Shown here: positions 1 through 36,267 of the stretch, piece by piece
How positions within the stretch are numbered: position 1 is the stretch's first letter
Layout: every line of letters begins with the position of its first letter
UHGV virus genome: UHGV-0179687
DNA from: a virus
Length of the DNA: 36,267 nucleotides
Reading direction: 5' to 3' (one strand)
Notes under the pieces: model-generated
What the model saw: the letters and a program-made list of their open reading frames with translations, nothing else
Database searches by the model: none
Told to the model about the DNA's origin: nothing
Made by a program: the position numbers and the translations under genes

Positions 1-597
1 TTACTCTTCCTCACGCCCCATCTTCAACACCTCATAAAATGTCCCCCGCCCAAGCCCATCCGACGGCAATTCCTGTTCCTGAGCCAGAGCTTTCAGCTTT
101 CGAAGTATCTGGTCAGATGCCGGTTTATCAGACGTCCCATAACGCCCATCAGTCTCCTCAACCAGAAGCTGAACCAGCAGCCAGCAGAGTCGGGCAGTAT
201 TCTCCCGTGCCTTATCGCGTTTATGCATTCCACGCAGGGAAGGTTGTGCTGAAGCAGTGAGATCCGGTAGCGCGTCGTCACCGAGCGTCTTCAGCCACTT
301 GCGTCCACGGCTGTTACGCGACAGTTTCATCACCGCCTTCAGGCTGCGAGCCTTAATTTCTGGCGGCGTGAGTTCGTCATCAATAAGCCGCCAGGCCAGC
401 GCGAACATTTCATCGGCATAGAACATGCGTTTATTCGCCGGGGCACTGACCATGCCAGTGGCTTTGATGGTGCGGTTGATGGCGTCGTGCAGGATACGGT
501 AATTTTCCTGATGTTCTTCCGGCAGGGCATTTGCCGGTTGGGAAGCATCGAGGCCGAGAAGCAGAAGGGCGAGATGCCGCGCTTCCAGCAGTGGCAT
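1..597 (-). CDS. hypothetical protein downstream of the island integrase (start uncertain)
   Basis: Minus-strand ORF ending at stop 1..3. The track ORF 1..894 overlaps the integrase 3' end over its first 99 codons, so the start is placed at the first Met beyond the integrase stop (codon 595..597). No motif recognised. Confidence 0.45.
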   Translation of the reverse strand: MPLLEARHLALLLLGLDASQPANALPEEHQENYRILHDAINRTIKATGMVSAPANKRMFYADEMFALAWRLIDDELTPPEIKARSLKAVMKLSRNSRGRKWLKTLGDDALPDLTASAQPSLRGMHKRDKARENTARLCWLLVQLLVEETDGRYGTSDKPASDQILRKLKALAQEQELPSDGLGRGTFYEVLKMGREEE

Positions 598-643
598 ATC
601 ACATTCCCGTTCAAACAGATTCTGACGAATGGGACTGGTCACA

Positions 644-1890
644 TTATTCTCCTTCCACGATCCGCAGCGGTTCTTCTTCGCCGAGCAAAGTCTGCCGTCT
701 GGCGGCATCAACATAGTTTCCCCACCACTGCATGAGCGGTCGCCTTTGTTCCAGGTAATCGCTGCGGTTGTAGGCTGCTTCGATCTCGTCTTCTTTCTGG
801 TGTGCCAGCGCAGATTCCAGTACTTCACGGGGGAAATGACCTGCCCCCGCCGTTCTGGCGATGCTGCGCATGCTGTGGGCGACCAGTTTACCACCGAACC
901 CCATACGGATAAGCGCGGCGTTCGCGGTCTGCTGGTGCATATGCTCCAGGGGGTTGCGGATGCTGGGGAAAACCCACGGGCGATGGCGGCTGACGGGTTC
1001 CATAACCTGAGAAACGCGCAGCGCTTGTTTGCTAAGCGGCACCGTGTGTGAGCGGTTCATCTTCATAAAGGTATCGGGTATGCGCCATTCCGCTTTTTCA
1101 TATCGATATCGCACCAGCGAGCGCTGACGGCTTCGCCGGGACGTACCCAGGTCAGTAGCTCCCATTCAATCAGACAGCGGGTTTCCTTGCGGATAGAGGC
1201 GTTCTGTAGTGCCAGCATTAGCCTGCCCAGTTCACTGGGGTGAAGGGCGGGCATGTTCTGCTTTTTCGGTTTCTTGAAGCGGGCGACTAGGTTGTCAGCC
1301 GGATTGAACTCGATGAGCTCTTCAGAGATGGCGAAGCGGAAGATTTCATTGAGCCGTGAGATAACCCGGCGCAGCGTTTCGAGGATGCCCTGTTCTTCCA
1401 GCGGTGTGAGGTGTTCCTTGAGCATTTTCGGGCGGATCTCGGTGACGGGCGTATTGCCCAGAGAAGGGAAGACGTGCATCTCCAGCGAACGCCAGACATC
1501 TTTGGCGTGATCTTCGCTAAGGTCGCTGGTCCGTTTCTTCTCTTTGAGCCACTGTTCCGCAACTTTTTCCAGCGTACATTCATTCTGGAGTCGTTGCTCC
1601 TCTGCAACCTGCTCCAGATGGGCCTGCGGGTCGATACCCTGCACGAGTAAACGCCGGTATTGCAACCTGAAATCTCGCGCCATGGCGAGGGTGACAACCG
1701 GGTAGGGGCCAATGCTGATTTTGGTCCGTTTTTTCAGCGCCGGGGGAGTGTATTCGAAGTACCAGATCTTTCTGCCGGATGGCTTAATCAACAACGCCAG
1801 CCCGTCGCCATCGCGCAGCATATACTCAGTCTTCTGCGGTTTGGCGGCAGCGATCTCGGTATTGGTTAGTGATTTCAATACCTTAGGCAT
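644..1890 (-). pseudogene. P4/CP4-57-type tyrosine integrase, disrupted by a 1-nt frameshift
   Basis: Two adjacent minus-strand ORFs (1063..1890 and 644..1165) in different frames. The first carries the N-terminal domain (LTNTEIAAAKPQK...DGDGLALLIKPSGRKIWYFEY). The second carries the catalytic domain (HSMRSIA and AAYNRSDYLEQRRPLMQWW, the His-x-x-Arg and catalytic Tyr region). The frames meet at a T5 run at 1094..1098 (A5 on the coding strand). Confidence 0.8.
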
Positions 1891-2055
1891 GTTTTAGCAC
1901 CACGCTTTTTTAGCCCCACGATACCGTGGTGCTAAACATGGTGCCAAAAGGTCAAAATTCATACAGAGATCATGACCACACATGCAACAAAAAAGCCTGC
2001 AACTCGTTGAAGTTACAGGCTTTTTAAGGTTCATGATGCATCATGAATGAATGTT

Positions 2056-2100
2056 TGGTGGAGCTGGCGGGAGTTGAACCCGCGTCCGAAATTCCTACAT
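2056..2100 (-). other. ssrA: ssrA (tmRNA) 3'-end fragment, attachment-site remnant
   Basis: Reverse complement reads ATGTAGGAATTTCGGACGCGGGTTCAACTCCCGCCAGCTCCACCA, which is the T-arm/acceptor end of enterobacterial tmRNA as I recall it. The match stops at 2100 and is followed by AT-rich unrelated DNA, so the full roughly 360-nt gene is not here. Confidence 0.8.
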
Positions 2101-2216
2101 ACCATTTATATTATAGTGAAAATAGATATTTACGTTTTAAATCAGTTAATTAGTCTTATCTTGTGTTTGGCTGTTTTATGTGATTTTAAAGTTCTGCCGC
2201 CAATTTGTCGCCAGTT

Positions 2217-3437
2217 TTATAGTGTGGGGTTATCTATCTTTTTATATTCAAATAGCATATCAATACTTCTTTCGAGTTTGTAAAAATCAGTTAAGGGGTA
2301 TAGTTTTACAATGTCCTCTTCGAAGTTTTTAATTCCAGACAGTTTTTCTTGACTTTGAAGATATCTCTTTGACATCATCAATTCTATTGAATTTTCTGTT
2401 ATTGATGAATGATCTAATGTTTTTAAGACCTGCCACGAAATAGGTGGCGTAAAGTCGAATAATGTGGAGAGTTTAGGGCAAAAATTTTGTTTTACCGTTT
2501 GTTCATATGTAACTTTGGGTGGAAATACAACATTTATTGAGCGGTTACTTAATCGTGAATTAGGCATTTTTGTAGAGAAGTAAGCTACACCGACAATTTT
2601 CGAGTAAGTTTTTCTACTAATCCATTGCATCAACAAATTAGGGATAATGTACTCTTGTATGAATGTTGCAGAACGATGATTTTTTAAATAATTACATGCA
2701 ATAATTAAAGGCCAGAAAATGAGATAAGAGGCCTTTACTCTATTTGTTTCGGCTAGTTTATTTTCGTCAGCGTAATCTGGTGAGGGATGTAACAAAAGCT
2801 GTGATGCAAAGTTTAAGACTTTATATTCAGTTTCACTGGTAGTAAATGATGAAATAAAAAGCTTGTCAAAATCTGGTTTTTCCATCTCCTGCCAACAAAC
2901 ATAAACCGAAGTGCCAAGATATAAACATGGTAAGCCAGCGACTGAATATCTTTGTGCACTAACAAAATGTCTATTGGAGAATGGAATATGGAAAATTTCA
3001 TCTCTTGACGTTAGAGGATTTTCACTTTTTCTAACTCGAAATAATGGTTTTTTATGATTGCAAATGCTACTGAGTGGAGTAGTGATGCGATGTATGTGTT
3101 GGATTGTTGAGTTATCAGAGAATGTTTTATCAAAGTGGTCATATGCTGACTTGATATCACCTGATAAAAAACTTTCAAGTGATAATGTTATTCCATTTTG
3201 AATGTTCTTAACTTTGCTGATTAATTCATCAAAATTCGGCATCCCATCTTTATTGTTGCTTTTGTATTTAATTATTGTTTTTAGATACTTATCGCAACGT
3301 TCAGTGAAGTCACTTATTATATCTCTATGTACTATAAGTGGAGGGTTTAATTTTGGTTCGGAAATGACTTGTTTTAATAATGAGTTTAAATGGTTCTCAA
3401 ATAACTTTTCTTTATTGACTTTGTTTTTAATATCCAT
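2217..3437 (-). CDS. hypothetical AT-rich cargo protein, 406 aa, with a possible RES-like motif
   Basis: Long minus-strand ORF starting 10 nt after the int stop. Hand-counted G+C about 27-30 % against about 55 % in the structural genes. Segment PFSNRHFVSAQRYSVAGLPCLYLGTSVYVCWQEM resembles the Arg / LY-L / Glu pattern of RES domains; this is weak and from memory. Confidence 0.6.
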   Translation of the reverse strand: MDIKNKVNKEKLFENHLNSLLKQVISEPKLNPPLIVHRDIISDFTERCDKYLKTIIKYKSNNKDGMPNFDELISKVKNIQNGITLSLESFLSGDIKSAYDHFDKTFSDNSTIQHIHRITTPLSSICNHKKPLFRVRKSENPLTSRDEIFHIPFSNRHFVSAQRYSVAGLPCLYLGTSVYVCWQEMEKPDFDKLFISSFTTSETEYKVLNFASQLLLHPSPDYADENKLAETNRVKASYLIFWPLIIACNYLKNHRSATFIQEYIIPNLLMQWISRKTYSKIVGVAYFSTKMPNSRLSNRSINVVFPPKVTYEQTVKQNFCPKLSTLFDFTPPISWQVLKTLDHSSITENSIELMMSKRYLQSQEKLSGIKNFEEDIVKLYPLTDFYKLERSIDMLFEYKKIDNPTL

Positions 3438-3447
3438 TTTGATAAGC

Positions 3448-4467
3448 TCAAATAGTTAACATATGTAAAGGGTTTTTGGTAACGGCATCTTCAAGATGGT
3501 CTGGGGAAAAATGAGAATAAACCATTGTCATTTTTATATCTGTATGACCGAGAATCTCTTTAAGAACAAGTATGTTTCCTCCGTTCATCATAAAATGGCT
3601 GGCAAATGTATGACGTAATACATGGGTGCATTGACCCTCTGGAAGCTCAATACCGGCCCGCTTTACTGCACGCTCAAAGGCTTTTCTGCAGGGCGAGAAT
3701 AACTTCCCTCGGTTTTTAGGAAGTTCGTTGTACAGCTCCTGAGATATCGGCACGGTACGGTTTTTCTTGCCCTTCGTCTTGGTATAAGTGATGCGGTATT
3801 TGGATAACTGATGGCCCTGCAGTTTTTCGGCTTCACTCCACCGTGCGCCGGTAGCTAAGCATATTTTGGTAATCATTAGTAGGCTCGGGCTTTGAGATTC
3901 AGCACATGCAGCCAACAGGCGTTTGATTTCCTCCGTGGAAAGAAAGGCTAGTTCACCTTCAGCAATTTTAAATGTTGGAAGCCCGGCAAGAGGGTTGGGG
4001 GCTGACCAGTGGCCCAGCTTTTTCAGTGTACCAAAAACCGATGATAGGTTGCGTTGTTCAAGGTTTACCGTGCGGGGCTTAACGGGCGACATCAGCGTGC
4101 CATCTTCATTTCGCACTTCACCTTTTAGCCGTGCTTCGCGGTATTTCGTAAAGTCACCGGCAGTCAGCTCTGAAGCGATGGGATCGCCCAGACCATTACA
4201 GATAATTCCAAGTTTCGCCATGAGTCGCTTGGGGTCTGCGAGTGTCTGACCATACAGGGAATACCACAGCTCAATTAATTCTGATAGGCGTCGCCGATCA
4301 TCCTTTTCACCCAACCACGGTTTTTTATTCACTTCTTCCATTGTGAAGCTTTCAAACGCAATGGCTTCGCCTTTCGTGGCAAATTGCTTACGCACGCGCT
4401 TGCCATTGCGTCCATTGGGATAGCACTCACACAACCATTTTCCGTTCGGCTGTTTTCTGATGGTCAT
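3448..4467 (-). CDS. int: P2-type tyrosine integrase
   Basis: 339 aa. N-terminal RNGKRVRKQF, then TGARWSEA, HVLRHTFASHFMMNGG and LGHTDIKMTMVYSHF (Arg, His-x-x-Arg, catalytic Tyr), typical of P2 Int. Confidence 0.9.
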   Translation of the reverse strand: MTIRKQPNGKWLCECYPNGRNGKRVRKQFATKGEAIAFESFTMEEVNKKPWLGEKDDRRRLSELIELWYSLYGQTLADPKRLMAKLGIICNGLGDPIASELTAGDFTKYREARLKGEVRNEDGTLMSPVKPRTVNLEQRNLSSVFGTLKKLGHWSAPNPLAGLPTFKIAEGELAFLSTEEIKRLLAACAESQSPSLLMITKICLATGARWSEAEKLQGHQLSKYRITYTKTKGKKNRTVPISQELYNELPKNRGKLFSPCRKAFERAVKRAGIELPEGQCTHVLRHTFASHFMMNGGNILVLKEILGHTDIKMTMVYSHFSPDHLEDAVTKNPLHMLTI

Positions 4468-4468
4468 A

Positions 4469-5101
4469 TCAAAGGCTCTTAATGATTTTCAGTGCGCGGC
4501 CTACTACCTCAATGTCATCCAGGCCGCACTCAAACGATGAATCATCCTGATGCACTACTAATTTGTTTCCCGGGAGTCGAGTCAATTTAACAATGCTTTT
4601 TATCCCGTCGATATCGACTAACCACATACCATTTACTAGTGGTGTTTGGTTGCGATCTATTAAATAAGAATCACCAGAAGTAGTCACCAGCAGTAGGTTG
4701 CTTGAGTCTGAGGGGAGTATGCTGCTATCAATGATTGCTTTTCCAGCATCGATCAATAAACCACCGTTGAGAGTCGCCTTGTCAATTTCAGGAGATACTA
4801 GTTCAGAAAGAGGTATAACCTTGCTGGAGTTCACGGAGTTGATATTTTTTTGGGGTTCAATGTTTGAACCTGGCTCCCCCTGTCCGGTGGTTAGCCACAG
4901 TAAAGAAACTCCTGTTTCCAAGGCGCACTGAATCACCCACTCTGCAGGAAAACTATCTCTTAAGTATCTGTTTGCCATGGTACTTTTTGATGCGCCCAAG
5001 TGATCGCAAAGTTGCTGTCTGGACTTGAAATCATAGGCTGCCATTAGTCTATGGATAGCCTCTCTTCCCCCTGTATTCTCTCCAGCCTTTACCTGTATCA
5101 T
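4469..5101 (-). CDS. cI: 186-type CI immunity repressor
   Basis: 210 aa, directly upstream of int on the same strand and divergent from the Apl-like/cII genes. N-terminal HTH-like region. Size and position match phage 186 cI. Confidence 0.7.
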   Translation of the reverse strand: MIQVKAGENTGGREAIHRLMAAYDFKSRQQLCDHLGASKSTMANRYLRDSFPAEWVIQCALETGVSLLWLTTGQGEPGSNIEPQKNINSVNSSKVIPLSELVSPEIDKATLNGGLLIDAGKAIIDSSILPSDSSNLLLVTTSGDSYLIDRNQTPLVNGMWLVDIDGIKSIVKLTRLPGNKLVVHQDDSSFECGLDDIEVVGRALKIIKSL

Positions 5102-5113
5102 TTTTTAATCCTA

Positions 5114-5142
5114 TTGACGTATCAAATATTGGATCGTAGTAT
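5114..5142 (+). promoter_or_regulatory. candidate early lytic promoter (pR-like)
   Basis: TTGACG (5114..5119), 17-nt spacer, TAGTAT (5137..5142), in the cI/apl divergent intergenic region. Two near-identical 15-mers, atcaaatattggatc (5121..5135) and gtcaaatattgaatc (5151..5165), overlap or follow it and may be operators. Confidence 0.5.
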
Positions 5143-5220
5143 CTCTATGTGTCAAATATTGAATCAAGTAAAACGAGATAAAACGACGTAAACCAAACCT
5201 TAATCGGGAGATACTGCACT

Positions 5221-5463
5221 ATGAGCACTGATATTTCAATTCGTGTACCAAAAGAGATGGCTACGCCTGCAGAGTTCGCGGAATGGGAAGGTATCTCCCG
5301 CGGCTCCGTGTATCAAAAAATTCACCATGGTCAGCTTGCTAAATACATGGTCAAGAAAGAAAAAAATAAAGGCCGCGTAAGCCTGCGTTATCTGATGTAC
5401 AAAACCGATCAGGTCCGTGAATCCCTCGGTCATTGCAACTTCCGCGTCATTGTTGGTAAGTAA
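5221..5463 (+). CDS. Apl/Cox-like small DNA-binding protein (excisionase/repressor position)
   Basis: 80-aa ORF, first gene rightward from the immunity region, as apl is in 186. Call is by position and size. Confidence 0.55.
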   Translation: MSTDISIRVPKEMATPAEFAEWEGISRGSVYQKIHHGQLAKYMVKKEKNKGRVSLRYLMYKTDQVRESLGHCNFRVIVGK

Positions 5464-5495
5464 GTTCAATTATGAGAACTTTCTAAGGGGGTAGC

Positions 5496-6005
5496 ATGTT
5501 TGATTATAAGATTTCCAAACACCCGCATTTTGATGAAGCCTGTAGAGCTTTTGCACTTCGTCACAATATGGCGAAGCTGGCAGAACGTGCAGGAATGAAT
5601 GTCCAGACTCTGCGAAACAAACTCAACCCAGATCAACCGCATCAGCTCAATGCGCCAGAAATCTGGCTGCTTACCGATCTGACTGAAGATTCAACGCTGA
5701 TAGATGGTTTTCTGGCACAGATTCACTGCCTGCCATGTGTACCTATTAATGAGGTAGCAAAAGAGAAACTGCCGCATTACGTCATGAGTGCAACCGCAGA
5801 GATCGGGCGTGTTGCTGCAGGTGCGGTATCTGGCGATGTAAAAACCAGTGCAGGTCGTCGTGATGCTATCAGCAGCATTAACTCTGTAACACGACTGATG
5901 GCGCTGGCTGCTGTTTCATTGCAGGCCCGTTTACAGGCTAACCCTGCGATGGCGAGTGCAGTTGATACCATGACTGGCCTCGGTGCTTCATTCGGTTTGC
6001 TGTGA
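5496..6005 (+). CDS. cII: CII-like lysogeny establishment regulator
   Basis: 169 aa, the length I recall for 186 CII, immediately after the Apl-like gene. RBS aagggggtagcATG. Confidence 0.6.
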   Translation: MFDYKISKHPHFDEACRAFALRHNMAKLAERAGMNVQTLRNKLNPDQPHQLNAPEIWLLTDLTEDSTLIDGFLAQIHCLPCVPINEVAKEKLPHYVMSATAEIGRVAAGAVSGDVKTSAGRRDAISSINSVTRLMALAAVSLQARLQANPAMASAVDTMTGLGASFGLL

Positions 6006-6012
6006 GGTGCTT

Positions 6013-6213
6013 ATGCTGACGAAAGAACCATCATTTGCATCGCTGCTGGTAAAACAAAGCCCGGCAATGCACTACGGTCACGGCTGGATAATGGGTAAGG
6101 ATGGTAAACGCTGGCATCCGTGCCGTTCACAAGATGAATTGCTGGCAGAACTATCAACGAAAAAACGGGGGAACAAATGGCTATTGAAGGCGCTGCGGCG
6201 ACTGTTCCATTAA
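6013..6213 (+). CDS. hypothetical early protein
   Basis: ORF with RBS gaggtg upstream of the ATG at 6013. Start chosen inside track ORF 5983..6213. Confidence 0.4.
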   Translation: MLTKEPSFASLLVKQSPAMHYGHGWIMGKDGKRWHPCRSQDELLAELSTKKRGNKWLLKALRRLFH

Positions 6214-6518
6214 GCCCCGGTGAACGCCTGAATGGACTTAATCACATTGCGGAGTTAAGGGCGAAAGTATTTGGCCTGAATATTGAGTCAGAGCTTGAGC
6301 GGTTTATTAAAGATATGCGTGATCCACGGGATATCAATAACGAAAAAAATAAACGAGCACTGGCTGCCATATTCTTTATGGCAAAAATTCCAGCTGAACG
6401 TCATAGCATCAGCATTAATGAGCTGACCACTGACGAAAAGCGGGAGTTGATTAAAGCAATGAATCATTTTCGTGCAGTGGTGAGCTTATTTCCCAGACGG
6501 CTAACCATGCCGAATTAA
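6177..6518 (+). CDS. hypothetical early protein
   Basis: 113-aa ORF with RBS ggggga. No motif recognised. Confidence 0.45.
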   Translation: MAIEGAAATVPLSPGERLNGLNHIAELRAKVFGLNIESELERFIKDMRDPRDINNEKNKRALAAIFFMAKIPAERHSISINELTTDEKRELIKAMNHFRAVVSLFPRRLTMPN

Positions 6519-6585
6519 CCAACTAATGAAATTAATGGCGTAAACCCTCCGGGCATCCCTTTATCTAAATTCAGGAGAATTGATT

Positions 6586-6819
6586 ATGCGTAATATTGAA
6601 ACCCTCACGACTAAAACCGGACCGGATGATGCATGGCTTAATATTTTACTGACAGAGGCTCGTCTGGAAGAACGCCGGGCAAGGGCTGAAGCAATGGCAG
6701 CTCGCCTTGATAGCCTGGCGTGTCATATCTCATCCCGCCAGCTAAACCACGTCGAAGCAGCAGAACTGCTGCGTGTGACCGCTGAAGCAATCCAGAACGA
6801 AGCGCAGGAGATCCACTAA
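6586..6819 (+). CDS. hypothetical early protein
   Basis: ORF with aggag RBS 8 nt upstream of the ATG at 6586. Stop overlaps the next start. Confidence 0.5.
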   Translation: MRNIETLTTKTGPDDAWLNILLTEARLEERRARAEAMAARLDSLACHISSRQLNHVEAAELLRVTAEAIQNEAQEIH

Positions 6820-7046
6820 TGGCTGATGCAATGGATCTCGTACAGCAGCGCGTTGAAGAAGAACGCCAGCGCCACATCCGTGCTGCCCGTGCCAAAACAC
6901 CGGGCATGTCTCGCGTGCTTTGCATTGAGTGTGAAGCGCCAATTCCGCCAGCACGCCGCCGCGCCATTCCGGGAGTGCAGCTTTGCATTACCTGTCAGGA
7001 AATCGCAGAGCTGAAAGGTAAACATTACAACGGAGGTGCTGTATGA
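6819..7046 (+). CDS. TraR/DksA-family C4 zinc-finger protein
   Basis: 75 aa with CIECEAPIP...CITCQ, two Cys-x-x-Cys pairs spaced as in TraR/DksA. Common in P2-like early operons. Confidence 0.75.
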   Translation: MADAMDLVQQRVEEERQRHIRAARAKTPGMSRVLCIECEAPIPPARRRAIPGVQLCITCQEIAELKGKHYNGGAV

Positions 7047-7900
7047 GCACCATCCTGAAATGGGCGGGTAATAAAACCGCCATTATGTCCGAACTGAAAA
7101 AACACCTTCCTGCTGGCCCGCGACTGGTTGAACCTTTCGCGGGTTCTTGTGCTGTGATGATGGAGACGGATTACCCCAGCTATTTGGTTGCGGATATTAA
7201 TCCTGATTTAATCAACCTCTATAAAAAGGTTGCCGCTGATTGTGAATCGTTTATATTTCGCGCCAGAGTTTTATTTGAGATCGCAAACAGGGAGGTGGCT
7301 TATTACAACATAAGGCAGGAGTTTAATTACTCCACTGAAATTACTGATTTCATGAAAGCGGTATATTTCCTGTATCTCAATCGTCACGGTTACCGTGGTT
7401 TATGTCGCTATAACAAGAGCGGGCATTTCAACATTCCCTACGGTAATTATAAAAATCCGTATTTCCCTGAAAAAGAACTTCGCACATTTGCAGAAAAAGC
7501 CCAGCGAGCAACGTTTGTCTGCGCCAGCTTTGATGAAACGCTGGCGATGTTGAAGGCGGGGGATGTGGTGTATTGCGATCCGCCGTATGACGGTACGTTT
7601 TCCGGCTATCACACTGATGGTTTCACTGAAGATGACCAGTATCACCTGGCATCCGTTCTTGAACATCGGTCATCAGAAGGACATCCGGTCATTGTTTCTA
7701 ACAGTGACACATCCCTGATCCGTTCGCTGTATCGCAATTTTACTCACCACTACATCAAGGCAAAACGCAGCATCGGCGTAGCAGCTGGTGAGAGTAAATC
7801 TGCAACAGAAATCATTGCTGTTTCCGGGCCGCGCTGCTGGGTGGGATTTGATCCTTCGCGTGGCGTGGATAGTTCTGCCGTGTACGGAGTGCGTGCATGA
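7043..7900 (+). CDS. dam: DNA adenine methyltransferase (Dam-like)
   Basis: 285 aa with the DPPY catalytic motif (VYCDPPYDG) and the N-terminal PFAGSCAV AdoMet-binding-like segment. Confidence 0.85.
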
Positions 7901-10311
7901 GCCATGCTGATATGAACAATTGCAGCGGCTTTAACGAGGCCGCCGCAGCATTCTCATGGAACAGCCCGAAAAAGGCTATTAACCCTTATCTGGACCCGGC
8001 GGAAGTTGCGCCGGTTTCTGCGCTTTCAAACCTGATCACTCTGTACGCTGCCGATAACGAGCAGGAACAACTGCGCCGCGAGGCACTGAGTGATCAGGTC
8101 TGGGAGCGTTATTTCTTTAATGCATCCCGTGATCCTGTCCAACGCGAAATGGAGCAGGATAAGCTCATTAGCCGGGCAAAGCTGGCGCATGAGCAGCAGC
8201 GTTTTAATCCGGACATGATCATACTGGCGGACGTTAACGCCCAGCCTTCCCATATCAGCAAGCCGCTGATGCAACGTATTGAATACTTCAGCAGCCTGGG
8301 CAGGCCAAAGGCTTATTCCCGCTATTTGCGTGAGACGATTAAGCCATGTCTGGAACGACTGGAGCATGTACGCGACAGTCAGCTATCCACTTCTTTTCGC
8401 TTTATGGCAAGCCATGAAGGGCTGGACGGCCTGCTGATCTTGCCTGAATTGAGTCAGGATCAGGTGAAACGCCTGTCTACTCTTGTCGCTGCGCATATGA
8501 GTATGTGTCTTGATGCCGCTTGTGGTGATTTGTACGCCACCGATGATGTTAAGCCAGAAGAAATCCGCAAGACATGGGAAAAGGTGGCAGCAGAAACCCT
8601 GCGACTGGATGTCATACCGCCTGCGTTTGAGCAACTCCGCCGGAAAAGAAACCGCCGTAAACCCGTGCCCTATGAACTCATTCCGGGTTCGCTGGCGCGT
8701 ATGTTGTGCGCCGATTGGTGGTACCGTAAATTATGGAAGATGCGTTGCGAATGGCGGGAAGAGCAGTTGCGTGCTGTTTGTCTGGTCAGCAAAAAAGCAT
8801 CTCCCTATGTCAGCTATGAAGCCGTGATGCATAAACGTGAGCAGCGCCGTAAGTCGCTGGAGTTTTTCCGTTCTCATGAACTGGTGAACGAAGACGGCGA
8901 CACGCTGGACATGGAGGATGTGGTAAACGCCAGCAGCACCAACCCTGCACATCGCCGCAATGAGATGATGGCCTGTGTTAAAGGTCTGGAGCTTATCGCG
9001 GAAATGCGCGGTGACTGCGCCGTTTTTTACACCATCACCTGTCCGTCACGTTTCCATTCCACGCTAAATAACGGCAGGCCCAACCCGACCTGGACAAACG
9101 CGACGGTAAGACAAAGCAGTAATTATCTGGTCGGCATGTTTGCTGCATTTCGTAAGGCGATGCACAAAGCCGGGTTGCGCTGGTATGGCGTGCGGGTGGC
9201 TGAGCCGCATCATGACGGCACAGTTCACTGGCACCTGTTGTGTTTCATGCGCAAAAAAGACCGCCGCGCCATTACTGCATTGTTGCGTAAGTTTGCTATC
9301 CGTGAAGACCGCGAGGAGCTGGGTAATAACACGGGGCCACGCTTTAAGTCTGAGCTGATAAACCCGTGCAAAGGAACGCCGACTAGCTACATCGCGAAAT
9401 ACATCAGTAAGAACATTGACGGGCGTGGTCTGGCTGGCGAGATCAGCAAGGAAACGGGTAAATCTCTGCGTGATAACGCTGAATACGTTAATGCCTGGGC
9501 GTCTCTGCATCGTGTTCAGCAATTCCGCTTCTTTGGCATTCCGGGACGTCAGGCTTACCGTGAACTGCGATTGCTGGCTGGTCAGGTGGCAAGGCAACAG
9601 GGTGACAAAAAAGCAGGTGCGCCGGTACTGGATAACCCGCGCCTTGATGCCATTCTGGCTGCAGCTGATGCTGGTTGTTTTGCCACCTACATCATGAAGC
9701 AGGGCGGCGTACTGGTTCCCCGTAAATATCACCTCATCAGAACCGCTTATGAAATCAACGAAGAGCCGACCGCCTATGGCGATCACGGCATTCGTATTTA
9801 TGGCATCTGGTCACCCATTGCAGAGGGCAAAATCTGCACTCATGCAGTGAAGTGGAAAATGGTTCGTAAGGCCGTTGACGTTCAGGAGGCGGCAGCCGAC
9901 CAGGGCGCTTGCGCCCCTTGGACTCGTGGCAATAACTGTCCCCTTGCTGAAAATTTGAACCAACAAGGGAAAGACAAATCAGCTGATGGGGATACCAGAA
10001 CGGAGATCACCCGCATGGATGACAAGGAGTTGCACGATTACCTGCACAGTATGAGCAAAAAAGAGCGCCGGGAACTGGCAGCAAGGTTACGCCTGGTGAA
10101 ACCGAAATGGCGTAAAGACTACAAACAGCGAATTACAGAGCATCAGCGTCAGCAGCTCGTCTATGAACTGAAGTCCAGAGGATTTGATGGCAGCGAGAAA
10201 GAGGTCGATCTGCTCCTTCGCGGTGGCAGTATTCCGTCAGGAGCAGGCCTGCGTATCTTCTATCGGAACCAGCGTTTGCAGGAAGATGATAAGTGGCGGA
10301 ACCTGTATTAA
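7897..10311 (+). CDS. A: replication initiation endonuclease (P2 gpA-like)
   Basis: 804 aa. His-hydrophobic-His motif (TVHWHLLCF) and a downstream YIAKYISK tyrosine segment typical of rolling-circle initiators. Sits where P2 gene A does. Confidence 0.9.
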
Positions 10312-10403
10312 TTACGCGGGTTAACAATTCGTGCTCTTAATAATACCAGGCATATCAGGCTGATGAACGTAAAAAAACGTTTTACATCAGTAAGATTATT
10401 ATA

Positions 10404-10423
10404 TACTGTAAATATAAACAGTG
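10404..10423 (+). promoter_or_regulatory. LexA (SOS) box
   Basis: tACTGTaaatataaACAGtg matches CTGT-N8-ACAG with an AT-rich spacer, about 45 nt upstream of the ORF at 10465. Confidence 0.7.
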
Positions 10424-10464
10424 GCTATACATACAGTGTTGCGTGTGGTGTCATAGGAGGAAAG

Positions 10465-10653
10465 ATGCAGGACTATTTTTTGGAGTCTTTGAAGCTCCAG
10501 CGCATTGATTTTTTTCTTAAGCTTGTAGCGGCTAGTGAGTGTAGTGATGAAGAGAAGGGGCTGGCTTTGCAATGGGTTTCTGAACTGACAGATGAACTCA
10601 TGGCAAAAATCAGAACCCACGAATACAACCGCTCAATGGATGTCATCAGCTGA
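10465..10653 (+). CDS. small hypothetical protein downstream of the LexA box
   Basis: 62-aa ORF with RBS aggagg. No motif recognised. Confidence 0.5.
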   Translation: MQDYFLESLKLQRIDFFLKLVAASECSDEEKGLALQWVSELTDELMAKIRTHEYNRSMDVIS

Positions 10654-10663
10654 GGTGACTTTT

Positions 10664-10897
10664 ATGCGCATTGAAATAATGATCGATAAAGAGCAGAAGA
10701 TTAGCCAGTCTACCCTGGACGCCCTTGAATCCGAGCTTTACCGCAATCTGCGCCCCCTGTATCCCAAGACGGCGATCCGCATTCGCAAAGGCAGTGCCAA
10801 CGGTATCGAGTTGACCGGCTTAAAACTTGATGAGGATAAGCAGCGGGTAATGGAAATTATGCAGCAGGTCTGGGAAGACGACAGCTGGCTGCATTAG
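10664..10897 (+). CDS. dinI: DinI-family protein
   Basis: 77 aa, MRIEIMIDK...DALESEL...KQRVMEIMQQVWEDDSWLH, matching DinI conserved positions (MRIE start, DAL-x-EL, KQR-x-x-EI-x-Q-x-WE...W). Confidence 0.8.
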   Translation: MRIEIMIDKEQKISQSTLDALESELYRNLRPLYPKTAIRIRKGSANGIELTGLKLDEDKQRVMEIMQQVWEDDSWLH

Positions 10898-11183
10898 CGA
10901 ACGTTGCGGACGATAAAACTGGCTTTTACCGTCCGCAAGGTTGAACAACGAGCCGTGCGAGGCGTTAGAAATTGCCTTTGTTAGTGCCTGCTTCTCATAA
11001 GAGGCACTATATATGCTAAATGCAGTGGTTTAAGGCAGAAACATCTTGCGCGATTAGGGGCAATGAACTTAAGTTAAGTAACGCAACCAACAGTTAAAAC
11101 GGTTGTCTTAGTTATAAGGAACTTGCTGTTGTGGTTGCTGGTGACGAAGTGTACACTTCCGCGCCGTATAAGAAGGAGGGGTT

Positions 11184-11402
11184 ATGTCAAGTATCGCCGC
11201 ATTGAAGCTGGGTAATCCAGTTGAACGTTTGGCACGGGTTCTGAAAGAGAACCAGGACAAGCTCAATCTGAGTAAAGATGGTTTTGTGTCCGTAGATTTG
11301 TCCAACGAAGAAGCTATGAAAGCCATCCGAGATCAGATGGATAAGCTTGAAGGCATCAAAACGAGCACTGTTAAAGCAAAATATTATTACAGAACCCGAT
11401 AA
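11184..11402 (+). CDS. small soluble hypothetical protein (first gene of accessory pair)
   Basis: 72 aa, strong RBS aaggaggg. Stop overlaps the next start (TAATG). Confidence 0.6.
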   Translation: MSSIAALKLGNPVERLARVLKENQDKLNLSKDGFVSVDLSNEEAMKAIRDQMDKLEGIKTSTVKAKYYYRTR

Positions 11403-12244
11403 TGGCAACATTACTTTTAGCAGTGATTTTGGTTAGTGGTTTTATATATGTAAACCTATCACTTTCAACACGTTATAGATATAAGCGTTCCAATGGCTGG
11501 GACGCTTATTTTTTTGTGGCTGCATGGGGAATTGTCTTTTTCCTCGCTGGCGGCTTCCTTACCTTCGCTCTTAACATCAGCGGTGGGTTTCGCTGGTTTT
11601 CTAATGCGCTGAATCTGACTCCAGACAGCTTTAACGGGATGTTATCCACCACAACCGATAAACCGCAGCGCATCAATGAAATTAAGCAAATCGCGTGGGT
11701 TGTGATTTCAATAGTTCTCGCGGCGCTGTTCGGTTGGCTAAACAAACGCCGTACTTCAAAGGGGGATCGCCGTTGGGATGCACTGGCAAAGGCAGTGGGA
11801 AACAATGCTTTTGAATCGCTGCTCATGGAAGCATCAGCTCGCCAGTTTCCTATCATTGCTACACTTTCATCACGCAAAATCTATGTAGGGCTGGTGACTT
11901 GCCCTGCGTTGGAAAATGGATTGTCGGAACACCTTGAAATTCTCCCCTTGCTGAGCGGATATCGTGATAAAGACGACCTAACGATAAATATCACGACAAA
12001 CTATCATCAGCACTATCTTGATAGCGGTGTTATCAATGGGATGTCGCGCCTGAATATCCAGGATTTCCGTGTGCTTCTCCCTAAAGATGAAGTTGAAACC
12101 ATCTCGTTTTTTGATACTGAAACGTATAACAAATTTAAAGAAAACGAAGCGCGTGACCGGAAAGACTGCCGCAAGTTGGGTGGTAAAAAGCCATCCGCAC
12201 GCAGGAGAAAGACTGCTGGCGACGCAGAGCAGGGTAGTGCATGA
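11402..12244 (+). CDS. membrane protein with three N-terminal hydrophobic helices and a C-terminal soluble domain
   Basis: 280 aa. Hydrophobic segments LLLAVILVSGFIYVNLSL, YFFVAAWGIVFFLAGGFLTFAL and IAWVVISIVLAALFGWL, then about 170 soluble residues and a basic tail. Confidence 0.65.
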   Translation: MATLLLAVILVSGFIYVNLSLSTRYRYKRSNGWDAYFFVAAWGIVFFLAGGFLTFALNISGGFRWFSNALNLTPDSFNGMLSTTTDKPQRINEIKQIAWVVISIVLAALFGWLNKRRTSKGDRRWDALAKAVGNNAFESLLMEASARQFPIIATLSSRKIYVGLVTCPALENGLSEHLEILPLLSGYRDKDDLTINITTNYHQHYLDSGVINGMSRLNIQDFRVLLPKDEVETISFFDTETYNKFKENEARDRKDCRKLGGKKPSARRRKTAGDAEQGSA

Positions 12245-12289
12245 CTATGCTGCATGAATTTGCATGATCGTTTGAGGATCGTTTTAGCT

Positions 12290-12318
12290 CCGGCCCGCCA
12301 GTTCAGGCGGGCTTTTTC
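12290..12318 (+). terminator. rho-independent terminator after the membrane-protein gene
   Basis: GC stem cggcccgcc / ggcgggc with loop agttca, followed by TTTTT. Confidence 0.7.
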
Positions 12319-12459
12319 ATATCTCATGCAGGTGCATGAAAACCACTACACAAAGCGGGCAGGCGTGGCGGGGATACGAGCGCGCGCAACAGGTAAACCC
12401 CTAGACTTGTTAAAATATTTGTCATATAAATCAAACATCAAACCTAAGGGAGGCAGAGG

Positions 12460-13893
12460 ATGATCCAGCCAAAAGTTTTTATATCCTATAGTTGGTCAAG
12501 TAAAACTCATCAGCAACATATCAAAGATATGGCTGAACGATTGGCGGCAGATGGAGTTGAAACTGTCATAGATATTTATGACTTGAAAGAAGGGGATGAT
12601 AAAAATTATTACATGGAAAGAATGGTTCAAGATGAAACGGTTACGCATGTTTTAGTCATTTGTGATAAAAAATACTCAGAAAAAGCCGATTTAAGAAAAG
12701 ATGGTGTCGGTGTTGAGTCGATGATAATTTCCCAGGAAATATATTCATCCGTGTCGCAGTCCAAATTTATACCATTAATATTTGAGTACAAAGATAATGG
12801 AGAGCCGTATACTCCAATCTTTCTGAAGTCTAGAATCTATATTGATTTTTCAACGCCAGAAAAAGAAAATGATAATTGGGAGCGTTTAATCAGGTTGCTT
12901 TATGGAAAACCAGAATTTACTAAGCCACCATTAGGTAAGCCTCCGGTTTATTTAGAGCAAGACACGTCAAAACCGACGTATGAAATTCATGCAAAATTTC
13001 AAACTTTAAAATCAGCTGTCTTAAATCAAAAGCAGACATTAAAGGATTGCAGAAGGCAATTTTTAGAGGTGTGCCGAAATTATTGTATCTCACTACAAGT
13101 CGTAACAAACCCAACTACTGAAGATTTTGCAGCGGAAGTTTTGCAAATTCATAAAGAGCTTATTGCCGTTAGGGATGCCATTACAGACTGGGTTTTACTT
13201 GAGGGTGATACGCAGGGCGAAGACTTTTCCAAAGCACTATTACAGTTTATGGAAGTAATGTTAGCGATTAGAAATCGTCCGAAAAATGTAAATTCATATA
13301 ATGAAATATGGTTTTTGCCCCATCAGATTTTTGCGTATGAAACGTTTTTATATATTTTGGCGGCTTTAATAAAAATTGAAGCTTTCCAGCATGTACATAC
13401 ATTACTGCATACATCTTATTTGCTACCCGATCATATAACCAGTCCGGGAATGGAGTTTGCTAATTACAGTGAGTTATATTTAAGCTCTGATTACCTTCAA
13501 AGTAAATTGTCCCCTGAAAACTATCGACTGTATTCCCCTGTTGCTGAGTTAGTAAAGCAAAGTGCAACTAGAGATGATGTGTCTTTCGATGATTTGAAAC
13601 AAGCTGATCTTGTTGCTCTTATGATATCCTTCATTAATCCCGGTATTTTTTGGTACCCGCAAATGTTGTTGTATTCCGGGCACTATGAGAAATATCCTCT
13701 ATTTACAAGAGCAATACAGCATAGAGGATTCAAGAGTATTGCAGTTATTACCGGAATCGATGACAGTAAACTTTTGGCTCAAAAGCTGACAGAGGGTGAG
13801 GCCCAGCGAAATACTAATAACTGGTATCATTTCGGTTTTAATAGAGACTTTCTCAATAAAATGAATGTTAGTCGTCTAGATAGTATTGAATGA
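12460..13893 (+). CDS. TIR-like domain protein with an unrecognised C-terminal domain
   Basis: 477 aa. N-terminus KVFISYSWSS...VLVICDKKYSEK...GVGVESMI fits a TIR/TIR-like fold signature (FISYS strand, later acidic residue). RBS aagggagg. Hand-counted G+C about 27-35 %. Confidence 0.7.
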   Translation: MIQPKVFISYSWSSKTHQQHIKDMAERLAADGVETVIDIYDLKEGDDKNYYMERMVQDETVTHVLVICDKKYSEKADLRKDGVGVESMIISQEIYSSVSQSKFIPLIFEYKDNGEPYTPIFLKSRIYIDFSTPEKENDNWERLIRLLYGKPEFTKPPLGKPPVYLEQDTSKPTYEIHAKFQTLKSAVLNQKQTLKDCRRQFLEVCRNYCISLQVVTNPTTEDFAAEVLQIHKELIAVRDAITDWVLLEGDTQGEDFSKALLQFMEVMLAIRNRPKNVNSYNEIWFLPHQIFAYETFLYILAALIKIEAFQHVHTLLHTSYLLPDHITSPGMEFANYSELYLSSDYLQSKLSPENYRLYSPVAELVKQSATRDDVSFDDLKQADLVALMISFINPGIFWYPQMLLYSGHYEKYPLFTRAIQHRGFKSIAVITGIDDSKLLAQKLTEGEAQRNTNNWYHFGFNRDFLNKMNVSRLDSIE

Positions 13894-13898
13894 AAATT

Positions 13899-13924
13899 AG
13901 AGGGCGCTTTGCAAAGCGCTCTCT
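13899..13924. terminator. hairpin between the convergent TIR-like gene and Q (possible bidirectional terminator)
   Basis: agagggcgctttgcaaagcgctctct, a near-perfect inverted repeat between the stop at 13893 and the Q stop at 13928. Confidence 0.55.
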
Positions 13925-13927
13925 GTA

Positions 13928-14968
13928 TTAGTTTTCAATATCTAAGGTGTAGGGCTCAAAGCGGATCACTTCTTCGCCCAGCCAGTCGTTAAGCTCCTGC
14001 AGTCGCTTCTGCAGCGGCATCAGCTCGTTGCGGACAAAGACGCGGCTGGCCTTTTCCACATCACCAAAGCCGCCGGTATTGTTGGGAATGATGCCCATCA
14101 TCTGCGGCGGCACGCGGTGAGCAGCCATCATGTCATCACGGCTCACGTTCTTGATGTTCAGAAATTCATCCTTTGCCGCAACTTCCGACAACGGGATTAT
14201 CTGGATGCCGTCCTTTTTACCGTTGGGCGAATACATAAACAGGTTGCGGAAGTTGCCCGGCCCTTTGGCGCTTTTCATTGCCTGGCGGATATTGTTCACG
14301 TCCTCCTGATTCTGTGCTGCGTCGGTCATGTACATGATGAAACCCGCGTGGCTGCCGTTGATGTAATACTTCCGGCGAAACAGCGTTGCTGACTCGTTGA
14401 GCAGGGTTGACGGGATGGCGGAGAGATAGCCGGGCAGCCCGTAAATCTCCTGATTAATATCCGGTTCCAGCAGATGAAAGATGTTGCCCTGCGTAAATTC
14501 ATAGGGCTGCGTGGTCATGCCATACTGCACAAACCAGTAGGTGTCGAGATCCACGCCGCGCCGTGTGTACTTCGCCAGTGCTGGCTCCAGCGAGAGAACG
14601 CTGCCGAGCCGGTTGGTGCGCTTTTCCAGATAGGCGTTACCGAACACCAGATAATCCTGGACGAAACGGGCAAAAGCCTGCTGGCTGAGCAGGCGGTGCG
14701 GGATATAGGTACTGCTGAGAATGTCACGCTTAACGGCAATCGGTGAGCTGTGATGCACGGCGGCGCGATAGGTCCGCGCCAGTCCGTCAAAGCTCACCGG
14801 CGGTTCATACCAGCGATCCATCTGCACGCATTCCACGTAGTCCAGCAATTCGCGTCGGTCTAACACCGGCACCGGGTCGCCAAAGCTGAACGCCTCTGCC
14901 GCAGCACCGCCTGAATTTGCGTTGTGATCTACTGCTGCGCGGTTATTCTTGTTTTTACGTTTGCTCAT
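13928..14968 (-). CDS. Q: portal protein (P2 gpQ-like)
   Basis: 346 aa, upstream partner of the terminase as in P2. Conserved FSFGDPVPVLDRRELLDYVECV segment near the N-terminus. Confidence 0.9.
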   Translation of the reverse strand: MSKRKNKNNRAAVDHNANSGGAAAEAFSFGDPVPVLDRRELLDYVECVQMDRWYEPPVSFDGLARTYRAAVHHSSPIAVKRDILSSTYIPHRLLSQQAFARFVQDYLVFGNAYLEKRTNRLGSVLSLEPALAKYTRRGVDLDTYWFVQYGMTTQPYEFTQGNIFHLLEPDINQEIYGLPGYLSAIPSTLLNESATLFRRKYYINGSHAGFIMYMTDAAQNQEDVNNIRQAMKSAKGPGNFRNLFMYSPNGKKDGIQIIPLSEVAAKDEFLNIKNVSRDDMMAAHRVPPQMMGIIPNNTGGFGDVEKASRVFVRNELMPLQKRLQELNDWLGEEVIRFEPYTLDIEN

Positions 14969-15693
14969 GCCGCCTGCTCCTTGTCAGTCTGGGGCCATTC
15001 GCACATAAACAGCATTTTCCAGTCCTCTGCTGATAACTCTTTTTTCATGTCATTAAGCCATTCATCATCAAAGAGCGCGGCTCCGGTTGCGAGCGTTGCC
15101 CCGGATGCTGCAGCGTCATCAGCGGTAAAAATCATGCTGGTTGTGCTGTTGCGGGCAATCAGCTTCTTGTATTCCCGCCATGCTTCCGGGCTGGGGCTTG
15201 GGGTGGTGTAGTAGGTAGCGTGATAGCGCGCGTGCATGGACAGGCTTTTGGCGAGCGCAATCATATTTTTCGGGGAGTCCGCCCAGGCATACTCTGACAC
15301 ATAGACGTTTCCATGGAGCGCGGCGGCGAGACTTTTCGGCCCGATAAAATAAATGACCGCACCGTTAGGTAGTTCCAGATGCGCTTTACCTGATTTTATT
15401 TTCCCAAGGTGTGTCCAGGTTGCGGCCTGATCTATAAAGGCTGACATATAGGTTTTGACTGTCAGGGCAGATGCTGTGCTGCAGCAGAGGAAAATCTGGT
15501 TACGCCCGGTATGCAGTGCATCGTTCAGGGCTTCATAGGAAAAAAAGAAATCCGCGCCTGCCTGGCGCATTTTTGTGAGTACACGGTTTCTACTCTTTGG
15601 GCTAGTGTTCCACTCATACTGGTAAGCAAAGAAAGAGCTATCCACCGGAAGTCCCGCGATAGTCATGAGGTTAGTTGGGATTGGGGGCATCAA
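14965..15693 (-). CDS. terminase large-subunit ATPase-domain paralog (no nuclease domain)
   Basis: 242 aa aligning by eye to the middle of the adjacent P protein: LHTGRNQIFL vs LLTGRNQIFL, ELPNGAVIYFIG vs VLPNGATLYFLG, LHGNVYVSEYAW vs YHGNLYLDEYFW, LFMCEW vs LLMCEF. Its start overlaps the P stop and its stop overlaps the Q start. Confidence 0.75.
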   Translation of the reverse strand: MMPPIPTNLMTIAGLPVDSSFFAYQYEWNTSPKSRNRVLTKMRQAGADFFFSYEALNDALHTGRNQIFLCCSTASALTVKTYMSAFIDQAATWTHLGKIKSGKAHLELPNGAVIYFIGPKSLAAALHGNVYVSEYAWADSPKNMIALAKSLSMHARYHATYYTTPSPSPEAWREYKKLIARNSTTSMIFTADDAAASGATLATGAALFDDEWLNDMKKELSAEDWKMLFMCEWPQTDKEQAA

Positions 15694-17456
15694 AAAATCT
15701 CCACAATATTGCTGGTATTGGCGGATTCGCCCTGCAGCGGTTCGTTAAACAGTGCGTGCATTGTTGCCCAGGCCAGATCGGCATGGCTGGCTTCTTCGCT
15801 GCGGCTGGCTTCATAGGTTAGGCGGTTGCCGCTGGCGGTGGTGGCGCGACGGATTGCCATAAAGGACTGCGCAATGTCGGTGTGCCCGGCGTCAAACTCC
15901 AGACGGCGGTGGCTGATAATGTCGTAGGCCTTGAGTACCAGGGCGTTTTTAACGTTGGGGTTGTAGACAAACTCCCGGACGGCAGGAAAGAACGCTTTCA
16001 CGTTCTCGTAAACCCCGTGACCAACGCCGGTTGAGTCGATGCCGATGTAGGTCACGTTGTACTGCTCGGTCAGTTTTTTGATTGCGTCCGCCTGGGCACG
16101 GAAGTCCATCCCGCGCCACTGGTGACGCTCAAGAATGCGAAACTTACCGCCTGGCACGGCTGGCGGTGCCACCACCACGCATCCGGCGCTGTCGCCGTTC
16201 TGCGTACCTTTTGCCGGGTCATAACCGATCCACACTTCGCGCCAGCCAAATGGGCGCAGGGCCAGAGCATGAAAGTCGGTCCAGACTTCCCAACTGTCCA
16301 CCATGCACGCCTGCAGCTCGCTGAGCGGGAACACGGACGCGAGATCGTCCACAAACTCGCACATCAGCAGGTTCTGGTATTCGTCCGGGCTGTACTCCAT
16401 GCGCAACTGGTCAAGGTCGAACAGGTTACAGCCGCCGCGCACCGCATCTTCCACGGTGACTATCTGGCGGTATTGCCCGTCTGCGCACAGCAGGCCGGGG
16501 GCCAGATTGCTGTGGGACAGGTCGATGTCCACCTTGTCGGCCTTGTTGCGCCCACGGTTGAACAGCGCACCGGACCAGAACGGATAAGCACTGTGTGTCA
16601 GGCTGGATGGCGTGGAAAAATAGGTTTGTCGCCATTTTTTGTGAATAGCCATACCGGAAGCCACTTTGCGCAGCTCCTGGAATTTCGGTATCCAGAAATA
16701 TTCATCCAGATACAGGTTGCCGTGATAACTCTGGGCCGTGCGGGCATTGGTGCCGAGGAAGTAAAGCGTGGCCCCGTTAGGAAGCACCATCGGATCGCCT
16801 TTCAACTCCACCTCCACTTCTTTGGCGAAGTCGATGATGTACTGCTTAAAGACGTGGGCCTGTGCCTTGCTGGCGGAAAGGAAAATCTGGTTACGTCCGG
16901 TAAGCAGGGCGTCAATCAGGGCTTCACGGGCAAAGTAAAAGGTCGCGCCGATCTGGCGTGACTTCAGCAGGTTCCGGATGCGGTTGGTTTTTCCGGCTTC
17001 CCACCAGTGGCGCTGGTAGTTGAACATGGAGGAATGGAAGATTTCTTCCAGCTTCTCAATCTGCTCATCGGTGAAAACATTCTTTTCCGGCTGACGGCGC
17101 GGGCCTTTGTTACGGTTGGCGACGTTAGGGTTTAAATCGGCTTCGTTGCCGCCATTGTTAAACTTGCCGATCCGCGCGTGGCGTTCCGACTGGCGCGCCA
17201 GCAGGTCAATCTCTTTGAAATCTTTCCCTTCTTTGTGCTCCTTCATGATGAGCTGGCAGTAGCGTGCGGCGGTGGTGAGCTGCATCTGGTCCAGCGGCCC
17301 ATAGTCACCCCACTTGTCGCGTTTTTTCCAGCTGTGAACGGTTGCAACTTTCTCGCCCAGCATTTCAGCAATGCGGGCTACGCGGTATCCCTGAAAGTAC
17401 AGCAGCATGGCCTGCCGACGGGGATCGAGATCTGCGGGTGTCAGTGTGGTGTTCAT
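15690..17456 (-). CDS. P: terminase large subunit (P2 gpP-like)
   Basis: 588 aa, full-length ATPase plus nuclease, at the canonical position divergent from O. Confidence 0.9.
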   Translation of the reverse strand: MNTTLTPADLDPRRQAMLLYFQGYRVARIAEMLGEKVATVHSWKKRDKWGDYGPLDQMQLTTAARYCQLIMKEHKEGKDFKEIDLLARQSERHARIGKFNNGGNEADLNPNVANRNKGPRRQPEKNVFTDEQIEKLEEIFHSSMFNYQRHWWEAGKTNRIRNLLKSRQIGATFYFAREALIDALLTGRNQIFLSASKAQAHVFKQYIIDFAKEVEVELKGDPMVLPNGATLYFLGTNARTAQSYHGNLYLDEYFWIPKFQELRKVASGMAIHKKWRQTYFSTPSSLTHSAYPFWSGALFNRGRNKADKVDIDLSHSNLAPGLLCADGQYRQIVTVEDAVRGGCNLFDLDQLRMEYSPDEYQNLLMCEFVDDLASVFPLSELQACMVDSWEVWTDFHALALRPFGWREVWIGYDPAKGTQNGDSAGCVVVAPPAVPGGKFRILERHQWRGMDFRAQADAIKKLTEQYNVTYIGIDSTGVGHGVYENVKAFFPAVREFVYNPNVKNALVLKAYDIISHRRLEFDAGHTDIAQSFMAIRRATTASGNRLTYEASRSEEASHADLAWATMHALFNEPLQGESANTSNIVEIF

Positions 17457-17502
17457 GGCACAAACCTACAGCCTTGAATAAAGGCTTTCTCCGCCTGCGG
17501 TT

Positions 17503-17520
17503 TGTGTGGTTGTCGGTACA
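17503..17520. promoter_or_regulatory. TGT-N12-ACA dyad (Ogr-type late promoter element) between P and O
   Basis: TGTgtggttgtcggtACA in the 142-nt divergent P/O intergenic region. Dyad centre is about 55 nt from the P start and about 88 nt from the O start. Confidence 0.6.
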
Positions 17521-17598
17521 AATACCGCGCATTGTTTCACTGCCCCGATCACCGCAACCATAAGGCTCCAGTAAGTTTTTTCTAACGGAGCACGGCTC

Positions 17599-18432
17599 AT
17601 GACAGTGAAAGCAAAGCGTTTTCGCATCGGGGTGGAAGGTGCCACCACCGACGGACGCGAAATCCAGCGTGAATGGCTGGAACAGATGGCAGCCAGCTAC
17701 AACCCGGCGGTGTATACCGCGCTGATTAACCTTGAGCACATCAAGTCTTATCTGCCGGACAGCACCTTTAACCGCTACGGCAAGGTGACGGCGCTGTTTG
17801 CTGAAGAAATCACGGAAGGCCCGCTGGCAGGCAAGATGGCGCTGTATGCCGACGTTGAGCCAACGGAGTCCCTGGTGGAACTGGTGAAAAAAGGACAGAA
17901 ATTATTCACCTCTATGGAAGTCAGCCCGAAGTTTGCTGATACGGGCAAAGCCTACCTGGTCGGCCTGGCTGCCACTGATGATCCCGCCAGTCTGGGTACG
18001 GAAATGCTGACATTCAGCGCCAGTGCAGCCCATAACCCGCTGGCAAACCGCAAGCAGAATCCTGCCAATCTCTTTACCGCTGCAGAGGAAACGGTGATCG
18101 AACTGGAAGAAATCCAGGATGACAAACCGTCCCTGTTTGCCCGCGTCACGGCGCTGTTCACCAAAAAAGAGCAGTCCGATGATGCCCGATTCTCTGATGT
18201 GCATAAGGCCGTGGAGCTGGTCGCCACTGAGCAGCAAAACCTGAGCGTGCGCACCGAAAAATCCCTGTCTGAGCAGGAAGAACGCCTGTCTGAGCTGGAG
18301 ACTGCCCTGCAGGCACAGCAGACCGCCTTTAACGAACTGGTGAATAAGCTGAGTCAAGAAGACAGCCGCCAGGACTACCGCCAGCGTGCAACAGGCGGTA
18401 ACGCCCCCGCTGACACTCTGACCAATTGCTGA
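17599..18432 (+). CDS. O: capsid scaffolding protein (P2 gpO-like)
   Basis: 277 aa, first gene of the rightward head operon, with a coiled-coil-like C-terminal half. Confidence 0.85.
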   Translation: MTVKAKRFRIGVEGATTDGREIQREWLEQMAASYNPAVYTALINLEHIKSYLPDSTFNRYGKVTALFAEEITEGPLAGKMALYADVEPTESLVELVKKGQKLFTSMEVSPKFADTGKAYLVGLAATDDPASLGTEMLTFSASAAHNPLANRKQNPANLFTAAEETVIELEEIQDDKPSLFARVTALFTKKEQSDDARFSDVHKAVELVATEQQNLSVRTEKSLSEQEERLSELETALQAQQTAFNELVNKLSQEDSRQDYRQRATGGNAPADTLTNC

Positions 18433-18448
18433 TGGAGCACAAAACCTG

Positions 18449-19507
18449 ATGAAGAAGAATACCCGCTTTGCTTTTAACGCTTACCTGCAGCAGCTGGCGC
18501 GTCTGAACGGTGTGGCAGTTGAAGAGCTGTCCAGCAAGTTCACCGTGGAGCCGTCCGTGCAGCAGACGCTGGAAGACCAGATCCAGCAGTCCGCCGCTTT
18601 CCTGACGCTGATTAACGTCACGCCAGTGACTGAGCAGTCCGGTCAGCTGCTGGGGCTGGGTGTTGGCAGCACCATTGCCGGAACCACTGACACCACCGCG
18701 AAAGAGCGTGAACCTGTCGATCCGACGCTGATGGTCGATGTGGAATACAAATGCGAGCAGACCAACTTTGACACGGTACTGACCTACGCGAAGCTGGACC
18801 TGTGGGCGAAGTTTCAGGATTTCCAGGTGCGTATCCGTGACGCCATCGTGAAACGTCAGGCACTGGACCGCATCATGATCGGCTTTAACGGCGTGAAGCG
18901 TGCGAAAACCTCCAACCGTAGCGAAAACCCGCTGCTGCAGGATGTGAACAAAGGCTGGTTACAGAAAATCCGTGAGGATGCACCGGATCACGTCATGGGC
19001 AGCACCACCACGGGCGGTGAAACCACACCGGGTGCGGTGAAAGTCGGGAAAGGGGGCGAATATGCCAACCTGGACGCCGTGGTGATGGATGCCGTCAATG
19101 AGCTTATTGACGTTGTCTACCAGGACGATGACGATCTGGTGGTGATTTGCGGGCGTGAACTGCTGTCTGACAAGTATTTCCCGCTGGTCAACAAAGAGCA
19201 GGAAAACAGTGAAAAACTGGCTGCCGATATGATCATCAGCCAGAAACGTATGGGGGGCCTGCAGGCCGTGCGTGCGCCGTTCTTCCCGCCGAATGCATTG
19301 CTGATCACCCGTCTGGATAACCTGTCCATCTACTGGCAGGAAGACACTCGCCGTCGTTCAGTTATCGACAACCCGAAACGTGACCGGATTGAAAATTTTG
19401 AATCCGTTAACGAAGCCTATGTGGTTGAGGACTACCGCTGCGCTGCACTGGTGGAAAACATCCAGATTGGCGATTTCAGCGCCGCTGCAGCAGAAACCGG
19501 AGCGTAA
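18449..19507 (+). CDS. N: major capsid protein (P2 gpN-like)
   Basis: 352 aa, immediately after the scaffold gene. Size and position match P2 N. Confidence 0.9.
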   Translation: MKKNTRFAFNAYLQQLARLNGVAVEELSSKFTVEPSVQQTLEDQIQQSAAFLTLINVTPVTEQSGQLLGLGVGSTIAGTTDTTAKEREPVDPTLMVDVEYKCEQTNFDTVLTYAKLDLWAKFQDFQVRIRDAIVKRQALDRIMIGFNGVKRAKTSNRSENPLLQDVNKGWLQKIREDAPDHVMGSTTTGGETTPGAVKVGKGGEYANLDAVVMDAVNELIDVVYQDDDDLVVICGRELLSDKYFPLVNKEQENSEKLAADMIISQKRMGGLQAVRAPFFPPNALLITRLDNLSIYWQEDTRRRSVIDNPKRDRIENFESVNEAYVVEDYRCAALVENIQIGDFSAAAAETGA

Positions 19508-19510
19508 CCC

Positions 19511-20161
19511 ATGAGCCTGAGTCCCGCACGGCAGCATCGCCTGCGCGTTCAGGCTGAACAGGCCGCCCGTGAGGGCGGCAGTGTTCGCCACGCGTCGGGC
19601 TATGACCTGATGCTGCTGCAACTGGCGGAAGACCGCCGCCGTCTCAAGGGCGTTCAGTCCACGGTCAAAAAAGCGGAAATCAAGGTGGAGCTGCTGCCGA
19701 AGTACGCCGCCTGGGCCGAGGGTGTCCTGACTGCCGGAGGCGTACAGCAGGATGACGTGCTGATGTACGTGATGCTGTGGCGCATTGATGCCGGAGATTA
19801 TGCCGGGGCGCTAGAGATCGGGCGTCATGCCCTGCGTCATGGCTGGGTGATGCCGCTGGGTAATCGCAATGTGCAGACCGTGCTGGCAGAGGAAATGGCA
19901 GACGCGGCGCAGAGCGCAATGCTTGCCGCCACCGGCTTTGATGCCGATCTGTTGCTGCAGACGCTGGAGCTGACAGACGGTCTGGATATGCCGGACCAGT
20001 CACGGGCGCGTCTGCATAAAGCGATTGGCGCTGTCCTGAGTGAAAGCAATCCGGCTTCCGCCCTTAACCATCTCAACCATGCGTTGCAGCTCGATCCCCG
20101 CTGTGGCGTGAAAAAAGACAAACAGCAGCTGGAGCGCAGACTGCGCAATGACAGCCGCTGA
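19511..20161 (+). CDS. M: terminase small/endonuclease subunit (P2 gpM-like)
   Basis: 216 aa after N. Conserved QDDVLMYVMLWRIDAGDYAGALEI segment as in P2 M. Confidence 0.85.
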   Translation: MSLSPARQHRLRVQAEQAAREGGSVRHASGYDLMLLQLAEDRRRLKGVQSTVKKAEIKVELLPKYAAWAEGVLTAGGVQQDDVLMYVMLWRIDAGDYAGALEIGRHALRHGWVMPLGNRNVQTVLAEEMADAAQSAMLAATGFDADLLLQTLELTDGLDMPDQSRARLHKAIGAVLSESNPASALNHLNHALQLDPRCGVKKDKQQLERRLRNDSR

Positions 20162-20256
20162 CAGAACGTGCCCCCGCGCACGGGCGGCACGGGGTGGCGA
20201 AAGGCACAGCCACATCAAAACTCCGTCCACCGCCCTCTATTTCAGGAGAAAGCAGC

Positions 20257-20721
20257 ATGAAGTTTGTTGCGCCAGAACAGGCACCGGAACAGGCGGAAAT
20301 CATCAGAAATACGCCGTTCTGGCCTGATGTGGACCTGTCGGAGTTTCGCAGTGTCATGCGCACTGACGGCACGGTGACGCAGCCGCGTTTAAAGCAGGTT
20401 GCGCTGTCGGCAATTTCGGAGGTCAACGCAGAGCTGTATGAGTTTCGCAGACGCCAGCAGATGCTGGGATATTCCTCGCTGGCAGAGGTTCCGGCTGAAC
20501 AGCTGGACGGCAAAAGTGAGCGCATTCATCACTATTTCAACGCGGTTTACTGCTGGGCACGCGCCATGCTCAACGAGCGTTATCAGGACTATGACGCCAC
20601 GGCATCCGGTGTGAAGCGGGGCGAGGAACTAGCGGAAGCAAGCGGTGATTTGTGGCGTGATGCCCGCTGGGCCATCAGCCGGGTGCAGGATGCGCCGCAC
20701 TGCACAGTGGAGCTTATCTGA
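20257..20721 (+). CDS. L: head completion protein (P2 gpL-like)
   Basis: Start chosen at the ATG at 20257, preceded by aggaga, inside track ORF 20194..20721. Position after M. Confidence 0.8.
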   Translation: MKFVAPEQAPEQAEIIRNTPFWPDVDLSEFRSVMRTDGTVTQPRLKQVALSAISEVNAELYEFRRRQQMLGYSSLAEVPAEQLDGKSERIHHYFNAVYCWARAMLNERYQDYDATASGVKRGEELAEASGDLWRDARWAISRVQDAPHCTVELI

Positions 20722-20924
20722 TGAAAGTGCGTGCGTATCAGTATGACACGGTGGACGCGCTTTGCTGGCGTCATTACGGGCGCACGCAGGGTGTCACGGA
20801 GCAGGTACTGAAGGCAAATCCGGGGCTTGCCGAATACGGCCCCTTTTTACCTCACGGGCTGCAGGTGGAGCTGCCGGACATACCGACAACCACCACCGTG
20901 CAGACCGTCCAGCTATGGGACTGA
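20721..20924 (+). CDS. X: tail protein X (P2 gpX-like)
   Basis: 67 aa, MKVRAYQYDTVDALCWRHYGRT...ANPGLAEYGPFLPHG, P2 X-like. Start overlaps the L stop. Confidence 0.85.
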   Translation: MKVRAYQYDTVDALCWRHYGRTQGVTEQVLKANPGLAEYGPFLPHGLQVELPDIPTTTTVQTVQLWD

Positions 20925-20927
20925 ATT

Positions 20928-21143
20928 ATGACGCTTGAGCGAATCAGCGCCTTTATCACGTACTGCATCGCCGTTGTGCTGGCCTGGCTGGGCGATTTGT
21001 CCATCAAGGATGCCTCAACGCTGGGCGGCCTGATGATTGGTGTGCTGATGCTGGCTATCAACTGGTACTACAAACACAAAGCCTACCAGCTTCTGCGCGA
21101 CGGGCAGATCTCGCGGGAGGACTATGAATCCATCAATCGTTAA
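20928..21143 (+). CDS. holin (small two-helix type)
   Basis: 71 aa with two hydrophobic helices and a charged C-terminus, immediately upstream of and overlapping the endolysin gene. Confidence 0.75.
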   Translation: MTLERISAFITYCIAVVLAWLGDLSIKDASTLGGLMIGVLMLAINWYYKHKAYQLLRDGQISREDYESINR

Positions 21144-21636
21144 ACGCTGCCTTGTCGGGACCGTGCTGGCTATTGCTGCCACGCTGCCGGGTTTTCAGCA
21201 GCTTCACACCTCCGTGGAGGGGCTGAAACTGATTGCTGATTACGAAGGCTGTCGTCTGCAGCCGTATCAGTGCAGCGCGGGTGTCTGGACCGACGGCATT
21301 GGTAATACATCGGGCGTCATCCCGGGCAAAACCATTACGGAACGACAGGCAGCGGAAGGGCTGATCTCCAATGTGCTGCGTGTGGAGCGGGCGCTGGAAA
21401 GGTGTGTGAAGCAACAGCCGCCGCAGAAGGTGTATGACGCTGCGGTGTCGTTTGCCTTCAACGTGGGAACGGGAAATGCCTGCAGTTCCACACTGGTGAA
21501 ATTACTCAATCAGCGGCGCTGGGCGGATGCGTGCCGACAGTTGCCGCGCTGGGTTTATGTAAAAGGTGTTTTTAATCAGGGGCTGGATAACCGCCGTGCG
21601 CGGGAGATGGCCTGGTGCTTACAGGGAGCAAACTGA
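21124..21636 (+). CDS. endolysin, lysozyme family, with an N-terminal hydrophobic signal-anchor-like segment
   Basis: 170 aa. N-terminal CLVGTVLAIAATLPG then EGLKLIADYEGCRLQPYQCSAGVWTDGIGNT, a Glu...Asp...Thr arrangement typical of T4-lysozyme-like endolysins. Confidence 0.8.
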   Translation: MNPSIVKRCLVGTVLAIAATLPGFQQLHTSVEGLKLIADYEGCRLQPYQCSAGVWTDGIGNTSGVIPGKTITERQAAEGLISNVLRVERALERCVKQQPPQKVYDAAVSFAFNVGTGNACSSTLVKLLNQRRWADACRQLPRWVYVKGVFNQGLDNRRAREMAWCLQGAN

Positions 21637-21637
21637 A

Positions 21638-22015
21638 ATGAAAAAGAAATTAATCAGCGGACTGTTTCTGATGTTATGGATGGCGCTGTTAATCGCAGCA
21701 ATGGTGTATCCGCAGGGGATTTTTCCGGTACTGTCAGCGTCCGGCGTTTGGGTAGCCTGTTTGCTGACATGGGCGGTAATTCCGGTAGCACTGGCTGCGT
21801 TAATTAAGAATGGACCGCTCTGGCAGGAGTTGAGGGCATCTTTGCTGAAGACAATTACCCGAAAAGAAAACGTATTTATCAGCTGGGTGATGCGATTGCT
21901 GATTGTCGTAAGTCTCGCCTGGACGGGGTGGGCTATTACCCTGGTCTTTTATCTGCTGACCGTTATTGCCTTCTGGATGACCCGTAATCAGATGGCGCAA
22001 CAGGTATCAGCATGA
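21638..22015 (+). CDS. LysA-like multi-pass membrane lysis-timing protein
   Basis: About 125 aa with four hydrophobic helices. RBS gggag, 9 nt upstream of the ATG at 21638. Confidence 0.7.
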   Translation: MKKKLISGLFLMLWMALLIAAMVYPQGIFPVLSASGVWVACLLTWAVIPVALAALIKNGPLWQELRASLLKTITRKENVFISWVMRLLIVVSLAWTGWAITLVFYLLTVIAFWMTRNQMAQQVSA

Positions 22016-22440
22016 ATCGGTTGCTGCTGGTTGTGCTGGCGTTATTACTGGCGGCGCTGGGCTGGCAGACGTGGCGGCTGGCTGATGCCAGCCAGACCAT
22101 CAGCACGCAGGCAGACGAGCTGCAGAGCAAAAGCCAGGCACTGGCAAAGAGCAACAGCCAGCTTATCAGCCTGTCCATTCTGACTGAAACCAATAACCGG
22201 GAGCAGGCGCGGCTCTATGCCGAAGCAGAACAGACCAGTGCGCTGCTGAGACAACGACAACACCGGATCGAGGAACTGAAACGTGAGAACGAGGATTTAC
22301 GCCGCTGGGCTGATACTCCTTTGCCTGCTGACATTATCCGGCTGCGGGAACGTCCGGCACTCACCGGAGGTGCAGCTTACCGTCAGTGGTTGTCCGCGAG
22401 TGACGCCGTGTTGGCTGGATCAGACAGCGCCGCGCACTAA
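22012..22440 (+). CDS. i-spanin (Rz/LysB-like)
   Basis: 142 aa with an N-terminal membrane anchor and a long charged coiled-coil-like region. Contains the o-spanin gene in another frame. Confidence 0.75.
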   Translation: MNRLLLVVLALLLAALGWQTWRLADASQTISTQADELQSKSQALAKSNSQLISLSILTETNNREQARLYAEAEQTSALLRQRQHRIEELKRENEDLRRWADTPLPADIIRLRERPALTGGAAYRQWLSASDAVLAGSDSAAH

Positions 22441-22573
22441 CGGTGATCTGAACGCGTTGCTGGATGAAACGGAGGCCGCCTGGGCGGTCTGTGCAGACAA
22501 AGTGGACATGATTATTGCGTGTCAGGAGCGAAACAGTGAACAAACCACAATCCCTGCGCCACGCCCTCAATAA
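22283..22573 (+). CDS. o-spanin lipoprotein (Rz1/LysC-like), overlapping the i-spanin gene
   Basis: 96 aa with lipobox LTLSGC. Starts inside the i-spanin gene in a different frame and extends past its stop. Confidence 0.7.
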   Translation: MRTRIYAAGLILLCLLTLSGCGNVRHSPEVQLTVSGCPRVTPCWLDQTAPRTNGDLNALLDETEAAWAVCADKVDMIIACQERNSEQTTIPAPRPQ

Positions 22574-22967
22574 AGCGGTGCCTTATGTCCGCAATAACCC
22601 GGACAAACTGCATCTGTTTGTGGATAACGGTTCGCTGGTTGCCACGGGGGCCAGCTCCATGTCATGGGAGTACCGCTATACCCTGAACGTGGTGATAGAG
22701 GATTTCAGTGGCGACCAGAATCTGCTGATGGCCCCGGTTTTACTGTGGCTTCGGGATAACCAGCCCGATGCCATCAATAACCCGGCGTTACGGGAAAAGC
22801 TATTCACCTTTGATGTGGATATTTTGCGCAACGATGTCTGTGATATCAGCCTTAACCTGCAACTGACGGAACGTGTGCTGGTCAGCACTGACGGCAGTGT
22901 GTCGAGCGTTGAAGCTGTAGCAGAACCCGATGAACCTGAAGAAATGTGGACGGTGAAACGTGGCTGA
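22536..22967 (+). CDS. R: tail completion protein R (P2 gpR-like)
   Basis: GTG start at 22536, 7 nt after aggag. Product begins VNKPQSLRHAL...LHLFVDNGS...RYTLNVVIEDFSGD, P2 R-like. Confidence 0.8.
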   Translation: MNKPQSLRHALNKAVPYVRNNPDKLHLFVDNGSLVATGASSMSWEYRYTLNVVIEDFSGDQNLLMAPVLLWLRDNQPDAINNPALREKLFTFDVDILRNDVCDISLNLQLTERVLVSTDGSVSSVEAVAEPDEPEEMWTVKRG

Positions 22968-23406
22968 ACTGCAGAAGGTGGACGACTGGCTGAGTGCCTT
23001 GCTGGCGAATCTGGAACCAGCCACGAGAAGCCGCATGATGCGCCAGCTGGCGCAGGAACTGCGCCGGACACAGCAGCAGAATATCAGGATGCAGCGCAAT
23101 CCTGATGGCAGCAGTTATGAACCGCGCAGGGTAACAGCACGCAGCAAGAAGGGGCGCATCAAACGTCAGATGTTTGCAAAGCTGCGCACCACAAAATACC
23201 TGAAAACTGCCGCCAGCGCCGACTCTGCCAGCGTACAGTTTGAAGGCAAGGTGCAGCGTATTGCCCGTGTTCACCATTACGGCCTGCGTGATCGCGTCAG
23301 TCGCAAAGGACCGGAGGTCCGTTACGCAGAGCGCCGCCTGCTGGGTGTAAATGATGATGTTGAGGCAATGACCCGCGACATGATTCTGCAATGGCTGGCG
23401 GGGTGA
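22960..23406 (+). CDS. S: tail completion protein S (P2 gpS-like)
   Basis: 148 aa after R, overlapping the R stop. Position and size match P2 S. Confidence 0.8.
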   Translation: MAELQKVDDWLSALLANLEPATRSRMMRQLAQELRRTQQQNIRMQRNPDGSSYEPRRVTARSKKGRIKRQMFAKLRTTKYLKTAASADSASVQFEGKVQRIARVHHYGLRDRVSRKGPEVRYAERRLLGVNDDVEAMTRDMILQWLAG

Positions 23407-23410
23407 TCTT

Positions 23411-23428
23411 TGTATCAGCACTGATACA
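23411..23428. promoter_or_regulatory. TGT-N12-ACA dyad upstream of V
   Basis: TGTatcagcactgatACA. Also a perfect 8-bp inverted repeat (tgtatcag / ctgataca). Centre is about 55 nt upstream of the V start. Confidence 0.6.
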
Positions 23429-23474
23429 AGTTGCAGCACTGCCGCCTTTCTTCCCCTGATGGCAACCTTTCCCT

Positions 23475-24053
23475 ATGAACGCACAACTAACCGAAATCAT
23501 GCGCCTCATCACCAACCTGATCCGCACAGGGGTAGTCACCGAAGTGGACAGGGAAAACTGGCTTTGTCGGGTGAAAACGGGCGACCTTGAAACCAACTGG
23601 ATTAACTGGCTGACGCTGCGCGCGGGTAATGCCCGCACATGGTGGAAACCATCGGAAGGTGAGCAGGTGGTGCTGTTGAGTCTGGGCGGCAATCTGGAGA
23701 CTGCCTTTGCGCTGCCGGCAGTCTATTCGAATCAGTTCGCACCACCGTCGAAGTCGGCGGACGCCTGCGTGACAGAACATCCTGACGGTGGTTGGTTTGA
23801 ATACGAACCCGCCACCGGGCGCTGGTATGTCAGGGGCATCAAATCCATGGTCATTGAGGCTGTCGACAACATCACCATGAAAACCAGTGAGTTTGTACTG
23901 GAGGCTGACCGCACGCGCATTAACAGCGAAGTGGTGATCAATGGTGGCGTTACCCAGGGCGGCGGAGCGATGAGTTCTAACGGGATTGTGGTTGATGCGC
24001 ATCAGCATACTGGCGTCCTGAAAGGCGGCGACACAACCGGAGGTCCGGTATGA
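23475..24053 (+). CDS. V: baseplate spike protein V (P2 gpV-like)
   Basis: 192 aa. N-terminus MNAQLTEIMRLITNLIRTGVV and C-terminal H-x-H-type metal-binding motif (HQHTGVLKGGDTTGG) as in P2 V. Confidence 0.85.
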   Translation: MNAQLTEIMRLITNLIRTGVVTEVDRENWLCRVKTGDLETNWINWLTLRAGNARTWWKPSEGEQVVLLSLGGNLETAFALPAVYSNQFAPPSKSADACVTEHPDGGWFEYEPATGRWYVRGIKSMVIEAVDNITMKTSEFVLEADRTRINSEVVINGGVTQGGGAMSSNGIVVDAHQHTGVLKGGDTTGGPV

Positions 24054-24409
24054 CGCTTTATAGCGGGATGAACAATACCAGCGGCAAAGCCATTACTGAT
24101 ATTGACCATCTGCGCCAGTCGGTGCGGGACATTCTGCTGACACCGCAGGGTAGCCGTATTGCCCGTCGGGAATATGGTTCTCTGCTGTCGGCACTGATAG
24201 ACCAGCCACAAAATCCGGCATTACGCCTGCAGGTCATGTCGGCAGTGTATGTGGCGCTGAGTCGCTGGGAGCCACGGCTGACGCTGGATTCCATCACCAT
24301 TAACAGCATTTTTGACGGTTCAATGGTGGTGGAGCTGACCGGGCGGCGTAATAACGGTGTGCCTGTTTCCCTTTCCGTATCAACAGGAGCAGAGAATGGC
24401 AGTGATTGA
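24050..24409 (+). CDS. W: baseplate protein W (P2 gpW-like)
   Basis: 119 aa, overlapping the V stop. Position and size. Confidence 0.8.
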   Translation: MTLYSGMNNTSGKAITDIDHLRQSVRDILLTPQGSRIARREYGSLLSALIDQPQNPALRLQVMSAVYVALSRWEPRLTLDSITINSIFDGSMVVELTGRRNNGVPVSLSVSTGAENGSD

Positions 24410-25304
24410 CCTTTCGCAGTTGCCTGCGCCGCAGATTGTGGATGTGCCGGACTTTGAGACGCTGCTTGCCGAACGCAAGGCCGAATTTGTGGCGCTTCAT
24501 CCGAAAGATGAACAGGAGGCTGTGATGCGTACCCTGGAACTGGAATCTGAACCCGTCACCAAGTTGTTGCAGGAGAACGCTTATCGTGAGTTGCTTCTGC
24601 GCCAGCGCATTAACGAAGCCGCGCAGGCGGTGATGGTGGCTTATGCCATAGGGAGCGATCTGGACCAGCTCGCTGCCAATTACAACGTGAAACGCCTGAC
24701 GGTGACGCCTGCTGATAATGATGCTGTGCCGCCCGTTGCAGCTGTGATGGAAAGCGATGAAGCGTTACGCCTGCGTGTGCCTGCAGCCTTTGAAGGGCTT
24801 TCTGTTGCGGGGCCAACTGCAGCTTATGAATTTCATGCCCGAAGCGCCGACGGTCGGGTGGCGGATGCCAGTGCAACCAGCCCGGCACCTGCAGAGGTGG
24901 TGCTGACTGTCCTTAGCCGCGAAGGCGATGGAACTGCAGAAAAAGACCTGCTGGACGTGGTTGAAAAAGCTCTGAACAGTGAGAACGTCCGCCCGGTGGC
25001 TGACCGTCTTACGGTTCGCAGCGCAGAAATCATCCCGTATCGCGTGGAAGCCACCATTTTTCTCTATCCGGGACCGGAAGCAGAGCCGGTAATGGCAGCG
25101 GCAAAAGCCAGTCTGCAGAAGTACATTGCCAGCCAGACGAGGCTTGGTCGGGATATTCGCCGTAGCGCCATCTTTGCTGCTCTGCATGTTGAAGGTGTTC
25201 AACGTGTGGAACTGGCTTCTCCGCTGGCGGATGTGGTCCTGAACAAAACACAGGCGGCATCATGTACGCAGTGGAGCGTAACCAACGGAGGAACGGATGA
25301 ATAG
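24396..25304 (+). CDS. J: baseplate protein J (P2 gpJ-like)
   Basis: Start at the ATG at 24396, preceded by aggag, in frame with track ORF 24357..25304. Confidence 0.85.
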   Translation: MAVIDLSQLPAPQIVDVPDFETLLAERKAEFVALHPKDEQEAVMRTLELESEPVTKLLQENAYRELLLRQRINEAAQAVMVAYAIGSDLDQLAANYNVKRLTVTPADNDAVPPVAAVMESDEALRLRVPAAFEGLSVAGPTAAYEFHARSADGRVADASATSPAPAEVVLTVLSREGDGTAEKDLLDVVEKALNSENVRPVADRLTVRSAEIIPYRVEATIFLYPGPEAEPVMAAAKASLQKYIASQTRLGRDIRRSAIFAALHVEGVQRVELASPLADVVLNKTQAASCTQWSVTNGGTDE

Positions 25305-25902
25305 TCTGCTGCCACCGGGTTCAACTTCACTGGAGCGCCGACTGGCGCAAACCTGTAGCGGGATTTCTGATCTGCAGGTGCCGCTGCGTGACTTGTGGAA
25401 TCCGGCTACCTGTCCGGTCAGCTTCCTGCCTTATCTCGCCTGGGCGTTCTCTGTGGATCGCTGGGACGAGGGCTGGACAGAAAGCGTCAAACGCCAGGTA
25501 GTGAAGGATGCTTTTTATATTCATCAGCATAAAGGAACTACCAGTGCCGTGCGGCGGGTGGTGGAACCGTTCGGATTCCTGATCCGCATTATTGAGTGGT
25601 GGCAGACCGGAGAAACACCGGGCACGTTTCGCCTGGATATCGGCGTGCAGGACCAGGGCATCACTGAAGATACCTATCTGGAACTTGAGCGGCTGATAAG
25701 CGATGCCAAACCATGTAGCCGTCACATGATCGGCATGTCCATCAATCTGCAGACCAGCGGTCCGTATTGGGTGGGGGCCGCCAGCTATCTTGGCGAAGAA
25801 ATCACGATCTATCCGTATATCAACGAAACAATTATTTCTGGCGGCACCGCGCATGAAGGCGGGGCGGTCCATGTTATTGACACAATGAGAGTGAATCCAT
25901 GA
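25297..25902 (+). CDS. I: baseplate protein I (P2 gpI-like)
   Basis: 201 aa between J and the tail fibre gene, overlapping both. Confidence 0.8.
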   Translation: MNSLLPPGSTSLERRLAQTCSGISDLQVPLRDLWNPATCPVSFLPYLAWAFSVDRWDEGWTESVKRQVVKDAFYIHQHKGTTSAVRRVVEPFGFLIRIIEWWQTGETPGTFRLDIGVQDQGITEDTYLELERLISDAKPCSRHMIGMSINLQTSGPYWVGAASYLGEEITIYPYINETIISGGTAHEGGAVHVIDTMRVNP

Positions 25903-27320
25903 GCACAAAATTTTATACCCTGCTGACGGATATTGGCGCGGCGAAACTTGCCAGCGTCGCCGCGCTCGGTGTGCCTTTAAAAATTACCCATATGGCGGTC
26001 GGCGATGGCGGCGGAACATTACCAACGCCGGACGCAAAGCAGACAGCACTGGTAAATGAGAAACGCCGGGCTGCGCTGAATATGCTCTATATCGACCCGC
26101 AGAACAGCAGCCAGATTATTGCTGAGCAGGTGATCCCTGAAAACGAGGGCGGTTGGTGGATACGTGAAGTGGGCCTGTTTGATGAGTCCGGGGCATTGAT
26201 TGCCGTGGGCAACTGCCCGGAAAGCTATAAGCCGCAACTGGCTGAAGGCAGCGGGCGTACCCAGACCGTGCGTATGGTGTTGATTACCAGCAGCACGGAC
26301 AATATCACCCTGAAAATCGATCCTGCCGTAGTGCTGGCAACCCGCAAGTATGTGGATGATAAGGTACTGGAGCTGAAGGTGTACGCGGATGATCAGATGG
26401 CAAAACATCTTGCCGCACCGGACCCGCATTCACAGTATGCACAGAAAGAAAGTCCTACGTTTACCGGGACACCCAAAGCGCCAACGCCAGCGGCGGGGAA
26501 TAACACCACGCAGGTTGCGACCACCGCGTTTGTTCAGGAGGCACTGACGGCTCTTATTAATGGTGCGCCAGCCACGCTGGACACGCTGAAAGAAATAGCC
26601 GTAGCCATTAACAATGATCCGAAATTCAGTACCACCATTAACAATGCGCTGGCACTGAAAGCGCCGCTGTCGAGTCCGGCACTCACCGGAACGCCAACAG
26701 CCCCCACGGCGGCGCAGTCGGTCAACAATACACAGATTGCCACTACGGCTTTTGTGAAATCGGCGATTGCGGCAATGGTGGGTTCTGCACCTGCGGAACT
26801 GGATACACTGAACGAACTGGCGGCGGCGCTGGGGAATGACCCGAACTTTGCCACGACAATGCTTAATGCGCTGGCAGGTAAACAACCGTTGGACAATACG
26901 CTGACTAATTTGAGTGGAAAGGATGTGACTGGTCTTCTCGCATACCTTGGTTTAGGGGAATTGTCTGCTGCTGGGGTTAGCGGTGGCGCTGCATCTGCTT
27001 CAGGATACATCACCATTCCGATGATTATCAGTGGAGCACGGCGGGTCTTATACATTCAATGGGGAGGATTTACTGGAGCTACAGGTAGCTCCGGCTCTGA
27101 CGGGGTATATGAAACCTCAAATATCACCGTCACCTGGCCAGTTGCTTTCCCCAATGCGGTTTTCCAGGTGATAACAGGCGGTTCATCTGATGTTAGTGGT
27201 GTCGGGCAGCAAGAGATGGCATGGAGTCTGGGCAAGACAAAAACTTATGGGATTTTTGGTTTTCAATGCCGTACCCCAAACGCATCGATGAATGGCTCAT
27301 ATCTTGCAATTGGCTATTAA
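25899..27320 (+). CDS. H: tail fibre protein H
   Basis: 473 aa. Conserved N-terminus (MAVGDGGG...YKPQLAEGSGRTQ), two tandem copies of a roughly 70-aa fibre repeat, and a distinct C-terminal domain. Confidence 0.85.
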   Translation: MSTKFYTLLTDIGAAKLASVAALGVPLKITHMAVGDGGGTLPTPDAKQTALVNEKRRAALNMLYIDPQNSSQIIAEQVIPENEGGWWIREVGLFDESGALIAVGNCPESYKPQLAEGSGRTQTVRMVLITSSTDNITLKIDPAVVLATRKYVDDKVLELKVYADDQMAKHLAAPDPHSQYAQKESPTFTGTPKAPTPAAGNNTTQVATTAFVQEALTALINGAPATLDTLKEIAVAINNDPKFSTTINNALALKAPLSSPALTGTPTAPTAAQSVNNTQIATTAFVKSAIAAMVGSAPAELDTLNELAAALGNDPNFATTMLNALAGKQPLDNTLTNLSGKDVTGLLAYLGLGELSAAGVSGGAASASGYITIPMIISGARRVLYIQWGGFTGATGSSGSDGVYETSNITVTWPVAFPNAVFQVITGGSSDVSGVGQQEMAWSLGKTKTYGIFGFQCRTPNASMNGSYLAIGY

Positions 27321-27333
27321 ATGAGGGCATTAA

Positions 27334-27810
27334 ATGAGATTTTCAGTTAGCACCCAATCATTCTACGATGATAATTATGAGGAAAACGCAATAGTCGACG
27401 ATTTACCCTCAGATGTTCAGGCGATAGATAATGAGCAATATGCCCGTTTTTTTAATGCAATAAATAGTGACCGGGTGGTTTATCTGGTTGCCGATAAATA
27501 CAACATTTCTCAACCGCGCCCTGATAAATACCATTCATGGGATGCAGCTGGCAATACCTGGGTTATGACAGATGCAGCCGTAACGCGAAAGTCGGCAGAT
27601 CTAATAGCTGATGCTGAGCTACGGAGATCTACGTTGTTATCCGAAGCAGGTACCGCGATATCTCCGCTGCAGGATGCTGTTGAACTGGATATGGCAACAG
27701 ACGAAGAAAAGAGCCGCTATGATGCCTGGCGAAAATACCGCGTATTGCTGATGCGGGTGGATACATCGCTGGCACCTGATATTAACTGGCCTGAGCCGCC
27801 CAAAGATTAA
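27334..27810 (+). CDS. G: tail fibre assembly protein G
   Basis: 158 aa immediately after H. Size and position. Confidence 0.75.
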
Positions 27811-27816
27811 TCCCGT

Positions 27817-27838
27817 CCCCGCACCTGCGGGGATTTTT
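27817..27838 (+). terminator. rho-independent terminator after G
   Basis: ccccgc / gcgggg stem with loop acct, followed by aTTTTTcT. Confidence 0.7.
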
Positions 27839-27851
27839 CTGTCCTTTCCAT

Positions 27852-27869
27852 TGTGTCATTCCCCACACA
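27852..27869. promoter_or_regulatory. TGT-N12-ACA dyad upstream of FI
   Basis: TGTgtcattccccacACA, about 84 nt upstream of the FI start codon. Confidence 0.6.
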
Positions 27870-27943
27870 TAGCCCGGCGCGTGCGGCGCGCGCTTATTAA
27901 CCAGAACATAGGCACACCCCCTGTAAATTGGAGAGACTGCCTT

Positions 27944-29116
27944 ATGGCCCAGGATTACCACCACGGGGTGCGCGTTGTTGAAGTCAACGATGGCACCCGA
28001 TCCATTACCACGGTGAGCACCGCTATCGTGGGCATGGTCTGCACCGGCGATGATGCTGATGCGTCCATGTTTCCGCTCAATAAGCCGGTCCTGCTGACCG
28101 ATGTGCTGACCGCCAGCGGTAAGGCGGGCGAGTCCGGCACACTGGCTCGTTCGCTGGATGCAATTGCTGATCAGGCAAAACCCGTGACCGTTGTTGTGCG
28201 TGTGCCGCAGGGTGAAACGGAAGAAGAAACCACAACTAATATCATCGGCGCAGTGACTGATGAAGGTAAAAAAACAGGCATGAAAGCTCTGTTATCTGCC
28301 CAGTCACAGCTCGGCGTTAAACCGCGCATTCTCGGCGTGCCAGGCCACGATAACAAAGCCGTTGCGACTGAGTTGCTGAGCGTGGCGCAAAGCCTGCGTG
28401 GGTTTGCTTACCTGTCAGCGTATGGCTGCAAGACAGTGCAGGAGGCGATCACTTACCGTGAAAACTTCAGTCAGCGTGAAGGAATGCTGATCTGGCCCGA
28501 CTTTACTGGCTGGGACACGGTGCTGAATGCCGAAGCAACGGCTTATGCCACCGCCCGTGCGCTTGGTCTGCGCGCTAAAATTGACGAGCAGACCGGATGG
28601 CACAAAAGCCTGTCCAACGTGGGCGTTAACGGTGTCACCGGAATTTCTGCTGATGTGTTCTGGGATCTGCAGGACACGGCAACAGATGCGGGACTGCTGA
28701 ACCAGAACGACGTTACCACCCTTATCCGCAAAGACGGTTTCCGCTTCTGGGGTTCCCGCTGCCTGAGTGATGACCCGCTCTTTGCCTTCGAAAACTACAC
28801 CCGCACGGCGCAGGTACTTATGGACACAATGGCAGAAGCGCATATGTGGGCGGTGGACAAACCGCTGAACCCGTCGTTGGCCCGCGACATTATCGAAGGT
28901 ATCCGCGCCAAAATGCGCAGCCTGGTCAGTCAGGGCTATCTCATTGGTGGTGATTGCTGGCTGGATGAGTCGGTGAACGACAAAGATACTCTGAAAGCCG
29001 GGAAGCTCACCATCGACTACGACTACACGCCAGTGCCGCCACTTGAAAACCTGATGCTGCGTCAGCGCATCACCGATCAGTACCTGGTGAATTTCTCCAG
29101 CCAGGTCAGCGCGTAA
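27944..29116 (+). CDS. FI: tail sheath protein FI
   Basis: Start at the ATG at 27944 ([14 protein letters not shown]...). Conserved VNGVTGISA...FWDLQ and [17 protein letters not shown] segments of P2-type sheath. Confidence 0.9.
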
Positions 29117-29125
29117 GGGGATAAC

Positions 29126-29641
29126 ATGGCTTTACCACGCAAATTAAAACACCTGAACCTGTTTAACGACGGGAACAACTGGCAGGGGATCGTTGAGTCG
29201 CTGACGCTGCCGAAATTCACCCGCAAATATGAGAAGTATCGCGGCGGCGGAATGCCGGGGGCGGTGGATGTGGATCTGGGGCTTGATGACAGTGCTCTGG
29301 ACACAGAATTTTCCATTGGTGGTACTGAACTGCTGCTGTTTAAGCAGATGGGCAAATCCACGGTGGATGGCATCCAACTGCGCTTTACCGGCTCTATCCA
29401 GCGTGACGATACCGGGGAAGTGCAGGCCGTGGAGCTTGTCGTGCGTGGGCGTCACAAAGAAGTGGATTCCGGCGAGTGGAAGACGGGCGAAAGCAACACC
29501 ACCAAAGTGACCAGTACCAACAGCTACGCGAAGCTGACCATCAATGGTGAGGTGCTCTATGAAGTGGACCTTATCAACATGGTGGAAATTGTGGACGGTG
29601 TGGACCTGATGGAAGCGCACCGCAACGCCCTCGGCCTCTGA
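29126..29641 (+). CDS. FII: tail tube protein FII
   Basis: 171 aa directly after FI. Confidence 0.9.
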   Translation: MALPRKLKHLNLFNDGNNWQGIVESLTLPKFTRKYEKYRGGGMPGAVDVDLGLDDSALDTEFSIGGTELLLFKQMGKSTVDGIQLRFTGSIQRDDTGEVQAVELVVRGRHKEVDSGEWKTGESNTTKVTSTNSYAKLTINGEVLYEVDLINMVEIVDGVDLMEAHRNALGL

Positions 29642-29695
29642 TGTATCTGAACGGCGCGGAATGCCGCGCCAGGACCCAATTTACAGGACAGCAAA

Positions 29696-29998
29696 ATGAG
29701 CGATAAGCAGACTGAAAAGACCATTCAACTGGATACCCCCATCAAGCGTGGTAAAACTGAAATCACCGAAATTGTGCTGCGTAAACCGCAGTCCGGTGCG
29801 CTGCGCGGTACACGCCTGCAGGCCATTATGGATATGGATGTGAACGCGATGATGACCGTGATCCCCCGCATCTCCAGCCCGGCACTGACCGCACAGGAAA
29901 TTGCAGAGATGGACCCGGCAGATCTCACTGCCATGTCGGTTGAGGTTGTCACTTTTTTGTTGAAGAAGTCGGTGCTTGCCGGTTTACCGACAGCCTGA
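29696..29998 (+). CDS. E: tail assembly chaperone E
   Basis: 100-aa ORF preceding the tape measure gene. Contains the slippery T run near its 3' end. Confidence 0.8.
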   Translation: MSDKQTEKTIQLDTPIKRGKTEITEIVLRKPQSGALRGTRLQAIMDMDVNAMMTVIPRISSPALTAQEIAEMDPADLTAMSVEVVTFLLKKSVLAGLPTA

Positions 29999-30132
29999 CG
30001 GTTGACGATCTGGTGGCAGATATCGCCACCATTTTTCACTGGCCGCCATCCGTTACTGACGTTATGCCGCTGACAGAAGTGCTGGAATGGCGGTATAAAG
30101 CGATTCAGAGAAGCGGGGCCAACGATGAGTGA
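29696..30132 (+). CDS. E+E' fusion made by a programmed -1 frameshift
   Basis: Slippery T-TTT-TTG at 29953..29959. The -1 frame then stays open for 58 codons to TGA at 30130..30132, overlapping the T start. This is the P2 E/E' arrangement. Confidence 0.65.
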
Positions 30133-33100
30133 TAATAACCTGCGCCTGCAGGTCATTCTTAATGCGGTTGACAAACTCACCCGCCCATTCCGTGCTGCAC
30201 AGGCCAGTTCGAAAGAGCTGGCTGGCGCAATCAGAAACTCCCGTGACGCATTAAAGCAACTCAATCAGGCGGGTAACAGCCTGGAAAAATTTCGCAAGCT
30301 GCAGGCCGATAACAAAAGGTTAGGCGACAGGCTGAACTATGCCAGACAGAAGGCAAATTTGCTTAGTTCTGAGCTGGAAGCGATGGAACAACCATCACAA
30401 CGGCACCTTGTGGCTTTAGGTCGGCAAACGCTGGCAGTCCAACGCCTGGAAGAACAACAAAAATATTTGCAGAAGCAAACGGCGCTTGTGCGTGCAGAAC
30501 TGTATCGGGCGGGAATTTCTGCGAAAGATGATGCGGGAGCAACTGCCCGTTTAGCCCGTGAAACATCACGTTATAACCAGGAATTGTCGAAACAGGAGGC
30601 GCGGCTGAAGCGACTGGGGGAAGCTCAGCGCAGGATGAATGCGGCGCGTGCCAGTTATGCCCGTTCGCTGGAGGTGCGTGATCGTATTGCAGGAGCCGGA
30701 GCCACCACCACGGCTGCAGGGCTGGCAATGGGGACACCAGTGATGGCGGCAGTAAAAAGCTATACCAGCATGGAAGATGCCATGAAAGGTGTGGCAAAGC
30801 AGGTCAATGGTCTGCGTGACGATAATGGCAACCGCACTGCACGTTTTTATGAAATGCAGGATGCCATCAAGGCTGCCAGCGAACAGTTGCCGATGGAAAA
30901 CGGTGCGGTGGACTTCGCTGCACTGGTTGAAGGTGGTGCGCGTATGAACGTCGCAAACCCTGACGACAGCTGGGAAGACCAGAAACGTGACCTGCTGGAC
31001 TTCGCCAGTACGGCGGCAAAGGCGGCAACAGCCTTTGAGCTGCCAGCGGATGAACTGTCAGAAAGTCTGGGGAAAATCGCCCAGCTCTACAAAATACCTA
31101 CCCGCAATATTGAACAGCTCGGCGATGCGCTGAACTATCTGGATGATAACGCCATGTCGAAAGGGGCGGACATCATTGATGTCATGCAACGTCTGGGCGG
31201 TGTGGCTGACCGTCTGGATTATCGTAAAGCGGCGGCACTGGGTTCCACCTTTCTGACACTGGGCGCTGCGCCGGAGGTTGCAGCCAGTGCAGCAAACGCG
31301 ATGGTGCGTGAATTGTCCATTGCCACCATGCAAAGCAAGAGTTTCTTTGAAGGGATGAATCTGCTGAAACTCAATCCTGAAGTGATTGAAAAGCAGATGA
31401 CGAAGGATGCGATGGGAACTATCCAGCGTGTGCTGGAGAAGGTGAACGCACTGCCGCAGGACAAGCGTCTGTCTGCCATGACCATGTTGTTTGGTAAAGA
31501 GTTTGGTGATGACGCGGCGAAACTGGCAAACAACCTGCCGGAACTGCAGCGCCAGCTAAAACTGACAGCGGGCAATGATGCGCTCGGTTCCATGCAGAAA
31601 GAATCCGACATCAACAAGGACTCACTTTCTGCTCAGTGGTTGCTGGTTAAAACCGGAGCGCAGAACACCTTCAGCAGCCTGGGCGAAACGCTGCGCCAGC
31701 CGCTGATGGATATTCTGTACACGGTGAAAAGCATTACGGGGGCGTTGCGCCGCTGGGTGGAAGCTAACCCGGAACTGACAGGCACACTGATGAAAGTAGC
31801 GGCTGTTGTGGCTGCGGTTACCGTAGGCCTCGGCACCTTAGCGGTGGCGCTGGCTGCAGTGCTGGGGCCGCTGGCAGTGATCCGTCTGGGATTCTCTGTG
31901 CTGGGTATCAAAACGTTACCTTCCGTTACGGCAGCAGTAACTCGAACCAGCAGCGCGTTGTCCTGGCTGGCTGGCGCTCCACTGGCACTGCTGCGACGCG
32001 GGCTTGCTTCATCGGGCAACGCAGCGGGTTTACTTACTGCGCCGTTGTCGTCTTTGCACCGCACGGCATCACTGACGGGAAATGTCCTGAAAACTGTAGC
32101 AGGTGCGCCGGTTGCACTGTTGCGGTCTGGATTATCCGGTTTACGTGCGGTTGCTGTGATGTTTATGAATCCACTGGCAGCACTACGCGGCGGGCTGGCT
32201 GCCACAGGCACAGTGCTGCGAGTACTGGCATCTGGTCCACTGGCGATGTTGCGCGTTGCCCTGTATGCCGTATCTGGTCTGTTAGGTGCTCTGCTCAGTC
32301 CGATAGGTCTTGTGGTTACTGCACTGGCGGGTGTGGCACTGGTTGTCTGGAAATACTGGCAACCCATCACCGCATTTCTCGGTGGCGTGGTGGAAGGATT
32401 CAAAGCGGCGGCAGGTCCCATCAGTGCAGCGTTCGAACCGCTTAAGCCTGTGTTCCAGTGGATTGGCGACAAAGTGCAGGCGCTGTGGGGCTGGTTTACT
32501 GATCTGCTGACGCCCGTTAAGTCGACCTCTGCCGAACTGCAGAGTGCTGCGGCAATGGGGCGGAGATTCGGGGAGGCACTGGCGGAAGGGCTGAATATGG
32601 TCATGCATCCGCTGGAGTCCCTGAAATCTGGCGTTTCCTGGTTGCTGGAGAAACTCGGCATTGTCAGTAAAGAGGCTGCAAAGGCGAAACTGCCGGAAAG
32701 AGTGACGCGTCAGCAACCTGCGACGGTGAATGCAGACGGTAAAGTGATGATGCCATCGGGTGGTTTTCCGTCATGGGGATATGGCTTTGCGGGGATGTAT
32801 GACAGCGGCGGCTATATCCCGCGCGGGCAGTTTGGCATCGTCGGTGAAAACGGGCCGGAAATTGTTAACGGCCCGGCAAATGTGACCAGCCGGAGAAATA
32901 CAGCTGCACTGGCTGCCGTTGTTGCCGGAATGATGGGTGTTGCTGCCGCGCCTGCAGAGCTTCCACCGTTGCATCCGTTGGCACTTCCCGCGAAAGGCGG
33001 CGAAGCGATGTTGAGTCGTGCAGCCACTGTGCCGCCCGTTCAACGGATTGAGGCACCGACGCAGATCATCATTCAGACGCAGCCAGGACAAAGTGCGCAG

Positions 33101-33202
33101 GATATTGCGCGGGAGGTGGCCCGCCAGCTTGATGAACGTGAACGCAGGCTGAAGGCAAAAGCCAGGAGTAACTACAGCGATCAGGGGGGATACGACGCAT
33201 GA
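30125..33202 (+). CDS. T: tail tape measure protein T
   Basis: 1025 aa, coiled-coil N-terminal third, Gly/Ala-rich hydrophobic middle, directly after E/E'. Confidence 0.9.
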   Translation: MSDNNLRLQVILNAVDKLTRPFRAAQASSKELAGAIRNSRDALKQLNQAGNSLEKFRKLQADNKRLGDRLNYARQKANLLSSELEAMEQPSQRHLVALGRQTLAVQRLEEQQKYLQKQTALVRAELYRAGISAKDDAGATARLARETSRYNQELSKQEARLKRLGEAQRRMNAARASYARSLEVRDRIAGAGATTTAAGLAMGTPVMAAVKSYTSMEDAMKGVAKQVNGLRDDNGNRTARFYEMQDAIKAASEQLPMENGAVDFAALVEGGARMNVANPDDSWEDQKRDLLDFASTAAKAATAFELPADELSESLGKIAQLYKIPTRNIEQLGDALNYLDDNAMSKGADIIDVMQRLGGVADRLDYRKAAALGSTFLTLGAAPEVAASAANAMVRELSIATMQSKSFFEGMNLLKLNPEVIEKQMTKDAMGTIQRVLEKVNALPQDKRLSAMTMLFGKEFGDDAAKLANNLPELQRQLKLTAGNDALGSMQKESDINKDSLSAQWLLVKTGAQNTFSSLGETLRQPLMDILYTVKSITGALRRWVEANPELTGTLMKVAAVVAAVTVGLGTLAVALAAVLGPLAVIRLGFSVLGIKTLPSVTAAVTRTSSALSWLAGAPLALLRRGLASSGNAAGLLTAPLSSLHRTASLTGNVLKTVAGAPVALLRSGLSGLRAVAVMFMNPLAALRGGLAATGTVLRVLASGPLAMLRVALYAVSGLLGALLSPIGLVVTALAGVALVVWKYWQPITAFLGGVVEGFKAAAGPISAAFEPLKPVFQWIGDKVQALWGWFTDLLTPVKSTSAELQSAAAMGRRFGEALAEGLNMVMHPLESLKSGVSWLLEKLGIVSKEAAKAKLPERVTRQQPATVNADGKVMMPSGGFPSWGYGFAGMYDSGGYIPRGQFGIVGENGPEIVNGPANVTSRRNTAALAAVVAGMMGVAAAPAELPPLHPLALPAKGGEAMLSRAATVPPVQRIEAPTQIIIQTQPGQSAQDIAREVARQLDERERRLKAKARSNYSDQGGYDA

Positions 33203-33684
33203 TGATGGTGCTGGGATTATACGTGTTTATGCTGCGCACCGTGCCGTATCAGGAGCTGCAGTATCAGCGCAGCTGGCGACATGCGGCTAACAGCCGGGTT
33301 AACCGACGCCCGTCAACGCAGTTTCTGGGACCGGATAACGACATGCTGACGCTTTCTGGCGTTCTTATGCCGGAAATAACAGGCGGCAGGCTGTCGTTGC
33401 TGGCACTGGAGCAGATGGCAGAACAGGGGAAAGCATGGCCCCTGATTGAAGGCAGCGGCACGATTTACGGCATGTATGTGATTGAGGGACTGAATCAGAC
33501 TAAAACGGAGTTTTTCCGCGACGGTATGCCGCGCAGGATTGAGTTCACCCTGTCGCTAAAACGCGTGGATGAATCCCTGTCCGATATGTTCGGTGATCTC
33601 AGTGCGCAACTGAATAATCTGCAGGGAACGGAAACATCTGCCTTAAGCGATATCAGTAAAACGGTGGGAGGGCTGCTGTCGTGA
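33199..33684 (+). CDS. U: tail protein U
   Basis: 161 aa, overlapping the T stop. Confidence 0.85.
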   Translation: MMMVLGLYVFMLRTVPYQELQYQRSWRHAANSRVNRRPSTQFLGPDNDMLTLSGVLMPEITGGRLSLLALEQMAEQGKAWPLIEGSGTIYGMYVIEGLNQTKTEFFRDGMPRRIEFTLSLKRVDESLSDMFGDLSAQLNNLQGTETSALSDISKTVGGLLS

Positions 33685-34781
33685 ATTTCAGCTCTGAACT
33701 GCTTAACAAAGGCAACAAAACTCCGGCATTCAGCATCAGTATTGAAGGCAGGGATATCACCACTGTGCTGGACAACCGCCTGATGGGGCTGACGCTGACG
33801 GATAACCGGGGATTTGAAGCGGACCAGCTTGATCTGGAGCTGGACGACGCCGATGGAAAAATCGTGCTGCCGCGCCGTGGTGCGGTCATTACGCTGGCGC
33901 TGGGCTGGAAGGGGCAGCCGCTTTTCCCGAAAGGGGCATTCACGGTGGACGAGATTGAACACACTGGCGCACCGGACCGCCTGACTATCCGGGCGCGAAG
34001 TGCTGATTTTCGGGAAACCCTGAATACCCGCCGTGAAAAATCGTGGCATAACACCACCATCGGGGAAGTGGTGAAGGAAATAGCCGCGCGGCACAAGCTG
34101 AAGATGGCACTGGGTAAAGAGCTGTCGGATAAGCCCGTGGAGCATATAGACCAGACTAATGAGAGTGACGGCAGTTTTCTGATGCGACTGGCGCGACAGT
34201 ACGGTGCCATCGCGTCGGTGAAAAATGGCAATCTGTTATTCATCCGGCAGGGGCAGGGCAAAAGCGCCACTGGTAAACCACTGCCAGTGATCACTATCAC
34301 ACGCAAGGACGGCGACAGTCACCGCTTTACCCTGGCAGATCGCGGAGCCTACACGGGCGTAATTGCCAGCTGGTTGCATACCCGTGAACCTGCGAAGAAA
34401 GAAAGCACCACGGTGAAGCGTAAGCGCAGAACTAAGAAGCAGAAGAAAGAGCCGGAAGCGAAGCAGGGCGATTACCTGGTGGGTACGGATGAAAACGTGC
34501 TGGTACTTAATCGCACTTATGCCAACCGGAGCAACGCCGAACGAGCGGCGAAAATGCAGTGGGAACGCCTGCAACGCGGCGTTGCGTCATTCTCGCTACA
34601 ACTGGCGGAAGGGCGGGCAGATCTCTACACGGAAATGCCAGTGAAAGTCAGTGGCTTTAAACAGCCGATAGATGATGCGGAATGGACTATTACCACCCTG
34701 ACGCATACTGTCAGCCCGGATAACGGTTTTACGACCAGTCTGGAGCTTGAAGTGAAGATTGATGATTTCGAAATGGAATGA
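33681..34781 (+). CDS. D: tail protein D
   Basis: 366 aa, overlapping the U stop. Last late structural gene. Confidence 0.85.
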   Translation: MNFSSELLNKGNKTPAFSISIEGRDITTVLDNRLMGLTLTDNRGFEADQLDLELDDADGKIVLPRRGAVITLALGWKGQPLFPKGAFTVDEIEHTGAPDRLTIRARSADFRETLNTRREKSWHNTTIGEVVKEIAARHKLKMALGKELSDKPVEHIDQTNESDGSFLMRLARQYGAIASVKNGNLLFIRQGQGKSATGKPLPVITITRKDGDSHRFTLADRGAYTGVIASWLHTREPAKKESTTVKRKRRTKKQKKEPEAKQGDYLVGTDENVLVLNRTYANRSNAERAAKMQWERLQRGVASFSLQLAEGRADLYTEMPVKVSGFKQPIDDAEWTITTLTHTVSPDNGFTTSLELEVKIDDFEME

Positions 34782-34871
34782 TTCTTCGCAATGGAGAACT
34801 TTTAAGTTTTCAAAATGGAATAATGCGGTATCATTATTGTGAATTTAGCAAAAATGGGGAGAACTCGAAAA

Positions 34872-35090
34872 ATGATGATTTGCCCACTGTGTGGAAGTGC
34901 CGCCCATACTCGCAGCAGTTTTCAGGTATCTTCATTGACCAAAGAGCGTTACAACCAGTGCCAGAACATTAACTGCAGCCATACTTTTGTTACCCATGAA
35001 ACTTTTGTTCGTTCGATTGCAACGCCAAAAGAGTCAAATCCGGTTCAGCCGCATCCTCATAAATTTAAACAGGTGGGTTTGCCGATTTAA
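34872..35090 (+). CDS. ogr: Ogr/Delta-type zinc-finger late-gene activator
   Basis: 72 aa, MMICPLCGSAAHTRSS...ERYNQCQNINCSHTF, with the Cys-x2-Cys...Cys-x4-Cys spacing of P2 Ogr. Confidence 0.85.
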   Translation: MMICPLCGSAAHTRSSFQVSSLTKERYNQCQNINCSHTFVTHETFVRSIATPKESNPVQPHPHKFKQVGLPI

Positions 35091-35351
35091 ATGGCGACAT
35101 AACTACATGATTTAAAACTATACTTTTCTATAAGTTGAGGTTAAATTAACAATGCCTGACGTTAGCGGGGATTTATCCCCACTCCGTAGATATGTAGTTT
35201 GTCGCTTTGCGACTGCGGACCGATTACCTGATTGCCATGTAATCGGACGCCGACTTGTTAAGCTTTCTGGGCTAACTGGTTGTTATTTTTTATTTAGTTA
35301 GGGCCATGCGCTTGCGCTAAGAGACGTCAGGTATCTATGGAGGAACAAGTT

Positions 35352-35525
35352 ATGGATACAAACGAACTTGGCTTAGTTAAGGCGCGTGTTGAACTGATCA
35401 CCGCTATGCTCAAATGCGCAACCGCGTTTGTTGGCTTAGTTGGTGCGGTTTACGCCGTTCTTAACATGGCCTTCAACTACAACAATTTAACTCATGACAA
35501 TAGAAGTTCAAAGGTGGGAAGATAA
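35352..35525 (+). CDS. small hydrophobic protein upstream of the reverse transcriptase
   Basis: 57 aa from the ATG at 35352, with ggagg 8 nt upstream. One long hydrophobic segment (ATAFVGLVGAVYAVLNMAF). Its 3' end overlaps the RT start by 32 nt. Coding status is uncertain. Confidence 0.4.
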   Translation: MDTNELGLVKARVELITAMLKCATAFVGLVGAVYAVLNMAFNYNNLTHDNRSSKVGR

Positions 35526-36267
35526 ATTTGAGATTAAGCCCGGGGTTTGGGTTTATGTCCCAAGCGTTGAGGCACGTAAAGTCGGAGGGAAGATACTTCA
35601 GGCTGTCAGAAACAAGTGGATTCCGCCACTCTATTTTTACCATCTAAGAACTGGTGGGCATCTTAAAGCTGCCAGATTACACTTAAAAAGTGATTTTTTT
35701 GCCGTTGTTGATATTAAACAATTTTTTCAGTCAACGAGCCGTAGTCGTATCACCCGTGATCTAAAGAGCTACTTCACCTATTCTCAAGCGCGGGAAATCT
35801 CAACATTTTCAACTGTAAGAAACTTGTCCCATAGTCCACATAAGCATGTCCTCCCTTTTGGTTTTGTTCAATCTCCAATACTTGCAACCCTCTGCTTAGA
35901 TAAAAGTTATTTTGGTAGCTTACTACGCCGATTGAACAAACATCATGATCTCAAGCTAAGTGTGTTTATGGATGATGTGATCATCTCGTCAAACGATTTG
36001 GCCCAATTACAAGCGGCTTACGACGAAGCACTAGTGGCAATGCGTAAATCTGGTTATCAAGCCAACATGAGTAAAACTCAGGCACCATCGTCAAAGATTA
36101 GCGTGTTTAATTTAACTTTGAGTAAGGGAGTTATGAAAGTCACATCTCAGAAAATGAGTGACTTCCTGATTGATTTCTATTCAAGCAATTATGAGCCGCA
36201 CAGAATAGGGGTCAAAAACTACGTCGAAGCTGTTAATCCAGGGCAAGCGAAACTCTTTAAGTTGTAA
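35494..36267 (+). CDS. compact reverse transcriptase
   Basis: 257 aa with RT motifs in order: FFAVVDIKQFFQST (motif A Asp), LPFGFVQSPILATLCL (motif B'), LSVFMDDVIISS (motif C, x-M-D-D), ...MSKTQ (motif D). Hand-counted G+C about 40 %. Confidence 0.75.
   Translation: MTIEVQRWEDKFEIKPGVWVYVPSVEARKVGGKILQAVRNKWIPPLYFYHLRTGGHLKAARLHLKSDFFAVVDIKQFFQSTSRSRITRDLKSYFTYSQAREISTFSTVRNLSHSPHKHVLPFGFVQSPILATLCLDKSYFGSLLRRLNKHHDLKLSVFMDDVIISSNDLAQLQAAYDEALVAMRKSGYQANMSKTQAPSSKISVFNLTLSKGVMKVTSQKMSDFLIDFYSSNYEPHRIGVKNYVEAVNPGQAKLFKL

Follow-up and report, generated by a model that had tools for sequence, protein, structure and literature searches.

When the last nucleotides of ssrA are found stranded between two mobile elements, the question is raised how they came to lie there, which of the elements arrived first and where each of them ends. 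Such a fragment is present near the left end of the viral genome UHGV-0179687, a stretch of 36,267 nucleotides that was analysed over its whole length and is referred to here as the window. As a preliminary description of the locus had stated, the fragment is flanked by a P4-type integrase on the left, which turned out to be frameshifted, and by the cargo, integrase and CI genes of a prophage on the right. It is very likely the scar left by the insertion of a P2/186-like phage into an ssrA gene that was already backed by an old and disabled island. The features that bear on this reading are collected in Table 1.

The plus strand of the window at 2056-2100 reads TGGTGGAGCTGGCGGGAGTTGAACCCGCGTCCGAAATTCCTACAT, and its reverse complement is identical in 45 of 45 positions to the 3'-terminal 45 nt of the annotated ssrA of both E. 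coli K-12 and isolate F374. With up to 3 mismatches allowed the 45-mer was matched only once in the window, and it was found in none of 100 shuffles; outside 2056-2100 no second core remnant of 12 nt or more was detected in the window. Neither ARAGORN nor Rfam at its gathering score called a tmRNA gene in the window, which is to be expected as only a 45-nt fragment is present. At a permissive threshold the Rfam tmRNA model (RF00023) gave a 5'-truncated hit below the gathering cut-off (38.8 bits, E 2.8e-14), in which approximately the last 42 positions of the model (~333-374) were confidently aligned to window 2056-2097 on the minus strand. The only portions of ssrA retained at 2056-2100 are the T-arm, the 3' acceptor strand and the CCA. 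The preliminary claim that the window holds no more than the last 45 nt of the gene, on the minus strand, was in this way confirmed. Across all junction types the block of identity measures 47 nt, i.e. 45 + 2, because the two T's past the CCA are also present in the phage arm, in the island arm and in the K-12 downstream sequence. The terminator-like hairpin that follows in the island arm was evident from RNA folding of 1975-2055 on the minus strand (16-bp stem, MFE -28.7 kcal/mol, z = -4.3, 0 of 200 shuffles equally stable), although a simple terminator scan made no call for it.

Table 1. Positions of the features of the window and composition of the junctions found at the shared core.
Feature	Position or source	Strand	Basis or composition
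First island gene after the integrase, 214-aa protein	1-645	minus	ORF list
P4/CP4-57-type tyrosine integrase pseudogene	644-1890	minus	Pfam Arm-DNA-bind_3 + Phage_int_M + Phage_integrase
Terminator-like hairpin with U-tract	1984-2025	minus	From the island arm, ~30 nt past the ssrA CCA end
Shared att core	2054-2100	minus	Displaced ssrA end (2056-2100) and two flanking T's
Phage P' arm of att	2101-2216	+	116 bp, AT-rich
406-aa cargo protein, att-int slot	2217-3437	minus	ORF list; GC 0.32-0.34
Phage tyrosine integrase, 186/Fels-2 type	3448-4467	minus	Pfam Int_N + Phage_integrase; frame intact
CI repressor, 186-type lysogeny switch	4469-5101	minus	F374 homologue annotation; Pfam Phage_CI_repr in identical copies
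P2/186-like prophage body	5221-34781		ORF list, annotated homologues, PADLOC
ogr/Delta late-gene activator	34872-35090	+	F374 annotation; Pfam Ogr_Delta in identical copies
RT cargo module, ogr-att slot	35152-36267	+	Inside the prophage
Junction: occupied attB	E. coli 200164; L029, L030		Island arm - core - ssrA body
Junction: attP	Phage Cartapus; IMG/VR contig		P arm (Cartapus: …ccccttgatttatt) - core - P' arm (Cartapus: accattt…)
Junction: ssrA side	F374; L020-L027		P arm - core - ssrA body
Junction: this window	2054-2100		Island arm - core - P' arm

The core and its flanks were aligned across the window, E. coli 200164, L029/L030, phage Cartapus, an IMG/VR contig, F374 and L020-L027. Four types of junction, whose sequence identities and structure were read directly from the alignment, were observed (Table 1), and this is the pattern expected of recombination between attP and attB, with the core of the window forming at once the int-proximal junction of the prophage and its junction with the island arm. 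In Cartapus the 47-nt core, equal to the ssrA 3' end, is located between a D-ogr-cargo segment and a cargo-int-cI segment. The IMG/VR contig provides a second and independent attP of the same kind, again sited between ogr and int and with other cargo in its ogr-attP slot, and in Salmonella phage RE-2010 (Felsduovirus) an annotated terminal repeat_region contains the core. The P' arm of the window carries tandem 186-type integrase arm-site repeats (GCCGCCAatttGTCGCCA) at 2196-2213, which occur once in the window with 0 expected and which fit the published 186-type arm consensus tgccGCCActt (PMC3448106). The same tandem repeat pair is also found in the P arm of the comparators, which reads cTGCCGCCAttttGCCGCCAct. 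Homologues of the P' arm were recovered from Cartapus, RE-2010, F374, an IMG/VR contig and a Klebsiella prophage record. The phage integrase of the window is 93% identical to its counterparts in Cartapus and RE-2010, both of which have this core in their records, and its identity to P2 Int is about 39%; its activity and the position at which it exchanges the strands are inferred. In F374 the displaced fragment (L002 10042-10086) reads …CCTACGT where the window has …CCTACAT, and its identity to ssrA therefore stops at 43 nt and not at 45; this polymorphism at the inner edge of the identity block may have a bearing on the position of strand exchange.

It could be argued that so short a piece, in a window where no tmRNA gene is called, is a decayed or truncated ssrA pseudogene left by a deletion, or that the similarity arose by chance. 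An exact match of 45 in 45 has, however, an expectation of zero by chance, the breakpoint is, to the base, where the attP core ends in Cartapus, in RE-2010 and in the IMG/VR contig, and the sequence to its right is a phage P' arm with Int arm sites. The probability left to a deletion remnant or a coincidence is negligible. Nor is the presence of a further ssrA 3' end unusual in itself: the 45-mer was matched at ssrA in all 5,426 of 5,426 complete E. coli genomes and its places exceeded the number of genomes by 336, showing that additional copies of this end are not rare in E. coli.

Each of the two elements was also found without the other. An ssrA locus that lacks the phage was provided by L029 and L030. 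Window positions 1-2100 are identical to both (2100/2100 bases) and the identity stops exactly at 2100|2101; in these phage-free genomes the island arm directly abuts an intact 363-nt tmRNA gene, called by ARAGORN and located beside smpB. Likewise, copies of the prophage that are 99.97% identical over window 2049-13000 were found beside at least three other kinds of left-hand neighbour: the sequence normally present downstream of ssrA, with host genes after it; a P4-type integrase island of a different kind; and another phage. The suggestion of successive integrations at the ssrA 3' end, resulting in two separate elements in tandem, was thus borne out from both sides. Compared on the smpB side, the host flank of the phage-free L029-type genomes shares 99.1-99.2% identity with that of L020 and L024, which carry the phage, and ~78% with E. 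coli; phage-free and lysogenic comparators therefore belong to the same non-E. coli species. This species is probably Klebsiella pneumoniae, since the nearest phage records are K. pneumoniae prophages at 99.9% and since AraC, RND and Rrf2 genes lie nearby. These neighbours of the comparators, the AraC, RND efflux pump and Rrf2 genes, resemble the K. pneumoniae rarA-oqxAB-oqxR locus.

The order in which the two elements arrived can be read from the integrase of the island. One base has been lost from a homopolymer of its gene, which now reads T5 at 1094-1098 (on the coding strand, A5 instead of A6), and the gene is thereby split into two ORFs, 1063-1890 and 644-1165, before most of the catalytic domain is reached. 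The frameshift was called by protein and DNA alignment against intact E. coli homologues. With its gene frameshifted, the island has no functional integrase. The T5 allele was also found in six other genomes, i.e. in every island copy examined, phage present or not, and the exact 275-aa truncated product, including its out-of-frame tail, was found in 3,466 index blocks of public assemblies. A sequencing error was considered and rejected as the source of the frameshift, given that the same allele and truncated product recur in thousands of index entries. As all copies of the island share the allele whatever sits before them, it is a real and fixed mutation and the integrase was dead before the phage arrived; and as the allele is present in phage-free genomes, the island was in place before the phage.

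The final structure alone would fit either sequence of events, and the phage could in principle have entered a bare ssrA first, to be followed by insertion of the P4-type island into the displaced 45-nt fragment. That fragment keeps the extreme ssrA 3' end used by P4-type integrases, tandem arrays can extend via insertion into either regenerated core (PMC7192596), and the K-12 repeat of CP4-57 (psaA) is only 14 nt long and is contained in the 45 nt. It is the uniformity of the island that makes this reverse order highly improbable: the identical integrase frameshift is carried in phage-free genomes and with three different phages in the slot, the window up to 2100 equals the phage-free allele base for base, and the island is 99.7-99.9% conserved over 8.9 kb across all contexts.

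That the island was the older resident is also in keeping with the variety of its neighbours. The same island was found in three states: phage-free, preceded by another 186-like phage, and preceded by one with an Arm-DNA-bind_2 domain in its integrase. In the slot before it, the two other phages (L031, L034) left fragments of 45 nt and ~36 nt, the shorter one belonging to the phage with the Arm-DNA-bind_2 integrase. At least three different phages have been placed before the same dead island, so that in this lineage ssrA is a repeatedly used landing site. Among the genomes that share the prophage of the window, L015/L017 have a three-copy array (3470 and 9840 in window orientation), in which a different P4-type island comes after the 45-nt fragment and a 35-nt ssrA fragment comes after the island. 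The different island of L015/L017 encodes a SIR2-STAND NTPase protein and an IS3, and a sequence of ~80 nt from downstream of ssrA is duplicated after each fragment.

The particular combination seen in the window is less common. Among GTDB species representatives no match was obtained for the exact triple junction of island arm, core and P' arm, and a looser pattern of core and P' arm was found at 6 loci, in Enterobacter, Citrobacter, Klebsiella, Photorhabdus and unclassified Enterobacteriaceae, none of them with this island. The island arm, the core and the P' arm of this phage family were found together in 1 of the 5,426 complete E. coli genomes (F374). In a search of IMG/VR no excised or packaged form of the exact RT-carrying phage was found, and attP was recovered at the family level only.

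The island itself has the position expected of a P4-type element. Its integrase lies directly downstream of ssrA and in the same orientation, and it adjoins an intact ssrA in L029, L030 and 137 E. coli genomes; in these 137 of the 5,426 complete E. coli genomes it is a ~90%-identical version of the island arm that adjoins the gene. In L029-type genomes the first ~11 kb of the island yielded no distal ssrA repeat, and in E. coli F374 only a degenerate psaA-like remnant was seen, beside ypjA. Because no repeat pair was found, the ssrA-integrated status of the island is deduced from the type and position of its integrase. Joint mobilisation of phage and island by the phage integrase is unlikely, as no distal repeat long enough for the 45-nt core of the phage was seen. 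The first gene of the island encodes a protein for which no match was found in Pfam, PADLOC or NCBIfam, other than an assignment to PHROG 30524 (function unknown), and its position is kept in the island copies L029-L034. An exact look-up of this 214-aa protein returned a single 2.2-kb read-assembly contig; other assemblies likely call a 213-aa start, as the DNA is identical in L029 and L030. Past the left edge of the window (L029 12316-20828) the island encodes a 321-aa RVT_1 protein, a 530-aa AAA_15/SMC-type ATPase and a 209-aa protein, which together make up a retron-like trio, followed by an IS3, an Integrase_1 remnant and a Hachiman pair (helicase and HamA). With these contents of the L029 island, the ssrA locus stacks several defence systems from two elements.

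The other boundary of the prophage lies beyond the window. Since the last base of the window is also that of the RT stop codon, its own attR, P arm and ssrA are deduced from related genomes. In all eight genomes examined that encode an identical RT an intact 363-nt tmRNA gene starts on the minus strand exactly 108 bp after the RT stop, and in seven of the eight it is adjoined by smpB. Between RT and the tmRNA gene these comparators have a P arm with 186-type Int arm sites and a terminator-like hairpin. L020 and L024 are 99.8-99.9% identical to the last 6.8 kb of the window, the annotated E. coli isolate F374 has the same layout of RT, ssrA and smpB, and the Klebsiella prophage record extends from the homologue of 2101 to a point 106 bp past the stop codon of RT. 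Past its right edge the window would be expected to continue through a P arm (…CTGCCGCCATTTTGCCGCCAC…CCCCTTGATTTATT) and then, with TGGTGGAGC…, into a full 363-nt ssrA, followed by smpB. The intact gene that the preliminary description had placed beyond the right edge is therefore seen by proxy, in the eight genomes with the identical RT and in F374, and the distance of 108 bp, constant in all eight, puts RT inside the prophage. In L025 (6883-7245; E. coli CP147901.1) the tmRNA gene located 108 bp after RT encodes the tag ANDETYALAA and not ANDENYALAA, and in place of smpB HlyD-like, OEP and BapA-like genes are found next to it; this context suggests a rearrangement, or a second, element-borne ssrA.

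It had also been suggested that the prophage extends past ogr and includes RT. Were the prophage to stop just after ogr, the RT module would be host DNA or a separate third element before ssrA; the attP of classical P2 and 186 indeed lies only a short way past ogr, GC is lower in the RT region (0.42-0.45) than in the tail genes, and in some E. coli copies an IS421 lies between ogr and RT. Such an early end must be regarded as extremely improbable, as no core copy or remnant is present between ogr and RT, whereas 186-type arm sites and the core are found downstream of RT in every comparator. Moreover, RT accompanies the phage in Klebsiella-type and E. coli genomes, always at 108 bp from ssrA, and in Cartapus and the IMG/VR contig the ogr-attP slot is filled by different genes. 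The inclusion of RT in the prophage was in this manner sustained, and the locus does not imply an unoccupied ssrA.

By its gene content and junctions, the prophage is a Fels-2/186-type P2-like element that runs from 2101 to the end of the window and that would continue for ~108 bp more. Its gene order is P2-like, with an int-CI-CII switch and ogr, and its body includes CII, the replication genes with a Dam methylase (7043-7900) and gpA (7897-10311), capsid, tail and lysis genes, and gpD (33681-34781). As far as gpD and ogr, the P2/186-like gene set is complete. The gpA-gpQ hotspot (11402-13893, plus strand) holds a bSEFIR (SEFIR/TIR) defence protein of 477 aa (12460-13893; PADLOC 343 bits). 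In the same hotspot this gene is preceded by one for a 280-aa protein without a family match. A cargo hotspot between int and att has been described for P2-like phages (PMC13586616), and in the window this slot is occupied by the 406-aa protein, which had no match in Pfam, PADLOC or NCBIfam and was assigned only to PHROG 7835 (function unknown). In relatives the slot holds other cargo, including an anti-phage dCTP deaminase, an HNH endonuclease and a RES-domain protein, and for this reason the 406-aa protein is a candidate defence gene.

On the ogr side, the RT module begins with a structured non-coding region of ~180 nt (35152-35334; fold z = -2.9), closed by a 12-bp stem (GCCTGACGT…ACGTCAGG) that resembles the a1/a2 repeats of retrons; no Rfam family was matched by this region. 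A 57-aa hydrophobic ORF (35343-35516) overlaps the start of RT. The RT itself (257 aa, 35494-36267) contains Pfam RVT_1 and has its best PADLOC match in RT_VI (63 bits), and it falls far below the curated retron family cut-offs (NCBIfam St85, 49.5 bits versus 235 needed). An IS421 (IS4-family) insertion between ogr and RT was noted in several E. coli prophage copies (e.g. L022 4392-5504). The exact RT protein is indexed in 2,610 blocks, from both E. coli and Klebsiella-type genomes, and the phage could move the module between them. That the ogr-attP slot of ssrA-targeting Fels-2-like phages is a second att-flanking cargo hotspot besides the int-att slot, filled here by a retron-like module, is a tentative proposal that we regard as somewhat doubtful.

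Taken in order, the events at this locus were very likely as follows. The ssrA gene was first followed by the older P4/CP4-57-type island, with its integrase already inactivated by the frameshift. The attP of a Fels-2/186-type P2-like phage, whose core is identical to the last 45 (+2) nt of ssrA, then recombined site-specifically with the 3' part of the gene. The insertion placed the phage between the ssrA body and its old 3' end, displacing the latter to its present position in the window, and the phage copy of the core restored a full-length ssrA. On the plus strand the resulting array begins with the island, its dead integrase and its terminator, passes through the displaced 45 nt into the P' arm, and goes on with cargo, int and CI … to gpD, ogr and RT. 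As judged from the comparators, a P arm that brings a new terminator would come next, and after it the intact ssrA, regenerated by the insertion, and smpB. Since the fragment matches the ssrA end exactly, a wild-type ssrA beside the island is predicted to result if the prophage is precisely excised.

The value of the fragment is practical rather than conceptual, since it sets the left boundary of the prophage to the base, at 2100|2101, and together with the comparators it puts the right boundary at ~108 bp beyond the window. Within these boundaries both the 406-aa protein and the RT module count as phage cargo flanking att; the integrase remnant at 644-1890 falls outside them and belongs to another element, an older island that is immobile. 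Should RT prove to be a new retron or defence-RT subtype, the boundary defined by the fragment shows it to be phage cargo.

Tandem insertion at the tmRNA gene is a well-known and ordinary kind of arrangement, and novelty is low here because both tandem arrays at this gene and P2-like phages that target ssrA have long been known. Fels-2 and SopE-phi are P2-like, have a 186-type integrase and integrate into ssrA (PMC3448106). The prophage of the window is like the Fels-2/SopE-phi/RE-2010 group (Peduoviridae) in its P2-like gene order, its 45(+2)-nt ssrA core and its 186-type arm repeats, and the 93% identity of its Int links it to RE-2010 as well as to Cartapus (Elveevirus). It differs from the group in the cargo on both sides of attP, where ogr is accompanied by a retron-like RT module and int by the 406-aa protein, and in its host, which is seemingly Klebsiella-like and not Salmonella.

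Like the island of the window, CP4-57 of K-12 has a P4-type integrase right behind ssrA, in the orientation of that gene and at ~165-200 bp from the CCA end, and in both cases the island supplies the sequence that follows the ssrA 3' end. The integrase of this island type is, however, only ~48% identical to K-12 IntA (as compared for the E. coli 200164 homologue), in the window it is frameshifted, and the cargo of the L029-type island consists of a retron-type RT with an ATPase and of Hachiman. Furthermore, the distal repeat psaA of K-12 measures 14 nt, whereas the island of the window has none in its first ~11 kb (L029-type). In K-12 the imperfect repeat of CP4-57 leads to loss of T357 and inactivation of tmRNA on excision (PMC10107115), in contrast to the exact fragment of the window, with which excision of the prophage should restore a normal tmRNA.

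The closest general model is that of the tandem arrays at tRNA and tmRNA genes catalogued by Islander and TIGER, in which 125 tandems of at least two were counted among 3,919 islands (PMC4383910). Arrays of this kind form at tDNA sites, with the tmRNA gene given as the most enriched target in the relevant statements of these sources (PMC4383910; PMC7192596, citing Williams 2003), and the principle applied there is that a regenerated tDNA and a displaced fragment mark the ends of an element (PMC4383910; PMC7192596). As in those arrays, a regenerated target is followed by elements separated by displaced 3' fragments, the fragments lie in the orientation of the gene (here the minus strand), and every member has an integrase of its own, that of the phage at 3448-4467 being intact and that of the island at 644-1890 frameshifted. 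There is no essential difference between such arrays and the locus described here, in which one member, whose own distal fragment was not found, has become a fixed, integrase-dead remnant.

Follow-up and report, generated by a model that had tools for sequence, protein, structure and literature searches.

NAD+-depleting effectors are a common theme in bacterial immunity. Among the described systems closest to the one considered here, MbcT (Rv1989c), Res of P. putida and Photorhabdus, and NatT of P. aeruginosa are RES-Xre NAD+ phosphorylase toxins (PF08808, COG5654) of 150-250 aa, and Sphingobium ParT, a 160-aa protein that pairs with ParS, ADP-ribosylates Prs. No RES protein has so far been linked to immunity, the NAD+-targeting defences using TIR and SIR2 only (Santi et al. 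2024, PMC11535050). Here we analyse an open reading frame (ORF) in a 36,267-nt stretch of viral DNA (UHGV-0179687; hereafter the window) whose 406-aa product is very probably a stand-alone, very divergent member of the RES family with a RES/ART fold. Unlike the MbcT/Res/NatT-type toxins, this protein carries an extra N-terminal bundle, an insert and a C-terminal extension, is encoded without an Xre/DUF2384 antitoxin gene, and falls below HMMER detection in its similarity to the solved RES toxins; unlike ParT, it is more than 400 aa long and has no partner. Whilst NatRT has been reported never to be phage-associated (PMC11535050), the window gene sits in a prophage cargo slot.

The locus and its replaceable slot

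The ORF is present on the minus strand as first noted, on the same strand as cI and int, and begins 10 nt past the int stop (int TGA 3450..3448, ORF ATG at 3437; Table 1), with no obvious Shine-Dalgarno sequence in that spacer. Its AT-richness relative to the surroundings also held, although the hand count of 27-30% G+C in the preliminary description was slightly low: we measure 31.8% (GC3 27.1%) for the ORF, while int has 47.1%, cI 44.4% and the window as a whole 51.4%. The att remnant proposed at the same time is likewise real, the segment concerned being the reverse complement of the tmRNA 3' end (...GGAATTTCGGACGCGGGTTCAACTCCCGCCAGCTCCACCA); Rfam matches positions 2056-2145 to part of a tmRNA (E 2.3e-10), no complete tmRNA is predicted by ARAGORN anywhere in the window, and part of 2030-2216 is matched by all 5,426 of 5,426 complete E. 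coli genomes. On the minus strand about 117 nt of AT-rich DNA separate the 3' end of the ORF from the ssrA copy, to the left of which lies a frameshifted P4-type integrase (1063..1890 and 644..1165). The combination of int and cI, the ORF, the tmRNA 3' end and a P4-type integrase beyond it identifies the host element as a 186/Fels-2-like (Peduoviridae) prophage that has integrated at ssrA; its att remnant is the displaced 3' copy of ssrA, and an older island lies outside.

Table 1. Features at the int-att end of the prophage (window coordinates)
Feature	Position	Strand	Basis or remark
ssrA (tmRNA) 3'-end copy, att core/remnant	2056..2098	-	Rfam partial tmRNA; sequence reading
AT-rich phage arm of attachment site	2099..2213	.	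Kept among sister prophages regardless of cargo (blastn)
Replaceable cargo cassette	2214..3461	.	blastn against sister prophages L003, L004 and L006
406-aa gene, very probably RES-domain (ART-fold)	2217..3437	-	ATG to TAA; TAA stop at 2217-2219, inside the end coordinate
C-terminal helical extension, aa 346-406	2220..2402	-	Conserved LYPLTDFYKLE motif; canonical RES toxins lack the extension
Predicted RES/ART-fold catalytic core, aa 129-345	2403..3053	-	Variable insert at aa 201-236
Motif segment, aa 152-185	2883..2984	-	R163, Y173, S177, C181, E184 likened to MbcT R47, Y58, S62, C66, E69
N-terminal five-helix bundle, aa 1-125	3063..3437	-	Proposed regulatory/sensor domain
10-nt spacer GCTTATCAAA, int stop to ORF ATG	3438..3447	-	
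Prophage tyrosine integrase (int), directly upstream of ORF	3448..4467	-	Pfam Int_N 3e-29, Phage_integrase 6e-24
186-type CI repressor gene, directly upstream of int	4469..5101	-	Pfam Phage_CI_repr 5e-31, Phage_CI_C 1.5e-28
Sigma-70-like promoter match upstream of cI, candidate lysogenic promoter	5097..5125	-	Consensus match only

Between cI-int and the ORF no promoter-like or terminator-like site was found on the coding strand, and the sole sigma-70-like match on the minus strand that lies upstream of cI, int and the ORF is the one listed in Table 1. We infer that, in the lysogen, transcription from the cI promoter covers the ORF as the last of three genes in the cI-int operon. In phage 186, cI-int transcripts are also produced while lysogeny is being established.

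Comparison with related prophages at the same position, which the preliminary description had suggested as a check, revealed unrelated genes in place of the ORF and sharp boundaries on either side. Sister E. coli prophages align to window positions 2049-2213 (79-85% identity) and 3461-5200 (85-94%); by blastn the homology ends at 2213 and restarts at 3461-3467, within the last int codons, and between 2213 and 3461 those sisters that carry other cargo differ completely. The exchanged segment thus consists of the RES-type ORF alone plus the last few int codons, its place being taken in sister prophages by genes for a 331-aa HNH endonuclease, one of two unknown proteins (510 or 327 aa) or a 397-aa member of the RES-type family. 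A variable slot with conserved phage flanks and unrelated alternates in sisters is the arrangement of a P2-like hotspot, and the int-att interval has been described as a minor P2 defence hotspot that holds 3% of P2 systems (bioRxiv 10.64898/2026.02.27.708500). We regard the ORF as a single-gene 'moron' in a replaceable int-attP slot of a 186/Fels-2-like prophage.

The position itself is stable within the phage lineage. In 79 of 80 IMG/VR loci encoding relatives, int lies directly upstream, at a median gap of about 20 nt, and an exact 29-nt ssrA core is found 135-146 nt downstream of the gene in 48 of the 80; across these viral loci the place beside int/attP is kept although the protein diverges to 45% identity. 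A gene so placed could serve the phage rather than host defence, for example as an accessory to integration or excision, or as a counter-defence or host-takeover factor during the establishment of lysogeny. We consider such a role in the phage's own life cycle quite improbable: sister prophages whose int and cI are 85-94% identical carry unrelated genes instead, including the HNH nuclease, and the family is widespread outside prophages, where members lie beside known defence systems (see below). Since near-identical int genes are found with the ORF replaced, it is dispensable for integration, and we reject a role as an integration accessory; we know of no recombination role for the RES fold.

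Family and fold of the encoded protein

Close homologues of the 406-aa protein number 223, of about 395-425 aa and from Enterobacterales. A profile search against 1.84 billion representatives extended the family to 2,686 clusters (50% identity) at E<=1e-3, 957 of them at E<=1e-30, mostly of 360-400 aa and with matches spanning both the N-terminal region and the core; the protein also matches PHROG 7835, of unknown function (E 2.8e-145). The homologues, the full-length clusters and the PHROG match together speak for a genuine gene rather than a chance ORF. The exact protein recurs in 145 assembly-index blocks, always in the context cI-int followed by the gene, and the contigs that carry it show at least two distinct chromosomal neighbourhoods beyond the att side, indicating that the gene moves with the phage. 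DNA-level relatives are found in 40 of 5,426 complete E. coli genomes, in none of which the window allele occurs.

That the ORF might be degenerate in its relatives, a prospect raised at the outset, is contradicted by the listed homologues, all of which are full length. Their integrity, the invariance of catalytic-type residues across phyla and the recurrence of the exact protein point to purifying selection, and the same observations make it very unlikely that the gene is an inactive, decaying or H-NS-silenced passenger, despite its low G+C content, the missing Shine-Dalgarno sequence and the small share of E. coli genomes with relatives, all of which would suit such a passenger.

The assignment to the RES family draws on three lines of evidence that agree. 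The window protein reaches no Pfam, NCBIfam or PADLOC threshold and gives no match to Pfam RES (PF08808, curated cutoff 23.2 bits) even at E<=1. Pfam RES is the sole family to recur among its relatives, matching 15 of 26 at E<=10 and, in a larger set, 24 of 52 at E<=0.01 (best 6.3e-6), and SPbeta YopC scores 22.4 bits, just under the curated cutoff. No unrelated housekeeping or phage structural family, homology to which would have spoken against the first reading of the ORF, recurs among them. Deposited names agree: CARTA_33 of Escherichia phage Cartapus is a 'putative RES protein', YopC is 'RES domain-containing' in RefSeq, and one UniRef name is of the same kind. The weakness of the sequence signal is understandable, because the solved RES toxins are themselves hardly similar in sequence, MbcT matching ParT at E 0.11. 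Profile searches of PDB sequences with 26- and 52-member HMMs returned no RES toxin; the matches obtained, to designed helical bundles and CesA-like chaperones, fell at the N-terminal region and none was significant.

In three dimensions, the structure model of the 406-aa protein is predicted to adopt the fold of the solved RES toxins, with MbcT and NatT as its best structural matches, and a search of viral structures (BFVD) gave no match reaching significance. Confidence in the model is lowest at aa 140-170, the stretch bearing R163, which parallels the flexible loop that carries R47 in MbcT.

The preliminary description had likened one peptide, PFSNRHFVSAQRYSVAGLPCLYLGTSVYVCWQEM (aa 152-185, window 2883-2984), loosely to RES motifs, and both the predicted fold and the conserved catalytic-type residues bear this out. 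In 52 sequences of 24-42% identity, R136, H150, R163, S165, G168, P170, Y173, W182, E184, E262, N302 and P306 are invariant, and conservation is 90% or more at R134, R156, S177 and S288; these sets include the polar residues expected of a RES protein (R134/R136, R163, Y173, E184, S288 and N302). MbcT requires R27, R47 and Y58, and its named RES motif is R47-E69-S126 (PMC6436930). The spacing of R163, Y173 and E184 is 10 and 11 residues, compared with 11 and 11 for R47, Y58 and E69 of MbcT, whose sequence was verified against PDB 6fkg. With the family profile, hhalign aligned residues 169-212 to MbcT 54-106 (E 0.0033 with MbcT alone, 0.0019 with a 30-sequence clade profile); in this short, low-probability alignment (10-14%), Y173 falls on Y58, S177 on S62, C181 on C66 and E184 on E69. 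In this register R163 falls on R47 with a one-residue gap, one that ParT and VPA0770 also show in a motif alignment. By its position, the strand LFRVRKS (R134/R136) likely corresponds to the region-1 arginine R27 of MbcT, and a reading of the motifs alone would place S288 and N302 at further MbcT positions. That the protein is an active NAD+-using enzyme we judge likely.

The N-terminal region evolves quite differently from the core. The predicted N-terminal helices (residues 3-26, 40-61, 69-91, 95-106 and 109-117) form a bundle that is fast-evolving save for an FLSGDIKSAYD motif, with G93 invariant, and that finds generic helical-protein matches only. Identity to relatives over aa 1-90 is 0.11-0.33, whereas that of the core is 0.76 and 0.66 in close relatives and 0.50 and 0.38 in distant ones; variability peaks in the first 90 residues and the inserts (identity 0.22-0.33 and 0.06-0.14).

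Neighbouring genes and possible function

As every RES protein characterised so far is a type II toxin (PMC6436930, PMC11535050), a partner gene for antitoxin or immunity, for which a search had been suggested from the start, was sought in four ways, and none is conserved across 160 loci. Genes were called and neighbours clustered in 80 genomic loci covering Enterobacterales, Aeromonas, Bacteroidota, Acidobacteriota, Bacillota, Planctomycetota and others: no neighbour is universal, recurrence being confined to int/cI among the Enterobacterales and to a clade-specific operon shared by seven Bacteroidota loci. The small ORFs found upstream of members are mutually unrelated, no homologues of YopB or YopD were found beside other family members, and embedded or antisense ORFs do not stay open in relatives that have diverged. 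A RES-Xre type II module can be set aside, the upstream gene being int, the cassette consisting of one gene and no partner being conserved; nor is the 406-aa protein a small, RES-only toxin of the kind found in such modules, the canonical members of which are less than half as long. The family is one of solitary RES proteins.

There is still the idea of an addiction toxin that stabilises the prophage, held in check by an antitoxin of unrecognised kind, such as CI, an RNA or a host factor. It would accord with the precedent of the characterised toxins, with the placing of the ORF in one operon with the HTH repressor CI, and with SPbeta, where yopC is directly preceded by yopB, a 75-aa HTH gene. 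We nevertheless judge it improbable, given that no partner is kept in either the 80 genomic or the 80 viral loci, YopB included, that many members of the family occur in contexts without CI, and that the one-gene cassette holds no conserved embedded ORF. Moreover, at a Klebsiella locus (L012) the gene order is cI-X-int, where X is the RES-type gene, so that its linkage to int is not fixed.

The genomic surroundings include defence-type genes. Elsewhere in the same prophage lies a gene for bSEFIR (12460..13893, E 1e-102), and another encodes a reverse transcriptase of the retron type (35494..36267). We looked for defence neighbours at four loci picked by hand and in a single clade of seven loci, and known defence neighbours are present at all four (4/4) of the hand-picked loci outside phages: distant relatives adjoin Septu PtuA/PtuB, Avs2 (E 0) and DISARM DrmD (E 9e-290), and another lies inside a Type III RM operon, beside PDC-S39. 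The window protein itself has no match in PADLOC-DB v2.0.0 at E<=10. We put a defence role for the ORF product at about an even chance.

The mechanism towards which we lean, with modest confidence, is that of an autoinhibited, lysogen-expressed, NAD+-consuming abortive-infection effector. With no antitoxin to restrain it, a RES enzyme under constitutive expression would have to be held inactive by its own polypeptide, and we infer that the protein is produced in the lysogen in an autoinhibited form, with no antitoxin present; the variable N-terminal bundle, the inserts or both may hold the enzyme off or sense an infection cue. Infection by another phage would then switch the enzyme on, and NAD+ would be consumed, either by phosphorolysis to ADP-ribose-1''-phosphate, as with MbcT, Res and NatT, or by hydrolysis; metabolism would stop and the infection be aborted, protecting sister lysogens and the resident prophage. 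A ParT-like ADP-ribosyltransferase that modifies a specific host or phage protein or nucleic acid, in defence or in lysogenic conversion, is rather unlikely, since the solved proteins that the model resembles most, MbcT and NatT, are NAD+ phosphorylases; the sequence would look the same for both chemistries, and this possibility amounts to a variant of the effector mechanism.

A broader proposal, to which we would give somewhat less than an even chance, is that the family, with its roughly 2,700 clusters in many phyla, constitutes the first RES-domain immune system, a one-polypeptide abortive-infection module. The hypervariable N-terminal bundle would directly sense a phage component and release the NAD+ phosphorylase, and temperate P2/186-like phages would carry the RES gene in the lysogenic operon to exclude competitors. 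If this were true, the RES/ART fold would be a third independent NAD+-depleting immune effector after TIR and SIR2, and the long-unexplained RES family would gain a physiological role. RES toxins are widespread, and the ORF offers a compact one-gene candidate in which to approach their natural role. Should the ORF itself defend, it would represent a new effector class and a new means of keeping a RES toxin in check where no antitoxin exists, and the list of defences in the little-studied P2-like int-att slot would grow.

Relation to known systems

The RES hint in a few database annotations and the status of the int-att slot as a minor hotspot were already known; new here is a large, solitary, extended RES family without an antitoxin, found in a prophage lysogenic operon and near defence systems. 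The nearest named counterparts are the int-adjacent genes of Salmonella phages RE-2010 and SopEPhi and of Escherichia phage Cartapus, which are homologues of the ORF at 45% identity over 98% of its length. The Cartapus gene product, whose annotation in full reads 'putative RES protein, NAD+ binding domain', is encoded in the same cI-int-X-att layout, beyond which comes the genome's late-gene end. YopC of Bacillus phage SPbeta is a more distant homologue (30% identity over 66% of the length, E 2e-32), longer than the window protein at 442 aa and encoded in another phage context, where its gene follows yopB, the small HTH gene; no characterisation of YopC, or of RES proteins in phage defence, was found in the searchable literature.

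Beyond homologues, the proposed logic of a sensor joined to an NAD+-consuming domain, without an antitoxin and in a defence hotspot, would by analogy be that of the SIR2-type DSR1 and DSR2 and of TIR proteins such as bSEFIR, although the catalytic folds are unrelated, the window protein being of predicted ART/RES type and the others SIR2 or TIR. In its genetic setting the ORF resembles the lysogenic-conversion exclusion genes old, tin and fun/Z of P2, which are likewise prophage-borne, AT-rich and swappable single genes between conserved phage genes; it differs from them both in its slot, the classical P2 hotspots being the gpA-portal interval and the tail region, and in its protein family.

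The cassette junction and the neighbouring island

Several homologues of the RES-domain protein encoded at 2217..3437 (P0011, P0064, P0074 and P0078) end in a GG(K/T)LAAE or GDKMAAEL tail, and the conserved att arm that immediately follows the RES stop codon (2180-2216, minus strand; ..ACTGGCGACAAATTGGCGGCAGAACTT..) encodes TGDKLAAEL in another frame. The RES-family gene thus seems to run on into the conserved att arm in some phages. We take this apparent read-through as confirmation that the cassette junction falls exactly at the end of the RES gene.

To the left of the ssrA remnant, the P4-type integrase is apparently frameshifted, as it is split into two ORFs (see table). Contigs L167 and L169, which encode an identical RES protein, carry this integrase intact (397-412 aa), followed by an 835-aa SIR2-STAND protein. 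Among 5,426 complete E. coli genomes, the best matches to the island at 1-1900 are only ~89% identical, and the window allele of the RES gene (2217-3437) is found in none. Despite this absence, the 99%-identical cluster is labelled E. coli; a divergent Escherichia lineage is a possible host.

Features of the prophage and adjoining island, with strand and PADLOC result
Feature	Coordinates	Strand	PADLOC
P4-type integrase, split in two ORFs	1063..1890 and 644..1165 (within 644-1890)	-	
ORF, 101 aa, upstream of bSEFIR	10592-10897	+	no match
ORF, 280 aa, upstream of bSEFIR	11402-12244	+	no match
bSEFIR-like, 477 aa	12460-13893	+	bSEFIR, E 1e-102
Retron-type reverse transcriptase	35494-36267, continues past right end of window	+	RT_VI best, E 7e-18

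Relatives within possible multi-gene defence loci

In L016 (a Sulfurimonas MAG; 3088-10905), a family member forms part of a Type III restriction-modification operon whose genes overlap at their ends and run in the order Mod methylase, RES-like gene, PDC-S39 (DUF7380/DUF4209) and Res endonuclease. Seven Bacteroidota loci (L036, L041, L046, L049, L050, L052 and L053) share a gene pair upstream of the RES-like gene, i.e. a GHKL-type ATPase (~507 aa) and then a 220-aa protein, for which no match was obtained in Pfam or PADLOC and whose gene overlaps the RES-like gene by 4-14 nt in most of the loci. In five of the seven, this pair is preceded by an HNH-type PtuB-like gene (~293 aa); in L041, the one locus of this group scanned with PADLOC, that gene matches Septu PtuB, and a PtuA-like ATPase encoded upstream of it matches Septu PtuA. 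Within this clade, a system of several genes may use the RES protein as its effector.

Cargo positions in this prophage and related phages

The reverse transcriptase gene occupies the far end of the prophage, on the opposite side of attP from the RES gene and past the ORF at 33681-34781, which from its position only we take to be gene D; at the position of the reverse transcriptase, the Escherichia phage Cartapus has instead a BRCT-like 'putative exonuclease'. Cargo slots seem to lie on both flanks of the attachment site.

Replication gene A (7897..10311) and the portal gene flank the classical P2 hotspot in which the bSEFIR-matching gene sits; besides the RES gene, the prophage therefore has a second candidate for NAD+-linked defence.

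The family gene is not confined to the interval between int and att: in L012 (Klebsiella sp. R390; 4323-7180) it is found between cI and int, a position described as a hotspot in K139-like Vibrio phages (PMC9122126).

Follow-up and report, generated by a model that had tools for sequence, protein, structure and literature searches.

A probable SOS operon with a split tum gene and a predicted double LexA operator in a Fels-2-like prophage

In 186-like phages the switch to induction is a LexA-repressed antirepressor of the Tum type. Such antirepressors bear on SopEPhi transfer in the inflamed gut and, in E. coli HS, on the tracking of prophages. [quoted passage not shown] Its gene is annotated in the 186 genome as 'expression repressed by LexA; inhibits CI DNA binding', and the promoter that drives it, p95, is an established LexA-repressed promoter. 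In Fels-2 and PSP3 the tum gene is split, with the antirepressor encoded upstream and a DinI homologue downstream (PMC3121763, citing Bunny et al. 2002); the PSP3 annotation describes tumA as 'similar to 5' end 186 tum; UV induction of prophage' and tumB as 'similar to dinI and 3' end of 186 tum'. DNA damage induces the Fels-2 operon STM2726-2728, with STM2727 rising 5.5- to 14.8-fold under the mutagen MX, and SopEPhi has been reported as induced through Tum. In the DuoHS prophage of E. coli HS, deletion of ECHS_RS04495 from start to stop as "tum" abolished induction by mitomycin C, and the non-cleavable lexA(Ind-) blocked induction as well, while the SOS reporter of the delta-tum strain responded normally, according to the Phollow study (PMC12055606). 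The switch itself is already published, both the LexA-repressed Tum antirepressor and the splitting of tum in Fels-2 and PSP3 (PMC3121763); the present analysis adds two modest leads, a double LexA operator and the invariance of TumA against a diverging C-terminal domain of CI.

The window analysed here is the whole 36,267-nucleotide stretch of the virus genome UHGV-0179687. An earlier note on this DNA had placed a LexA operator, a 62-aa ORF and a DinI-family gene behind the replication gene, and each of these is found where it was placed. The region is very probably the SOS operon of a Fels-2-like prophage (Felsduovirus, P2/186 family), the counterpart of p95-tum of coliphage 186 with tum divided between two cistrons. 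The features discussed below are the following.

4469-5101, minus strand: cI, 186-type immunity repressor (Pfam Phage_CI_repr, 5e-31, and Phage_CI_C, 1.5e-28)
10381-10409, plus strand: candidate p95-like sigma-70 promoter, read from the sequence, laid out as 186 p95
10404-10423, no strand assigned: predicted LexA box 1, TACTGTAAATATAAACAGTG, core CTGT-N8-ACAG at 10406-10421, overlapping the -10 hexamer
10419-10438, no strand assigned: predicted LexA box 2, CAGTGGCTATACATACAGTG, core GTGG-N8-ACAG at 10421-10436
10465-10653, plus strand: tumA, 62 aa, a predicted antirepressor standing alone, with remote homology to the N-terminal half of 186 Tum
10664-10897, plus strand: tumB/dinI-like gene, 77-aa DinI-family protein (Pfam PF06183), own Shine-Dalgarno sequence GAGGTGA
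10900-10942, plus strand: strong stem-loop after dinI, RNA fold of -21.6 kcal/mol (z = -5.0), without a U-tract

In the ORF map of the window the SOS unit lies directly after the replication gene gpA (7897-10311), which is preceded by int, a 186-type cI, apl, cII and dam in the order known from Fels-2 and 186. The window holds tumA together with a 186-type CI/Apl/CII switch. The succession of gene A and the ORF is common to 186, Fels-2, PSP3, SopEPhi, MLG42, ESSI-2 and DuoHS. At the far side the conserved module ends with the stem-loop at 10900-10942, and for most of the related phages and E. coli genomes the megablast alignments end at about 10968. The stem-loop may act as a partial terminator or as a stabiliser of the 3' end; in 186 the partial terminator t95a occupies the equivalent place.

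The 62-aa ORF starts with ATG at 10465, preceded by the Shine-Dalgarno sequence AGGAGG at 10453-10458, and ends with TGA at 10651-10653. The Shine-Dalgarno sequence and the start codon are conserved in 36 of 37 loci, and in these 37 loci the reading frame stays open upstream for anything between 2 and 99 codons. A longer ORF of 96 aa beginning at ATG 10363 was rejected as the gene, since it would contain the promoter and the operator. Synonymous changes in tumA outnumber nonsynonymous ones in the closer comparisons, and the SopEPhi homologue shares 89% identity with the window ORF. Pfam, NCBIfam and PADLOC gave no match to the 62-aa protein. The AF2 model of TumA is a two-helix hairpin with a pLDDT of 90, for which a Foldseek search of the PDB returned generic helical hairpins, none at E <= 0.001, and was uninformative on function. 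A profile search of the TumA subfamily against 1.84 billion representative proteins recovered small members of 35-133 aa, matched at the C-terminus in the longer ones; a single large protein, of 1205 aa, was hit, in 10 separate stretches.

Searches against PHROG profiles tie the ORF to the N-terminal half of 186 Tum. The window ORF matches phrog_698 at 3.6e-38, phrog_8554 at 2.4e-8 and phrog_1993 at 2.2e-3, residues 1-70 of 186 Tum match phrog_698 at 5.9e-6, and cross-matches among the three families connect the window ORF with the N-terminal part of 186 Tum and with PSP3 TumA. An hhalign comparison with the 186 Tum N-terminal part and PSP3 TumA gave 45 collinear columns at E 4.7e-5, with a probability of only 68%. 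Pairwise BLASTP of the window ORF against 186 Tum found no match, and the homology to the Tum N-terminus is therefore remote, at about 19-22% identity. Taking PHROG, hhalign and synteny together, we judge the window ORF to be a distant homologue of the N-terminal half of 186 Tum and of PSP3 TumA. That the 62-aa protein is a LexA-repressed antirepressor, one of the two roles suggested for it earlier, is supported by this homology, by the identical synteny and by the deletion of the DuoHS gene. Window TumA is identical to ECHS_RS04495 in 61 of 62 residues, and the delta-tum primers fall exactly on the start and stop codons of the ORF, aligning without a mismatch to 10445-10467 and 10651-10673 of the window. 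The design of the deletion retains dinI and its Shine-Dalgarno sequence. No complementation of DuoHS delta-tum is described in the consulted text of PMC12055606; the deletion establishes that the gene is necessary for induction and implies neither sufficiency nor direct contact with CI.

The second cistron begins 10 nt past the tumA stop codon. The 77-aa product matches PF06183 over the full length of the model (positions 1-63 of 63; E 1.4e-24, 86.6 bits against a cut-off of 24.2), and the protein is 40% identical to residues 71-145 of 186 Tum, with which it shares the conserved acidic C-terminal motif VWEDDSW. The NCBIfam DinI equivalog NF007893 scores 54.2 bits, under its cut-off of 111 bits for orthologues, and the protein is therefore a phage DinI-like paralogue rather than host DinI. 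A small hairpin at 10642-10659, spanning the tumA stop and the dinI Shine-Dalgarno sequence, was considered as a conserved coupling element or attenuator and was dismissed as a general feature, since most junctions do not conserve it.

Transcription of both cistrons would start from a candidate promoter with the -35 hexamer TTTACA (10381-10386), a spacer of 17 nt and the -10 hexamer TACTGT (10404-10409), matching the annotated layout of 186 p95 (TTCACA, 18 nt, TACTGT). TATACT at 10402-10407 is an alternative -10, and both the preferred -10 and the transcription start are placed provisionally, by comparison with 186. A generic promoter scan did not call a promoter on the plus strand, because TACTGT agrees with TATAAT at three of six positions; the consensus match it returned on the minus strand, inside the palindromic operator, was regarded as a by-product of the AT-rich palindrome. 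Across 23 loci with a double box, the -35 hexamer and the TATACTGT block are strongly conserved and the spacer is variable.

Box 1 overlaps the -10 hexamer and is the counterpart of the annotated LexA site at 186 p95. Of 39 related loci, drawn from many Enterobacterales, 37 have a LexA box in this position; the other two are a contig ending short upstream and a decayed copy. A second, overlapping box at 10419-10438 had been missed in the earlier note. The cores of the two boxes share one base and are offset by 15 nt, so that the operator of the window is a predicted double LexA box of the colicin-type layout. The ACAGTGG block and the second ACAGT are kept in 23 of 37 loci, with both N8 spacers varying, and about a dozen related loci have a single box; throughout, the blocks keep a fixed spacing as spacers and flanks diverge. 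By analogy with colicin operators, box 2 may raise the induction threshold.

These elements suggest the following course of events. In the lysogen, host LexA would sit on the operator, over the -10 hexamer and the start region, and block transcription of tumA and dinI. Upon DNA damage, activated RecA would provoke the self-cleavage of LexA and the operon would be transcribed. The helical hairpin of TumA would then bind the 186-type CI non-covalently and keep it off its operators, which would de-repress the early lytic promoter (Apl, CII, replication) and induce the prophage. The co-transcribed DinI-like protein may act on host RecA filaments and tune the SOS signal, as an accessory that is dispensable for the switch. 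The window itself shows the promoter and operator, a 186-type CI, and two cistrons that each have a ribosome-binding site, and the published genetics of the 98%-identical gene demonstrates that lexA(Ind-) and delta-tum both block induction, delta-tum doing so without impairing SOS signalling. Direct binding of CI and the loss of operator binding were demonstrated for 186 Tum only, and by analogy would extend to TumA and CI of the window; the contribution of DinI is likewise conjectural.

The close pairing of the two genes, 10 nt apart behind one LexA-controlled promoter, and the presence of both parts in a single polypeptide in 186 could also mean that the 62-aa protein works alongside the DinI-like protein as its partner or modulator, the two being directed at RecA and the SOS response and not at CI. 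The earlier note had suggested this as the other role, and it is not supported. By tblastn, 15 of 39 loci have tumA but lack dinI, among them phages ESSI-2 and ev015, and these solitary homologues carry the LexA box. The dinI module has been shuffled independently of tumA, with PSP3 TumB 86% identical to its window counterpart and PSP3 TumA 17% (first 48 residues). The DuoHS delta-tum strain retains dinI and gives a normal SOS reporter response, yet it cannot be induced (PMC12055606), and induction of Gifsy prophages was not significantly changed by non-polar deletions of dinI. We regard such a modulator role of the 62-aa protein as very unlikely. It is somewhat less credible still that tumA and dinI form one gene, with full-length Tum made by frameshifting or read-through and the split being apparent or a sequencing error. 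The combined 62 and 77 aa come near the 146 aa of 186 Tum, the dinI frame is open upstream to 10592 and overlaps the 3' end of tumA, and in PSP3 tumA and tumB share a frame, separated by the stop codon and one further codon. Against this, the 24 loci with dinI (186 left out, as the parts are already fused there) have gaps of 3-12 nt between the genes and show all three frame offsets, 0, +1 and +2, and therefore no single recoding event could be conserved. At every junction inspected dinI has its own Shine-Dalgarno sequence and ATG. The window would need a +1 shift, and a reading of its sequence revealed no canonical slippery site; the profile search of 1.84 billion representative proteins gave no protein of about 146 aa with the match at its N-terminus, the form expected of a 186-like fusion, and more than a thousand E. 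coli genomes have the identical split.

A fortuitous AT-rich palindrome in an intergenic region could likewise pass for a LexA box, in which case the operon would follow the early or late programme of the phage rather than SOS. The bare 16-mer pattern is indeed not significant: CTGT-N8-ACAG occurs once in the window against 0.41 expected, and at least once in 33 of 100 shuffles. A LexA weight matrix, built from E. coli SOS boxes (training sites 13.0-26.9 bits), nevertheless ranks box 1 first (23.6 bits) and box 2 second (13.1 bits) among the 36,248 positions of the window. The CTGT, ACAGTGG and ACAG blocks hold their fixed spacing through the double-box and single-box loci alike, and in the one locus with a decayed tumA (L038) the box has decayed too. 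The lexA(Ind-) phenotype of DuoHS, as reported in PMC12055606, the response of Fels-2 STM2727 to a mutagen and the established LexA repression of 186 p95 also speak against a chance match, to which we attach almost no credence. The preferred reading remains a LexA-repressed operon in which TumA would act on CI.

CI of the window is the presumed target of TumA. It is 33% identical to the CI of 186, 58% to that of Fels-2 and 44% to that of DuoHS, and with so low an identity to the latter two the pairing of TumA with CI is extrapolated from relatives. The divergence from DuoHS CI is uneven, with 77% identity in the N-terminal domain and 33% in the C-terminal domain, and TumA identity tracks the N-terminal domain of CI (rho 0.77) above the C-terminal domain (rho 0.31). 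The invariance of TumA under a diverging C-terminal domain hints at the N-terminal domain as the target. A combined proposal for the Fels-2 lineage, which we put forward as a tentative and rather doubtful one, is that the double operator sets a higher or later SOS threshold for the commitment to lysis than the single-box type of 186 and PSP3, and that a near-invariant TumA recognises the conserved N-terminal DNA-binding domain (about residues 1-80) of CI repressors with strongly differing C-terminal domains. In Fels-2, DuoHS and SopEPhi, pairwise identities of the CI C-terminal domain range over 26-80%. If true, a Fels-2-like prophage could, through its SOS operon, trans-induce relatives whose CI is of another type. 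For induction thresholds and for prophage cross-talk, the double operator and the constancy of TumA against varying CI types are modest leads.

The gene is widespread and poorly labelled. About 1,125 of 5,426 complete E. coli genomes have it, and 482 protein clusters represent it across Enterobacterales; databases carry it as 'hypothetical protein', as RefSeq does for ECHS_RS04495, or under the spurious name 'levan regulatory protein', and its PHROG family has no assigned function. A literature search for tumA/tumB returned no relevant match. The gene could safely be named TumA, SOS-inducible CI antirepressor, which would be of value for annotation.

The p95-tum-orf97 operon of 186 agrees with that of the window in its position after gene A, in a LexA box lying over a TACTGT -10 hexamer, in a 186-type CI/Apl/CII target, and in having the antirepressor part N-terminal with the DinI-like part behind it. 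It differs in encoding one polypeptide of 146 aa together with DinI-only products from an internal start, where the window has two cistrons, and in having a single LexA box where the window has two; the place of orf97 is taken in the window by other cargo. The split architecture is shared with PSP3 and with STM2728/STM2726.1 of Fels-2. PSP3 departs from the window in that its TumA belongs to the 186-like subfamily (phrog_1993), its LexA box is single and its tumA is in frame with tumB, whereas Fels-2 STM2728 is 98% identical to the window ORF and its operator is the same double box. DuoHS tum likewise has the double operator, and where the deletion primers lie its flanking sequence does not differ from that of the window; the difference lies in its CI.

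Outside the P2/186 family, the dinI-antirepressor (gfoA/gftA)-irsA operons of Gifsy-1/2/3 are also LexA-repressed and combine a small antirepressor with a DinI homologue, and the Gifsy repressor is inactivated non-proteolytically and reversibly, in likeness to the system proposed for the window. The Gifsy operons differ in their reversed order, with dinI first, and belong to lambdoid phages with an unrelated repressor family. The closest parallel to the operator layout is that of the colicin gene cea of ColE1, where CTGT-N8-(A/C)CAG is followed by GTGG-N8-ACAG with the same one-base overlap of the cores and the same 15-nt offset. We checked this operator in NC_001371, where it lies 45 nt upstream of the colicin E1 ATG; its boxes score 20.9 and 15.0 bits with the matrix that gave 23.6 and 13.1 bits in the window, and the Fels-2 operator matches it at 31 of 35 positions by manual count. 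At colicin operators a double box takes up two LexA dimers, which gives tighter repression or delayed induction and guards against untimely, lethal expression. The ColE1 boxes are placed downstream of the -10 hexamer and control a colicin, whereas in the window box 1 overlaps the -10 hexamer and the predicted double operator would control an antirepressor.

The window carries a P2/186-family prophage with the gene order int, CI, apl, cII, Dam methylase and gpA, and the locus that follows gpA is an SOS operon already known from Fels-2-like phages, their split tum operon, in which an antirepressor gene (tumA) and a DinI homologue (dinI, or tumB) form two cistrons. The features concerned are as follows.

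3448-4467, minus strand: int
4469-5101, minus strand: CI, 210 aa
7043-7900: Dam methylase
7897-10311: gpA replication endonuclease
10381-10386: -35 hexamer TTTACA, read from the sequence downstream of gpA and followed by a 17-nt spacer
10404-10423: LexA 20-mer TACTGTAAATATAAACAGTG (box 1), core CTGT-N8-ACAG at 10406-10421
10421-10436: core GTGG-N8-ACAG of the overlapping box 2
10465-10653, plus strand: 62-codon ORF (tumA), with AGGAGG, ATG at 10465 and TGA at 10651-10653
10664-10897, plus strand: 77-codon dinI-like ORF, with GAGGTGA and ATG at 10664, 10 bases past the tumA stop

The LexA motif, the small ORF and the DinI gene after the replication gene, all described in the earlier note, were confirmed. 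The 77-codon ORF matches the DinI family of Pfam (PF06183; E 1.4e-24, 86.6 bits against a cut-off of 24.2 bits), and by its sequence the product is clearly a DinI-family protein. A strong stem-loop without a U-tract lies 3' of dinI (paired bases 10900-10942, -21.6 kcal/mol, z = -5.0), and similarity to most related phages and genomes ends near 10968.

The motif CTGT-N8-ACAG alone is not significant, occurring once in the window against 0.41 expected and at least once in 33 of 100 shuffles. Under a LexA weight matrix built from 20 chromosomal E. coli SOS boxes, box 1 ranks first (23.6 bits) and box 2 second (13.1 bits) among 36,248 window positions. In a comparison set of 33 loci of different Enterobacterales species plus phage records, a LexA box lies upstream of tumA in 37 of 39 loci. 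The two box-less loci are L010, whose contig is cut short upstream, and L038 (Siccibacter turicensis, 1400-1563), a decayed copy in which only 20 codons of tumA are left and the LexA box in front of it is missing its ACAG half; this joint decay is consistent with gene and box forming one functional unit.

The double operator is present in 23 of the 37 loci, among them the window, Fels-2 and DuoHS, and consists of CTGT-N8-ACAG and GTGG-N8-ACAG at a 15-nt offset, with cores overlapping by one base. The 23 distinct double-box sequences differ in their flanks and in both N8 spacers but hardly at all in the -35 hexamer, TATACTGT, ACAGTGG or the second ACAGT, a pattern that points to selection on both boxes. 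A single box with a correspondingly shorter leader is seen in 186, PSP3, ESSI-2, ev015 and the Pantoea, Tatumella and Erwinia loci. The colicin E1 (cea) operator of ColE1 has the same double-box layout as the window: a 38-mer of that operator matches NC_001371 exactly, 45 nt upstream of the cea ATG, and its boxes score 20.9 and 15.0 bits with the same matrix. Overlapping double boxes of colicin genes bind two LexA dimers and so prevent untimely, lethal expression; by this analogy, box 2 would be expected to make repression tighter and commitment to lysis later, presumably through an effect on the induction threshold. A promoter scan also returned a sigma-70-like match on the minus strand inside the operator (10398-10427, TAGCCA-18-TATAAT, 10 of 12 positions), which serves no obvious ORF and is probably a by-product of the AT-rich palindrome.

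The 62-aa ORF has no model in Pfam, NCBIfam or PADLOC, and its 482 clusters in a collection of 5.8 billion proteins are, in all 120 listed, unnamed, 'hypothetical' or, once, 'levan regulatory protein'; its genomic context is diagnostic despite the missing models. Its profile matches are phrog_698 (3.6e-38), phrog_8554 (2.4e-8) and phrog_1993 (2.2e-3). PSP3 TumA matches phrog_1993 at 2.7e-32, and residues 1-70 of 186 Tum match phrog_1993 (1.5e-23), phrog_8554 (3.4e-12) and phrog_698 (5.9e-6, positions 6-44 on 6-44), so that these profiles link the ORF with PSP3 TumA and the N-terminal part of 186 Tum. Aligned by hhalign as a 15-sequence family against 186 Tum-N plus PSP3 TumA, the ORF gives E 4.7e-5 with a probability of 68%, in 45 collinear columns from residue 2 onward. 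The relationship is remote, since pairwise BLASTP of the ORF against 186 Tum returned no match, but consistent. The Shine-Dalgarno sequence and ATG of the 62-aa start are kept in 36 of 37 loci, with in-frame extensions upstream ranging from 2 to 99 codons, and synonymous changes exceed nonsynonymous ones in the closer comparisons. AlphaFold2 predicts a helical hairpin with confidence (helices 2-23 and 28-61, mean pLDDT 90), for which Foldseek found no informative neighbour in the PDB.

In 24 loci dinI is a separate gene 3' of tumA, at a gap of 3-12 nt. A conserved frameshift or read-through fusion of the two is excluded, because all three frame offsets occur and the junctions inspected give dinI a Shine-Dalgarno sequence of its own. 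A TumA profile search of 1.84 billion representative proteins gave 87 clusters, 86 of them small proteins of 35-133 aa with the match C-terminal in the longer ones, the exception being a 1205-aa protein with 10 matched stretches; none was a protein of about 146 aa matched at its N-terminus, as in the 186-like fusion. With the window's proteins PSP3 shares 86% identity in TumB (the window's DinI) and 17% in the first 48 residues of TumA. The two modules are exchanged independently, which together with the locus survey makes tumA the constant element and dinI the facultative one. Non-polar dinI deletions in Gifsy had no significant effect on induction, a result which a facultative dinI fits. The earlier note had offered the 62-aa protein either as a LexA-repressed antirepressor or as a modulator acting with DinI; the partner role is argued against by these deletions and by 15 of the 39 loci, phages ESSI-2 and ev015 among them, that have tumA and its LexA box but no dinI. 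In these two phages (L005 1445-1725 and L006 1449-1713) the tumA-like ORF, 41-49% identical in tblastn and unannotated in the ESSI-2 record, has a single LexA box and is followed directly by a convergent gene and then by the portal gene.

The antirepressor interpretation, on the other hand, is right and already in the literature, being carried by the homology to Tum, with its shared PHROG families, and by published work. Tum binds its cognate repressor and blocks operator binding, and its second half resembles DinI (Lemire et al. 2011, PMC3121763); the same paper describes tum as split in Fels-2 and PSP3, the antirepressor lying upstream of the DinI homologue, on the strength of a personal communication by G. 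E. Christie that Bunny et al. 2002 cite. In the E. coli HS prophage DuoHS (Phollow, Nat Microbiol 2025, PMC12055606) a 98%-identical gene is necessary for induction: neither lexA(Ind-) nor markerless delta-tum strains showed lysis or viral foci after mitomycin C, and the SOS reporter was induced normally in delta-tum. The supplement names the deleted gene as ECHS_RS04495, with primers that fuse its start and stop codons. Both junction primers align to the window with 0 mismatches, one at 10445-10467 with its end on the ATG of the ORF, the other at 10651-10673, from its TGA into the dinI start. The HS genome records ECHS_RS04495 as a 'hypothetical protein' of 62 aa immediately 5' of a 'DinI-like family protein', and it shares 61 of 62 residues with the window ORF. 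In a microarray study STM2727, part of the predicted Fels-2 operon STM2726-STM2727-STM2728, rose 5.5- to 14.8-fold with the mutagen MX together with canonical SOS genes. The SopEPhi homologue is 89% identical, and induction of that phage is reported to go through the antirepressor Tum.

The anatomy, homology and conservation of the SOS operon were observed directly, and it is very probable that LexA would hold a p95-like promoter off through the double operator, that SOS induction would free transcription of tumA and dinI, and that TumA would sequester a 186-type CI and de-repress the lytic promoter, with the DinI-like protein as a presumed accessory that would modulate RecA filaments. Direct CI binding has been shown for 186 only, and TumA presumably pairs likewise with CI in the window's own phage. 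The window's CI was compared with those of loci L002, L042, L043 and L044. The window, Fels-2 and DuoHS share 100% identity in the TumA core (residues 1-48) and 71-83% in the CI N-terminal HTH domains, where the block SKST.A.RY.RDSFPAEWVIQCALETG is nearly invariant, but only 26-51% in the CI C-terminal domains. Over ten phages TumA identity follows that of the CI N-terminal domain with a Spearman rho of 0.77 and that of the C-terminal domain with 0.31; as the pairs lack phylogenetic independence, this can serve only as a hint at contact between TumA and the DNA-binding domain, the putative target, which would fit the annotation 'inhibits CI DNA binding'. The comparison further suggests that a single TumA type could serve several CI types, including those of relatives with a different CI, in which case co-resident prophages could cross-induce each other. 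PSP3 CI (L003 3219-4079) is 286 aa long, against 189-210 aa for the CI of 186, Fels-2, DuoHS and the window; in the alignment its N-terminal HTH region, unlike theirs, is present in two copies ahead of the C-terminal domain.

Cargo genes lie beyond dinI, in a slot with different contents in Fels-2, SopEPhi, DuoHS and 186, and further ORFs, one of them apparently cargo, lie at the prophage end.

11184-12244, plus strand: two-gene cassette in the variable region, encoding 72 aa and 280 aa in that order, the stop of the first gene overlapping the start of the second
12460-13893, plus strand: TIR/SEFIR protein, 477 aa (PADLOC bSEFIR defence model, E 9.9e-103), in the variable region that separates the portal gene from the tumA-dinI module
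13928-14968, minus strand: portal gene
2217-3437, minus strand: 406-aa ORF, 11 nt downstream of the integrase stop
1063-1890 (275 aa) and 644-1165 (173 aa), minus strand: two overlapping ORFs

The 477-aa protein also matches Pfam SEFIR (1.5e-14) and TIR_2 (2.7e-13). The cassette proteins match phrog_9843 (4.9e-36) and phrog_3630 (1.1e-98), both families of unknown function, and nothing above threshold in Pfam, NCBIfam or PADLOC; transcripts from the SOS promoter may read through into the cassette. The 406-aa ORF, which matches phrog_7835 (2.8e-145, likewise of unknown function) and nothing in Pfam, NCBIfam or PADLOC, looks like a moron-type cargo gene. By eye, the ORFs at 644-1890 resemble the two pieces, N-terminal and C-terminal, of a second tyrosine integrase broken by a frameshift, which would be a degraded copy beside the prophage end.

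Identical or near-identical TumA occurs in Fels-2, SopEPhi and DuoHS, and the gene is present in about 1,125 of 5,426 complete E. coli genomes. The remaining value of the locus lies in the annotation gap for the 62-aa gene, with two modest leads: the conserved colicin-type double operator and the invariance of TumA against divergent CI repressors. In 186 the p95 promoter, with a LexA site over its TACTGT -10 hexamer, precedes tum at the same position after gene A, and the record reads 'expression repressed by LexA; inhibits CI DNA binding'. Its Tum is a single protein of 146 aa, whose residues 71-145 share 40% identity with the DinI-like protein of the window; internal starts also yield DinI-only products, and the partial terminator t95a occupies the position equivalent to the stem-loop after dinI. 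PSP3 has two annotated cistrons, tumA ('similar to 5' end 186 tum; UV induction of prophage') and tumB ('similar to dinI and 3' end of 186 tum'). Fels-2 has the same gene pair as the window: STM2728, 98% identical to the 62-aa ORF and labelled 'hypothetical', and STM2726.1, a DinI-family protein 'similar to TumB'.

Follow-up and report, generated by a model that had tools for sequence, protein, structure and literature searches.

Do the three genes located between the replication gene A and the portal gene Q of virus genome UHGV-0179687 constitute one undescribed anti-phage module, or are they separate units? A preliminary description of the window (i.e., the whole stretch of 36,267 nucleotides analyzed) had proposed such a module, made up of a TIR-like gene and an upstream pair encoding a small protein and a membrane protein, and had considered both a single sensor-effector system and two units. 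We favor, with a probability of about 0.8, the reading that the cos site of a P2-like (Peduoviridae) prophage is flanked on each side by an independent cargo cassette, one of them a bSEFIR gene and the other an uncharacterized membrane-protein pair. An anti-phage role was still the best reading of the locus; of the module as proposed, the SEFIR gene corresponded to the published system bSEFIR, and the upstream pair alone was undescribed.

Borders and neighboring genes of the locus

The gpA-gpQ (old/tin) hotspot of P2 is rich in defense systems (Rousset et al. 2022; Vassallo et al. 2022), and the earlier placement of the locus at this variable cargo site of P2-like phages was borne out by the flanking genes. 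On the left, the border is the ORF of the gpA replication endonuclease (7897..10311, plus strand), whose homologues in a near-identical phage and in prophages are annotated as 'nicking at origin of replication' or 'replication endonuclease'; on the right, it is the ORF of the portal protein gpQ (13928..14968, minus strand), annotated as portal in relatives. The whole locus was 99.5% identical to that of a deposited Klebsiella phage. Both cargo units were variable among related prophages, that is, accessory rather than core.

A LexA box (TACTGTAAATATAAACAGTG; 10404..10423, plus strand) is located 5' of an operon formed by a 62-aa ORF and a DinI-like gene. It was the single match to CTGT-N8-ACAG in the window and has an analogue in p95 of phage 186, a promoter annotated as repressed by LexA; LexA would be expected to bind here. 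The 62-aa conserved phage ORF (10466..10653, plus strand; phrog_698, PHROG match 1.5e-37) is annotated as a hypothetical protein in the related phage and prophages, and is core-like rather than cargo. The DinI-like gene belongs to the Tum/DinI family (10665..10897, plus strand; Pfam DinI, 2.7e-24), and is annotated as DinI in relatives. At the opposite end of the locus, a terminator scan of both strands detected a 12-bp palindromic hairpin (13898..13925) where the SEFIR and portal genes converge. This hairpin is likely a two-way terminator, and it occupies the same position as tQ/tW of P2 and 186, the annotation of which includes a terminator directly past the portal gene.

A cos site inside the hotspot

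The conserved cos region of the P2-like group was recognized at 12234..12397 by alignment with the end junctions of P2 and 186. Within it, the 19-nt cohesive end (cosN, GGCGTGGCGGGGATACGAG; 12362..12380, plus strand) matched the annotated cos ends of P2 (GGCGAGGCGGGGAAAGCAC) and 186 (GGCGTGGCGGGGAAAGCAT) column by column, and cleavage at 12362–12380 is predicted from this alignment. The preliminary description had overlooked both this cohesive end and its conserved flank.

The cohesive end and flank separate the pair from the SEFIR gene, and cos splits the hotspot into two slots, DinI-cos and cos-portal, each filled independently of the other. Since cos lies between the cassettes, the pair and the SEFIR gene would be placed at opposite ends of the virion DNA. 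Cassette 1 would extend from about 11037 to 12244, between DinI and cos, in the slot of old/tin in P2, and cassette 2 from 12381 to 13925, between cos and the portal gene, comprising a promoter-like element and one bSEFIR gene. By itself, the segment 12234..12397 was common to 1,243 of 5,426 E. coli genomes. The cos-portal slot was filled in 29 of 49 related loci; the pair was found alone, or together with a P-loop NTPase or a DUF4145 protein in that slot.

Inside the conserved cos flank, the terminator scan, which yielded 8 sites in the region compared with 3.7 ± 1.9 expected, placed a G+C-rich hairpin followed by a T run (TTTTT) at 12292..12313 on the plus strand. The terminator reported earlier between the pair and the TIR-like gene does exist, but it forms part of a cos flank found in more than 1,000 E. 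coli prophages, prophages without either cargo included, and is not a cassette-specific boundary. A 69-aa ORF crossing cos (12254..12463), which is annotated as a hypothetical protein, was rejected as a fourth gene and is probably spurious; its PHROG match was confined to the first 46 residues, the part that lies over conserved cos DNA.

Assignment of the 477-aa protein to bSEFIR

The gene at 12460..13893 (plus strand) encodes a 477-aa protein in which the motifs noted earlier, KVFISYSWSS, VLVICDKKYSEK and GVGVESMI, were all present. Its N-terminus, previously described as TIR-like, is a TIR-superfamily domain, with hmmscan matches above threshold to Pfam SEFIR (aa 4–143, 55 bits, E = 1.5e-14; cut-off 23) and, more weakly, to TIR_2 (50.9 bits, E = 2.7e-13). 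The SEFIR domain (aa 4–147; nt 12469–12900), a flexible linker (aa 152–171) and a conserved all-helical C-terminal domain (aa 173–477; nt 12976–13890) follow one another on the plus strand. The AlphaFold model contained an alpha/beta domain at aa 1–147, with just moderate pLDDT; further matches were obtained with the crystal structure of the B. cereus SEFIR domain (PDB 5Y8E and 5Y8F, E = 2.5e-29 by sequence and 2.8e-39 with the profile) and with phrog_11745 (1.8e-223).

The statement that this architecture corresponds to no named system had to be abandoned, as the full 477 aa, C-terminal domain included, matched bSEFIR: the PADLOC profile PDLC03957 gave 343 bits and E = 9.9e-103, aligning aa 3–470 with profile positions 38–379 of 412. 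bSEFIR, the prototype of which comes from Bacillus sp. NIO-1130, is a validated single-protein, NAD+-depleting defense system (Millman et al. 2022; Osterman et al. 2024). Millman et al. selected proteins with an N-terminal SEFIR domain and a SEFIR match above the TIR match by HHsearch, and the 477-aa protein showed the same ranking, here with hmmscan. More than 1,220 homologous clusters share both domains and the architecture of about 477 aa, and near-identical E. coli copies are already named 'SEFIR domain-containing protein' in RefSeq. As judged from its sequence, the protein is thus a member of the described single-gene anti-phage system bSEFIR, including its C-terminal domain.

By homology with the characterized Bacillus system, the 477-aa protein would act alone. 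Its C-terminal domain presumably senses an infecting phage, upon which SEFIR domains would associate and NAD+ would be hydrolyzed to ADP-ribose and nicotinamide; this loss of NAD+ would starve the infecting phage, resulting in abortive infection. Both the NADase activity and the trigger are ascribed to the protein by analogy. It would be rather surprising if the protein were instead devoid of NADase activity, being either a scaffold or adaptor that works through SEFIR-SEFIR contact, like IL-17R and Act1, or inactive cargo. Eukaryotic SEFIR domains do serve as adaptors, the profile matched Act1 weakly, and the first bacterial report stressed SEFIR-SEFIR interaction and a D40A mutant (Millman et al. 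2022); in the later paper, however, NAD+ was depleted via the SEFIR domain, and this defense was overcome by a phage NAD+ reconstitution pathway. These alternatives are also at odds with the intact ORF, strongly conserved across phyla, with E. coli copies at least 99% identical, and with the invariance of G82-V83-G84-x-E86 (GVGxE) in 32 diverse homologs. D38, invariant in the same homologs, is the putative counterpart of D40 of the NIO-1130 protein.

The G+C content of the gene was 36.0% (34–38% by 300-nt window) against 53–57% in the A, Q and P genes; the AT-richness previously pointed out is therefore real, with the original estimate of 27–35% being slightly too low. Upstream of the gene, the promoter-like element already described could be read on the plus strand (12402..12430) as TAGACT (12402–12407), a 17-nt spacer and TATAAA (12425–12430), which a consensus promoter scan missed because the second hexamer ends in A. 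Phage 500465-1, which carries SEFIR without the pair, has an identical promoter-like sequence after cos, and the element is best viewed as a candidate promoter belonging to the SEFIR cassette. In that phage and in 7 E. coli genomes, the SEFIR gene stood alone between cos and the portal gene, with core genes as its only conserved neighbors.

Independent inheritance of the two cassettes

Among the 5,426 E. coli genomes, the pair was present in 52 and SEFIR in 7, and none harbored both. SEFIR accompanied the pair in 4 of 80 viral loci, all of them from the lineage of this phage, and in phage 500465-1 it adjoined the portal gene with the pair absent. In every context examined, the membrane-protein gene retained its small partner and had neither a TIR nor a SEFIR gene beside it. 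The two cassettes are separate units, so that the second of the two options initially considered proved correct with regard to both the position of cos and the distribution of the genes.

A single sensor-effector system of three genes, as in Thoeris, CBASS or the AC1 system '2TM + 1TM + TIR', was largely refuted by this distribution and is hardly credible. The genes are neighbors on one strand both here and in Klebsiella phage ST15-OXA48phi14.1, and another P2-like phage does harbor, in the same hotspot, a validated system of one TIR and two TM proteins; nevertheless, cos and its conserved flank stand between the genes, and each cassette was found without the other, SEFIR in the 7 E. coli genomes and phage 500465-1, the pair in the 52 E. 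coli genomes and in 76 of the 80 viral loci. Moreover, one gene suffices for bSEFIR defense (Millman et al. 2022; Osterman et al. 2024), and the TIR protein and the one recovered TM protein of AC1 were dissimilar to the proteins of this locus. Neither a cyclase nor a SIR2 or Macro partner was found with Pfam and PADLOC, in agreement with the first inspection of the sequence.

Sequence and predicted fold of the membrane-protein pair

Cassette 1 encodes a 72-aa basic soluble protein (11184..11402, plus strand; pI 9.5; phrog_9843, 4.9e-36) and its partner, a 280-aa inner-membrane protein (11402..12244, plus strand); the coordinates of these two ORFs and of the 477-aa ORF were as originally given. 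Translational coupling was also corroborated, the stop codon of the first gene and the start codon of the second overlapping by one base (TAATG). The three N-terminal helices attributed to the 280-aa protein (aa ~1–23, 34–63 and 91–115) were seen both by hydropathy and in the AlphaFold model, and a cytoplasmic Sm/Hfq-like beta-barrel is predicted at aa ~136–236. Two motifs, SRKxYVG and LLPLLSGYRDKD, were invariant. The C-terminal domain shared 8–18% identity with Sm/LSm/Hfq and with the related WYL domains, which bind ligands in defense regulators, and a BFVD fold search returned weak matches to Sm-like or uncharacterized proteins. An MscS-type mechanosensitive channel, in which three TM helices would precede the MscS beta and alpha-beta cytoplasmic domains and Pfam MS_channel would match, was considered for this protein and rejected.

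The pair and 42 diverse family members gave no match above threshold to Pfam, NCBIfam, PADLOC or PDB profiles; the sub-threshold matches were to DUF2207_C (E = 0.0099) and, in 1 of the 42, to DUF6338 (E = 0.0014), while a match of one distant member to the PADLOC '2TM effector' (E = 7e-4) was insignificant over 42 proteins. Literature searches by protein accession, PHROG identifier and the name bSEFIR found nothing, and a search on Sm-like, transmembrane anti-phage defense returned solely a paper on a WYL regulator. A scan of 10900–11183 revealed no convincing sigma-70 promoter; the pair may be transcribed either from a weak promoter of its own or by read-through from the LexA-controlled DinI operon.

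Distribution and possible roles of the pair

A 72-aa homologue was located directly 5' of the 280-aa homologue in 76 of the 80 viral loci, and small partners recognizable as homologs, at 18–40% identity, were also encoded by a lambdoid prophage of Vibrio, a chromosomal island and a conjugative element. With about 3,200 representatives at 50% clustering, the family is large, and gene order and homology indicate that the two genes are a conserved, widespread two-gene cassette. Its contexts comprised P2-like phages, at a fixed 118 bp from cos; a P4-like satellite, adjoining Psu and Ogr/Delta; siphophages, at three different sites inside tail modules; and a conjugative element. In two siphophage prophages it was situated just 5' of the tape-measure gene, where HK97 has its gp15 exclusion moron. 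One Pectobacterium copy survived next to DinI as a remnant outside any phage, and some distant homologs were located in ordinary chromosomal contexts. The G+C content of the pair was lower than that of its flanks.

Cassette 1 may thus be regarded as a translationally coupled, self-contained moron that moves among conjugative elements, satellites and temperate phages unrelated to one another. Protection of the lysogen at the inner membrane is its most likely role, and we tentatively propose that it is a new two-component anti-phage (superinfection-exclusion/abortive-infection) system, the effector of which would be a membrane-anchored Sm/Hfq-like ring sensing a nucleic-acid ligand at the inner face. 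Either genome entry of superinfecting phages would be blocked, or ring-like oligomers would bind a ligand, probably an oligonucleotide, and permeabilize the membrane, with the 72-aa protein acting as a regulator or inhibitor of the 280-aa protein. The whole of this function, exclusion and abortive infection included, is putative, if plausible.

A somewhat less probable, though serious, alternative is that the pair constitutes a toxin-antitoxin or addiction module, or another lysogenic conversion of host membrane physiology (stress tolerance, transport). The layout, in which a small protein is translationally coupled to a larger one in the membrane, is typical of toxin-antitoxin modules as well, no PADLOC match was obtained, and non-defense cargo likewise occurs in P2 hotspots; the partly ordinary chromosomal location of distant homologs and the persistence of the Pectobacterium remnant without a phage point in the same direction. 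However, mobile elements of three unrelated kinds carry the pair at sites documented as hotspots of defense or exclusion, P4-hotspot cargo of unknown kind was mostly defensive when tested (6 of 8), and toxin-antitoxin and defense roles are compatible with each other.

A service in the lytic cycle, whether as a holin/antiholin-like lysis regulator, a helper of tail assembly or injection, or a packaging accessory near cos, appears improbable. Such a role might be suggested by the constant distance from cos in P2-like phages, by the inclusion of the pair, in siphophage prophages, among the genes of late tail operons and in their orientation and, in one Aeromonas prophage, by the place just 5' of the tape-measure gene that a tail chaperone usually takes. 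Nonetheless, just 52 of at least 1,243 E. coli genomes with this cos type carried the pair, which is therefore not a core gene, and three different tail-module positions fit insertion rather than a conserved structural role. The pair was also present at non-phage chromosomal sites, in a conjugative element and in a satellite whose examined locus of 12.9 kb contained no tail genes, and its G+C content lay under that of the flanks. A tail-assembly chaperone in particular was ruled out by the three tail-module positions, the three TM helices and the copies in the satellite and conjugative element.

Significance of the locus

The bSEFIR system was already known, and the hotspot had been catalogued in detail by two 2022 studies. 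The pair is a cheap and concrete candidate for experimental work, strictly co-inherited, very widespread and missing from the searched releases of Pfam, NCBIfam and PADLOC, which is found repeatedly at positions where prophages keep exclusion or defense genes. For annotation, the location of cos within the hotspot in this phage group means that cargo on its two sides is better treated as separate cassettes. In addition, an enterobacterial bSEFIR offers better genetics and phage panels, in E. coli and Klebsiella, than the Bacillus prototype.

Comparison with known systems

The AC1 system '2TM + 1TM + TIR' (Rst_2TM_1TM_TIR) also combines a TIR-superfamily protein with membrane proteins in the same hotspot, but its TM counts and protein sizes differ, and here the pair and SEFIR are separable, with cos in between. 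The best BLASTP match between the AC1 TIR protein and the 477-aa protein had an E value of 9.4, and hhalign of the AC1 TM protein that was recovered with the family of the 280-aa protein gave a probability of 0.2%. With regard to Thoeris and CBASS, Pfam and PADLOC detected no ThsA/ThsB, cyclase, SIR2 or Macro in the neighboring ORFs, and the TM protein and the SEFIR gene were inherited separately rather than as a co-inherited operon.

Compared by position and description, HK97 gp15 and P22 SieA are likewise inner-membrane exclusion proteins from prophage morons; gp15, however, belongs to the YebO family and is just one small protein, whereas the present cassette has two genes and a cytoplasmic Sm-like domain. 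Orf97, which prevents infection by 186 and is encoded by that phage in the same slot, was discarded as a homologue by BLASTP (E = 0.2). The likeness of the 280-aa protein to the ring-forming, RNA-binding Sm/LSm/Hfq proteins, whose fold comprises an N-terminal helix and a strongly bent antiparallel sheet of five strands, concerns its predicted fold, and it differs from them in the fusion to a three-TM anchor. Cap15 of CBASS is a membrane effector with a small ligand-binding barrel. By description, it shares with the 280-aa protein the concept of TM helices plus a cytoplasmic beta-barrel that possibly gates membrane disruption; unlike CBASS, the pair has no cyclase or other signal-producing partner.

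Table S5A of Rousset et al. (2022) already contains 'TIR_2/SEFIR + DinI' loci and lists the E. coli pair WP_000094764 + WP_021556032 as 'hypothetical + hypothetical'. While Rousset et al. (2022) and Vassallo et al. (2022) treated one hotspot 'adjacent to cos', cos is located inside it here, with a slot on each side. Finally, the second cassette resembles Bacillus bSEFIR in its N-terminal SEFIR domain, its full-length profile match, its single-gene organization and its location in a defense hotspot, and differs from this prototype in its host, an enterobacterial P2-like prophage, and in a cos-portal position that is specific to P2-like phages.

Layout and Composition of the gpA-Portal Interval

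The three open reading frames (ORFs) of the island were all recovered on the plus strand, encoding proteins of 72 aa (11184..11402), 280 aa (11402..12244) and 477 aa (12460..13893), and their positions agree with the preliminary description. They lie between gpA (7897..10311, plus strand; left border of the region) and the portal gene (13928..14968, minus strand; right border). A one-base overlap (TAATG) joins the stop codon of the 72-aa ORF and the start codon of the 280-aa ORF, which is compatible with translational coupling of the two genes (hereafter, the pair). With regard to base composition, the 477-aa gene showed a G+C content of 36.0% (GC3, 31%), compared to 42–46% in the pair and 53–57% in gpA, Q and P; the AT-richness reported earlier is real, although the hand count of 27–35% was slightly low. 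The locus is already deposited in GenBank: across 10900-13930, the window shares 99.5% identity with Klebsiella phage ST15-OXA48phi14.1 (Peduoviridae, Gegavirus). There, three of the products are labelled hypothetical proteins and one a “TIR domain-containing” or “SEFIR domain” protein.

A cos Site Divides the Island into Two Slots

We searched 10900-13930 by megablast against 5,426 complete E. coli genomes. The whole region was found in none of them, and a piece of about 160 bp alone (12234-12397) was common to 1,243. For P2 and 186, whose records begin with 19 bases annotated as the cohesive end, we joined the two genome ends and aligned this piece with the resulting junctions. Positions 12362-12380 of the window (GGCGTGGCGGGGATACGAG) aligned exactly with GGCGAGGCGGGGAAAGCAC of P2 and GGCGTGGCGGGGAAAGCAT of 186, and a conserved flank covered approximately 130 bp upstream of the cohesive end. 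Judged from this alignment, cos lies at 12362-12380, between the pair and the 477-aa (SEFIR) gene, and thus the A-Q island consists of two slots. In virion DNA, the DinI-cos slot, equivalent to the old/tin site of P2, lies at the right end and the cos-portal slot at the left end.

The terminator assigned to the space between both units was detected by a terminator scan as a hairpin (12292-12313) followed by a T run, but it sits within the conserved cos flank and is also present in prophages without either cargo. The promoter-like element TAGACT-17-TATAAA is in the sequence as described. From cos through this element into the start of the SEFIR gene, the sequence is identical in phage 500465-1, which carries SEFIR without the pair, and the element is therefore part of the SEFIR cassette.

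In most of the 49 related viral loci with a recognisable cos, this site begins exactly 118 bp past the membrane-protein gene. The cos-portal interval was empty, as in P2 and 186, in 20 of these 49 loci (118–247 bp) and occupied in 29 (610–2,925 bp). The cargo starts no more than about 10–20 nt from the cohesive end and differs by phage, being SEFIR in some and a DUF4145 protein or a P-loop NTPase in others. This interval (12381-13927 in the window; also in the related loci L003, L018 and L028-L062) forms a separate cargo slot. A 69-aa ORF on the plus strand (12254-12463), annotated as hypothetical protein gp15 in NC_049454, spans cos; its PHROG match (phrog_28685) is limited to the first 46 residues, over conserved cos DNA, and the ORF is probably an annotation error that recurs across records of P2-like phages.

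The Pair and the SEFIR Gene Are Distributed Independently

SEFIR alone, in the order DinI-cos-SEFIR-portal, was present in phage 500465-1 and in 7 E. coli genomes, with identities of 99% or more throughout. The pair alone (DinI-pair-cos-portal) was found in E. coli CP8-3 and about 50 E. coli genomes, at approximately 81% nucleotide identity. Further combinations joined the pair with a P-loop NTPase (E. coli MB06173) or a DUF4145 protein (L018) in the cos-portal slot. Both modules were together in the window, in Klebsiella phage ST15-OXA48phi14.1 and in 4 of 80 IMG/VR loci, these four being at least 99% identical to the membrane protein of the window, and in no genome of the 5,426 E. coli searched. 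Because of this distribution and the position of cos, the hypothesis of a single system formed by the three genes, raised earlier as one of two options (one sensor-effector system), is largely refuted.

In the study of Rousset et al., which analyzed 18,150 gpA-gpQ loci, “TIR_2/SEFIR + DinI” loci already appear in Table S5A, as does the pair in its E. coli form (WP_000094764 + WP_021556032), entered there as “hypothetical + hypothetical” with third genes that vary (e.g., SieB and PIN_12). In the record of Escherichia phage 500465-1 (L002, 1260-2492), IS21/IS100-family genes interrupt gpA, and the annotation splits the SEFIR, portal and terminase genes into pieces; since other E. coli SEFIR copies are intact, this splitting points to frameshifts or sequencing errors of the record rather than to true decay of the genes.

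The 477-aa Protein Belongs to the bSEFIR Family

In line with the TIR-like N-terminus noticed previously, the 477-aa protein matched both Pfam SEFIR (aa 4-143, 55 bits; cut-off 23) and TIR_2 (50.9 bits; cut-off 28), with the stronger N-terminal SEFIR than TIR match by which Millman et al. defined the bSEFIR family. The PADLOC bSEFIR model matched aa 3-470 (E=9.9e-103), and therefore the C-terminal stretch of about 330 residues, formerly regarded as unplaceable, is also part of this family. E. coli copies are named “SEFIR domain-containing protein” in RefSeq; given this naming and the PADLOC match, the statement that the architecture corresponds to no named system was wrong. By sequence, the TIR-like gene is a bSEFIR member, and both the gene family and the hotspot are already known biology.

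The N-terminal domain matched the Bacillus cereus SEFIR crystal structure (PDB 5Y8E, E=2.5e-29), and solved relatives were detectable by sequence for the SEFIR part only. More than 1,220 protein clusters match the protein, including full-length homologs of about 477 aa with 47–50% identity in Pseudomonas, Vibrio, Bacteroidota, Chloroflexi and Thermotogota, and D38 and the G82-V83-G84-x-E86 motif were invariant across a diverse homolog sample. In the AlphaFold model, a disordered linker (152-171) joins an alpha/beta domain (1-147), predicted with moderate confidence, to an all-helical part (173-477) that is predicted confidently. By homology, the helical C-terminal domain would sense infection, upon which the SEFIR domains would associate and cleave NAD+, thereby aborting the infection; this mechanism is established for the Bacillus prototype, and we infer it for the protein of the window.

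Additional Cargo and Border Genes

A reverse-transcriptase ORF (35494-36267, plus strand) runs past the window end, directly after the tail gene gpD (33681..34781). It matched Pfam RVT_1 (2e-21) and, as the best PADLOC match, retron RT_VI (6.6e-18); its probable identity is a retron at the Z/fun position, the second cargo hotspot of P2. If so, the prophage would carry at least two recognisable defence systems, plus the pair. On the minus strand, a 405-aa ORF (2217-3437) without Pfam or PADLOC match adjoins the P2-type integrase (3448..4467) and CI repressor (4469..5101) genes and occupies the integrase-att position, where, according to a 2026 preprint, P2-like phages have a minor defence hotspot. 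A second, truncated integrase (1063-1890, minus strand) with Arm-DNA-bind_3 and Phage_int_M domains, whose catalytic domain is limited to the first ~54 positions, appears to be what is left of another integrative element at the edge of the prophage.

The Pair as a Mobile Two-Gene Moron

Neither protein of the pair had a match in Pfam, NCBIfam or PADLOC; in PHROGs, they fall into phrog_9843 and phrog_3630, families without known function. The 280-aa protein has three hydrophobic helices, and its charge bias puts the loops at aa 20-34 and past aa 114 on the cytoplasmic side. Its profile retrieved 3,216 relatives at E≤1e-3 (2,463 at ≤1e-10) among 1.84 billion representatives, and nearly all of the best-scoring 150 were 230–300 aa long and matched it over the full length. 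Even at about 25% identity, Y161, G163, P182, S185, G186, R188, Y201 and F237 were invariant, and fall in the motifs SRKxYVG and LLPLLSGYRDKD. The 72-aa protein is basic (pI 9.5), and the small protein was homologous in every context examined, with the common core P-x-E-RL...LKEN...DG...S-DL. In 76 of 80 viral loci, its gene immediately precedes that of the membrane protein in the same orientation; of the remaining four loci, two are truncated by a contig end. It also accompanied ~25%-identity homologs in a conjugative element and a chromosomal island. As a rival to the protective function proposed below, a toxin-antitoxin or other conversion function for these two genes seems rather unlikely.

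P2-like prophages accounted for 54 of the 80 viral loci. The cassette also occurred in a P4-like satellite beside Psu and Ogr/Delta, in a Vibrio lambdoid prophage, in a Pectobacterium remnant together with DinI, and in siphophage tail modules, either between K and I/J, between the tape-measure gene and gpL, or immediately before the tape-measure gene. That the pair acts in the phage's own lytic cycle, another rival, is a very improbable reading. In an Aeromonas prophage (L015/L016, 5785-6771), the pair is flanked by the tape-measure gene and a gene for a 249-aa tail-region protein; tail-assembly chaperone genes normally sit just before the former. On the Pectobacterium chromosome (L010/L011, 5372-6819), DinI, small protein and membrane protein are kept together, flanked by MscK-like channel and MFS transporter genes with no P2 genes nearby; they are either a domesticated copy or the right end left behind by a P2-like prophage that has decayed.

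The best-supported reading is that the pair is a self-contained, horizontally mobile two-gene moron that encodes one protein of the inner membrane together with its small partner in the cytoplasm. Its sequences define a large unnamed family, with suggestive architecture and genomic positions. Protection of the lysogen from other phages at the membrane appears the most likely function (probability of about 0.35–0.45). The pair might exclude DNA entry of other phages, or an Sm-like ring might permeabilise the membrane when ligand-gated, with the small protein as its regulator; that it represents a new membrane-anchored, Sm-like defence system is proposed tentatively.

Upstream, a perfect LexA box (TACTGTAAATATAAACAGTG, 10404-10423) precedes an operon of a 62-aa ORF (10466..10653) and a DinI-like gene (10665..10897). 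The pair follows this operon without a clear terminator or a promoter of its own, and a promoter scan found no convincing promoter directly upstream of it; because of both features, SOS-linked read-through into the pair is possible.

Comparison with Known Systems

Pfam and PADLOC searches detected no Thoeris- or CBASS-type partner enzymes, and the neighbouring membrane-protein gene is not co-inherited with the SEFIR gene. Two proteins of the AC1 “2TM + 1TM + TIR” system, which was validated in the same hotspot, were recovered, and neither was similar in sequence to the proteins of this locus. Orf97 of phage 186, which occupies the same slot as the pair, was not homologous, and an MscS-type channel reading of the 280-aa protein was without support. 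At the sequence level, the 477-aa protein agrees with bSEFIR in its Pfam, PADLOC and PDB matches and in its full-length homologs. The arrangement of LexA box, 62-aa ORF and DinI-like gene resembles the SOS-controlled p95-tum operon of phage 186, and some copies of the pair lie just before the tape-measure gene, as does the HK97 moron gp15, whose product acts in superinfection exclusion at the inner membrane.

Follow-up and report, generated by a model that had tools for sequence, protein, structure and literature searches.

The window, that is, the whole stretch of DNA analysed here (36,267 nucleotides; UHGV-0179687), is a P2/186-type prophage that carries an integrase, gpA, a 186-type CI repressor, a Dam-like methylase and a low-GC cargo region after gpA. 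The cargo region is followed by Q, X and P on the minus strand, and then by O, N, M, L and the tail genes. P encodes the large terminase subunit (TerL), in which Pfam recognizes an N-terminal HTH (Terminase_5), an ATPase domain (Terminase_6N) and a nuclease domain (Terminase_6C). Q encodes the portal protein, and X is the additional gene located between the two. The features of the window and of the P-X-Q operon are as follows:

3448..4467, minus strand: integrase
7897..10311, plus strand: gpA
15690..17456, minus strand: P, large terminase subunit of 588 aa with the Pfam domains Terminase_5, Terminase_6N and Terminase_6C; the parent-type gene, which comes first in the operon
14965..15690, minus strand: paralog X, 241 aa from the likely ATG at 15690, TerL ATPase domain only
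13928..14968, minus strand: Q, portal protein of 346 aa, the last gene of the operon
15688..15692, minus strand: P-X junction TGATG, in which the stop codon of P overlaps the start codon of X by one base
14965..14968, minus strand: X-Q junction ATGA, in which the X stop and the Q start overlap by 4 nt
13904..13919, minus strand: terminator-like hairpin directly 3' of Q at the end of the P-X-Q operon, in a position that corresponds to tW of phage 186 (186 annotation)
17503..17520, no strand assigned: TGT-N12-ACA element in the divergent intergenic region between P and O, resembling the annotated B-protein site of 186

The first-pass annotation had described an extra ORF that overlaps P on one side and Q on the other and is probably co-translated with them, and both junctions were confirmed. 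GGAG-type Shine-Dalgarno-like motifs are present 8–9 nt upstream of the X start and of the Q start and, together with the stop/start overlaps, they support translational coupling of X within the P-Q operon. In the ORF list X was entered as 14965..15693 (minus strand, 242 aa), starting from TTG at 15693; judging from the junction sequence (...gag att ttt TGA tg ccc...), the ATG at 15690 is the likely start. The 4-nt overlap between X and Q is kept in 186, YenM_201.16, phiO18P, L004 and the E. coli genomes A38 and ET650, and amounts to 8 nt in L003. No internal promoter for X was found between P and X on the minus strand, and the single promoter-like site inside P is at chance level. The TGT-N12-ACA element upstream of P is possibly a late-activator (Ogr/B) site, of a pattern that occurs 9 times in the window, which is approximately the chance level.

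We considered and rejected a fusion of P and X by -1 frameshifting on the T-run that precedes the stop codon of P (ATTTTTTGATG). The T-run is not conserved, the corresponding sequences being attttcTGAtg in the Yersinia phage vB_YpM_MLG42 and tttaatTAAtg in 186, and the fusion is also contradicted by the frame relation, which varies between homologues with 1-nt and 4-nt overlaps. A second copy of the paralog was not found elsewhere in the window.

BLASTP aligned residues 19–233 of X with residues 142–368 of P at 33% identity (E 3e-32), and X matched the Pfam family Terminase_6N only (E 1.7e-14; 54 bits, cut-off 22), so that the alignment to P and to the terminase HMMs, proposed as a check on the first reading by eye, is significant on both counts. 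There was no match of X to Terminase_5 or Terminase_6C in Pfam. X begins approximately 20 residues before the Q-motif and ends approximately 9 residues past the ATPase domain, and about 140 N-terminal and about 220 C-terminal (nuclease) residues of P have no counterpart in it. The description of X as a diverged TerL ATPase-domain paralog without the nuclease thus agrees with both BLASTP and Pfam. An AF2 model of X, built on 26 homologues, had a pLDDT of 79.8 and a pTM of 0.80. Its top matches in Foldseek were the TerL ATPase domains of T4 gp17 (E 1.7e-8), followed by those of D6E and P74-26, with E values in the range of 1e-8 to 1e-7. When P and the family profile were used as queries against the sequences of solved structures, only spurious matches came back; the mapping of motifs in X rests for this reason on Pfam, the fold match and the secondary structure of the model. 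Compared with a functional TerL, X has the TerL-fold ATPase domain, and is without the nuclease, the N-terminal HTH and the canonical combination of Walker A Thr/Ser with Walker B Asp. Two further assignments were rejected: X as a known defence protein, with zero matches in PADLOC and in NCBIfam, and a PHROG family specific to the paralogs, as phrog_3746 also takes in P and so does not separate it from X, 186 W and the phiO18P paralog.

In coliphage 186, a protein of 248 aa is annotated as "W protein; similar to Orf12" (AAC34147 / NP_052250; U32222 1215..1961). Like X, it is encoded in the late operon between Orf12, the homologue of P2 P, and Orf2, the portal protein homologous to P2 Q, and its stop/start overlaps of 1 nt and 4 nt are the same as those of X. 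186 W and X share 32% identity (BLASTP, E 4e-34) and the same ATPase-only boundaries, with 25 and 23 residues, respectively, before the Gln of the Q-motif and 11 and 9 residues after the MCEW motif. The paralog from Yersinia phage YenM_201.16 is intermediate, with 45% identity to 186 W and 38% to X. In 186 W, unlike in X, Walker A (KSRQIGAT) and Walker B (VYLDE) are canonical, and a hairpin insert of approximately 25 residues that X has lost is still present. In the GenBank record of 186, the gene=W qualifier spans both the paralog CDS and the portal CDS. We take the 186 gene W to be defined by conditional-lethal head mutants, and amber mutations in the W paralog, which is ATGA-coupled to the portal gene, could act by polarity. 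The TerL proteins themselves, P2 gpP and 186 Orf12, share with X the ATPase core, the Q-motif, the P-loop Lys and Arg, the catalytic Glu and the C-motif; they differ from it in carrying the N-terminal HTH domain and the C-terminal RNase H-like nuclease.

P2 lacks an X-type gene, as tblastn detected a single TerL-like place in its genome, consistent with the adjacency of the P2 portal and terminase genes on which the first-pass annotation relied. Its conclusion that X is unusual, being absent from P2, was not upheld: the same arrangement is annotated in 186, PSP3, SW9, EtG, Yersinia phages and phiO18P, and the paralog lies between P and Q also in SI22, Midge and two Yersinia enterocolitica phages. 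X only looked unusual because the comparison was made with P2 and not with the 186 branch. The same gene, with 89% amino acid identity to X and annotated as hypothetical, is present in Yersinia phage vB_YpM_MLG42, a plaque-forming isolate (PMC11126057), and in Escherichia phage 500465-1, in the record of which it is frameshifted. Copies in E. coli are named "terminase large subunit domain-containing protein" by PGAP. A survey of related prophages for a gene at this site, suggested at the outset, located it in the same P-X-Q position in Limnobaculum and Buttiauxella prophages and in three metagenomic contigs (L019, L023 and L024). X is a divergent member of an already annotated, 186 W-like gene type. 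The reservation made at the outset, that X might be a standard conserved gene with a known different function, was therefore correct as to a recognized and conserved gene, whereas searches of the literature on 186 W and on truncated terminases turned up no function.

A word-indexed search recovered 52 clusters of proteins of 225–254 aa from Enterobacterales, with identity down to 34%, and homologues over this whole range have an intact frame and constant length and position across genera. A profile search of 1.84 billion representatives gave 538 matches. Among the best 150 of these, which were inspected, approximately 40 clusters (50% identity) consist of stand-alone proteins of P2-like phages that align over their entire length, and the remainder are full-length TerL proteins of ~ 570–620 aa. 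In NJ trees the closest relatives of the window gene constitute a clade with 99.8% bootstrap; the grouping of the window class with 186 W and P0061, on long branches, has a bootstrap of only 54%, and 186 W never joins its own P.

Aeromonas phage phiO18P encodes phiO18_21, a "truncated terminase ATPase subunit" of 257 aa which, like X, consists of the ATPase domain only; its gene, too, lies between terL and the portal gene, overlapping its neighbours by 4 nt. Unlike X, it stays close to the TerL of its own phage, with 65% identity and a joint branch in the trees (68% bootstrap), which makes the phiO18P paralog a separate, younger duplication. Its Walker B is canonical and the Arg of its Walker A is replaced by His. 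One further paralog is 59% identical to a Kappa-type TerL, and the phiO18P-type and Kappa-type paralogs both represent duplications separate from the window class and 186 W. Based on the grouping in the NJ trees and the identity of some paralogs to TerL, ATPase-only TerL paralogs have more than one origin.

A sister subgroup (P0097, P0115, P0096, P0176 and probably P0088) is located directly downstream of gpA in the early operon, and the genomes with such a gpA-linked paralog have P and Q adjacent. The four gpA-linked paralogs first named belong to the same fold family as X, are of the same length, and have its active-site class or intermediates of it, with Walker A Asp/Ser and Walker B Ser/Pro. 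They differ from X in location: their operon is that of early replication, and within the gpA-Q hotspot, a region with known defence cargo (PMC9122126), they occupy the side next to gpA. Since this sister clade sits after gpA, the paralog family is independent of P/Q coupling. A stand-alone homologue of its own terminase's ATPase domain has also been described in T4, namely vs.8, for which conserved Walker A and B motifs were reported and which is reported to activate EcAvs2 upon co-expression (PMC13601566). T4 vs.8 belongs to another phage family and genomic context, and is likened to X by its published description.

Four ATPase motifs were located in X:

15619..15624, minus strand: adenine-binding Q-motif Y23-Q24, upstream of Walker A, aligned with FNYQ of P
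15550..15573, minus strand: Walker A-like P-loop K40-M-R-Q-A-G-A-D47 (model: strand 35-40, loop 41-45, helix 46-61)
15292..15306, minus strand: Walker B strand V129-Y-V-S132-E133 (model strand 128-132, ending in S132-E133)
15196..15216, minus strand: C (coupling) motif region T159-Y-Y-T-T-P-S165

Across 26 family members, K40, R42, Q43, G45, A46 and D47 of the P-loop, Q24 of the Q-motif, T159, T162 and S165 of the C-motif region, and additionally G62-R-N-Q65, Y130 and E133 are invariant, and Y23 is found in at least 90% of them. The family has 32 invariant columns, which are concentrated in the ATPase motifs. The replacement of Thr by Asp at an altered Walker A, noticed in the first-pass annotation as RQIGAT in P versus RQAGAD in X, is real. 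Over its full length Walker A reads KSRQIGAT in P and KMRQAGAD in X, while Walker B reads LYLDE in P and VYVSE in X, with Ser in place of the Mg-binding Asp and the catalytic Glu kept. The alignments accordingly present the Thr-to-Asp change as one half of a paired change of Walker A and Walker B. In the X subfamily Asp always takes the Thr position of Walker A, the Walker B Asp is always replaced by Ser, Gly, Pro or Ala, and the Q-motif, the Lys, the Arg and the catalytic Glu remain in place. All 62 full-length TerL proteins, for comparison, have Walker A Thr/Ser and Walker B Asp-Glu. The 42 representatives of stand-alone clusters comprise 16 that combine Walker A Asp with Walker B Ser/Gly/Pro/Ala, 20 with canonical Walker A and B, and six, intermediate or degenerate, with non-Asp residues at both positions; none combines Walker A Asp with Walker B Asp. 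The covariation of the two sites over these representatives has a Fisher p of 5e-7 in a test that ignores phylogeny. From this pattern we infer that the paired exchange would relocate the Mg-binding carboxylate, from Walker B (Asp to Ser) to Walker A (Thr to Asp), and would keep the predicted nucleotide site working. When cluster representatives, other family members and phage paralogs are taken together (72 stand-alone paralogs), the catalytic Glu is lost in six and the Walker Lys in seven, compared with a loss of either in none of the 62 TerL proteins; catalysis is thus not universally required of the stand-alone paralogs.

The paralog is absent from several close relatives. Klebsiella phage 4LV2017 has a P that is 99% identical in amino acids to that of the window and no X, and its P is joined straight to Q by the same TTTTTTGATG junction that connects P to X in the window. 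Yersinia phage MHG75, which is plaque-forming, is 98.8% identical to 186 in P and 95.6% in Q and has no W-type gene. The cassette missing from MHG75 includes approximately the first 25 codons of Q, and the N-terminus of Q follows the paralog cassette, being MSKRK... where the paralog is present and MGK... where it is not. In complete E. coli genomes, the window type of P (at least 95% nucleotide identity) occurs in ~ 1,195 records, X in 21 and the 186-W type in 8, and ~ 2% of the E. coli prophages with the window P type carry a paralog. Among phage records, 488 have a TerL-like match and only ~ 23 have a second TerL-like place. These comparisons indicate that X is a dispensable accessory gene.

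Estimates of dN/dS were 0.19–0.28 for X, in comparison to 0.007–0.058 for P and 0.05–0.08 for Q, and in one genome pair the identity was 80% for P, 67% for Q and 37% for X. Between the window and E. coli A38, dS was 0.11 for P and 0.43 for X, and these discordant synonymous distances show that X is exchanged independently of P. By its substitution pattern, X is a protein-coding gene under purifying selection that is looser than that on the core packaging genes.

Based on these results, we propose that X is a functional accessory gene of the 186 W lineage with a non-cutting, TerL-like modulatory role, and as a whole explanation we assign this a probability of roughly 0.4. The two parts of the proposal are not equally firm. 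X is almost certainly an old partial copy of TerL, probably within the 186 W lineage, that has kept the whole ATPase domain. Our best guess as to its role, which is tentative and could well be wrong, is that X, as a TerL-like subunit without cutting activity, attaches to the terminase-portal machinery or becomes mixed into it and modulates it conditionally. The partial copy has lost the HTH domain and the nuclease. The anatomy of the operon shows that the protein is produced in late lytic growth from the P-X-Q message, coupled to the translation of TerL and portal. Predicted ATP binding by X is most likely retained, because the Lys, the Arg, the Q-motif and the catalytic Glu are kept and the carboxylate seems to be relocated. 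X is predicted to be unable to cut DNA, and probably unable to read cos or to bind TerS. It would join or dock on the terminase-portal machinery through the surfaces of the TerL ATPase domain, and would be unneeded for basic packaging and useful only under particular conditions.

The modulatory role is consistent with the homology and fold, the two-sided coupling and the lack of an internal promoter-like site between P and X. Position and domain boundaries are common to 186, YenM_201.16, the Limnobaculum and Buttiauxella prophages and the three metagenomic contigs; the gene is under purifying selection, its invariant residues are those of the motifs of the ATPase centre, and Walker A Asp never occurs with Walker B Asp. 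Ring-ATPase paralogs often enter mixed assemblies, which also counts in favour of this role. It is weakened by the dispensability of X, seen in 4LV2017, in MHG75 and in the presence of the paralog in only a small share of E. coli prophages, and by an evolution much faster than that of P. X furthermore recombines independently, and P is thus not co-adapted to it. The sister clade after gpA indicates that P/Q coupling is not essential to the family, and the catalytic Glu or the Walker Lys is missing from some of the stand-alone paralogs.

A second explanation, which we regard as unlikely, is that X is a counter-defence decoy; in its favour, the gene is present sporadically, evolves fast and recombines on its own, which is the profile of an arms-race accessory gene. 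A mimic of the TerL ATPase domain would soak up or blunt the host sensors Avs1-3 and Upx, which recognize this domain, in lytic growth, with the rewired ATP/Mg site preventing productive sensor activation. Similar genes have been born repeatedly from TerL, as illustrated by the phiO18P paralog with its 65% identity to its own TerL, and the sister clade is expressed from the early operon within the gpA-Q defence hotspot. What Avs2 and Avs3 read in TerL is the active site of the ATPase together with the ATP bound to it (PMC13601566), and these are the features altered in X. However, the only analogues that have been tested have the opposite effect, as both isolated TerL ATPase domains and T4 vs.8 activate EcAvs2 (PMC13601566). 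Paralogs with a canonical site, e.g., 186 W, would not evade recognition, and X has no match in PADLOC.

The first-pass annotation had suggested that X interferes with competing phages or satellites, or serves as an assembly factor. Several results bear on these roles: X is dispensable and evolves fast, similar genes have more than one origin, a sister clade lies in the early operon, and the Walker A change is paired with one in Walker B. In the interference reading, X might enter or block, as a dominant-negative subunit, the packaging motors of co-resident P2-like phages or of P4-like satellites, which borrow the helper terminase. A complete ATPase domain without the nuclease and the HTH is the classic design of a poison subunit. 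P4-like satellites have been reported in 44% of E. coli isolates, and the terminase that they use is that of P2 (PMC9122126); X is accessory and fast-evolving. Nevertheless, we consider this improbable, and more so than the decoy, since X is co-expressed with its own TerL from its own late operon and would meet its own motor first. The P of the window is 99% identical to that of X-less phages, with no sign of a resistant P allele, and no promoter-like site suggests expression of X in the prophage state. That X is a functionless, decaying remnant of a partial tandem duplication of P, as its absence from most relatives without visible harm and the degenerate catalytic residues of some paralogs might suggest, is very hard to reconcile with an intact frame and constant length and position across genera at identities down to 34%, a dN/dS of 0.19–0.28, 32 invariant columns in the ATPase motifs, a confident model fold and an intact gene in the plaque-forming MLG42.

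In a broader reading, as doubtful as the decoy idea, P2-like phages would repeatedly make and exchange ATPase-only TerL copies, in the late P-Q or the early gpA operon, as conflict weapons that blunt Avs/Upx-type sensors or P4-type hijackers, and the Walker A/B exchange would keep nucleotide binding while escaping active-site recognition.

As far as we could find, four points have not been described before: that the Walker A/B exchange is conserved, that the X cassette is accessory and recombines, that ATPase-only TerL paralogs originated repeatedly, and that a sister clade lies in the early operon. If none of the above readings is true, X would be an ordinary accessory gene that is already annotated. 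The ATPase domain of the terminase is the motor of packaging and at the same time a main target of bacterial innate immunity, and at least two phage families carry it in stand-alone form, in no case with a known role. In P2/186-type phages the X locus is tractable, as natural phage pairs with and without the gene are available, the rewiring of the active site is conserved and reversible by two point mutations, and the early expression of the sister clade adds to this. If the paired exchange of Thr to Asp and Asp to Ser preserves Mg-ATP binding, it would represent an unusual natural P-loop solution.

X, the gene for the ATPase-only terminase paralog, lies between the terminase gene P and the portal gene Q, and the start of the portal protein varies with its presence. 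The first ~25 residues of that protein, encoded in the window by codons 1-25 of Q (14890..14968, minus strand), begin MSKRK where the paralog is present and MGK where it is absent (window and comparison loci L006, L015 and L007). Beyond these residues the portal protein is conserved irrespective of the paralog, and the exchanged cassette therefore takes in the 5' end of Q.

ATPase-only paralogs were also found in other phages and prophages:
L020, 8001..8750: paralog of the sister clade
L021, 8001..8738: paralog of the sister clade
L025, 4001..4696: paralog of the sister clade
L026, 4001..4867: paralog of the sister clade
L014 (Aeromonas phage phiO18P), 5347..6120: paralog with 65% identity to the phage's own TerL

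The sister-clade paralogs, which belong to other P2-like prophages, lie in the early operon directly 3' of gpA, and in these genomes P adjoins Q. Their neighbours on either side are ORFs of ~60-105 aa; in L020 and L021 the majority of these ORFs appear hydrophobic on visual inspection. The phiO18P paralog is an independent, younger duplication at the same position; its Walker A motif reads KAHQIGMS, with His in place of Arg, and the DE of Walker B is kept.

Within X itself, a scan picked out a terminator-like site:
15553..15569, minus strand: GC-rich 6-bp hairpin followed by GATTTCTTTTTTT

This hairpin coincides exactly with the Walker A codons of X (MRQAGADFFF). The scan gave 10 sites of this type where 5.3 +/- 2.4 were expected, and homologues do not conserve the FFF that follows Walker A; the hairpin is therefore probably a chance occurrence.

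Several further genes accompany gpA, the region between gpA and Q, and the prophage ends:
7043..7900, plus strand: D12-class N6-adenine DNA methyltransferase, directly upstream of gpA and overlapping it
11402..12244, plus strand: 280-aa ORF with N-terminal hydrophobic segments
12254..12463, plus strand: 69-aa ORF, its 3' end overlapping the start of the next gene
12460..13893, plus strand: TIR/SEFIR protein of 477 aa (PADLOC bSEFIR model, E 1e-102)
35494..36267, plus strand, continuing past the window end: reverse transcriptase (Pfam RVT_1, E 2e-21)
2217..3437, minus strand: 406-aa ORF adjoining the integrase, in the lowest GC of the window (0.34-0.38)
1063..1890, minus strand: truncated second tyrosine integrase (Arm-DNA-bind_3, Phage_int_M and just the beginning of the catalytic domain)

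The methyltransferase-gpA pair recurs in L020, L021, L025 and L026. The bSEFIR gene lies in the gpA-Q hotspot, where GC is low (0.38-0.41), and converges on Q, the two genes having in common a bidirectional hairpin at 13898..13925. Neither the 280-aa nor the 406-aa ORF matched any model in Pfam or PADLOC. Judged by eye, the hydrophobic segments of the former look like membrane spans, and this ORF, the 69-aa ORF and the bSEFIR gene may form a single cargo unit of the hotspot. The reverse transcriptase, in a low-GC stretch (0.42) at the opposite prophage end, may be retron or DRT-type cargo, and the 406-aa ORF is probably cargo of the attachment-site end. Positioned outside the P2-type integrase, the truncated integrase looks like the leftover of another element that integrated at the same site.

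Follow-up and report, generated by a model that had tools for sequence, protein, structure and literature searches.

A compact retron-like unit of structured RNA, small protein and reverse transcriptase between ogr and att of a P2-like prophage

Introduction

What does a reverse transcriptase (RT) of unusually small size do at the end of a P2-like prophage, behind a structured RNA and a small hydrophobic protein? The question is raised by the viral genome UHGV-0179687, whose 36,267 nucleotides are called the window below. The initial annotation, made from the letters alone, described a leader, a 57-residue open reading frame (ORF) and a 257-residue RT downstream of the prophage gene ogr, and likened this layout to retron or defence-associated RT loci. 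Both ORFs are present where it placed them (Table 1), and the likeness holds: the best PADLOC and PDB matches of the RT are retron RTs, and the leader contains a conserved RNA with covarying a1/a2-like repeats. Positions 35141–36267 are a self-contained unit consisting of this RNA, the small protein (SP) and the RT.

The locus and its position in the prophage

The ogr gene occupies positions 34872–35090 (Pfam Ogr_Delta, E=6.7e-22), and the noncoding stretch between it and the SP gene runs from 35091 to 35351. The prophage is P2-like (P2/186-like), and the retron-like unit occupies its ogr/att end. The earlier observation that neither att nor ssrA follows ogr is correct inside the window, which ends at the RT stop codon and so could not reveal them, but it does not hold beyond: ssrA starts 108 nt past that stop codon in E. 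coli C2. The module therefore lies inside the prophage, adjoining the attachment site.

Table 1. Coordinates of the features of the unit in the window
Feature	Positions	Strand	Remarks
Probable own sigma-70 promoter	35119..35147	+	-10-like TAAATT 35142-35147; weak -35-like TATACT 35119-35124
Retron-like noncoding RNA (msr-msd analogue), a1 to a2	35152..35334	+	covariance model R1 match
a1, AUGCCUGACGUU	35152..35163	+	12 bp with a2
UAGC directly after a1	35163..35166	+	family consensus ..GGCGAUAGGC..
SL1 hairpin GGGGA UUUA UCCCC, msr-like	35167..35180	+	in MFE and centroid folds
Anti-SD segment, CUCCGUAGAUA	35182..35192	+	11 bp with 35332-35342
SL2 hairpin GUCGC-UUU-GCGAC	35201..35213	+	family consensus GUCAC-UNU-GUGAY
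Variable hairpin region, candidate msd stem-loop(s)	35214..35292	+	includes CCGAUUAC/GUAAUCGG at 35222-35246
Conserved 3' block UUUAGUU..CCAUGCGCUUGCGCUAAGAG, predicted cDNA template start	35293..35322	+	family conservation
a2, GACGUCAGGUAU	35323..35334	+	partner of a1; last 3 nt also in SD-strand helix
SD strand, UAUCUAUGGAGG	35332..35343	+	SD GGAGG 35339-35343, 8 nt 5' of ATG 35352; pairs with anti-SD
SP, 57 aa (MDTNELGLVKARVELITAMLKCATAFVGLVGAVYAVLNMAFNYNNLTHDNRSSKVGR)	35352..35525	+	annotated WP_000380485.1
Compact retron-like RT, 257 aa	35494-36267	+	RVT_1 E=2e-21; gene and window end together at the stop codon

Thirteen IMG/VR contigs carry gpD-ogr directly upstream of the module, many matches lying at contig ends, and gpD or ogr is nearby in only 3 of 80 genomic loci. 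Among 5426 E. coli genomes the module is carried by 33 and the ogr-containing query region by 1153, so P2-like phages are usually without it. In seven of the 33 E. coli carriers IS421 is inserted inside the RNA, which indicates that the module is dispensable and was counted against reading it as a defence module.

The leader had been described as structured over 250 nt. This applies from position 35141 onward, while the first ~50 nt (35091–35140) are promoter or spacer. Promoter boxes recur in 48 aligned loci, with TAnnnT 6–8 nt 5' of a1 and TTGnnn ~17 nt higher, and this cross-locus conservation is the sole ground on which a sigma-70 promoter before a1 is considered probable; a strict sigma-70 consensus scan found no promoter on the + strand of the leader.

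The reverse transcriptase

The RT motifs reported for the 257-residue protein are confirmed by the RVT_1 profile, against which it scores 77 bits (cut-off 29.6), and its catalytic motif is F158-M-D-D161. The family shows no variation at D73, the QSP motif, D160-D161 and F205-N206. At the catalytic motif, FMDD of the E. coli allele stands opposite Y(M/V)DD in relatives, a difference counted against a retron-like reading. The protein had also been remarked on as small for an RT. Its relatives form 158 clusters (50% identity, E<1e-30) among 1.84 billion representatives, nearly all of 245–265 residues; judged from these sequences, compact size is a conserved trait of a discrete, uniformly small family. 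The length of these homologues, together with an alignment to Ec86 that extends from fingers to thumb, excludes that the protein is what truncation has left of a longer RT. It corresponds collinearly to residues 59–295 of Ec86, lacking ~45 N-terminal and ~25 C-terminal residues of that enzyme.

Retron models are the best PADLOC matches of all 40 family members tested (40/40), and the best PDB sequence matches are likewise retron RTs: Ec86 (E=4e-12), followed by Eco8, Kva2, Ec78, Ec67 and Ec83. These comparisons support placing the RT in the retron/retron-like lineage, with retron RTs as its nearest relatives. All retron profile scores are modest (50–85 bits), suggesting that the family is a deep branch of this lineage. 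The RT fits no retron type among those tested with PADLOC, and at the family level there is no clear preference among them. The RT_VI profile gives 63 bits for the window RT and, at best, E=1.9e-24 in the family, compared with 260 bits and E=4.6e-78 for gp44 of phage KS5, a genuine Type VI RT; at the family level the RT_I-B profile scores as high as RT_VI.

Membership of other RT classes is not supported. UG, DRT and Abi models match poorly, with UG33 at 33 bits (E=5.7e-9), Drt3a at 17.6 bits against a 200-bit cut-off, and UG17 as the best at the family level (E=3.3e-15). The group II intron model TIGR04416 gives 23 bits against a cut-off of 300, and no intron RNA was found in an Rfam search of 2 kb around the locus. 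No CRISPR-RT profile scores at member level.

Two motifs typical of retron RTs are altered. The VTG triplet in RT7, whose G is most conserved, directs an RT to its own msr, and NAXXH lies between RT2 and RT3, its H being most conserved (PMC7736814). In Region Y of the family, V-F-N stands opposite VTG in the alignments to both Ec86 and KS5. In Region X, opposite NNATPH of Ec86, the family pattern is xAxxxH, with an invariant H63, at least 90% conservation of A59 and no Asn, a degenerate form of NAXXH in which the His is best kept. With VTG replaced by VFN and NAXXH degenerate, RNA recognition and priming may differ from those of retrons.

The noncoding RNA

Covariance model R1, built from 16 homologous leaders, matches the window once, at 35141–35354 (105.6 bits, E=1e-28). 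Of 38 independent viral loci, 36 contain one match each, and so do 48 genomic loci, the 16 training loci included; the match always borders on the SP start. Folding gives z=-3.3 for the leader and z=-4.0 for the leader together with the small ORF, so the structure noted earlier is above chance. In Rfam, the 2 kb around the locus match ssrA/tmRNA only (the tmRNA and permuted-tmRNA models), apart from sub-threshold chance matches, and the RNA falls in no family. Its elements follow the order found in retrons: a1, a conserved G motif, msr hairpins, a variable hairpin and a2.

Convincing a1/a2 repeats had been reported as lacking. They are in fact present, as 12-nt arms closing the RNA, and covary across 48 loci. 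Their 8-bp core is 94.5% paired in the family, with compensatory changes in 7 of 8 pairs, and cognate arms are distinguished from non-cognate ones with p=3.6e-21. Taken together, a1:a2 and SL2 have 95.3% of cells paired as against 84.2% in shuffles (0/500), slid controls reaching 29–47%; 96 cells are changed on both sides as against 26 in shuffles (0/500). A possible counterpart of the Vpa2 wrap-around, the long-range repeat 35171–35190/35508–35527, reaches just 70% complementarity.

Directly after a1 lies the conserved UAG(C/G), which in many loci can also pair within SL1. By analogy with the position of the branching residue in canonical retrons (PMC7736814), G35165 is a candidate branching/priming guanosine. 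All three hairpins of the initial annotation are present, as SL1 (GGGGAU/AUCCCC), SL2 (GUCGC/GCGAC) and a stem in the variable region. At the SL1 position other loci hold a hairpin of variable sequence, whereas in SL2 pairing holds in 96.5% of cells and compensatory changes from A-U to G-C occur. The variable region (31–85 nt) lacks sequence conservation, yet in most loci a hairpin fold is predicted for it (median z=-1.79 vs shuffles; z=-3.25 in the window). The block 3' of it is near-invariant in 48 loci, reading GUUGGUU-N7-CAUGCGC-N2-3-GCGCUAGG.

A second long-range helix pairs the anti-SD segment with the strand that carries the Shine-Dalgarno (SD) sequence of the SP gene. It covaries in 41 non-redundant loci (cognate vs non-cognate, p=4e-15), examples being CCUCAUC/GAUGAGG, CCUUUCAC/GUGAAAGG and UACCCAUCC/GGAUGGGUA. 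This helix is predicted to sequester the ribosome-binding site (RBS) of the SP. Since a1:a2 and anti-SD:SD cross and share 3 nt, the RNA would form either a pseudoknot or alternating folds.

The small protein

The initial annotation had counted the small ORF as part of the system, and it is a conserved partner: an equivalent ORF with a good SD lies directly 5' of the RT gene in about 70 of 80 loci. Its stop overlaps the RT start in all loci, by a median of 32 nt and by the same length in the window, and this overlap leaves no ORF between SP and RT. The protein has a basic tip and a hydrophobic helix followed by an Asn-Tyr (N-aromatic) motif; across 47 sequences Y43 is invariant and N42 at least 90% conserved. 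The earlier description of the SP as membrane-type is plausible without being certain. TM-like hydropathy is reached by 32 of the 47 SPs (the window SP has a KD19 maximum of 1.94), but most have ~2 charged residues in that segment. No match was found in Pfam, PADLOC, NCBIfam or PHROG.

Genuine phage Type VI SPs have the same build, with the C-terminal end L-V/L-N-Y/F-F. Aligned by hhalign, the 47 SPs and five phage Type VI SPs are collinear with their N-aromatic motifs superposed, at a level that is not significant (P=0.004, probability 8%). In some genomes SP and RT are fused in frame, giving proteins of 302–309 residues, among them Klebsiella P0036 (302 aa, in at least 1000 contigs) and Serratia P0019.

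Distribution of the family

The RT family is spread over alpha-, beta- and gamma-proteobacteria and prophages. RNA, SP and RT strictly co-occur in chromosomes, in one plasmid record (L005) and in unrelated prophages, independently of P2 genes. No third conserved gene accompanies them: when all ORFs lying up to 3 kb from 79 loci were clustered by BLAST, the SP alone formed clusters. Nor is there an HTH partner, as HTH_3 (Pfam) occurs in just 2 of 88 flanking ORFs, a heterogeneous set. Neighbours at other loci include integrases, AbiEii-type ATPases, Mrr and MobA.

Literature searches on compact, minimal or new retron types and on RTs at the P2 ogr end returned nothing matching, though unpublished or unsearched data sets may hold the family. 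WP_000151541 is absent from the supplementary files of 10.64898/2026.04.27.721009, RT tree included. By these comparisons the family is apparently an undescribed, widespread relative of retron anti-phage systems.

Comparison with known systems

In layout, the closest known systems are, on sequence comparison, the Type VI retrons, minus their regulator gene. Among them are Retron-Vpa2, Retron-Eco12 and Retron-Sen3, with phage examples in KS5 (gp44/gp45) and Klebsiella phage ST147-VIM1phi7.1. Type VI retrons have the order ncRNA-SP-HTH-RT, the SP being a toxin whose RBS is sequestered (10.1101/2025.10.22.683967; 10.64898/2026.04.27.721009). In Retron-Vpa2, accumulation of msDNA derepresses SP translation (10.1101/2025.10.22.683967), while Retron-Sen3 produces ssDNA constitutively and controls its toxin post-translationally. 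A Cro/C1-type HTH gene lies between SP and RT in about 78% of Type VI members and restrains both reverse transcription and SP toxicity.

The module shares with these retrons a structured ncRNA followed on one strand by a small protein (toxic in Type VI) and an RT. The SPs of both are of ~50 residues, with a basic/polar N-terminus, a hydrophobic C-terminal helix and an N-aromatic end, and in both the RBS is buried in RNA structure, as predicted for the module. Type VI retrons are also often carried by P2-like phages, and their RTs are compact, the PADLOC RT_VI model having 279 positions. The two also differ. The module is without the Cro/C1 HTH gene, exemplified by KS5 gp45, which matches HTH_VI at 117 bits. 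The window RT is 20% identical to KS5 gp44 and has VFN instead of VTG. R1 gives no significant match in three genuine Type VI loci (KS5, ST147-VIM1phi7.1 and P2_2H1). Whereas the hyRNA of Vpa2 is wrapped around the SP coding region, a1 and a2 of the module close an RNA upstream of it. Finally, Type VI retrons occupy the rep-portal hotspot or the tail region, and the module the ogr-att end of its prophage.

Canonical retrons such as Retron-Eco1/Ec86 have in common with the module a collinear RT and a directly upstream ncRNA with a1/a2, a G motif that follows a1, hairpins of the msr type and a variable one of the msd type. The RT of the module is ~60 residues shorter and has lost VTG and seemingly the N/A of NAXXH, and a putative effector lies between its RNA and RT, with an SD that pairs with msr. 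Type IV retrons (Retron-Eco6/Ec48), whose RTs fall in the same RT clade 3 neighbourhood as those of Type VI, also have a small membrane-type effector, putative in the case of the module; the Ec48 effector, however, is larger, with two TM segments, and the Ec48 RT is of normal size. RT_IV does not appear among the PADLOC matches listed for the window RT (the best 25 of 47).

Outside the retrons, DRT2 (UG2) also combines a small RT with a structured upstream RNA. It is described as a compact ncRNA-dependent RT whose upstream RNA is reverse-transcribed on infection (PMC12039810, PMC11100668). Unlike the module it has no separate effector ORF, the toxic gene being created by cDNA, and the UG2 model gives no significant PADLOC match for the window RT. 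The Abi-P2 and P2-EC30 Orf570 RTs are, according to PMC3091744, morons of P2-like coliphage prophages linked to phage exclusion. They resemble the module in being RT cargo of P2-like prophages; Orf570 belongs to the Abi lineage, has 570 residues, is not a retron RT and occupies another hotspot, and no Abi or UG model fits the window RT well.

A model for the function of the unit and its alternatives

The unit is probably, if only just, a minimal Type VI-like retron that lacks the HTH gene and serves as anti-phage cargo of the prophage, its RNA templating cDNA and holding a toxic SP untranslated until infection. In this model a promoter of its own would produce one transcript, comprising an msr-msd-like RNA in its first ~183 nt, then the SP and then the overlapping RT. 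The RNA would be closed by a1:a2 and contain two conserved hairpins, the variable msd-type hairpin and the invariant 3' block. The RT would bind it and copy the msd part into single-stranded cDNA, with priming beside the a1:a2 helix, for which the conserved G in UAG(C/G) is the probable site. In the uninfected cell the SP would remain untranslated, its SD being base-paired to the msr segment. Infection may then shift the cDNA level or the RNA fold and free the SD, by analogy with the Type VI Retron-Vpa2, and the SP made in consequence would arrest or kill the cell via its hydrophobic helix, aborting the infection. At the level of sequence, the model draws on established features: the parts and their conservation, helices that covary, an RT of retron affinity and the lack of a third gene. 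The mobile and defence-like surroundings of the loci speak for it as well. Counted against it are the altered VTG and NAXXH motifs, the low RT_VI score, the absent HTH, the crossing of the two long-range helices and the non-significant homology of the SP to Type VI SPs.

A more specific proposal is tentative. The family may constitute a new retron type, a candidate '14th', with two genes, without an HTH and with an RT (~255 aa, with VFN) smaller than any other of the retron lineage seen here. A single RNA of ~370 nt might act as cDNA template, riboregulator and toxin mRNA at once, and competition or a pseudoknot between a1:a2 and anti-SD:SD could tie toxin release directly to reverse transcription without the help of a regulator protein.

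Control of the toxin might instead be exerted after translation. In such a classical retron toxin-antitoxin system, SP made constitutively at a low level would be neutralised by the RT or by RT-cDNA, and phage interference would release it, as in the Retron-Sen3 model but with the RT replacing the HTH. Besides the precedent of Retron-Sen3, the constant SP/RT overlap suggests coupled, stoichiometric synthesis and the natural SP-RT fusions imply physical association. The covarying helix that buries the SD, however, argues for control of translation itself, and an antitoxin-type HTH is not present, leaving this alternative unlikely.

A mechanism of another kind, in which a DRT-like enzyme would copy the 3' block repeatedly or carry out protein-primed or untemplated synthesis on an RNA where a1:a2 is a mere scaffold, is improbable. 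It would account for the missing VTG and degenerate NAXXH, for the absence of the terminal segments of Ec86 and for the sequence invariance of the 3' block, a trait unusual for an msd, and compact ncRNA-dependent DRTs such as DRT2 are known. Yet UG and DRT models score far below those of retrons, and the RNA elements stand in retron order.

It is more doubtful still that the leader just regulates the SP-RT operon in cis, as its 5'-UTR, and is not itself reverse-transcribed, with an RT that uses other templates or serves the prophage. From the sequence, SD occlusion is the best-supported function of the RNA, and a position beside att and ogr could reflect a role in the phage life cycle. Against this, RNA, SP and RT co-occur strictly without P2 genes, most P2-like phages are without the module, and an RNA of ~180 nt closed by a1:a2 is far more elaborate than SD occlusion needs.

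That the SP is no toxin but belongs to the RT, as its split-off N-terminus or a cofactor, the two together making up a normal retron RT of ~310 residues, is highly improbable: the RT does lack the N-terminal ~45 residues of Ec86 and the Klebsiella and Serratia fusions have the typical length of a retron RT, but the SP profile shows no similarity to a Type VI RT, N-terminus included (probability 0.1%), and matches no PDB chain, and the SP has the build of Type VI toxic SPs rather than that of RT N-termini.

Implications

If the preferred model of a minimal Type VI-like retron is true, the module would be the simplest known form of a logic in which reverse transcription switches on a toxin, with one RNA, one protein of 40–60 residues and one RT of ~255 residues. 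This logic has recently been found in Type VI retrons, and the module would carry it out without a regulator protein. Because the module is so small, the question of how cDNA synthesis frees the RBS of the toxin could be addressed through two short helices. An RT of ~255 residues with a defined RNA partner may also attract practical interest in retron-based genome editing, an application in which size counts. Current retron HMM sets assign the family to no type, so annotators of defence systems probably miss it. For P2-like prophages, the ogr-att junction would be a further cargo site beyond the known hotspots.

Locus layout and prophage setting

The window is a P2/186-like prophage, and its last 1.4 kb run from gpD to the stop codon of a compact reverse transcriptase (RT), which is preceded by a leader RNA and by the ORF of a small hydrophobic protein (SP). 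In E. coli C2 the same sequence is present at 99.8-100% identity and ssrA lies on the opposite strand, 108 nt past the RT stop; the module formed by leader, SP and RT therefore sits within the prophage, flanked by ogr and the attachment site. The lack of att or ssrA remarked on in the initial annotation holds within the window, but is not a feature of the element, because the window was cut at that place, before ssrA. The three leader hairpins named there are present where it placed them.

Positions of the features discussed (window coordinates unless a locus is named)
Feature	Position	Remarks
P4-type integrase, truncated, 275 aa	1063-1890 (-)	outside the P2-like int
406-aa ORF	2217-3437 (-)	PHROG 7835 (function unknown), E=3e-145; no Pfam or PADLOC match
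Prophage integrase	3448-4467	adjoined by the 406-aa ORF
280-aa ORF	11402-12244 (+)	5' of bSEFIR gene; PHROG 3630 (function unknown) sole match; no Pfam or PADLOC match
bSEFIR protein, 477 aa	12460-13893 (+)	PADLOC PDLC03957, E=1e-102; Pfam SEFIR, TIR_2
gpD	33681-34781	
ogr	34872-35090	Ogr_Delta, E=6.7e-22
Leader between ogr and SP		261 nt without a credible ORF
Leader element 1 (5' end), a1	35152-35163	AUGCCUGACGUU; 12 bp with a2
Element 2, conserved UAG(C/G)		G35165 is the candidate branching G
Element 3, hairpin SL1	35167-35180	
Element 4, single-stranded (anti-SD) segment	35182-35192	CUCCGUAGAUA; pairs with 35332-35342
Element 5, conserved hairpin SL2		GUCGC-UUU-GCGAC here, GUCAC-UNU-GUGAY elsewhere; compensatory A-U/G-C changes
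Element 6		31-85 nt, sequence unconserved yet with a hairpin fold; median z=-1.8, window z=-3.25
Element 7, nearly invariant block		GUUGGUU-N7-CAUGCGC-N2-3-GCGCUAGG
Element 8 (3' end), a2	35323-35334	GACGUCAGGUAU; 12 bp with a1
SD strand	35332-35342	UAUCUAUGGAG; contains the Shine-Dalgarno (SD) sequence; partner of 35182-35192
SP ORF, 57 aa	35352-35525	GGAGG just 5'
RT ORF, 257 aa	35494-36267	overlaps SP ORF by 32 nt; stop is the final window base
RT catalytic motif F-M-D-D	35965-35976	RT residues 158-161
IS421 insertion, E. coli WP4-S18-ESBL-08	L002 4834-5946	IS4 family; inside SL1
Type VI SP-HTH-RT, Klebsiella phage ST147-VIM1phi7.1	L134 906-2334	
Type VI SP-HTH-RT, P2_2H1	L135 1121-2786	
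Type VI SP-HTH-RT, Yersinia phage vB_YenM_56.17	L138 884-2304	
Type VI SP-HTH-RT, Burkholderia phage KS5	L084 1145-2736	

The prophage carries a second defence gene, encoding a bSEFIR protein, at the classic P2 hotspot between the replication and portal genes. At the int end, the 406-aa ORF is possibly another piece of cargo. In the P4-type integrase the Arm-DNA-binding and central domains are kept, but the catalytic domain breaks off after ~54 of its 172 positions; the gene is perhaps what is left of an older island that occupied the ssrA site.

A compact RT of the retron lineage

The initial call of a reverse transcriptase is borne out by the profile RVT_1 (E=2e-21, 77 bits), and the small size also noted there is family-wide. 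A search of 5.8 billion proteins gave 72 relatives, nearly all of 250-260 aa, while phmmer against 1.84 billion cluster representatives gave just 519 matches at E<1e-3, of which 158 pass E<1e-30, with lengths almost always of 245-265 aa. Scanning one genome per species turned up 80 loci, spread over gamma-, beta- and alpha-proteobacteria plus a few MAGs; their RT ORFs are mostly ~250-275 aa, the few exceptions being broken or miscalled. Family-invariant residues include D73 (motif A), the QSP motif, D160-D161 and F205-N206. The catalytic motif of the E. coli and Klebsiella-phage allele is F-M-D-D, and all 39 other aligned members, including relatives 66-83% identical, have Y at the first position; the allele reads as a conservative replacement of Tyr by Phe within the loop of the active site.

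The closest solved structures by sequence are all retron RTs: Ec86 (E=4e-12), then Eco8, Kva2, Ec78, Ec67 and Ec83. Two retron RT signature motifs, NAXXH and VTG, have been defined by Mestre et al. (PMC7736814); the family keeps the His alone of the first and has an invariant (V)FN for the second, on which the Ec86 and KS5 alignments agree. Every family member is matched by PADLOC retron RT models, none strongly. On these sequence comparisons, the RT belongs to the retron lineage.

With the window RT as query, RT_VI gives 63 bits, I-B 54 and IX 52; the best family-level E-values are 1.9e-24 (RT_VI) and 4.6e-24 (I-B). For calibration, gp44 of phage KS5, from a textbook HTH-RT pair, was used: it reaches 260 bits on RT_VI, and gp45 beside it 117 bits on HTH_VI. 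The window RT is placed in none of the retron types that PADLOC models matched. The alignment to Ec86 spans its residues 59-295, so that, compared with a standard retron RT, the family is short of ~45 residues at the N-terminus and ~25 at the C-terminus; a truncated remnant of a longer RT is nevertheless ruled out, the protein being complete and one of a discrete family of uniformly compact homologues. On profile searches, assignment of the window RT to the UG/DRT, Abi or group II intron enzymes was rejected.

The leader RNA and its two helices

The leader, described initially as structured, is a conserved RNA supported by a covariance model and closed by a1:a2, inverted repeats that the initial annotation had failed to identify. 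In an alignment of 16 diverse leaders this helix is kept with differing sequences (CCUGAC/GUCAGG, CCUGGC/GCCAGG, CCGGCGA/UCGCCGG, CUUGGC/GCCAAG), and RNAalifold recovers it. The covariance model built from this alignment, R1, gives one full-length match per locus, with its 3' end at the SP start codon, at 48 genomic loci, the 16 used for training included; in an independent test on IMG/VR, 36 of 38 loci were matched likewise. The window scores 105.6 bits, with no other significant match in 36 kb. In the 48-sequence alignment 95.3% of helix cells are paired versus 84.2% when shuffled, and changes on both sides fill 96 cells versus 26 (0/500 shuffles reach either value); sliding the partner by 1-3 columns lowers pairing to 29-47%. 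The predicted order of the elements is that of a retron msr-msd.

A TAnnnT box 6-8 nt 5' of a1 and a TTGnnn box ~17 nt further 5' recur across loci, and the module is therefore predicted to have its own promoter; the E. coli version fails a strict consensus promoter scan.

A second covarying helix is predicted to bury the SP ribosome-binding site. Its strands vary elsewhere yet stay complementary (CCUCAUC/GAUGAGG, CCUUAUCAAG/UUUGAUAAGG, CCUUUCAC/GUGAAAGG, CCUCUAUUC/GAAUAGAGG, UACCCAUCC/GGAUGGGUA). Across 41 non-redundant loci, cognate strands pair much better than cross-locus strands, both for anti-SD:SD (p=4e-15) and for a1:a2 (p=3.6e-21), while control region pairs gave far weaker values in the same test (p=0.013 and 3e-4). 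The two helices cross in sequence order and, in E. coli, share 3 nt; they must thus form a pseudoknot or alternative folds.

In an alpha-proteobacterial branch (Rhizobium, Sinorhizobium, Aminobacter) the leader is patterned differently, with a conserved CUCUCAGUUGACGACUCC...GGGUUGCAGUUUGCUG, and is mostly missed by R1. Eight of its loci also have in common a 239-aa ORF, encoded directly 3' of the RT but on the other strand, either a lineage-specific partner or mere synteny.

The small protein

The hydrophobic ORF had been proposed as part of the system, and an SP-type ORF is indeed conserved 5' of the RT in about 70 of the 80 loci (35-72 aa, good SD); it invariably runs a little way into the RT ORF, by a median of 32 nt. 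The common build is a short, usually basic N-terminus, a hydrophobic stretch of ~30 residues, the length of a helix, and an Asn-Tyr pair, with Y43 invariant and N42 at least 90% conserved in 47 sequences. TM-like hydropathy is reached by 32 of the 47; the stretch is likely, though not certainly, a membrane helix, a caution owed to the ~2 charges that most carry in it. No profile library searched gave a match. SP and RT are fused in frame in Klebsiella pneumoniae (P0036, 302 aa) and Serratia proteamaculans (P0019, 309 aa), as seen in alignment A1, and the Klebsiella fusion is the most abundant family member (173 sequences, at least 1000 contigs); such fusions argue for the two proteins acting together. 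When every ORF lying up to 3 kb from the loci was clustered, no third conserved gene emerged, and Pfam found an HTH in only 2 of 88 flanking ORFs.

Distribution

The module is rare in E. coli, being present in 33 of 5426 complete genomes: 21 intact, seven with IS421 at ~35168, four with an 82%-identical variant and one partial. IS421 splits the promoter and a1 from the remaining RNA, SP and RT and probably inactivates the module; its carriers show that the module is dispensable, or perhaps costly. The variant (e.g. NZ_CP058725.1 1495795-1496564) is 82% identical over the RNA, SP and first 40% of the RT and diverged past megablast detection beyond; it may represent recombination or a second allele. 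In 13 IMG/VR contigs gpD-ogr lies directly 5' of the module; many other matches are at contig ends, several of these contigs being 33-37 kb. Neighbours elsewhere include integrases, resolvases, MobA, Mrr and AbiEii-type ATPases, and a tRNA gene lies within the fetched flanks at about a quarter of loci. Taken together, these contexts form the pattern expected of mobile defence cargo.

Relation to Type VI retrons

Type VI retrons are ncRNA-SP-HTH-RT operons (10.1101/2025.10.22.683967; 10.64898/2026.04.27.721009; preprints 2025-2026). In Retron-Vpa2 the SP is a toxin, co-transcribed with msr-msd as a 'hybrid RNA' with its RBS sequestered, and msDNA builds up only on infection and derepresses SP translation (10.1101/2025.10.22.683967); in Retron-Sen3 the SP is constitutive and restrained by the HTH (10.64898/2026.04.27.721009). 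Genuine phage Type VI loci (KS5, Klebsiella ST147-VIM1phi7.1, P2_2H1, Shewanella MuM16-1, Pasteurella Pmp14, Yersinia vB_YenM_56.17) encode SPs of 48-54 aa with a polar or basic N-terminus and a hydrophobic helix ending in L-V/L-N-Y/F-F (e.g. ...RLFDLITRLVNYFEGGDE); their K15, I39, V43 and Y45 correspond to positions mutated in Vpa2. The likeness to the window SP (..AVLNMAFNY..) is striking, although comparing the profiles gave no significant similarity (P=0.004, probability 8%). R1 finds nothing in three phage Type VI loci, the window RT is 20% identical to KS5 gp44, and the module falls outside Type VI by RT clade, HTH and RNA family alike. P2-like phages have canonical Type VI retrons as cargo too, located either at the rep-portal hotspot or between gpS and gpV, both tail genes; they thus harbour two distinct RT-plus-small-protein systems, each in its own location.

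No description of the compact RT/SP/RNA family was found in the searchable literature or profile libraries. The initial likening to retron or defence-associated RT loci is supported by the retron-lineage RT, the conserved a1/a2-closed RNA and the conserved small partner ORF, and we consider it quite probable that the module comprises a retron-lineage RT, its cognate ncRNA and a small effector. On paper it works like a Type VI retron. With rather less assurance, we lean towards a minimal, HTH-less, Type VI-like retron, in which a single transcript would serve at once as cDNA template, riboregulator and mRNA of the putative toxin SP.
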